Assembly (NCBI GenBank): GCA_049598495.1
Contig: JBMYNR010000046.1
Span: 1 to 10,385 of the forward strand
From: Opitutales bacterium
Lineage (GTDB): Bacteria > Verrucomicrobiota > Verrucomicrobiia > Opitutales > Coraliomargaritaceae
Reading direction: 5' to 3'
Length of the DNA stretch: 10,385 nt
Shown here: positions 1-10,385 of the stretch, piece after piece
Position numbering within the stretch: position 1 is the first letter of the stretch
How the letters are laid out: each line of letters starts with the position of its first letter
The notes under the pieces: generated by a model
The model's input: only the letters and a program-made list of their open reading frames with translations
What the model was told of the DNA's origin: nothing
Databases searched by the model: none
Translations under genes and position numbers: made by a program

Positions 1-41
1 TTTCCGCCCGCTCATTAACGCTCAATCTTCGCTAAAAATGC

Positions 42-108
42 AGGGAGGACGGCGTCCCTCCAACCCTTAGGACGCGTGGGGCATTGTTGGAGTTCGGCCT
101 TTAGGCCG
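42..108. repeat. Back-to-back pair of REP-like palindromes with TTGGAG heads
   Basis: The + strand 87-108 reads TTGGAGTTCGGCCTTTAGGCCG (hairpin CGGCCT-TT-AGGCCG) and matches 9127-9148 at 20/22 positions. The - strand 63-42 reads TTGGAGGGACGCCGTCCTCCCT. Confidence 0.55.
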
Positions 109-229
109 TCTGATCCCATATCTAAAAAGCTTTCAATCGCGACACCCGCACGACGCGAGCATTTGGCCATCGGTCTTGTCGTCACAGCTTCCCCAGGAAG
201 GCCGAAGACTCTAGACTCATTGCAAAAAA

Positions 230-865
230 CTAGAACCCCTTGACACTCACAGGTGCCCGCTCAAGGAGATCATTCATATTCATTTCGGCGAGCTTCCCAT
301 CGAATTCGGTATCCACGATCATCAAGGTATCACCACCGAGTCTCTTTGCACGCACGAGCCCATCATTACGGATCATATCCATTCCAAACGCGCTCTTCAT
401 TTCCCCAAGCTCCTCCTTGCTGGCTCGCTTCCAAAATGACCCACCCCCATGAAGGGCGAGAAGCTGGTTAAACTCAAAACCACTCATTCCCTGGCTGCGC
501 TTGTAGACTTCAGCAACGGAGACCCCGTCCACATAAAGCACATGCAGATCCCAGCCAGCTGAAATACGCCTAGAATCCAACTCTGAAGAGGTGGGGCGAC
601 GGCCGTCATCCGTCTTGAAGTAAATACGAACTGCAGAACCGCTGGGCAGATATTCCATATACTTCATATAAGGCATACCACGCCGGCGAGTTGCCTCAAT
701 GGTGTCGTCGCGGTAAACGATGCCCCCCGAGGCAAACAGTCGACTCTCAATCGTTTGACGGCGCTCTCCAATTCGGGCATCCGCCGACGAGCAAGCAAAT
801 AAACCCGCCATCACCACCGCGAGGACAACCAGGGACGGAACAAATTCTGTGGGGCATTTCATCAT
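230..865 (-). CDS. Hypothetical exported protein (signal peptide, about 211 aa)
   Basis: The ORF track start (1006) overlaps dgt, so ATG at 865 or 862 is more plausible. MMK is followed by hydrophobic SLVVLAVVMAGLFA and an AxA site (ADA|RIGE). No family recognised. Confidence 0.7.
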   Translation of the reverse strand: MMKCPTEFVPSLVVLAVVMAGLFACSSADARIGERRQTIESRLFASGGIVYRDDTIEATRRRGMPYMKYMEYLPSGSAVRIYFKTDDGRRPTSSELDSRRISAGWDLHVLYVDGVSVAEVYKRSQGMSGFEFNQLLALHGGGSFWKRASKEELGEMKSAFGMDMIRNDGLVRAKRLGGDTLMIVDTEFDGKLAEMNMNDLLERAPVSVKGF

Positions 866-919
866 TGAGCTTAGACAAGTAAACTCGCTCACTATTCGTG
901 ACAAAACAAATCCACACCG

Positions 920-2206
920 ATGCCGAACGATTTCTACGCCCCCTTCGACCTCGAACGTTTTCCTGAAACGACCCCACTTGAGGGCGAATACCGCAGCGCC
1001 TTTCAAATTGAGCGTGACAGGATTATCTTCTCCTACCCGTTTCGCAGGCTACAATCGAAGACACAGGTCTTTCAATCGGGCGAGTATGACTTCTACAGGA
1101 CGCGCCTGACGCACTCAATCGAGGTCGCAAAGGTGGGCCGCTCGATCTGCGAGTTCTTATTAGCAAGCTCCCCACTGCTACACGATAAGTTCTACATCGA
1201 CCCCGACCTGACCGAGGCCGTTTGCCTCGCGCACGATCTAGGCCATCCTCCCTTCGGGCACATCGGCGAGCGTAAACTCAATGAACTCATGAGTCCATAT
1301 GGAGGATTTGAAGGCAACGGACAAACCCTCCGCATCCTAACCGAACTCATCTACGAGCGACCGGGGCGCACCCAAGGAATCGCCCCGACCCGGGCCTTTC
1401 TGGATGGCGTCATGAAATACAAGGCAACTCACTCGGAGTGGGTCGCACAGACCTCCAAAACACCCAAGAATCATTTCATCTACAACGATCAAACAGAGTG
1501 GCGCGATCGTGTTTTCGGCGGCAGTGCCCGGCCGGTAGAGTTAAAGGAGGTTGCAGCGCTCAACGCGTTTAAGAGTATTGAATGTCAGATCATGGACTGG
1601 GCCGATGATACGGCCTATTCACTCCACGATATCGTCGACGGGATACATGCACGCTACATCAGCGTCGGCAGTCTAACCGAATGGGCCGCGCAGAAAACAC
1701 TCTCGACGGAGGCTTCGAAACTCGTCGAAACTCTATGCGATAAGATCAAGTCGAATAGCTATGAAGCCTACTTTGGCGCCAAAGTAGGGAGTTTCGTTCA
1801 CGCCTGCAGACTGCGGGAACGCAACGGCTTTCTCAGCGAGCGAACAAACCGGCATGCATTCGATCTAGAAATCGACCCCGATATACAAGCGGAGAGCGCA
1901 CTCTATAAAACCATCGCACTGGATCTGATTTTTAAATCCACCCAACTCCAGCAGATTGAATTCAAGGGCGGTTATATTCTTGAGCGCCTATTTGCAGCCT
2001 TAGTGGATCATTGCGTGGAACCGGGAAGTAAGGGATTAAACCTACTCCCCGGATCGGTGCAGGAGCTTCTTGCGCAAGAACTGGAAGCGAACGGACGCCA
2101 CAGGCGACTCTGCGATTATAGTGCAGGGCTTACCGACGCGCTCGCCGTTCGCACCTACAAGCGGCTATTCGACGCCGATTTCGGCTCCATTGCGGAATTG
2201 CTGTAA
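920..2206 (+). CDS. dgt: Deoxyguanosinetriphosphate triphosphohydrolase (dGTPase, HD superfamily)
   Basis: Motifs [53 protein letters not shown] and C-terminal DYSAGLTD. Confidence 0.95.
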
Positions 2207-2248
2207 GGGCCGTGCTGCGCACGGAGTCAAAAGTTGCAGCCTAGCTGC

Positions 2249-2352
2249 AGTTAAGTGGTTGAGTAGAGCCGATATTCACACTTAACTATCACACCTCTTA
2301 ACTTTGCGCTATGCGCTCCACTCAACCACTCAACTCGGCGCGGAGCGCCGCC
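2249..2352. repeat. Intergenic inverted-repeat element made of 8-bp CACTYAAC units (repeat family 2)
   Basis: 2249-2269 AGTTAAGTGGTTGAGTAGAGC is the reverse complement of 2315-2335 GCTCCACTCAACCACTCAACT at 19/21 positions. Extra CACTTAACT and CTCTTAACT units lie inside. The element ends with hairpin CGGCGC-GGA-GCGCCG. Confidence 0.75.
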
Positions 2353-2354
2353 CC

Positions 2355-3479
2355 ATGAAATATAAGACTCAAACTCTTCAAGAGCTCAAAGAGAAGTCCC
2401 CCCTCGCTGGCTCAAAAAAGGCACTCGTCGGTATCGACGGCTTCGTCGATAAGATTGTTCATCCGGTCGATCAACGCTCCGGCCCGGGCGATCAGTTTCA
2501 GGCGATTCCGACGATCACTGATTTCGCCAACCGAATTGGATCCGCTGCCGGGAAGAGCGCCAATATTGAGCTTGCGCCCGTCGTTGAGAAACTCGGAGGC
2601 AACGGCCCAATTATGGCCAATGCACAATCCGCGCATGGCCTCCAAGTTCGCTACCTTGGCGCCCTCGGGCGTGACAGCATTCACCCCGTTTTTCATGATT
2701 TTGCTGAACGAACAAAGGCCATTTCAATCGCTGACCCAGGCGTGACGCTCGCCGCTGAATTCACCGATGGAAAAATTCTTCTCGGATCCATGGCCAGCCT
2801 CGACGAGATCACCTATGAGCGCATCTGCGAATTACTGGGGAAGGATGCGTTCATTTCGATCCTAGGCGAATCCGATCTTATCACGATGACGAACTGGACA
2901 ATGATCCCTTATCTGACTGATATCTTCCGGAGTCTGATTAGCGATGCCCTCCCCCGGTTACCAAAAAACAAAGACCGTACTTTCTTCTTCGATCTCGCTG
3001 ATCCCGAGAAACGCTCTGAAGCCGATCTTCTCGAGGTCCTGCATCTCTTCAAAGAGTTCGAATCCTTCGGAAAAGTCATCCTAGGACTGAACCTGCGTGA
3101 GGCTGAACAAGTCGACGCGTTACTCGGCTTTGAATCGCTGGCTAATACACCGGAGAATCTGCAAACCATGGCAGCGCGCATTCGCGAGACACTTCAACTC
3201 AACACCGTGGTGATCCATCCTGTAGCCGACTCCGCCTGCGCCACCCCGGAAGGCACCGCATACGTCGAAGGCCCCTTCTGTAAAAAGCCAAAAATCACAA
3301 CCGGAGCCGGTGATCACTTCAACTCTGGCTTCGTCACGGCCAGACTCCTCGGCCTCTCCCCTGAAGCAGCCCTCACCGTGGCCGTGGCCACCTCCGGCTA
3401 CTACGTACGCACCGCCGTCAGCCCAAGCCTTAACGACCTCAGCGAATTTATCGAAACAGGCGGAGCCCTTGTCGAGTAG
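2355..3479 (+). CDS. PfkB/ribokinase-family carbohydrate kinase
   Basis: N-terminal LGGNGPIMANA and C-terminal TTGAGDHFNSGF ribokinase-family signatures. ATG 2355 is preferred over TTG 2304, which lies inside the repeat element. Confidence 0.85.
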   Translation: MKYKTQTLQELKEKSPLAGSKKALVGIDGFVDKIVHPVDQRSGPGDQFQAIPTITDFANRIGSAAGKSANIELAPVVEKLGGNGPIMANAQSAHGLQVRYLGALGRDSIHPVFHDFAERTKAISIADPGVTLAAEFTDGKILLGSMASLDEITYERICELLGKDAFISILGESDLITMTNWTMIPYLTDIFRSLISDALPRLPKNKDRTFFFDLADPEKRSEADLLEVLHLFKEFESFGKVILGLNLREAEQVDALLGFESLANTPENLQTMAARIRETLQLNTVVIHPVADSACATPEGTAYVEGPFCKKPKITTGAGDHFNSGFVTARLLGLSPEAALTVAVATSGYYVRTAVSPSLNDLSEFIETGGALVE

Positions 3480-3495
3480 GTTGTCGCAAGGCCTC

Positions 3496-3538
3496 CTCCA
3501 CCCAACGACCCAATCACTCAACCCGGCGTAAGGCCGCC
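3496..3538 (+). repeat. Second copy of the repeat family 2 right arm
   Basis: CTCCACCCAACGACCCAATCACTCAACCCGGCGTAAGGCCGCC aligns with 2316-2352 CTCCACTCAACCACTCAACTCGGCGCGGAGCGCCGCC, with one extra 8-bp unit. Confidence 0.65.
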
Positions 3539-3562
3539 ACCTCTCGACCACAGCCCACACCC

Positions 3563-3633
3563 AACCGCTCATCACCACTTATCACACGCTTATTATTTCA
3601 CCCATCCAACAAAATTAGCGGTCATTAGCGGTC
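3563..3633 (+). repeat. 10-bp-unit inverted element, copy A (repeat family 1)
   Basis: AACCGCTCAT CACCACTTAT CACACGCTTAT, a 20-bp spacer, then ATTAGCGGTC ATTAGCGGTC. Confidence 0.9.
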
Positions 3634-3662
3634 TAAAACAGACACACAAGCCACATTCAAAA

Positions 3663-4304
3663 ATGCCCGGTTTATTCATCACATTCGAAGGCGGCGAAGG
3701 TTGCGGCAAGTCGACCCAAATCGCGGCTCTTAAAGCGAAGCTTGAAGCCGAGGGTCACGAAGTTATTCAAACCCGTGAGCCCGGGGGCACCTCTCTTGGA
3801 GAAGCCATTCGTCACCTCCTACAGCATGACGAATCAGGCCACGGCATGTCAGCCGAAACGGAACTGTTGCTCTTCGCCGCCAGCCGTGCCCAACACGTGC
3901 GCGAACGGATTGCGCCATCCATTGCTGATGGCAAGGTTGTGCTCTGCGATCGATTCATGGATTCAACCACCGTTTATCAGGGCGTCGCCCGCGCGATCCA
4001 TCCGGACCGAGTCGAGGCCATCAACCAGTTCGCAGTCGGCCAGGCAACTCCCGATCTGACCATCCTGATCGACCTCCCGCCGGAAGTTGGCCTCGCCCGC
4101 GTCCACGCCCGCAGTGAAGGACAACTCGACCGTATGGAACAGGAAGCCATCGAGTTTTTCGAAGCCGTCCGAAAAGGCTATCTGGATTTAGCGGCTGAAG
4201 AACCCGAACGCTTTGTCACTCTCGACGGAAGTAAAAGCATTGAAGAACTTGAGGTGTTAATCTGGGACACCGTAAAAGCGAAAATTCAGTCACCTAAAAT
4301 ATAA
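3663..4304 (+). CDS. tmk: Thymidylate kinase
   Basis: FITFEGGEGCGKSTQ P-loop, TREPGGT, ELLLFAASRAQH, VLCDRFMDSTTVYQG and PDLTILIDL. Confidence 0.97.
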   Translation: MPGLFITFEGGEGCGKSTQIAALKAKLEAEGHEVIQTREPGGTSLGEAIRHLLQHDESGHGMSAETELLLFAASRAQHVRERIAPSIADGKVVLCDRFMDSTTVYQGVARAIHPDRVEAINQFAVGQATPDLTILIDLPPEVGLARVHARSEGQLDRMEQEAIEFFEAVRKGYLDLAAEEPERFVTLDGSKSIEELEVLIWDTVKAKIQSPKI

Positions 4305-4310
4305 GGCTAG

Positions 4311-4392
4311 AACCGCTCATCACCACTTATAACACGCTTATCATTTACAACCATCCTACAACATTAGCGGTAATCAGCAGTAATTAGCGGTA
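4311..4392 (+). repeat. 10-bp-unit inverted element, copy B
   Basis: AACCGCTCAT CACCACTTAT AACACGCTTAT, a 21-bp spacer, then ATTAGCGGTA ATCAGCAGTA ATTAGCGGTA. Confidence 0.9.
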
Positions 4393-4441
4393 TAAAAAAG
4401 ATTCACTAAAAGTCTGATTATTAGTAAACTATCCTAATGGC

Positions 4442-4849
4442 ATGAAGGAACCATCCAGCAGTGAATATTTAAGCAAAGAGGGCTACGAACTGATGGCTGC
4501 GGCCTTTGAGGTACATGCCGAACTGAATGGTGGTCTAGCAGAAGAAATCTACCAAGAGAGCCTACAGTGGGAACTACACTTGCGTGTGATTTCCTACACA
4601 AGTAGGGAACAGCTGAACGTTTTCTACAAAGGACATCAGCTAAACAAAAAATACATTCCGGACTTACTTGTCTTTGACGAGATAGTAACAGAACTAAAGG
4701 CAGTCAAAGAACTGCTGCCCGAACACGAGCAACAGTTGATCAACTATATGCGCATCACAAAAAAAGCAGTGGGTTATCTAATTAATTTTGGTCCGATGAA
4801 ACGGCTTCAATGGAAGCGCTATATCATAAAAGAATTTATTCCTAAATAG
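4442..4849 (+). CDS. GxxExxY protein (PD-(D/E)XK nuclease-like, PDDEXK_3 family)
   Basis: AAFEVHAELNGGLAEEIYQESL contains the GxxExxY motif. PDLLV...ELKAV is the nuclease-type core, and QLINYM...GYLINFG is the family C-terminus. The gene is more AT-rich than its neighbours. Confidence 0.92.
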   Translation: MKEPSSSEYLSKEGYELMAAAFEVHAELNGGLAEEIYQESLQWELHLRVISYTSREQLNVFYKGHQLNKKYIPDLLVFDEIVTELKAVKELLPEHEQQLINYMRITKKAVGYLINFGPMKRLQWKRYIIKEFIPK

Positions 4850-4903
4850 CTACATATCATTAGCAGTTCAGAGGTCTGACACATACATACTGATAATTTT
4901 CAA

Positions 4904-5028
4904 AACCGCTAATCACCACTTATCACACGCTTATAATTTTTTCTCATTCAGCAACATTTACGATAATCTCAGAATAAATTCCATAATTGCTACAGATTAT
5001 TAGCGGTCATCAGCGGTGATGAGCGGTC
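4904..5028 (+). repeat. 10-bp-unit inverted element, copy C (long spacer)
   Basis: AACCGCTAAT CACCACTTAT CACACGCTTAT, a 64-bp spacer, then ATTAGCGGTC ATCAGCGGTG ATGAGCGGTC. The first 21 bp of the spacer resemble the A and B spacers and are followed by what may be decayed right-arm units (ATTTACGATA...). Confidence 0.9.
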
Positions 5029-5054
5029 AGACTCATGCATGCGAAAACAACCAA

Positions 5055-5126
5055 GCCCGCCAATTACCACTTATCAAACGCTTATCATTGTTGCTCATTC
5101 AACAACATCGCCGTGATGATCAGTTC
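5055..5126 (+). repeat. 10-bp-unit inverted element, copy D (degenerate)
   Basis: GCCCGCCAAT TACCACTTAT CAAACGCTTAT, spacer CATTGTTGCTCATTCAACAAC, then a decayed right arm ATCGCCGTGATGATCAGTTC. Confidence 0.75.
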
Positions 5127-5132
5127 AAATCT

Positions 5133-6278
5133 ATGAAATACGAATTCAACAAGTGCCCCGACAGAACGGGCTGCGGTAGCCTAAAATGGGATAAGTACAA
5201 AGGACGCGACATTCTGCCACTCTGGGTCGCGGACATGGACTTCCTCACTGCCCCGGAAATCCTCGACGCGCTTCAGCGGCGCCTCGACCACGGCGTCTTT
5301 GGCTACACCATACCTCATGAAGCCCCGATCGAAGCGGTGATCAACTACCTCGCTCGCCAGCATGGCTACAGCGCAAAGGCAAGCTGGCTGAACTTCCTCC
5401 CCGGACTCGTCCCCGCAATCAACCTCTGCTGCCACGCTTTTCTAAAGCCCGAGGAGTCGGCCATCACGATGACCCCGGTCTATCCGCCCTTTCTCAGCGC
5501 ACCTGATTATGCCGGACGTGAGCTAATCAAAGTCCCACTCTGCCTGAACGCTTCAGATCAATGGACGCTCGATATCGATGCCATGGAAGCGGCAGTGAGG
5601 CCAAATACCCGCATGCTCATTCTTTGCAGTCCACACAACCCCGTCGGACGCGTCTTTAATAAAGAAGAACTCAGCGCACTGGCTGATTTCTGCGAGCGGC
5701 ACGACCTGATCATCATCTCCGACGAGATCCACTGTGACCTCGTCTTCGATGCTGAGGCGAAGCACACCGTCACCGCTACCCTCAGCGGGAAAATCGCTGA
5801 CCGCACCGTCACCCTCATGGCGCCCAGCAAGACCTACAACTTACCCGGTCTCGCCTGTGCCTTTTCCGTCATAGAAAATCCCATGCTACGCGCCCGCTTC
5901 CGCGAAACGATTCGCGGGATCATCACCGAGGTCAACTGCTTCGGCTACGCCGGAATCACCGCCGCCTACAACCATGGTGAACCCTGGCGCCAAGCTCTGC
6001 TCACCTATCTGCGTGGCAACTACGAGTTGGTCTACGACTTCATGAAAACGGAACTACCCGAGATCACCTTCCGCCCGATGCAGTCGACCTACCTAGCCTG
6101 GTTCGACGTCAGTCAGCTCGAATTAAAAGACCCCGTCGGACATTTCGAAAAACACGGGGTCGGCCTCTCCGACGGCACGCCCTTTGACGGTCCGCAACAC
6201 CTGCGCCTAAACTTCGGCTGCCCGCGCACGCGGCTCGAAGAAGGGCTGGAGAAGATGAAAGTGGCGGTCCACACATAA
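5133..6278 (+). CDS. MalY/PatB-family PLP-dependent C-S lyase/aminotransferase
   Basis: SLKW, LPLWVADMDF, HGVFGY, LCSPHNPVGRV, ISDEIHCDL, APSKTYNLPGL (PLP lysine) and LRLNFGCP. ATG 5133 is preferred because the ORF-track extension from 5016 runs through repeats C and D. Confidence 0.93.
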   Translation: MKYEFNKCPDRTGCGSLKWDKYKGRDILPLWVADMDFLTAPEILDALQRRLDHGVFGYTIPHEAPIEAVINYLARQHGYSAKASWLNFLPGLVPAINLCCHAFLKPEESAITMTPVYPPFLSAPDYAGRELIKVPLCLNASDQWTLDIDAMEAAVRPNTRMLILCSPHNPVGRVFNKEELSALADFCERHDLIIISDEIHCDLVFDAEAKHTVTATLSGKIADRTVTLMAPSKTYNLPGLACAFSVIENPMLRARFRETIRGIITEVNCFGYAGITAAYNHGEPWRQALLTYLRGNYELVYDFMKTELPEITFRPMQSTYLAWFDVSQLELKDPVGHFEKHGVGLSDGTPFDGPQHLRLNFGCPRTRLEEGLEKMKVAVHT

Positions 6279-6383
6279 AACCGACTGCGTCGGAAACCGC
6301 TAATCACACGCTAATTTAATCCACAGCGTCGAATCGGCCATTGCCGATTCTCATAAGCGGTTATTAGCGGTCAAAAAATGGAT
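6271..6383 (+). repeat. 113-bp duplicated intergenic block containing element copy E (6295-6372)
   Basis: Matches 8243-8365 with 5 substitutions and one 10-bp indel. It contains hairpins CCGAC-TGC-GTCGG and GAATCGGC-CATT-GCCGATTC, the malY stop region and the ATGGAT start of the next gene. Confidence 0.93.
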
Positions 6384-6758
6384 CATATAAGATTAGACCG
6401 CTGGCTCTGGGCGGTGCGAGTGTATAAAACCCGCAGCGATGCCACCGATGCCTGCCGCGGCTCCGCAGTGCGGCTCAATGGCGGGATCGCCAAGCCCTCG
6501 GCCAAAGTACGTGTGGGTGATACCGTTGTTGCCCGCACCAAAGCACTCACGCGCACCTTACAAGTCAAAGCCCTCACGGATAAGCGAATCGGCGCCCCGC
6601 TCGTTGCCGAATACCTCGACGACCAAACCCCAGAATCCGAATACGAAAAAGCCCGCGAAAAGCGGGCCCATGCCAAAGTGTTTACCCATAAAGGCGGCGG
6701 GCGACCAACCAAGAAAGATCGCCGTGACATTGAAAAACTAATCGGATCGGAGACATGA
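6378..6758 (+). CDS. hslR: Ribosome-associated heat shock protein Hsp15 (S4 RNA-binding domain)
   Basis: IRLDRWLWAVRVYKTRSDA, AKPSAKVRVGD and C-terminal GRPTKKDRRDI. Confidence 0.93.
   Translation: MDHIRLDRWLWAVRVYKTRSDATDACRGSAVRLNGGIAKPSAKVRVGDTVVARTKALTRTLQVKALTDKRIGAPLVAEYLDDQTPESEYEKAREKRAHAKVFTHKGGGRPTKKDRRDIEKLIGSET
6721..6752 (+). repeat. 32-bp direct repeat, left copy (3' end of hslR)
   Basis: GCCGTGACATTGAAAAACTAATCGGATCGGAG; 31/32 identical to 8131-8162. Confidence 0.92.
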
Positions 6759-6843
6759 ACCCCCAAGGCAGGACAGTAAAATAGCCGCGTGATTTTTGGA
6801 TGCTATAGCAGCTATCACCCATCAATCAATCTCTCGCCTAACT

Positions 6844-8007
6844 TTAAGAATGATTTGAAAATGAGTTTCCGCCTGCCAGTTCTACCGCTTCTGCGAGAAA
6901 AGACAGTCCAGTTTCAATGTAAGCTCTTTTCTTATTTAAATACGGCTGCTCGCTATCCGTGCTTACCAAAATCAAGCGTGCATTTGGATAGGAAGACTGA
7001 AAGGCGGAAAAATGATTCTCTTGGCCGGACTTAAGCTTCCACTTGCATTCGATCGCAAGCGGTGCCTCTCCTCGTCGAGCGAGCACAAAGTCTATCTCTC
7101 GTTTGCGTTTATCCCGCCAATAAAATAAGTGCTCCGGCTCAAAATGAGCACGCAACTCGTCCAATACCAAATGCTCCCAAAGTCCCCCATAATCTTCATG
7201 CCGCAAGTCCCGCCACCCCCGCGCATGACAAACAAATCCCGTATCAAATCCATACACTTTCGGCATCGATACAATTTCCTTTTGCGGGTTCTTGAAAAAT
7301 GGACGCAATACATGGACGGCCCCCGTTGCTTCCAACACACCAAGATAGTTTGATAGCGTCTGTCGACTGGCACCACAAACCGAAGTTAAGCTGCTGAGTT
7401 CACATAACTGCCCACTCTGTGTCAGCAGGAGCTCTAAAAGCCGCATGAACGCGGTGCGCTTCTCCAAGCGAAATAACTCCTGAATATCCCTCGCCCAGAA
7501 AGCATCCATCCATTCCACAAAATCTTTTTCCGGAAACCCCTCTGAAATAAGATTCTCGGGCAAGCCTCCATGGTACATCCGAGTCTTCAAATCAGCTCCA
7601 AACACTTCCAATTCACTGAACAATACGGGAGCCAGGTGCAGCTGCCTTTTTCGTCCTGAAAGTGTGTCGCGAAATCGTCGACTCGCTCCGAGCGTCGAAG
7701 ATCCCGTCGCCAAAACTCGCAAATTCGGGAAATGATCCGCAGCTATTTTTAGAAGTTCAGACGGCTGTGCAACCCGATGCACTTCATCTAGGATCAAACG
7801 ATTGTTTCCCGCCTGCTCTAGAAAGCCCTCAGGGTCCTCTTCAATCAGTCTGCGCACGCGCGGCAACTCACAGTCAAAATAAACCACATCTTGCAAACTG
7901 CGAGTCAAAGTCGTCTTCCCCACCCGACGCACACCCGTCAACCACAGCACCGGACGTTCCCGCCAAGCCTGCTCCACTCGACTTTGCCAATAAACTCTAT
8001 TTACCAT
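6844..8007 (-). CDS. AAA_14-family ATPase with C-terminal DUF4143 (PD-(D/E)XK-like) domain
   Basis: Walker A GVRRVGKT, Walker B LILDEVH, ATGSS, L.GR, GGLP, PKVYGFDTGF, LWEHLV and YWRD...EIDFV...AIECK. ATG 8007 (MVNR) is preferred over TTG 8067. Confidence 0.9.
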   Translation of the reverse strand: MVNRVYWQSRVEQAWRERPVLWLTGVRRVGKTTLTRSLQDVVYFDCELPRVRRLIEEDPEGFLEQAGNNRLILDEVHRVAQPSELLKIAADHFPNLRVLATGSSTLGASRRFRDTLSGRKRQLHLAPVLFSELEVFGADLKTRMYHGGLPENLISEGFPEKDFVEWMDAFWARDIQELFRLEKRTAFMRLLELLLTQSGQLCELSSLTSVCGASRQTLSNYLGVLEATGAVHVLRPFFKNPQKEIVSMPKVYGFDTGFVCHARGWRDLRHEDYGGLWEHLVLDELRAHFEPEHLFYWRDKRKREIDFVLARRGEAPLAIECKWKLKSGQENHFSAFQSSYPNARLILVSTDSEQPYLNKKRAYIETGLSFLAEAVELAGGNSFSNHS

Positions 8008-8130
8008 ATGCAAACAGAAATAACTTTTAGATATACCAAATGCAAATCTAATTTCATGTAATTCCAAGCACTAACTGTAGATGATGATTCGCCATCCAGA
8101 AATAATTTAAGCCTACTTGGAGTGCGCACA

Positions 8131-8165
8131 GCCGCGACATTGAAAAACTAATCGGATCGGAGTGA
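8131..8165 (+). repeat. 32-bp direct repeat, right copy: orphan hslR 3' end with its own stop codon
   Basis: GCCGCGACATTGAAAAACTAATCGGATCGGAG followed by TGA reads RDIEKLIGSE*, whereas hslR ends RDIEKLIGSET*. Confidence 0.9.
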
Positions 8166-8171
8166 AGCCGA

Positions 8172-8191
8172 GACCGCTCATCACCACTAAT
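8172..8191 (+). repeat. 10-bp-unit element, copy F (left arm only)
   Basis: GACCGCTCAT CACCACTAAT, located 6 bp after the orphan hslR stop codon. Confidence 0.8.
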
Positions 8192-8242
8192 GAAAATCCT
8201 CATGCGAGCATAGCGACAAGACCAGACCATTGAGGATTCAAT

Positions 8243-8365
8243 ACACATAAAACCGACTGCGTCGGGAACCGCTCATCACCACTAATCACACGCTAATCTA
8301 ATCCACAGCATCGAATCGGCCATTGCCGATTCTCATAAGCGGTACTTAGCGGTCAAAAAATGGAT
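8243..8365 (+). repeat. 123-bp duplicated intergenic block containing element copy G (8267-8354)
   Basis: Direct repeat of 6271-6383 with one additional 10-bp unit. Confidence 0.93.
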
Positions 8366-8989
8366 TCCTCTCTGCAACAAATTGATTACGAAGCTTCCTG
8401 CCCTGAATTACCAGAGCCGTTTAAATCTTTAGTCGTGCACGCCGACGAACTGTGGAACCAATTCTGGGCGCAAAAGCTGAACAAACGTTATCCTCGTTAT
8501 ATTGCCAGCGAGCCGGCACAGGTGTATGCCGTGCTTAAACACGTGCGCGATGAGGACCTCGCCTATGGCGATCGTTTCATCGAATGGGGCAGCGGATTCG
8601 GGCTGGCTAGCAGTATGGCTTCCATGCTCGGCTTTGAAGCCACCGGCATCGAACTCGAAGAAGGCCTCGTGAAGATTGCGGAAAAACTCGCCGAAGCCCA
8701 CCAAACGGGTGCTGATTTTATTCACACCAGCTACATCCCTGAAGGTTACATTAGCTACGACCACATCGGCGGCAGCGACATCGTCCCCGACGACAGTTTT
8801 GGCCACCAAGCCGGACCACCCAAATATGAAGGGATGGAGATCGGCTTGGACGAGGTCGATGTCTTCTTCGTCTACCCCTGGCCCGGCGAACAGGAAATGA
8901 TGCTTAAGCTCTTTCAATCCGTCGCCAGCGAAGACGCCCTACTCATCGCCTACCTCGGTGACCGGGAGATCTGTCTGTATCGGCGTTAA
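8360..8989 (+). CDS. Class I SAM-dependent methyltransferase-like protein
   Basis: Motif I-like FIEWGSGFG, acidic beta-2 ATGIELE, and DVFFVYPWPG at the beta-4 position. Substrate unknown. Confidence 0.75.
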   Translation: MDSSLQQIDYEASCPELPEPFKSLVVHADELWNQFWAQKLNKRYPRYIASEPAQVYAVLKHVRDEDLAYGDRFIEWGSGFGLASSMASMLGFEATGIELEEGLVKIAEKLAEAHQTGADFIHTSYIPEGYISYDHIGGSDIVPDDSFGHQAGPPKYEGMEIGLDEVDVFFVYPWPGEQEMMLKLFQSVASEDALLIAYLGDREICLYRR

Positions 8990-9058
8990 ACGCCGAGTTG
9001 ACTGGCTTGCGGGCCTGCGAAATCTCGTGTGCTGTGCTTTAGGTTCGTTATGATTATT

Positions 9059-9106
9059 GCCAGACGGGAGTCTGGCGTTCCCGGGATCGCCAGACTCCCG
9101 TCTGGC
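9059..9106. repeat. 48-bp near-perfect palindrome (two REP-like units back to back)
   Basis: GCCAGACGGGAGTCTGGCGTTCCC|GGGATCGCCAGACTCCCGTCTGGC has one mismatched pair. Each half is itself a hairpin, GCCAGA-N6-TCTGGC. Confidence 0.85.
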
Positions 9107-9126
9107 TAAACACTCAAGCGCTCAGC

Positions 9127-9148
9127 TTGGAGTTCCTCCTTTAGGCCG
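9127..9148 (+). repeat. REP-like unit with TTGGAG head, decayed copy of 87-108
   Basis: TTGGAGTTCCTCCTTTAGGCCG, 20/22 identical to 87-108. Confidence 0.6.
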
Positions 9149-9153
9149 CCTTA

Positions 9154-9230
9154 TCCCTACCCGTTCATAAGCGGTTCCCGCACAGTCGGCCCGGCGCTGC
9201 AGACAACGAAGGCGACACAGACTCACTCTA
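9154..9230 (+). repeat. Direct repeat of at least 77 bp, left of the toxin-antitoxin pair
   Basis: Matches 10308-10385 (window end) with 3 substitutions and a 1-bp indel. Confidence 0.92.
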
Positions 9231-9384
9231 TGCCGCCTTCGAAAAGTATTTAGCTAACACGGAATTACTCAACCAACACAGCCAAAAGGCCCGGATAATG
9301 GCGGAGGCTCTGTTTGATCGAGAAACCACCTACTCCCAATTAGCAGAGTTCATACTCGCAAGTGAGAACAGAAGTCAGAATTAG
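9193..9384 (+). pseudogene. Startless C-terminal fragment resembling a GT-B/GT4 glycosyltransferase
   Basis: Manual translation gives GAADNEGDTDSLYAAFEKYLANTELLNQHSQKARIMAEALFDRETTYSQLAEFILASENRSQN*. There is an in-frame TAG at 9142-9144 and no ATG/GTG/TTG before 9298. The pattern GD..SL..A...L.....L......AR..AE..FDR...Y resembles the GT4 C-terminal helices. Confidence 0.65.
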
Positions 9385-9429
9385 GATCAGCGAGCATAGT
9401 CCTTCCTACCTATGATCACTGCCGAGCCC

Positions 9430-9876
9430 TCAAAGCAATTGATCAATATAATTATCCACCCGTACACACGTCTGCTCCAATGCTGGAATCACTCGCTGGC
9501 AGTAGACAAATAAATCGGGTAGTTGCAGCCCTGCATAGTCGTGCGCAATGCGGTTTCGAACATCCTTCAATTCACGCAACCAATCCACCCCCGGAATTAA
9601 CCCACGAGCCTCCGCACGATTGGCCGTATCCAACAAAGTCCCTGGCTCAATCAGCTCATACCGGTCAATCGCCCGCAAGACACGATTGATCAACAAATCG
9701 ACCACACGCGCAAATCGACTGGTAAACGCCTCCACTTTTTCCAATTCAAGCTCGGACCATTTCCCCGCGCCCGCAACAGAGGAAACCGATTCAATCGAAA
9801 AACTCAAATGCTTCCGCGCATCCAGCAACTCCTGCCGCGCAGACTGTAAAACTGCTGCATATACCGAATCACTCAT
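9430..9876 (-). CDS. HEPN-domain RNase toxin (nucleotidyltransferase substrate-binding family)
   Basis: RNRIAHDY matches the HEPN R-X4-H motif. The protein looks all-helical, and the gene has a 4-bp overlap with the upstream MNT gene. Confidence 0.85.
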   Translation of the reverse strand: MSDSVYAAVLQSARQELLDARKHLSFSIESVSSVAGAGKWSELELEKVEAFTSRFARVVDLLINRVLRAIDRYELIEPGTLLDTANRAEARGLIPGVDWLRELKDVRNRIAHDYAGLQLPDLFVYCQRVIPALEQTCVRVDNYIDQLL

Positions 9877-10160
9877 AGCCGTTCACCTGTCTCCATTGCA
9901 ACCCGAGCAATCGCACTCAGGCCAACACGTTCATTTTCGATGATCAAATCGAGCTTCTGCCAACCAATACGATCCAAGATTTCGCGCCGTATCGGCCAAA
10001 GGTCATCAAAACCAAGCCGATCTGAAAGCACCAACAGATCAATATCGCCCCCACGCGCCTGATCATCCACACGAGAGCCAAACAAGAGAACCCGTGCATC
10101 AGGATCAGCCTTATGGATCGAGTCACGAATTACTTTTTGTTCCTGTTGGGTCAGTCTCAT
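9873..10160 (-). CDS. Minimal nucleotidyltransferase (MNT) antitoxin
   Basis: 95 aa with LFGSRVDDQARGGDIDLLV (GS-X10-DXD) and the third Asp in KLDLII. Confidence 0.9.
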   Translation of the reverse strand: MRLTQQEQKVIRDSIHKADPDARVLLFGSRVDDQARGGDIDLLVLSDRLGFDDLWPIRREILDRIGWQKLDLIIENERVGLSAIARVAMETGERL

Positions 10161-10285
10161 AATTAGGGTATACGATCAACGAACCGCCTCAAAAAAGCAA
10201 GACGCTTACATCCATGCAGGACAGAGCAAGTGGGACGAAGCGCGAGTCGCTTGATGTGAATCATCGGAACCATGTCCTCGGCAAC

Positions 10286-10315
10286 GGATCGGCCCCTTGG
10301 CGATCCTTCCCTACC
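10286..10315 (-). repeat. REP-like palindrome with GTAG head
   Basis: The - strand reads GGTAGGGAAGGATCGCCAAGGGGCCGATCC, with hairpin GGATCG-N9-CGATCC. Confidence 0.55.
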
Positions 10316-10385
10316 CGTTCATAAGCGGTTCCCGCACAGTCGGCCCGGGCGCTGAATACACCGAAGGCGACACAGACTCACTCTA
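10308..10385 (+). repeat. Direct repeat right of the toxin-antitoxin pair (runs off the window end)
   Basis: Copy of 9154-9230; 10348-10385 reads GAEYTEGDTDSL. Confidence 0.92.

Follow-up and report, generated by a model that had tools for sequence, protein, structure and literature searches.

Hairpin elements at the junctions of a conserved operon in an Opitutales bacterium and their possible relation to GxxExxY nuclease genes

The 10,385-nt stretch of Opitutales DNA analysed here (the window) carries, between the genes of one operon, short oriented elements built from units of about 10 nt, which raises the question of what these elements are and how they came to lie there. The initial annotation counted seven copies, likened them to a cassette array that punctuates the gene junctions, and proposed a non-autonomous element or a class of recombination site.

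Inventory and spread of the elements

All seven copies were confirmed (Table 1), and a repeat search of the window independently recovered the element families. Their single orientation is correct for the window, since every copy has its left arm on the + strand and its right arm on the − strand of the unit pattern, and the copies do differ by whole units (two vs three). The copy annotated as a left arm only actually marks where a truncated member of a longer subfamily begins; full copies of that subfamily lie at C19:3361-3515, C33:3941-4082, and C6:56640-56793; the truncated copy is 76% identical to the element 3′ of the GxxExxY gene in locus L091. Copy 2 is located immediately 3′ of the tmk stop codon and 5′ of the GxxExxY gene. 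In copy 4 the left arm is eroded (GCCCGCCAAT TACCACTTAT CAAACGCTTAT) and the right arm is beyond recognition. Copies 5 (two left and two right units) and 7 (three left and two right units) end 5 nt 5′ of the hslR ATG and of the ATG at 8360, respectively, and show 94% identity across 88 nt, along with the small flanking hairpin CCGACTGCGTCGG; they are therefore regarded as recent duplicates and not as independent copies. The single-unit remnant CATAAGCGGTTCCCGCACAGTCGG has a second copy at 10317-10344.

Table 1. Features of the window discussed in the text
Feature	Position	Strand	Description
Hairpin of a different unit family	2249..2335	+	dGTPase/pfkB junction; 8-nt units AGTTGAGT / ACTCAACC; repeat search; DNA fold z = −3.0
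Copy 1	3563..3633	+	pfkB/tmk junction; solo hairpin; 3 left + 2 right units (left AACCGCTCAT CACCACTTAT CACACGCTTAT; right ATTAGCGGTC twice); spacer 20 nt
Copy 2	4311..4392	+	solo hairpin; 3 + 3 units; spacer 21 nt
593-bp segment	4332..4924	.	rest of copy 2, GxxExxY gene and start of copy 3; absent from another sample's contig
GxxExxY / PDDEXK_3 small nuclease gene	4442..4849	+	135 aa; Pfam PF13366 3.7e-36; TIGR04256 7e-37
Copy 3	4904..5028	+	solo hairpin 3′ of the GxxExxY gene; 3 + 3 units; spacer 64 nt
Copy 4	5055..5126	+	decayed; precedes malY start (5134); 65% identity (repeat search); arm-model E = 9.1
Copy 5 with small hairpin module CCGACTGCGTCGG	6279..6372	+	malY/hslR junction; copy 5 = 6295-6372
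Truncated longer-subfamily copy	8172..8250	+	left arm 8172-8191; interior GAGAATCCTCATCCGAGCATAGCGACAAGACC...; end approximate
Small hairpin module with copy 7	8251..8354	+	hslR/methyltransferase junction; copy 7 = 8267-8354
Single-unit remnant CATAAGCGGTTCCCGCACAGTCGG	9163..9190	−	one unit and small hairpin, reversed; repeat search; arm-model E = 9

The hairpins are imperfect, as annotated: + strand DNA folds range from −5.4 to −18.6 kcal/mol (z −0.7 to −5.5), copy 4 giving no significant fold (z = −0.7). As RNA, copy 3 folds with −30.5 kcal/mol on the + strand and −46.6 on the − strand.

The unit ACCGCTNAT has 18 exact matches on the two strands of the window against 0.26 ± 0.51 expected, and none of 200 shuffles reached 18. 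In the 1.75-Mb genome, an nhmmer arm model detected 33 arms at E < 0.01, 11 of them on the window's 10.4-kb contig; 29 of the 33 are intergenic on a crude ORF map, and the arms are scattered over many contigs of the genome with no single array. Double units were counted in 19 genomes of the genus, with a reversed-pattern control that gave 0-1: there were 39 in G000, 32 in G005, 28 in G011, and 45 in G018, and 0-2 in each of the remaining 15, so that the family is abundant in 4 of the 19 genomes and patchily distributed. The full-element pattern was found at nine loci across Coraliomargaritaceae, Opitutaceae, Verrucomicrobiae, Pirellulales/Pirellulaceae, and Nitrospira MAGs, and one Pirellulaceae genome contains 84 near-identical arms vs 0 in the control. 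The family is dispersed through the window's genome, some relatives, and other phyla. An Rfam search matched the element family to nothing, and the family failed the feature tests for CRISPR, attC, and classical REP, as the initial annotation had anticipated. Its proposal of a dispersed, non-autonomous class of element was upheld: no described family matched, and the copies both extend beyond this locus and vary, being spread genome-wide and patchy in relatives, with filled and empty sites and a presence/absence polymorphism in the population (see below).

Insertion into the junctions of a formerly gap-free operon

The genes pfkB, tmk, malY, hslR, and that of the methyltransferase form a conserved operon; in most relatives its stop codons directly adjoin or overlap the start codons that follow. 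The pfkB stop codon abuts or overlaps the tmk ATG (TGGTAA/ATG) in 13 of 16 relatives, tmk and malY share an ATGA overlap in four, malY and hslR are separated by a 13-nt spacer in five, and hslR and the methyltransferase gene overlap at ATGA in G017, G003, G008, and G015; this last junction is occupied by the same element family in G011 and G005. Comparison of orthologous junctions hence yielded both empty and filled sites, and the elements are insertions into junctions of a formerly gap-free operon. None of the operon junctions compared showed a target-site duplication. Since the five genes are ancestrally syntenic, and their codons adjoin or overlap in relatives, it was the repeats that moved, while the genes stayed in place. 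The cassette-array picture thus fails for these five genes, and cassette behaviour holds for the GxxExxY gene only.

Single junctions hold different hairpin families in G000, G011, and strains 1.5-5% divergent; in the latter, another hairpin type follows position 6271 (loose contig ends, X6 and X10). One strain has a 16-nt insertion, corresponding to two extra 8-nt units, after position 2328 in the 2249..2335 hairpin. A 2624-nt contig from another seawater sample (X5, record 19) joins position 4331 to position 4925, with 0-1 differences otherwise, and the missing 593 bp correspond to the GxxExxY gene and one hairpin equivalent. Ten letters at the joint (ACACGCTTAT) fit either side, and one end of the segment lies inside the left arm of copy 2. 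Collapse of k-mers is an unlikely source of the gap because the two arms have no 31-mer in common. The gene and one hairpin thus come and go together as 593 bp, the crossover falling within an arm; simple slippage between two directly repeated copies, or homologous deletion between them, could account for this difference.

GxxExxY genes, their flanking arms, and unit types

The predicted structure of the GxxExxY protein (pLDDT 93) has a PD-(D/E)XK fold, its nearest solved folds being Cas4 SSO0001, lambda exonuclease, and Hjc. The alignment shows no variation at G31, E34, Y37, and K86, and D74 is present in at least 90% of its rows; by these features the protein has the appearance of an active nuclease. 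Sequence comparison suggests that the gene at 4442..4849 is the one cognate to these repeats. The proteins of loci L090 and L091 are 82% and 81% identical to it and are encoded in a hairpin-gene-hairpin layout at the hslR/methyltransferase junction, the gene of G000 being at tmk/malY; related species carry the gene at another hairpin-bearing junction of the same operon. A full cassette takes one of two forms, left arm, gene, and right arm (type I) or hairpin, gene, and hairpin (type II). One type I copy of the gene, in G035, lies between ATTAGCGTTCATCAGCGGT arms, which are identical in type to the dispersed copies.

When compared with 300 random controls, flanking inverted arms exceeded the 99th percentile at 16 of 19 small-gene loci in G000 (PDDEXK_3 9/10, PF05635 7/9), and did so at 15 of 20 PDDEXK_3 genes in five genomes of other phyla. 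A 13-row protein clade (support 100/99) spanning Verrucomicrobiota, Planctomycetota, and metagenome contigs contains every gene flanked by CCGCTNAW-type units, including that at 4442-4849, and at least two unit hits occur in the 130-nt flanks of 11 of its 13 members vs 1 of 36 genes outside it. The unit type tracks the GxxExxY protein clade. This co-variation gives indirect support to the annotated view of the units as putative protein-binding sites, and it would also be expected from arms simply co-inherited with the gene. The accompanying argument that a period of about 10-11 bp places the units on one helical face does not generalise, as sister cassettes in the window's genome, which carry four-helix-bundle PF05635 genes, have units of 7-12 nt. 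One set of 10 genomes accounts for all PDDEXK_3, PF05635, and Y1_Tnp genes of the genus, and IntI-like genes occur in just 8 of these genomes, so phyletic co-occurrence cannot single out one protein. No cognate-clade gene was found in G011 (28 arms), G034 (11), G031 (9), or G032 (3) despite their solo hairpins; all four are MAGs, in which the gene may be unassembled.

Explanations and comparison with known systems

Taken as a whole, these observations lead us to favour, with moderate confidence, the reading that all seven copies are solo hairpins lacking a gene and belong to a selfish cassette family organised around the GxxExxY (PDDEXK_3) nuclease. Each arm consists of about three tandem units of ~10 nt with an outer unit beginning AACCG, each protein clade has its own unit type, (A/C)CGCTNA(T/A) in the window's clade, and the units would be candidate binding sites of the cognate nuclease. 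A unit of gene and hairpin would enter or leave existing hairpins through recombination inside the arms, and solo hairpins may be deletion derivatives or landing pads propagated in trans, much as REPINs are by RAYT and MITEs by a transposase. On this reading, the GxxExxY nuclease would bind the units or move them. Against a protein-specific process, PF05635 genes of an unrelated fold occupy the same type of cassette, which points to shared trans-acting machinery or to a passive process.

Such a passive process, in which foldback repeats arise and spread wherever an operon junction is permissive, by slippage during host replication, template switching, and homologous recombination, with the small genes (GxxExxY, four-helix bundle) as selfish passengers persisting between inverted repeats and the units having no dedicated protein, is rather unlikely in our estimation. 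It would fit the whole-unit variation between strains (16 nt after 2328), the presence of two unrelated protein folds in one architecture, the different hairpin families at one junction in G000, G011, and the divergent strains, the duplication of copies 5 and 7 along with flanking sequence, and the lack of any visible target-site duplication. However, a unit family with an identical three-unit order recurs in different phyla, unit type and protein clade match one to one at non-orthologous sites, and 84 near-identical arms occur in a single genome, all of which would be difficult to explain unless a defined element had been copied. That the hairpins are instead retained for function, as mRNA processing, stability, or coupling structures or as transcription-factor operator arrays, appears improbable. 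Although they occupy the gap between one gene's stop codon and the start codon of the next, with right arms stopping 5-6 nt short of the ATG at hslR, the methyltransferase gene, C1:97660, and C39:14475, sense-strand RNA folds reach z −3.1 to −4.9 in five of six copies, and 17 of 19 small-gene cassettes run in the same direction as every neighbour, the operon works hairpin-free in most relatives and the antisense fold is more stable than the sense fold in all five copies compared. Mismatches in the cassette arms (G-T 8, A-C 9, other 26) give no sign of excess wobble pairing on the sense strand, promoter-like and terminator-like matches are at chance level with none on the + strand inside any element, and Rfam yields no match.

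Little probability is likewise given to an integron-like system, with the hairpins as attC-type folded sites of an IntI-like tyrosine recombinase and the GxxExxY gene with its hairpin as the cassette. The elements resemble attC sites and gene cassettes in being imperfect hairpins whose ends are conserved and whose centre varies, in their site-gene-site layout, in the gain or loss of a gene with one site by a crossover within the site (the 593-bp difference), and in folding better on the bottom than on the top strand (5/5 copies compared), and TIGR02249-like genes are present in 8 of 19 genus genomes, the G000 copy, cut off at a contig end, scoring 187 bits, under the 265-bit cut-off. Unlike attC sites, they lack R″/R′ cores (conserved RYYYAAC / GTTRRRY), their right ends being GCGGTC, GCGGTA, or GCGGTT followed by A-rich sequence, and they are spread over many contigs and through housekeeping operons, with syntenic housekeeping genes between them, rather than arrayed beside an integrase. 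G011 has 28 arms yet no IntI-like match at E ≤ 1e-40, and G007, the one complete genome, has no hairpin array in the 9.6 kb upstream of intI. Mobilisation as classical REP/REPIN elements by a RAYT (Y1 transposase) is very improbable: four Y1_Tnp-like ORFs exist in G000 and the elements are intergenic hairpin-forming doublets, but their arms have neither the GTAG or CGTC head nor the form of 20-40-nt palindromes that the accessible part of the literature gives for REPs (PMC3733652). A RAYT-like gene in G000 is adjoined by GTAG-headed palindromes of another sequence, and ACCGCTNAT units are absent from the 200 nt on either side of every RAYT-like ORF. As a system, REP doublets with their Y1 transposase, to the extent covered by the accessible portions of the sources (PMC3116915, PMC3733652), share with the cassettes a protein gene between its own inverted repeats, many gene-less intergenic hairpin copies, repeat families that differ by protein clade, and patchiness among close relatives; they differ in having an HUH/Y1 enzyme and a GTAG-/CGTC-headed palindrome, whereas here a 120-150-aa PD-(D/E)XK nuclease accompanies three tandem ~10-nt units per arm, and mobilisation by the protein is putative.

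The favoured cassette family resembles MITEs and their parent insertion sequences in its terminal inverted repeats, short variable interior, excess of non-autonomous over gene-carrying copies, and filled and empty sites among relatives, but shows no target-site duplication, involves no known transposase family, has internally repetitive arms, and inserts at stop/start junctions between genes that run in the same direction. Drosophila foldback (FB) elements have long inverted termini of tandem short repeats that vary between copies by whole units, as here; in contrast, they are eukaryotic, with kilobase-scale termini and a different or no encoded protein. ORF-bearing intervening sequences of 23S rRNA encode the four-helix-bundle S23p/PF05635 protein and likewise place a small gene within a long inverted repeat inserted in a transcribed unit; sister cassettes in the window's genome carry that same protein family (by Pfam name), whereas the window's own family has a PD-(D/E)XK gene or none and lies between protein-coding genes, not in rRNA helices. 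We know of no link between the GGGAATC arrays of Xanthomonas and GxxExxY or PF05635 genes. These convergent heptamer arrays form intergenic inverted pairs (70-75 per genome, function unknown, G-quadruplexes discussed) and share the paired, inverted arrangement of tandem short units, but differ in unit length and sequence, and the accessible part of that paper reports no associated gene (PMC4692102).

No description of a system combining these repeats with GxxExxY was found in print. The elements point to a scarcely described repeat-plus-protein system in several bacterial phyla.

Hairpin elements in the window and their folding

The hairpin elements in the window are real. All seven copies listed in the initial annotation were found when the window sequence was read through, and the same element families were retrieved by a repeat search of the window. 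ACCGCTNAT occurs 18 times on the two strands of the window against 0.26 expected, and 18 occurrences were reached in none of 200 shuffles. A complete copy opens with two or three left-arm units in the order AACCGCTNAT, CACCACTWAT, CACACGCTWAT, continues with a spacer of 20-64 nt and closes with two or three ATNAGCGGTN units that form the right arm. Over 88 nt, copies 5 and 7 match at 94% identity, and each includes the small flanking hairpin CCGACTGCGTCGG. The sixth copy, initially described as a left arm only, opens a truncated element from a longer subfamily, whose full-length copies lie on contigs C19, C33 and C6 of the same genome (G000). The longest ORF of malY begins inside copy 3, so automatic annotation would probably over-extend malY into the repeat.

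Coordinates of the hairpin copies and other features (window positions unless a genome and contig are named)
Feature	Position	Strand	Remark
Contig ends	1-25, 10345-10385		window is a complete contig; both ends inside repeats
Decayed arm of TTTAGCG/TTGAGCG-type hairpin	7-25		compare G000:C39:14399-14498
Module related to the ~77-nt repeats	87-117		
ACTCAACC hairpin	2328		
Copy 1	3563-3633		
Copy 2	4311-4392		
GxxExxY (PDDEXK_3) gene	4442-4849	+	
Copy 3	4904-5028		
malY, start of longest ORF (GTG)	5016		
malY, true start by homology to relatives (ATG)	5134		
Copy 4	5055-5126		decayed; arm-model E = 9.1, fold not significant
Copy 5	6295-6372		
Trp_leader match (Rfam)	6643-6713	-	
Direct duplication of hslR 3′ end, 32 nt	6721-6752, 8131-8162		97% identical; brackets the DUF4143/AAA_14 insertion
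Inserted region	6759-8162		
DUF4143/AAA_14 ATPase gene	6844-8067	-	
Copy 6	from 8172		
Copy 7	8267-8354		
Near-perfect palindrome, 48 nt	9059-9106		3′ of methyltransferase gene; 24-nt arms, 96% complementary, no loop; unrelated by sequence to hairpin family
Direct repeats, ~77 nt	9154-9230, 10308-10385		around the toxin-antitoxin pair; each holds one element unit and small hairpin, orientation reversed
HepT-like/nucleotidyltransferase (MNT) toxin-antitoxin pair	9430-10160	-	
Integron-integrase-like gene	G000:C33:17797-18312		TIGR02249, 187 bits, model positions 145-313; cut by contig end
GTAG-headed REP-like palindromes (GTAGGGCG...CGCCCTAC)	G000 C57:~5150, C9:~40830, C28:~90		adjoin RAYT-like (Y1_Tnp) ORFs and some hairpin copies
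Hairpins of other unit types	G011:C66 (L039), 2580-2745, 5100-5260		at operon junctions of the nearest relative
Tandem arrays of ACCGCTNAT-type hairpins	G018:C267:77-3087, G005:C145:125-2348		period about 156-180 bp; several complete hairpins head to tail, no genes between

As + strand DNA, six copies folded at -5.4 to -18.6 kcal/mol (z -0.7 to -5.5). The five good copies gave -11.9 to -30.5 kcal/mol as sense RNA (z -3.1 to -4.9) and -23.3 to -46.6 kcal/mol as antisense RNA (z -3.7 to -7.1). The antisense (-) strand fold was the stronger in all five, because A-C oppositions on the top strand turn into G-U pairs on the bottom strand. In the gene-carrying cassettes described below, sense-strand mismatches between the arms were G-T in 8 cases, A-C in 9 and other in 26; this lack of a wobble-pair excess gives no sign of selection for RNA pairing on the mRNA. 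Consensus scans of 2200-8500 returned 6 promoter-like sites (5.0 expected) and 12 terminator-like sites (7.1 expected), none of either kind on the + strand within the elements.

Insertion into operon junctions and genome-wide spread

The gene order dGTPase-pfkB-tmk-malY-hslR-methyltransferase is kept across the genus, and its junctions are closed in relatives. In 13 of 16 relatives, the ATG of tmk directly follows or overlaps the stop codon of pfkB; tmk and malY share an ATGA overlap in four, malY and hslR are separated by a spacer of 13 nt in five, and hslR and the methyltransferase gene share an ATGA overlap in four. The equivalent junctions in G000 are filled with 95-830 bp of inserted sequence. 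The repeats have thus been inserted into the junctions, and the operon genes are not cassettes; the conserved gene order and the closed junctions of relatives refute the earlier proposal that the elements delimit gene cassettes. Inspection by eye of four junctions against the empty sites of relatives revealed no target-site duplication.

The nearest relative, G011 (tmk protein 82% identical), carries the element family of the window between hslR and the methyltransferase gene. Its other junctions hold hairpins of other unit types, CATCAATCAT... and AGTTGAGT/ACTCAACC, and a four-helix-bundle (PF05635) gene lies between tmk and malY. Different families have therefore repeatedly colonised these junctions. 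The element family of the window also lies upstream of the methyltransferase gene in G005. The DUF4143/AAA_14 ATPase gene downstream of hslR is an insertion specific to G000; in G011, the hairpin and the methyltransferase gene come immediately after hslR.

An arm profile search of G000 (1.75 Mb in 73 contigs, the window being one entire contig) found 33 arms at E < 0.01 across 15 contigs, 11 of them on the window contig. On a crude ORF map, 29 of the 33 lay outside ORFs of at least 80 aa. Many right arms in this genome are followed by a conserved module, ATACGGCCC...CTAAG.TCCTTTGCC.CATGTCCCC. Several arms lie 50-150 nt from contig ends and several contigs start or finish in repeats, indicating that the repeats break assembly; the practical effect is the fragmentation of MAGs. 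Counts of the double unit across the 19 genomes of the genus were high in four alone, with 39 in G000, 32 in G005, 28 in G011 and 45 in G018; the remaining 15 had 0-2 each, and a control pattern gave 0-1. In the species-representative genome collection, a strict full-element pattern matched at nine loci, and the three-unit architecture is common to all nine; the MAGs concerned bear the labels Coraliomargaritaceae, Opitutaceae, Verrucomicrobiae, Pirellulales/Pirellulaceae and Nitrospira. One Pirellulaceae genome contained 84 arms versus 0 with the control pattern.

Within the window, an Rfam scan at E ≤ 1 yielded only a sub-threshold Trp_leader match, inside hslR. With genome-wide copies, empty sites in relatives and no Rfam match, the earlier suggestion holds that these are non-autonomous elements of a class not among the catalogued families.

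GxxExxY cassettes and their flanking hairpins

About ten loci of G000 carry PDDEXK_3 (GxxExxY) genes and nine carry PF05635 (four-helix-bundle) genes. Both kinds of locus are flanked by inverted arms of about three tandem short units, with a unit type particular to each locus; 16 of the 19 small-gene loci exceeded the 99th percentile of 300 random controls for flanking inverted arms, and 17 of the 19 were co-oriented with every neighbour. The arms of PDDEXK_3 loci place AACCG... outermost and NNACG... inside with a period of about 10 nt, as in ACCGCGAATG GACGCGAAGA CACGCGAAT and ACCGTTAATG GACGTGAAT..., and the units of the window conform to this plan. In five genomes from other phyla, 15 of 20 PDDEXK_3 genes had comparable arms, as did loci across the genus. 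Two layouts recur: in type I the gene lies between a left and a right arm, in type II between two hairpins. The window shows type II, its GxxExxY gene lying between copies 2 and 3. If the GxxExxY-cassette class is defined by inverted pairs of arms with about three tandem units of about 10 nt, the outer one being AACCG... and the unit type being that found around one PDDEXK_3 clade, the copies in the window belong to it. PDDEXK_3, which is not of a known transposase family, was the sole gene seen between these arms. No description of such cassettes was found in the openly searchable literature.

In the alignment of GxxExxY proteins, G31, E34, Y37, K86, Q98, N115 and F116 are invariant and D74 is present in at least 90% of rows. 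The protein sequence had no meaningful match among solved structures; the fold search with the AlphaFold model (pLDDT 93.2) recovered generic PD-(D/E)XK neighbours only, the closest being Cas4 SSO0001, lambda exonuclease and archaeal Hjc resolvases (TM-scores 0.4-0.57). From the conserved residues, the model and these nearest folds, the product is a minimal PD-(D/E)XK nuclease, apparently intact catalytically.

A maximum-likelihood tree of 49 PDDEXK_3 proteins placed the window's protein, together with all genes flanked by CCGCTNAW or ACGCTNAW units, in a 13-row clade with support of 100/99. At least two such units were present in the 130-nt flanks of 11 of the 13 clade genes versus 1 of 36 outside the clade (strand-insensitive count), and both exceptions in the clade are flanked by close unit variants. 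Its members come from the Verrucomicrobia genus, from two Planctomycetota genomes and from metagenome contigs. In genome G035, the arms around the gene copy are the same as its 84 dispersed arms.

The window was also compared with contigs from four seawater runs. A 2624-nt contig from sample X5, with 0-1 differences from the window, joins 4331 to 4925 and thus lacks 593 bp, which run from inside copy 2 across the whole GxxExxY gene into the first part of copy 3. It keeps a single hybrid hairpin, in which ten letters at the joint are assignable to either side. As no stretch common to the two arms exceeds 12 nt, a k-mer assembly artefact is unlikely. More divergent strains (samples X6 and X10) have a different hairpin type after malY, a ACTCAACC-type arm before tmk, and two additional units in the ACTCAACC hairpin. 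In two metagenome contigs (L090 and L091) encoding proteins 82% and 81% identical to the window's GxxExxY, the hairpin-gene-hairpin unit sits between hslR and the methyltransferase gene, not between tmk and malY.

Alternative explanations and significance

Integron attC sites carry the core sites R″ (RYYYAAC) and R′ (GTTRRRY), one at each end; they lie in arrays next to intI and attI, and IntI recombines their folded bottom strand, which has extrahelical bases. In the hairpins, the - strand folded better than the + strand in 5 of 5 copies. An attC origin of the hairpins would fit the IntI-like genes present in 8 of the 19 genomes of the genus, the G000 copy of which is truncated at a contig end, but the hairpins lack these cores: they end in AACCGCT... 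and ...AGCGGT(C/A/T) followed by A-rich sequence, and ACCCAAC precedes copy 1 only. Nor does the distribution agree, since the window has no integrase, the arms of G000 are scattered over 15 contigs rather than arrayed by intI, G011 has 28 arms and no IntI-like match, and intI of the complete genome G007 is not accompanied by a hairpin array. A CRISPR array, with cas genes and identical direct repeats set at regular distances by unique spacers, was rejected because the copies lie 151-3268 nt apart with housekeeping genes between them. The elements show terminal inverted repeats and a short non-coding interior, as MITEs do; unlike MITEs, they showed no target-site duplication and no known-transposase parent with the same termini. 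After inspecting the unit sequence we also rejected DnaA boxes, CIRCE, LexA boxes and sigma-70 promoter hexamers as explanations. REP/REPIN sequences, as described in PMC3733652, are 20-40-nt palindromes headed GTAG or CGTC; the arms are instead tandem units with no internal dyad symmetry and no such head. A RAYT link was also discarded, the four Y1_Tnp-like ORFs of G000 having no ACCGCTNAT units in their 200-nt flanks; the RAYT-like genes of this genome accompany GTAG-type palindromes, not these arms.

PDDEXK_3, PF05635 and Y1_Tnp are confined to the same 10 of the 19 genomes, 8 of which also have IntI-like genes; therefore, phyletic profiles within the genus do not discriminate between the candidates. 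A passive origin of the hairpins, or a machinery shared between families, is kept alive by the identical cassette architecture of the four-helix-bundle genes and by solo hairpins, which carry no gene, in MAGs where no cognate-clade gene was found.

Our preferred reading is that the copies in the window are gene-less hairpins of the GxxExxY cassette, whose cognate nuclease would read the units and drive movement. In its broad form this remains a tentative proposal, to which we give less than even credence: GxxExxY (PDDEXK_3) proteins may be the dedicated nucleases or recombinases of an unrecognised, cross-phylum class of selfish elements, in which each clade reads its own 10-bp unit, present three times per inverted arm. 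The gene with its hairpin would hop between cognate hairpins, solo hairpins would be non-autonomous offspring colonising operon stop/start junctions, and the cassettes of four-helix-bundle (23S-IVS-type) genes would form a parallel branch. GxxExxY (TIGR04256) and the four-helix-bundle 'IVS protein' are large, widespread families for which we know of no function. If hairpin cassettes have these genes as their autonomous cores, the purpose of both protein families would be explained, as would the source of the hairpins with arms of tandem units that abound between genes in PVC bacteria, Nitrospira and other groups. The cassettes would then be a nuclease-based counterpart to the REPIN-RAYT system, and in this streamlined 1.75-Mb marine genome a selfish element would have wedged itself between translationally coupled genes without destroying the operon.

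Follow-up and report, generated by a model that had tools for sequence, protein, structure and literature searches.

The window analysed here, a stretch of 10,385 nt from an Opitutales bacterium, raises the question of whether a small nuclease gene lying among a cluster of hairpin repeats moves those repeats or is itself carried along with them. The initial annotation had proposed, by analogy with RAYT systems, that this GxxExxY-type gene may be the cognate mobiliser of the elements around it.

The gene, on the plus strand at 4442..4849 (ATG at 4442, TAG at 4847-4849), is intact and encodes a GxxExxY-family PD-(D/E)XK mini-nuclease of 135 aa. In a profile search, the ORF matches PF13366 (PDDEXK_3) with an E-value of 3.7e-36 and 124.5 bits (cut-off 22) over profile positions 3-116 of 117, and TIGR04256 (GxxExxY) with an E-value of 7.3e-37 and 126.3 bits (cut-off 35) over positions 3-116 of 116. 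The GxxExxY motif corresponds to G31, E34 and Y37 and the catalytic residues are D74, E84 and K86, and all six are invariant in the 10 aligned proteins. The AF2 model (pLDDT 93.9, pTM 0.86) predicts that the protein is of the restriction-endonuclease-like PD-(D/E)XK fold, in agreement with what the initial annotation stated of the family. Its top Foldseek match is the Cas4 structure 4ic1 (E 3e-4, TMq 0.56), and further matches include 3ijm, lambda exonuclease, Hjc, RecE and RecU. At the sequence level we found no relative in the PDB, the search giving one spurious match with an E-value of 0.46, and PADLOC and PHROGs searched with the protein returned no match. The function of the GxxExxY family is given as 'Unknown' in a survey of PD-(D/E)XK proteins (PMC3424549). 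PF13366/GxxExxY is present in 74 of the 151 sampled genomes of the phylum, often in multiple copies. Codon comparison of the window gene with its orthologues yields a pN of 0.20-0.32 and a pS of 0.80-1.0, showing the signature of purifying selection, and 4 of the 10 GxxExxY loci of its own genome are decayed. A pseudogene at C2:67949, whose arms are of the ATTAACGGT type, was considered as the closest paralogue and rejected at 33% identity over 55 aa.

The gene lies between tmk (thymidylate kinase; 3663..4304, plus strand; PF02223, E 4.1e-53), the host gene upstream of the insertion site, and a malY-like class I/II aminotransferase gene downstream (5133..6278, plus strand; PF00155, E 7.4e-37), which has 72-80% nucleotide identity to its congeners. 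A repeat search located the arms of the surrounding elements (no strand assigned), with the left arms at 3563, 4311, 4904 and 5055 forming one family (D1) and the right arms another (D2). Gene-free hairpin A (3563..3633), 30 nt upstream of tmk, has three left-arm units of ~10 nt starting AACCGC and two right-arm ATTAGCGGT units; it is 87% identical to element B, with a DNA fold of -5.5 kcal/mol (z -2.2). Gene-free hairpin B (4311..4391) consists of three left-arm units, a loop and three right-arm units, and folds at -5.4 kcal/mol (z -1.4) on the plus strand and -10.0 kcal/mol (z -3.4) on the minus strand; the corresponding values for gene-free hairpin C (4904..5028), with a long loop and three units per arm, are -14.6 (z -2.9) and -20.8 kcal/mol (z -5.1). 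Element D (5055..5126), 65% identical to B, stops 7 nt short of the malY start codon; its left arm is recognisable, its right arm is decayed and its fold is no better than shuffles (z -0.7). Beyond malY lie gene-free hairpin E (6295..6375; -18.6 kcal/mol, z -4.9), of another subfamily found also at C32:10501; element F (8172..8242), a left arm plus part of a subfamily with a ~150-nt loop, lacking a right arm and comparable to C6:56640, C19:3361 and C33:3941; and gene-free hairpin G (8268..8355; -12.2 kcal/mol, z -3.4), a copy of E (D3, 94% identity) with one extra 10-nt left-arm unit, an indel that is also present in a public contig.

The description of this region in the initial annotation proved accurate. 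The gene is bracketed by B upstream and by C and D downstream, the stray unit past its stop codon, ATTAGCAGTT, is exactly at 4859-4868, and the elements are at their densest here. Counting as a doublet hit ATNAGCGGT twice with at most one mismatch, we obtain 39 hits at ~25 loci in the 1.75-Mb genome (0 for the reversed-pattern control); 12 of them fall in the window, which makes up 0.6% of the genome, six within 4311-5126, and the gene is at most 86 nt from one. The hand counts by which the gene had been called AT-richer (21/60 and 29/60 G+C, vs 38/60 in malY) are exact. The G+C content is 41.7% for the gene and 39.7% for the insert at 4305-5132, as against 55.5% for tmk, 57.5% for malY and 53.7 +/- 3.6% for the genome, and a value as low as that of the gene is reached by 0.24% of the 408-nt windows of the genome (n=8458).

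The window gene sits between complete hairpins, whereas in the usual layout of the family the gene occupies the loop of one. Copies B, C and D are whole hairpins beside the gene and not its own arms; the score of 24 for the inverted repeat spanning the gene is due to its neighbours B and C. Of the cassette's own arms, about one unit appears to be left on each side. On the right, a single plus-strand unit, ATTAGCAGTTCA (4859..4870), aligns with the right-arm unit that the canonical G019 cassette carries 5 nt beyond its stop codon and is read as a relic of the right arm. On the left, plus-strand CT.AT-type words at ~10-nt spacing (4412..4441), ending in CCTAATGGC before the ATG, possibly represent the decayed left arm, a weak call from visual comparison with the G019 and G005:C74 orthologues, whose left arms are intact, and not clearly shown by a MAFFT alignment.

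Comparison across relatives, in which the junction is closed, shows the ~830-bp AT-rich block of the gene and three gene-less hairpins to be an insertion between tmk and malY. The stop codon of tmk and the start codon of malY overlap as ATGA in G009, and in eight further relatives (G003-G006, G008 and G015-G017) the matched parts of the two genes are 45-165 nt apart, vs 887 nt here. As to the proposed check of whether the two genes adjoin in relatives with one element between them, the adjacency is seen in congeners and the element is not. In the congener G011, the same junction carries a four-helix-bundle gene of the 23S intervening sequence (IVS) type instead. We saw by eye no direct repeats or target-site duplication at the cassette borders, and found no transposase domain in the block. 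Among contigs from four DNA runs over 3400-6400, the gene part is uncovered in X7 and X8 and no contig joins across the gene; the X2 contig at 4312-4933 has a word depth of 20.4 vs 64.5 and 75 in its flanks, figures to be read with the limit that contig depth cannot rank the parts.

These features place the window gene in a cassette type that resembles ORF-bearing 23S rRNA IVSs, in which a small gene is held within inverted arrays of 8-10-nt units and wedged co-directionally between housekeeping genes. We found no description of this cassette type in the published literature. In the window's own genome, inverted arrays of tandem 8-10-nt units flank nine of the 10 GxxExxY loci, with inverted-repeat scores of 24-59 where the 99th percentile of random intervals is 23 (n=1500). 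In the phylum sample 25/27 loci score at least 28, and against mismatched upstream/downstream pairs 22/27 reach the 95th percentile and 14/27 the 99th; the enrichment of such repeats in GxxExxY flanks, suggested earlier as a check, is therefore present at both scales. Terminal inverted repeats enclose the ORF at eight other GxxExxY loci of the genome and in the G019 and G005:C74 orthologues. The arms reach right up to the start and stop codons, and their outer end, usually of the form AACC(G/A)C, reads ACC(G/A)C, by visual count, at 25 of 33 loci. At nine of the 10 own loci the gene runs in the same direction as both of its neighbours (binomial 0.011), the host pairs including gatA/gatB, pheS/pheT, metK/ahcY, trkA/trkH and accD/folC. 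Similar cassettes also house PF05635 four-helix-bundle genes (7/9 own loci scoring at least 22), and since such genes occur even at the tmk-malY junction in a congener, the layout itself needs no nuclease.

The unit word differs from locus to locus, with at least eight different words in this one genome, so that no single host factor can read them all. One unit type goes with the protein clade of the window gene and not with the other clades. TNAGCGK units flank 12/12 window-type loci from three taxonomic families, including 9/9 of those found by protein search alone, whereas loci of other clades have at least two such units in 3/36 cases and at least four in 0/36. Covariation of unit and clade, another of the checks proposed at the outset, is thus apparent, and at the loci examined the window protein clade is always linked to (A/T)TNAGCGG units. 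Because this 10-base word accompanies the nuclease lineage, the repeat is the first candidate for its DNA target. G005 and G006 share an orthologous site at which one left arm plus loop has been gained or lost; there the arms are identical at 55/59 positions and third codon positions at 72/136 (Fisher 1e-8); between G019 and G064, the left arms are alike at ~27/32 positions, with 5/22 four-fold sites matching. Conservation of the arms is on a par with that of the protein, at a divergence that has saturated the synonymous sites. Cognate recognition of the units by the nuclease is on these grounds plausible. Two considerations count against it: linkage alone would yield covariation of arm and gene, and a slow divergence of the arms could also result if nothing but hairpin pairing were under selection.

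The ATNAGCGGT family is the only one in the genome with many gene-less copies, many of them at contig ends; the arms of the other cassettes are essentially unique. Within the genus, elements are in excess in 6/6 genomes with a window-type gene vs 1/13 without (Fisher 0.0003) and 1/4 of those bearing other GxxExxY genes (Fisher 0.03), in comparisons among kin that are not independent. The correlation is also confounded, because mobilome-rich and streamlined genomes split identically for all three features: GxxExxY genes, Y1-transposase-like genes and repeats occur together in 10 genomes, and nine streamlined genomes have none of them. Across the phylum sample, 8/8 element-rich genomes carry PF13366 and 0/77 genomes without it are rich, and the situation named earlier as refuting a mobiliser, elements abundant where GxxExxY is missing, was not encountered there. 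The congener G011 has 28 doublets, yet no window-type gene was found in it, the best of its GxxExxY matches sharing 39% identity with the protein of the window.

We consider the best explanation, to which we assign a probability of about 40%, to be that a selected PD-(D/E)XK gene in an IVS-like cassette putatively reads its own units and spreads in a homing-like manner. The nuclease, its expression supplied by transcription of the host operon, would recognise unit arrays of its own family sequence-specifically, probably binding as an oligomer to units one helical turn apart. A nick or cut at an array might then be repaired from another copy, so that cassette and hairpins are copied or converted, and the expected outcome would be local clusters together with dispersed gene-less copies. 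The original proposal of a cognate mobiliser survives here in part: flank enrichment and the covariation of unit and clade favour it, while the RAYT model does not carry over to an enzyme of this class and the nuclease is dispensable to the layout. A broader generalisation, which we advance tentatively and hold to be doubtful, is that GxxExxY mini-nucleases are the engines of transposase-free mobile DNA, each lineage with its own word, in which cutting of arrays copies the gene and its hairpin derivatives between operon junctions, and of which rRNA IVSs would be one branch.

A competing account, possible but in our view less probable than homing-like spread, makes the gene a passenger: the hairpins would be the mobile or recombinogenic entity, moved by a Y1/HUH transposase in trans, by recombination of the host or by slippage at hairpins during replication, with small genes such as GxxExxY and the four-helix-bundle family lodging in or beside them as cargo and the nuclease doing another job such as defence or addiction. 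It stays viable because non-nuclease genes occupy similar cassettes, two unrelated gene families sharing the layout and each occurring at the tmk-malY junction in one of two congeners. The position of the window gene between complete hairpins, the excess of gene-less hairpins, which far outnumber genes, and the element-rich G011 genome with no window-type gene all fit such a role, as do Y1_Tnp-like genes in all 10 repeat/GxxExxY genomes of the genus and 0/9 others. Yet none of the four weak PF01797 (Y1-like) loci of the genome is near an element, their contigs having no doublet or one tens of kb away. A shared trans-acting mobiliser would moreover have to tolerate the separate unit word of each cassette, clade and unit type stay together across three families despite saturated synonymous sites, and no PADLOC or PHROG match backs a role in defence.

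The layout could instead be maintained at the level of RNA, the arms pairing in the operon transcript and RNase III cutting the stem, so that the cassette RNA is released and damage to the operon is limited; the arms would then be kept for pairing and the function of the protein would be unrelated. The description of ORF-bearing 23S IVSs in PMC4990558 (inverted-repeat stem, small ORF, low G+C, RNase III excision) matches this layout, and both the co-orientation of 9/10 cassettes inside operons and the adjoining of start and stop codons by the arms speak for it. We nevertheless find it improbable, as, among the arm mismatches of 33 loci, wobble-compatible changes are not in excess on the sense strand (26 sense, 35 antisense, 65 transversions; binomial p 0.31), B and C give more stable hairpins on the minus strand than on the plus strand, which is the transcribed one, a plain stem needs no tandem units, and gene-less hairpins are numerous. 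Least likely is a host function, in which the unit arrays would serve regulation or be bound by nucleoid proteins and GxxExxY would be an ordinary host gene among them. Elements do end 3-30 nt before the starts of tmk, malY, an S4-domain gene and the gene at 8360, and many elements end in GGTATAAA, but a promoter/terminator scan of 3500-6450 was not above shuffles (three promoters found vs 2.7 expected), and the nearest congeners with small genomes lack both elements and gene and have tmk and malY overlapping. The AT-richness of the block and the decay of 4/10 GxxExxY loci likewise tell against a host function.

The ATNAGCGGT unit array offers a concrete candidate DNA target for one clade of a widespread family annotated without a function, and the loci provide a natural series of states, from canonical cassette through cassette plus hairpin and gene between hairpins to gene-less hairpins. 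The findings also tie GxxExxY to the cassette design of rRNA IVS ORFs, whose origin and mobility have been in question since the 1990s. If homing-like spread is correct and the nuclease reads its own repeats, enzyme and recognition word would make up a compact, programmable-looking pair, and a class of intergenic hairpins would be explained.

Several known systems share parts of this arrangement. MITEs and foldback elements are likewise short, gene-less, dispersed hairpins with inverted ends that cluster between genes and break assemblies; the elements here differ in their tandem-unit arms and mini-nuclease partner, with no target-site duplication seen and no DDE transposase partner found. Homing endonuclease genes, free-standing or borne by introns and including PD-(D/E)XK types such as I-Ssp6803I, are also small selfish nuclease genes, and the window gene could spread as they do by cutting of an empty site followed by repair, with neither transposase nor target-site duplication. 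Bearing indirectly on such spread are the occurrence of occupied and gene-less hairpins of one family and the left arm plus loop gained or lost between G005 and G006. The window gene differs in having no intron or intein, and what it is presumed to target is a family of repeated hairpins instead of a single allelic site. In REP/REPIN-RAYT systems (REPtrons), a few protein genes accompany many gene-less palindromic repeats, the gene lies among inverted copies and the repeat family tracks the protein lineage; the RAYT is a Y1 HUH (IS200-like) transposase and the REP is one short palindrome. The genome studied here resembles them in its large population of gene-less hairpins of the same family as the repeats flanking the gene. 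Unlike a RAYT, the window gene matches PF13366 and not PF01797, and its repeats are tandem-unit arrays. Among 23S IVSs, that of Coxiella burnetii carries an S23p ORF, and has a small ORF within terminal inverted repeats, a G+C content below that of the host, a sporadic distribution and no transposase (PMC4990558), features shared by the cassette type here, of whose terminal arms the window copy keeps about one unit per side. The window block differs in lying between protein genes (tmk and the aminotransferase) rather than within a 23S rRNA helix, in its PD-(D/E)XK ORF, in its arms of tandem 8-10-nt units with an AACC(G/A)C end, in its many gene-less hairpin copies, in the placement of its gene between hairpins and in showing no sense-strand wobble bias. 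The likeness nonetheless extends to the genes themselves, in that the S23p/PF05635 family occupies similar cassettes in the same genome and the very tmk-malY junction in G011.

The GxxExxY gene of the window (4442-4849, plus strand, 135 aa) matches the full profiles of PF13366 (PDDEXK_3, E 3.7e-36) and TIGR04256 (GxxExxY, E 7.3e-37), and it lies between tmk (3663-4304) upstream and a malY-like class I/II aminotransferase gene (5133-6278) downstream. When 30 relatives were searched at the DNA level, tmk and malY proved to be neighbors in congeners, with a gap between matched segments of 45-165 nt in G009, G017, G008, G003, G006, G016, G015, G004 and G005, compared with 887 nt in the window. The initial annotation had asked whether the two genes are adjacent in relatives with one element; the adjacency holds, and the element is missing from G009, where the stop codon of tmk and the start codon of malY overlap (ATGA). 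The window carries here an insertion into a closed operon junction, made up of a mini-nuclease gene, intact and under constraint, and three hairpins that carry no gene. The gene has 41.7% G+C and the insert 39.7%, in a genome of 53.6% (1.75 Mb in 73 contigs, 95% complete; the window is the entire contig C46, 10,385 bp) in which just 0.24% of 8458 windows of 408 nt are equally low; three earlier hand counts of G+C proved exact on recount. In public run X2, the contig bearing the gene (window 4312-4933) has about one-third the word depth of its neighbors on both sides, a hint, and only that, that the gene may be absent from some cells; contigs of this run break at the repeated arms and none joins across.

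The orthologous junction of congener G011 (L015, C66:3200-4100, corresponding to window 4305-5132) is occupied by ~630 bp that carry another small gene, which encodes a PF05635 23S_rRNA_IVP four-helix-bundle protein (E 1.8e-31) and is flanked by inverted GTTGAGTGG/CCACTCAAC units. Because the same junction is occupied by GxxExxY in the window and by PF05635 in G011, two different small-gene cassettes have entered it independently. The unit family around the G011 gene also occurs in the window as a hairpin of GTTGAGTGG / CCACTCAAC units (2249-2335; 26-nt arms, 85% complementary), between an HD-domain phosphohydrolase gene and a ketohexokinase-like gene.

The AF2 model of the window protein is confident (pLDDT 93.9), and its best structural matches are Cas4 SSO0001, the restriction-endonuclease-like 3ijm, lambda exonuclease, LHK-Exo, Hjc resolvases, RecE and RecU, which marks the protein as a minimal PD-(D/E)XK nuclease. 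Residues G31, E34, Y37, D74, E84 and K86 are invariant in ten aligned proteins. A sequence search of the PDB returned no relative, and PADLOC and PHROG searches no match. Orthologues share 54-73% identity with the window protein; against them, pN is 0.20-0.32 and pS 0.80-1.0, which is saturated, with 8-45% identity at four-fold sites.

A repeat search of the window recovered the hairpin elements described in the initial annotation: A (3563-3633), B (4311-4391), C (4904-5028), D (5055-5126, right arm decayed), E (6295-6375), F (8172-8242, partial) and G (8268-8355). The left arm consists of ~10-nt units, AACCGCTNAT followed by CACCACTTAT-like units, and the right arm of ATNAGCGGT units. Folded as single-stranded DNA and compared with shuffled sequence, C reaches z scores of -2.9 (plus strand) and -5.1 (minus strand), E -4.9, G -3.4 and B -3.4 (minus strand); A folds weakly (-2.2) and D no better than shuffles (-0.7). 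The tandem right-arm doublet ATNAGCGGT-N-ATNAGCGGT (at most one mismatch) occurs 39 times in the genome, 12 of them inside the window, and its reversed-pattern control not at all. Gene-less copies, often at contig ends, fall into several subfamilies: A-D are confined to the window, with A and B 87% identical, and E and G have a relative on contig C32. A sister family with TTTAGCG-type units and the same AACCGC end lies at window 1-60, where one copy is truncated by the contig start, and on contigs C19:3071, C38:6866, C47, C32 and C39 of this genome.

Several other repeats lie downstream. The malY tail, element E and the first bases of the next gene (6271-6383) recur 1972 bp downstream (8243-8365), where the copy of E is element G, longer by one 10-nt unit; the joint of this repeat is also present in a public contig. 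The tail of an S4-domain gene is duplicated as well (6721-6752 and 8131-8162), and the two repeats enclose that gene together with an AAA_14/DUF4143 ATPase gene (6844-8067, minus strand). A direct repeat of ~77 nt (9154-9230 and 10308-10385; 41 nt identical, then 90%), whose second copy extends to the contig end, brackets a HepT-like/nucleotidyltransferase toxin-antitoxin pair (9430-10160, minus strand), and the gene at 8360-8989 is followed by a near-perfect 48-nt palindrome (9059-9106; 24-nt arms without spacer, 96% complementary).

Of the 10 PF13366 loci in this genome, six are intact and four broken; nearly all are flanked by an inverted repeat of two or three tandem 8-10-nt units that differ from locus to locus. 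Scored as the best local inverted repeat between the 160 nt upstream and the 160 nt downstream, the loci reach 59, 51, 41, 41, 37, 31, 29, 26, 24 (the window) and 16, against a median of 16 and a 99th percentile of 23 for 1500 random intervals and a 99th percentile of 25 for 1817 ORFs of 90-250 aa. The highest-scoring ORFs are GxxExxY genes, PF05635 genes and one IS fragment, and seven of the nine PF05635 loci score at least 22; the cassette design of the window gene is common to PF05635 genes. At the nine remaining GxxExxY loci, the arms are essentially without extra genome copies. A doublet lies within 100 nt of the window gene alone among the 10 GxxExxY loci, and of none of the nine PF05635 and four Y1-like loci; only the window's unit family has multiplied in this genome. 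The Y1_Tnp (PF01797)-like matches are weak and lie inside long ORFs (C12:8429, C24:9074, C2:37212, C57:5252); such genes are multi-copy across GxxExxY-bearing congeners, with up to 39 per genome.

In the window, the flanking repeat (score 24) pairs the right arm of B with the left arm of C, so the gene sits between two complete hairpins, outside any single loop. The layouts of its orthologues form a series, from the canonical left arm-gene-right arm (G019, G005:C74), through a gene followed by a complete hairpin (left arm-gene-[left arm-loop-right arm]; G006:C287, G004:C143), to a gene between two hairpins (G018:C103, G005:C93, G018:C222, G005:C116 and G064, of another family). The stray unit ATTAGCAGTT, confirmed at 4859-4868, aligns with the right-arm unit after the stop codon of the canonical G019 cassette and may be read as what is left of the right arm that belonged to the gene itself; that 4412-4441 might be a relic left arm is only an impression. 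G005:C74 and G006:C287 share their downstream flank and are therefore the same site, and they differ by a 78-nt left arm and loop inserted between stop codon and right arm, a comparison that shows a route by which a gene-less hairpin can arise beside the gene. In G064 (L070, C154:10600-12600) a window-type gene, of the window's protein clade and 63% identical, is surrounded by densely arrayed ATTAGCG-unit hairpins, and its stop codon falls within the first unit of the left arm that follows.

PF13366 was found in 74 of the 151 phylum genomes sampled. The expected repeat enrichment near homologues was borne out, with scores of at least 28 at 25 of the 27 best loci with full flanks; measured against a mismatched upstream/downstream control, which is inflated by the recurrence of unit words among loci, 22 of the 27 reach the 95th percentile and 14 the 99th. 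The outer arm end, judged by eye, is ACC(G/A)C at 25 of 33 loci, and the window hairpins end alike. The unit also co-varies with the protein, as had been proposed: all 12 window-type loci, spanning three taxonomic families, have 3-17 TNAGCGK units within 250 nt (9 of 9 for loci from the protein search alone, G064 having been chosen with its repeats known), compared with at least two units at 3 and at least four at none of 36 loci of other clades. This protein clade and one unit word have been kept together over long evolutionary distances. Among the 19 genomes of the genus, TNAGCGK doublets exceed control in 6 of 6 with a window-type gene and, of the 13 without, in G011 alone; across the phylum sample, element-rich genomes lacking GxxExxY were not found (0 of 77 without PF13366), and all eight element-rich genomes carry it, counts in which kin are not independent.

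Our preferred reading, held tentatively at a probability of about 0.4, is that the putative nuclease would recognise and cut arrays of its own unit, and that repair after cutting would spread both cassette and hairpins. A reader encoded in the cassette is favored because one genome holds at least eight different, individually conserved unit words, and because a periodic array suggests repeated protein contacts, more than a mere stem. Counted against it are the non-nuclease cassettes, G011 and a confounded correlation: all GxxExxY and all Y1_Tnp-like genes of the genus fall in one set of 10 genomes, and nine streamlined genomes have neither. Within those 10, elements exceed control in 6 of 6 genomes with and 1 of 4 without a window-type gene (Fisher 0.03). 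We consider it only somewhat less likely than the preferred reading that the gene is instead cargo of hairpins moved by other means.

Protein identity at the orthologous G005/G006 site is 95%, with 90, 98.5 and 53% at the three codon positions, and the arms are identical at 30/32 and 25/27 positions (Fisher 1e-8), so the arms are constrained about as strongly as the protein. Pairing of the arms in the transcript for RNase III is an improbable source of that constraint: arm mismatches that keep G-U pairing in the sense RNA are not in excess (26 vs 35, p 0.31, 33 loci). The small gene is co-oriented with both neighbors at 9 of 10 loci (binomial 0.011). The cassettes lie inside the housekeeping pairs accD|folC, gatA|gatB, metK|ahcY, trkA|trkH, pheS|pheT and leuB|alaS, or beside a CcsB-like gene, a purM-like gene and prfA. 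That the arrays are regulatory and the nuclease an ordinary host gene seems to us very improbable.

Among the papers listed for GxxExxY, PF13366, PF05635 or IVS in openly available article texts, none describes these cassettes; PMC3424549 gives the function of PF13366 as 'Unknown', and PMC8934634 holds one passing mention. The Coxiella IVS, as described in part of PMC4990558, has a 28-bp terminal stem, an S23p ORF and low G+C and is excised by RNase III, and the same text cites an older idea that the ORF of the IVS serves mobility.

Follow-up and report, generated by a model that had tools for sequence, protein, structure and literature searches.

The window, a stretch of 10,385 nt that makes up the whole of contig C46 of a marine bacterium, carries a housekeeping block that is otherwise conserved, gives way at its end to a variable sugar-polymer locus, and has received three small nuclease- or toxin-type modules as insertions. 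It is probable that two unrelated kinds of selfish DNA have colonised this block: hairpin spacer elements, one pair of which accompanies a small-gene cassette, and two modules with long target duplications that were integrated by host recombination. A preliminary description had proposed instead one recurring mechanism that inserts single defence- or toxin-like genes beside structured repeats and duplicates local sequence. The repeats on which it relied are all real and lie at 6271–6383/8243–8365, 6721–6752/8131–8162 and 9154–9230/10,308–10,385. Recurrent insertion with duplicated local sequence is upheld above controls for the AAA_14/DUF4143 and MNT-HEPN modules, but a single mechanism for everything is not, since one and the same hairpin spacer element, which flanks core genes too, recurs in the 113/123-nt repeat and as the elements named B and C.

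The backbone order is dGTPase-Khk-tmk-malY-hslR-orf209, which is tight in 14 related genomes, each represented by its best malY match (malY is 68–84% identical among the 19 best relatives); related loci are mutually non-independent. The core genes, all on the forward strand, are tmk (3663–4304; thymidylate kinase, Pfam E 4e-53), malY (5133–6278; a PatB/MalY-type C-S lyase, TIGR04350 score 442 bits, cut-off 340), hslR (6378–6758; an Hsp15-like S4 protein, Pfam S4) and orf209 (8360–8989), which is without family match and has a SAM-binding-like GxGxG stretch. The tmk gene was found at 9 of the 14 related loci and adjoins malY in 8, and hslR comes directly after malY in 11. Gaps in the relatives are about 6 nt for Khk|tmk, 20–104 nt for tmk|malY in seven of the eight loci with both genes, and 1–14 nt for hslR|orf209 in five of six, with 166 nt in G011. 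The gene calls for the modules agree with Pfam, NCBIfam and PADLOC (PDDEXK_3/TIGR04256; AAA_14 plus DUF4143 as PDC-S01; HepT-like plus nucleotidyltransferase). None of the three modules is present at any of the 14 related loci; they are therefore, as the preliminary description supposed, accessory insertions and not invariant. Its ‘hslR plus AAA’ module has to be dropped, as every relative has hslR as a core gene. The lack of an on-board recombinase was borne out: the domain scan detected no integrase or transposase domain among the 11 window proteins, and none of 82 proteins in the flanks of 23 loci is an integrase.

The first long target duplication lies at the end of hslR. An insert of 1378 nt (6753–8130), whose sole gene, accompanied by its AT-rich upstream region, encodes an AAA_14 ATPase with DUF4143 (6844–8007, reverse strand; PADLOC defence candidate PDC-S01), is bounded by two 32-nt direct repeats on the forward strand. 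Repeat B1 (6721–6752), the left copy, continues the hslR reading frame; B2 (8131–8162), with TGA the original hslR end (8131–8165), leads into the ancestral hairpin arm downstream. The two are identical at 31 of 32 positions and cover the final hslR codons. A PD-(D/E)XK-like motif (EIDF...ECK) can be read in the protein, which has relatives in other phyla at up to 80% identity. Flanking direct repeats were found at 11 of 78 loci of such relatives, compared with 4 of 111 shifted controls, and repeats of at least 50 nt at 7 of 78 and 0 of 111, respectively; they are copies of neighbouring gene ends. Loci with flanking repeats make up just 14% of the AAA_14 set. The population comparison used contigs rather than reads from 4 of 24 listed runs (X2, X3, X11 and X16), and in these four no empty AAA_14 site of the same species was seen, the insert being at full depth throughout; nor did the contigs show a circle or a recombination junction directly. 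One contig of X16 is 99.8% identical to the window over 6634–8329, and its hslR diverges upstream of 6627.

The second insert occupies the tail of a glycosyltransferase gene, GT1. On the left, a copy of the 3′ tail of GT1 (9154–9385, forward) begins with repeat C1 (9154–9230), ends in a stop codon (9383–9385) and is frameshifted relative to the other copy. It is followed on the reverse strand by a HepT-like HEPN RNase toxin gene (9430–9876; RNRIAH motif; Pfam score 26.6 bits, cut-off 23.5), the single such match in the whole genome, and an MntA-like nucleotidyltransferase antitoxin gene (9873–10,160; Pfam and NCBIfam profiles). The right GT1 tail copy (10,251–10,385, forward) holds repeat C2 (10,308–10,385), which reaches the final base of the contig, so that the repeat length, 77 and 78 nt with one indel and four mismatches, is a lower bound (at least 77 nt). 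What had been called a glycosyltransferase-like fragment is indeed there, and is better described as a true remnant: about 54 last codons of GT1 remain, and the gene body is missing from the 95%-complete assembly. Gene 3′ ends thus do lie within the duplications, as had been noted (the hslR end, the GT1 tail and 8 nt of the malY end). Two independent assemblies (L147 and L148) have the layout of the window and run on to the second stop codon; in L148 an intact GT1 gene is followed by HEPN-MNT and then by the GT tail again, copied over 131 nt.

A count of the same kind for MNT-HEPN relatives gave flanking repeats at 24 of 58 loci (controls, 1 of 38) and, for repeats of 38 nt or more, at 19 of 58 (controls, none of 38); grouped by flank context, 8 of 27 clusters are repeat-flanked. 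Homology between modules ends at the gene ends (9428–10,162 in the window), and the module is more conserved (84%) than its operon (66–72%), with differing spacers, in the comparison of L183 with L166. Repeats are spaced 867–1415 nt apart for a module of 730 nt, and a unit of 995 nt that occurs in two contexts is 99% identical between them and sharply bounded.

Host recombination is the most likely route for both inserts. The AAA_14-DUF4143 ATPase-nuclease and the MntA/HepT pair would be self-contained addiction or defence modules that enter just behind a gene end. Each would be carried along with a copy of the end of its target gene and be integrated by the host's own recombination, either as a circle, by one crossover, or through one homologous and one illegitimate junction. 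The target end (32 nt of hslR; at least 77 nt of GT1) would then stand on both sides of the insert, and the target gene stays intact because its end is duplicated either side. Recombination between both repeats could release the module again, and no recombinase of its own would be required. Three observations hint at host recombination: the divergence of hslR in X16; a copy of repeat C1 in X2 that shows some C2 states; and the differences between repeat copies, of which 25 of 41 (61%) at four loci fall at third codon positions, where roughly 45% would be expected of one constrained and one free copy, an excess that is weakly indicated. The window's own repeats are silent on origin, the 32-nt pair having one difference and the GT pair four, all amino-acid-changing.

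Insertion with long target duplication is a class already in print for restriction-modification systems, reportedly since Nobusato et al. in 2000 (Gene 259:99). Furuta, Abe and Kobayashi 2010 (PMC2853133) describe restriction-modification units with long target duplication, among them one whose 46-bp repeat shares 15 bp with the 3′ end of HI0105. The inserts described here resemble those units, as portrayed there, in being small addiction or defence units without mobility gene between direct repeats longer than 30 bp, in repeats that are single-copy at the empty site and variable in length, and in a frequent overlap with the 3′ end of the neighbour. They differ in cargo, which here is an AAA_14-DUF4143 gene in one case and, in the other, an MntA/HepT pair that is type VII-like and whose toxin is directed at RNA. 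As far as the consulted portions of PMC2853133 and PMC3874152 extend, the pattern is claimed for restriction-modification units alone, and no such claim for toxin-antitoxin or HEPN modules was found in the literature searched.

The strongest rival, which we nevertheless hold to be rather improbable, is that the duplication arises de novo: a break or stalled fork at structured DNA behind a gene would, on repair, lead to copying of the foreign module and re-copying of 30–270 nt of target, by template switching or by fill-in of long staggered ends. The variable length and target-derived sequence of the repeats suit such a process, insertion points adjoin hairpins, REP-like palindromes or terminators, and PMC2853133 prefers this explanation for restriction-modification units, proposing double-strand breakage as their common property. 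However, HepT is an RNase-type toxin that cannot supply DNA breaks, yet the pattern is commonest in its modules, and repeat copies differ by 2–14% with a synonymous bias, which weakly favours two alleles over a fresh copy.

The hairpin spacer elements are of another kind. Each consists of inverted arms of 10-nt ACCGCTnAT units (ACCGCT.../...AGCGGT) around a variable centre, with an A-rich leader after the right arm, directly before the next start codon. They occupy five successive spacers and flank the core genes tmk, malY and hslR as much as they flank cargo; genome-wide, the double-arm pattern has 32 matches, 7 of them on this 10-kb contig. The folds of E1 to E5 have z scores of −3.5 to −5.1. 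All on the forward strand, E1 (3563–3632; z −3.8) is empty and lies in the Khk|tmk spacer; E2 (4311–4391; z −3.5), the former element B, matches E1 at 90% identity along 61 nt, with tmk between both; E3 (4904–5027; z −5.1), the former element C, has three right-arm units; and E3b (5055–5119) is a degenerate left-arm copy, 65% identical to the family, with no hairpin left (z −0.2). Repeat A1 (6271–6383, forward) takes in the final 8 nt of malY as well as a small hairpin, E4, CAAAAA and the hslR start ATGGAT. Its copy A2 (8243–8365, forward), which includes the 8 nt of malY end, precedes orf209; the two (113 and 123 nt) are about 95% identical, the longer having one extra 10-nt arm unit. This repeat is not an insertion scar around ‘hslR plus AAA’. 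The malY|hslR spacer element was probably copied locally with 8 nt of flank, replacing part of an older element before orf209. In G011 an ACCGCT-type element stands at hslR|orf209, and the arm type that follows repeat B2 in the window comes directly after the hslR stop codon.

Other structured repeats in the window are an empty element of a second arm family with an inverted pair of CCACTCAAC units in the spacer between the dGTPase-like gene and Khk (2249–2335), for which run X16 has a 16-nt unit-number variant at 2328; a hairpin element (8173–8242, forward) that is a truncated member of a 155-nt family, with matches on contigs C19, C6, C2 and C33; and a REP-like, near-perfect palindrome of 48 nt (9059–9106; z −9.2), with related copies on contigs C2 and C3. 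The ACCGCT elements are like REPIN/RAYT and MITE-type repeats in being short inverted-arm intergenic elements with many related copies in a genome with Y1-transposase-like genes. They differ in that no target-site duplication or link between Y1 genes and the arms was seen, and in their clustering in five successive spacers.

The GxxExxY gene (4442–4849, forward; PDDEXK_3 small nuclease fold, Pfam E 4e-36, TIGR04256 E 7e-37) does lie between B and C as reported, is of the hairpin-associated small-gene cassette type, and has a GC content of about 0.36–0.42, compared with 0.54 for the genome. It is absent from the tmk|malY junction in all eight relatives in which those genes are adjacent. Alternative cargo at the same junction, as the preliminary description foresaw, was met once: in G011 a four-helix-bundle gene (TIGR02436) sits inside inverted CCACTCAAC arms. 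In G000, 7 of 16 GxxExxY or four-helix-bundle loci have flanks that match in inverted orientation over 15 nt or more, as against none of 80 random segments. Hairpin-bounded small-gene cassettes have been likened to ORF-bearing 23S rRNA intervening sequences; the window shares with them the low-GC TIGR04256 gene, the tight operon spacer and arms of short tandem units. Unlike them, it has the gene flanked by two complete hairpins that point the same way (36-nt direct and 13-nt inverted match) rather than within one stem, and its arms are of 10-nt units. Contig depth at the gene drops to about half that of its neighbours in X2 (40 against 75) and about a quarter in X3 (9.7 against 37). X11 and X16 each have a contig with a single element before malY, in which the right arm of E3 (4999 onward) is preceded by one left arm and 31 other letters. 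Minimal mobile elements of Neisseria (PMC3787668, PMC1797815) reportedly likewise hold different whole-gene cargo between one conserved gene pair in different strains, without mobility genes and with exchange by homologous recombination in the flanks. Here the target is duplicated, whereas that model would predict a clean replacement with no duplicated gene ends.

That one integron-like, site-specific system reads the structured repeats and inserts single-gene cassettes, with its recombinase encoded elsewhere, is unlikely. Likeness to integron cassettes and attC clusters lies in single promoter-poor genes between structured, imperfect palindromes, attC-like in outline with their inverted arms and variable centre, and in the toxin-antitoxin cargo common in both. 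The GxxExxY gene between two elements, compared with one in X11 and X16, is what recombination of a circle hairpin with a chromosomal hairpin would leave, and a copy on C32 has its centre inverted relative to E4 with the arms unturned, so that the arms do recombine. The suggested search of the genome did find four Y1-transposase-like genes and XerC/XerD, but no link to the ACCGCT arms. Full tyrosine recombinases number just two, XerD (above cut-off) and a XerC-like protein, and in the profile search the integron-integrase model stayed below its cut-off. The arms are also without the RYYYAAC/GTTRRRY motif of attC ends, core genes are flanked by the elements as well, and the repeats of the AAA_14 and MNT-HEPN inserts are neighbouring coding sequence, locus-specific and 27–270 nt long, with no common site. 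The integron analogy is not supported.

It is very unlikely that the modules are what remains of larger integrative elements, brought in at gene 3′ ends by an integrase, that decayed apart from the toxin-antitoxin or defence gene, which addiction or selection kept between attL and attR. Duplication of a 3′ end with the gene left intact is the classic att footprint, and outside the window the genome has two partial integrase matches. However, the inserts are uniformly compact, with the repeat spacing, sharp-ended 995-nt unit and integrase-free flanks given above, and those of the window hold no fragments of genes of other functions.

Least credible of all is that the duplications are artefacts of mixed-population assembly (a chimeric contig or a graph loop): the contig does stop inside C2, the population is polymorphic here with the depth drop at GxxExxY, and aberrant joints occur (in X11 and X16 from 9159 to 9476, with 108 letters of other sequence; in X16 from 10,357 back to 9257), but an X2 contig from an independent study spans 6332–8328 without differences and with both 32-nt copies, L147 and L148 each hold both GT-tail copies on one contig, and the repeat copies differ and so are not collapsed. 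The contigs of that study agree with the layout of the window and break at shared 30-mers alone.

Every repeat listed in the preliminary description was found in the window: a 113/123-nt pair at 6271–6383 and 8243–8365, a 32-nt pair at 6721–6752 and 8131–8162 (31/32 identical), and a 77/78-nt pair at 9154–9230 and 10308–10385, the latter copy reaching the contig end. Hairpin elements are likewise present on either side of the GxxExxY gene, and the reported lack of an integrase or transposase was borne out, in that no such domain was detected among the 11 window proteins scanned. An Rfam scan of the window, with E-values up to 0.1, returned no match. The layout was also weighed against an assembly artefact. 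Contigs of metagenome runs from another study match the window order, with breaks only at shared 30-mers, and a single contig from one of these runs (X2) covers 6332–8328, including both 32-nt copies, with zero differences. These population data are assembled contigs from four of the 24 public runs listed; 20 of the 24 hold at least half of the window's sampled words (17 studies, all labelled as seawater or marine metagenomes). Three joints (38 to 8173, 2351 to 3673 and 2349 to 5145) were set aside, as their sides are short (26–31 nt) and probably belong to other loci or organisms.

Besides the modules, the window carries an unnamed open reading frame (230–1006, minus strand), an HD-domain dGTPase-like gene (920–2206), a ketohexokinase gene (2304–3479), tmk (3663–4304), a gene for a PatB/MalY-type C-S lyase (malY, 5133–6278), hslR (6378–6758) and orf209 (8360–8989). 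MalY was searched in 40 related genomes, which are only about 75–84% identical at the protein level, and up to 20 kb around the orthologue was fetched from 14 of them. Across these 14 loci the backbone is kept and tight. The gap between tmk and malY measures 20–104 nt in seven of the eight loci with both genes, compared with 828 nt in the window; that between malY and hslR is 13–31 nt in nine of 11 relatives, 83 and 175 nt in the other two (genomes G011 and G004) and 99 nt in the window; and that between hslR and orf209 is 1–14 nt in five of six relatives, the exception being G011, compared with 1601 nt in the window. No match to GxxExxY, AAA_14, HEPN or MNT was found at any of the 14 related loci, so the refuting case set out in the preliminary description, modules invariant in relatives, was not observed (0/14), and because the surrounding backbone is conserved and tight all three are accessory. 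In G011 the tmk–malY gap is 599 nt and holds other cargo, a four-helix-bundle gene (TIGR02436, the ‘23S rRNA IVS protein’ family) within inverted arms of CCACTCAAC units, and an ACCGCT-type hairpin element lies between hslR and orf209. Alternative cargo, as foreseen in the preliminary description, was thus found at one junction: tmk–malY accepts the GxxExxY gene in the window and the four-helix-bundle gene in G011.

Two of the three modules are inserts bounded by copies of the end of a neighbouring gene. The first (6753–8130, 1378 nt) contains only the AAA_14+DUF4143 gene (6844–8007, minus strand) and an AT-rich upstream region. To its left hslR ends in …GSET*; to its right the last hslR codons occur a second time, ending in …GSE*, followed by ancestral downstream DNA. 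In G011 a 155-nt-type element lies directly after the hslR stop codon, and window 8131–8242 is therefore read as the ancestral hslR end together with the DNA downstream of it. The gene gives PADLOC matches to the PDC-S01 profile, a candidate defence family (E = 4e-59 and 8e-59). Protein relatives up to 80% identical occur in MAGs labelled as other phyla, and homology at the DNA level covers little beyond the gene.

The second insert, of about 920 nt (9386–10307, from the left glycosyltransferase tail to the right-hand repeat copy), holds module genes only, a HepT-like HEPN gene (9430–9876) and an MntA-like nucleotidyltransferase gene (9873–10160), both on the minus strand and overlapping by 4 nt. 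Scores were 26.6 for PF01934 (cut-off 23.5) and 24.9 for PF01909 (cut-off 21), the motifs RNRIAH (Rx4-6H) and GSRVDDQARGGDID (GSx10DxD) could be read from the sequence, and the NCBIfam MntA equivalog remained below its cut-off (24 vs 60). Judged by sequence, the pair has the features of a predicted type VII MntA/HepT toxin–antitoxin system. Among the nine closest metagenome loci (77–85% DNA identity) the match to the window is confined to the two-gene unit; in five of them it runs from 9428/9430 to 10160/10162, and in the rest it is shifted by a few bases, extends 47 nt past the MNT start or is cut by a contig end. The glycosyltransferase-like fragment to the left of the module (about 9154–9385) proved to be a true 3' remnant of a GT1 gene, the bodies of the two glycosyltransferase genes found 3' of orf209 in relatives being missing from the assembly. 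The left copy has no gene body, and the edge of the deletion abuts a partial copy of a dispersed repeat (9127–9157). One metagenome locus (L148) has an intact GT1 gene, HEPN, MNT and then a 131-nt second copy of the tail (93%) with its own stop codon; this is the architecture of the window in a lineage whose glycosyltransferase tail no longer aligns with the window's, and it probably shows the sequence past the window's contig end. One contig of run X16 runs from the right-hand repeat copy into the tail (a joint of 10357 to 9257). At 9159–9476, an X11/X16 contig has 108 other letters in place of the tail and the last ~15 HEPN codons, so that another haplotype lacks the left repeat copy.

Inserts of this form are on record for restriction–modification (RM) units. 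In the excerpts of Furuta et al. (2010; PMC2853133) such units are inserted with long, variable direct target duplications in the absence of any other mobile element, and the repeats frequently extend over the 3' end of a neighbouring gene; the defining features are repeats of >30 bp, an insert of <20 kb and alignment with an empty site. These excerpts settle on no mechanism, with DNA breakage made by the cargo as a suggestion, and a life cycle of insertion, amplification via the repeats and release is proposed. An excerpt of a 2014 review (PMC3874152) ascribes the pattern to RM systems only. In the window the repeats are of 32 nt (31/32) for AAA_14 and of 77/78 nt, cut by the contig end, for MNT-HEPN, and the inserts of 1378 and about 920 nt (<20 kb) hold no other mobile-element gene. 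The empty sites are seen at the protein level, in relatives about 75–80% identical, the hslR C-terminus being single and abutting orf209 in five of the six relatives with both genes, and the GT435 tail being single in loci L021 and L023. Both inserts thus agree with the class in every feature given in the excerpts of PMC2853133 except the type of cargo, which is an AAA_14-DUF4143 gene in one and an MntA/HepT pair in the other; since neither is an RM system, both work like the class yet lie outside it as published. A literature search on toxin–antitoxin or HEPN/MNT modules flanked by direct repeats found nothing relevant.

The footprint extends to related loci, which in both censuses are not independent of each other and whose frames and repeats were computed with custom scripts. 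Direct repeats across the gene were found in 11 of 78 related AAA_14 loci with usable flanks, and repeats of at least 50 nt in seven, as against 4/111 (longest 23 nt) and 0/111, respectively, for shifted controls in the same loci. At the AAA_14 loci inspected closely each repeat duplicates an end of the adjacent gene: in L072 107 nt from a DegT-type 5' end, in L139 145 nt from a 3' end, and in L134 a 5' end with its upstream region, 171 nt in all. The two other AAA_14 paralogues of the window's own genome (28–30% identical) have no flanking repeats. Around MNT-HEPN the footprint is common: direct repeats flank 24 of the 58 related loci that have an MNT gene adjacent and no less than 120 nt of flank, and in 19 the repeat length is 38 nt or more (270 nt at most), compared with 1/38 and 0/38 in controls. 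When loci are grouped by flank similarity, 10 of 27 contexts are repeat-flanked, eight with at least 38 nt. By blast these repeats form several groups with no sequence relation to one another; coding 3' ends make up some, for instance the 270-nt AraC-type tail in L201, and spacers of short tandem units make up others. A comparison of modules from different repeat groups revealed no terminal sequence conserved among them.

The MNT-HEPN module is better conserved than the operon around it (84% vs 66–72% identity). In L183 and L166 (also L182) it occupies different spacers within a single type of glycan operon (GT1-DUF268-GT11-GT2), the genes of which share only 66–79% identity. In one community a 995-nt unit, 99% identical and with sharp ends, occurs in two contexts (L201 3521–4515; L197 1591–2586; L189 1–981) and consists of both genes, operator-like palindromes and a hairpin at its end; in L197 the 7-nt CGAGCCG lies on both sides of it. 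Among 82 flanking proteins from 23 MNT-HEPN loci there was no integrase or DDE transposase (0/82), one Y1-like protein and one group II intron maturase fragment. Glycosyltransferase or sugar-nucleotide genes stand beside the module in 11 of the 23 loci. In L163 and L152, AAA_14-DUF4143 genes adjoin the MNT-HEPN module, as in the window.

We infer that the modules enter by host recombination and bring along a duplicate of the target gene's end. This mechanism is favoured because the repeats are variable in length and derived from the target, and because in four coding repeats 25 of 41 copy differences are at third codon positions. Of the codon changes 24 are synonymous and 13 non-synonymous (the L188 repeat, without an assignable reading frame, was left out of the count), a pattern suggestive of two alleles, both of which had been under selection. 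It is favoured further by an X16 contig that is 99.8% identical to window 6634–8329, with hslR diverging upstream of 6627, and that looks like a recombination tract carrying the AAA_14 module, and by the X2 version of the left MNT-HEPN repeat, which has some states of the right-hand copy. The high rate of repeats around an RNase toxin argues against the published idea that breaks made by the cargo drive the process. Duplication de novo, through break repair or template switching at nearby hairpins, is a less probable alternative. More tentatively, long target duplication may be a general route, free of a dedicated recombinase, for small addiction and defence modules, not RM systems alone but also an RNA-targeting toxin–antitoxin pair; this wider reading is possible, though we hold it to be doubtful. 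If it applied, a module would carry a copy of the end of the gene behind which it sits as a portable, ever-changing ‘att’ site, would cycle by repeat-by-repeat excision and single-crossover re-entry via host recombination, and would settle in operon spacers and sugar-polymer loci beside hairpin-forming DNA. How toxin–antitoxin and defence genes reach ordinary chromosomal sites without a visible mobile element is an old open question. In the cited excerpts the footprint is reported for RM units only; here it is frequent around one family of MntA/HepT and also occurs around one of AAA_14-DUF4143, and the preference of the module for glycosyltransferase clusters offers a defined system, a module and gene end on a circle, in which to address recA dependence.

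The third repeat class is of another kind. Five successive spacers are occupied by one family of hairpin elements, E1 (3563–3632), E2 (4311–4391), E3 (4904–5027), E4 (6296–6371) and E5 (8268–8353). The left arm consists of ACCGCTnAT-like 10-nt units and the right arm of inverted ATnAGCGGT units; the centre is variable, and an A-rich leader follows the right arm immediately 5' of the next ATG. All five fold into long imperfect hairpins (z –3.5 to –5.1), and a degenerate copy at 5055–5119 has no hairpin (z –0.2). Seven of 32 genome-wide matches to a loose double-arm pattern fall in the window contig, and other copies of the family lie on contigs C32, C19, C6, C2, C33 and C1. Elements E4 and E5 bracket hslR and AAA_14, and core genes are bracketed too, tmk by E1 and E2 (90% identical over 61 nt) and malY by E3 and E4, so that in this class direct repeats on both sides do not single out cargo. 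The 113/123-nt pair, between which hslR and the AAA gene were described as lying, is no insertion scar. It is composed of E4/E5 and their small upstream hairpin, extended leftward by the last 8 nt of malY and rightward by CAAAAA-ATGGAT. Since MalY of relatives ends in …HP*, the …HT* ending of the window is native, and E5 is thus a duplicate of the spacer between malY and hslR that includes a short piece of its flank. An older element of the 155-nt type had its right part replaced by this copy; the left part persists at 8173–8242. Repeat-flanked genes in such genomes consequently need a control, as hairpin spacer elements flank core genes equally often. Sigma-70 and terminator scans gave counts within the range of shuffled sequences, and hence no promoter claim is made for the arms.

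The proposed integron-like outcome is not supported. In the 95%-complete assembly (1.75 Mb, 73 contigs), of which the window is the entire contig C46, the IntI profile TIGR02249 reached only 146 bits and 114 bits (cut-off 265), on XerD and an XerC-like protein, which are the only complete tyrosine recombinases in the genome. Sites of the attC type carry R''/R' core motifs; the arms in the window end in AACCGCT... and ...AGCGGT and, as read from the sequence, have none. Nor do the data point to a REPIN/RAYT system. The genome has one rve transposase and four Y1-transposase-like genes with an IS200-like domain (C12:8429–8689, C24:9074–9322, C2:37212–37394 and C57:5252–5422), some of them long or fused; in REPIN/RAYT systems the hairpins flank the cognate Y1 gene, whereas these genes have GTAGGG-type palindromes nearby, not ACCGCT arms.

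The GxxExxY/PDDEXK_3 gene (4442–4849) scores 126 bits with TIGR04256 (cut-off 35) and has a GC content of about 0.36–0.42, compared with 0.54 for the genome. The genome holds ~10 GxxExxY loci (six intact) and ~9 four-helix-bundle loci, nearly all in tight gaps between housekeeping genes. Inverted arms built of short tandem units, and particular to each locus, enclose them. In a conservative blast test, inverted flank matches of at least 15 nt were found at seven of 16 such loci and at none of 80 random segments; several more imperfect arms can be seen by eye. The window's gene resembles these hairpin-bounded cassettes in its TIGR04256 family and in its insertion into an otherwise tight junction, from which it is absent in relatives, but appears to differ in form. 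The usual cassette has the reading frame in one stem, a form present at seven of the 16 tested loci; the window's gene, among the nine without it, appears atypical in lying between two complete hairpins in direct orientation (outer arms 4311–4341/4999–5027, inner arms 4363–4391/4904–4934), with a 36-nt direct and a 13-nt inverted blast match between its flanks. A literature search on GxxExxY, PDDEXK_3 and four-helix-bundle/23S IVS genes found nothing on mobility or on a hairpin-bounded design. The gene appears to be polymorphic in the population, as hinted by contig depth (one figure per contig), which is 40 vs 75 for both neighbours in X2 and 9.7 vs 37 in X3, and by an X11 and X16 contig with one left arm, 31 other letters, the E3 right arm and then malY, the left flank of this contig being unseen. 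For X11 and X16 only this single-element contig was used; stretches without contig cover (e.g. 4512–4858) were not counted as absence. L069 is labelled Balneolia, perhaps through a binning error. There a GxxExxY gene (427–840) that shares 72% identity with the window's lies between two polysaccharide genes that are adjacent in G011, ~2 kb from an AAA_14 gene 80% identical to the window's (2768–3919).

Several minor observations concern the hairpins and other repeats. Between C32:10481–10563 and window 6279–6371 the centre is inverted and the arms and upstream mini-hairpin keep the same orientation, as if the arms recombined and inverted the centre. Run X16 has 16 extra letters (CTCAACCACTCAACCG) at window 2328, a change of unit number in a CCACTCAAC-type hairpin arm. 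At seven loci of the genome (C6:56788, C32:10560, C15:5442, C47:73, C47:2883, C3:76961 and C9:40808; L227–L231) the right arm of the hairpin is followed by ATAAAAATACGGCC, and at six of these by a conserved stretch of ~100 nt (…TAAGCTCCTTTGCCCCATGTCCCC…), in some with a terminator-like terminal hairpin; this stretch could be a small RNA or a leader, and an Rfam scan of the TAAGCTCCTTTGCCCCATGTCCCC unit behind the right arm at five loci gave a chance-level match only. A 48-nt near-perfect palindrome (z –9.2) lies at window 9059–9106, and relatives of it occur at C2:34103 and on C3. Lastly, an abundant dispersed repeat of ~90 nt lies at window 45–145, with the partial copy at 9127–9157; dozens of matches to it are spread over more than 20 of the genome's contigs, a CACGACGTAGCGAACTTGCGCCAGCAAGG-like conserved stretch often follows, and its summed depth is very high in all four runs.
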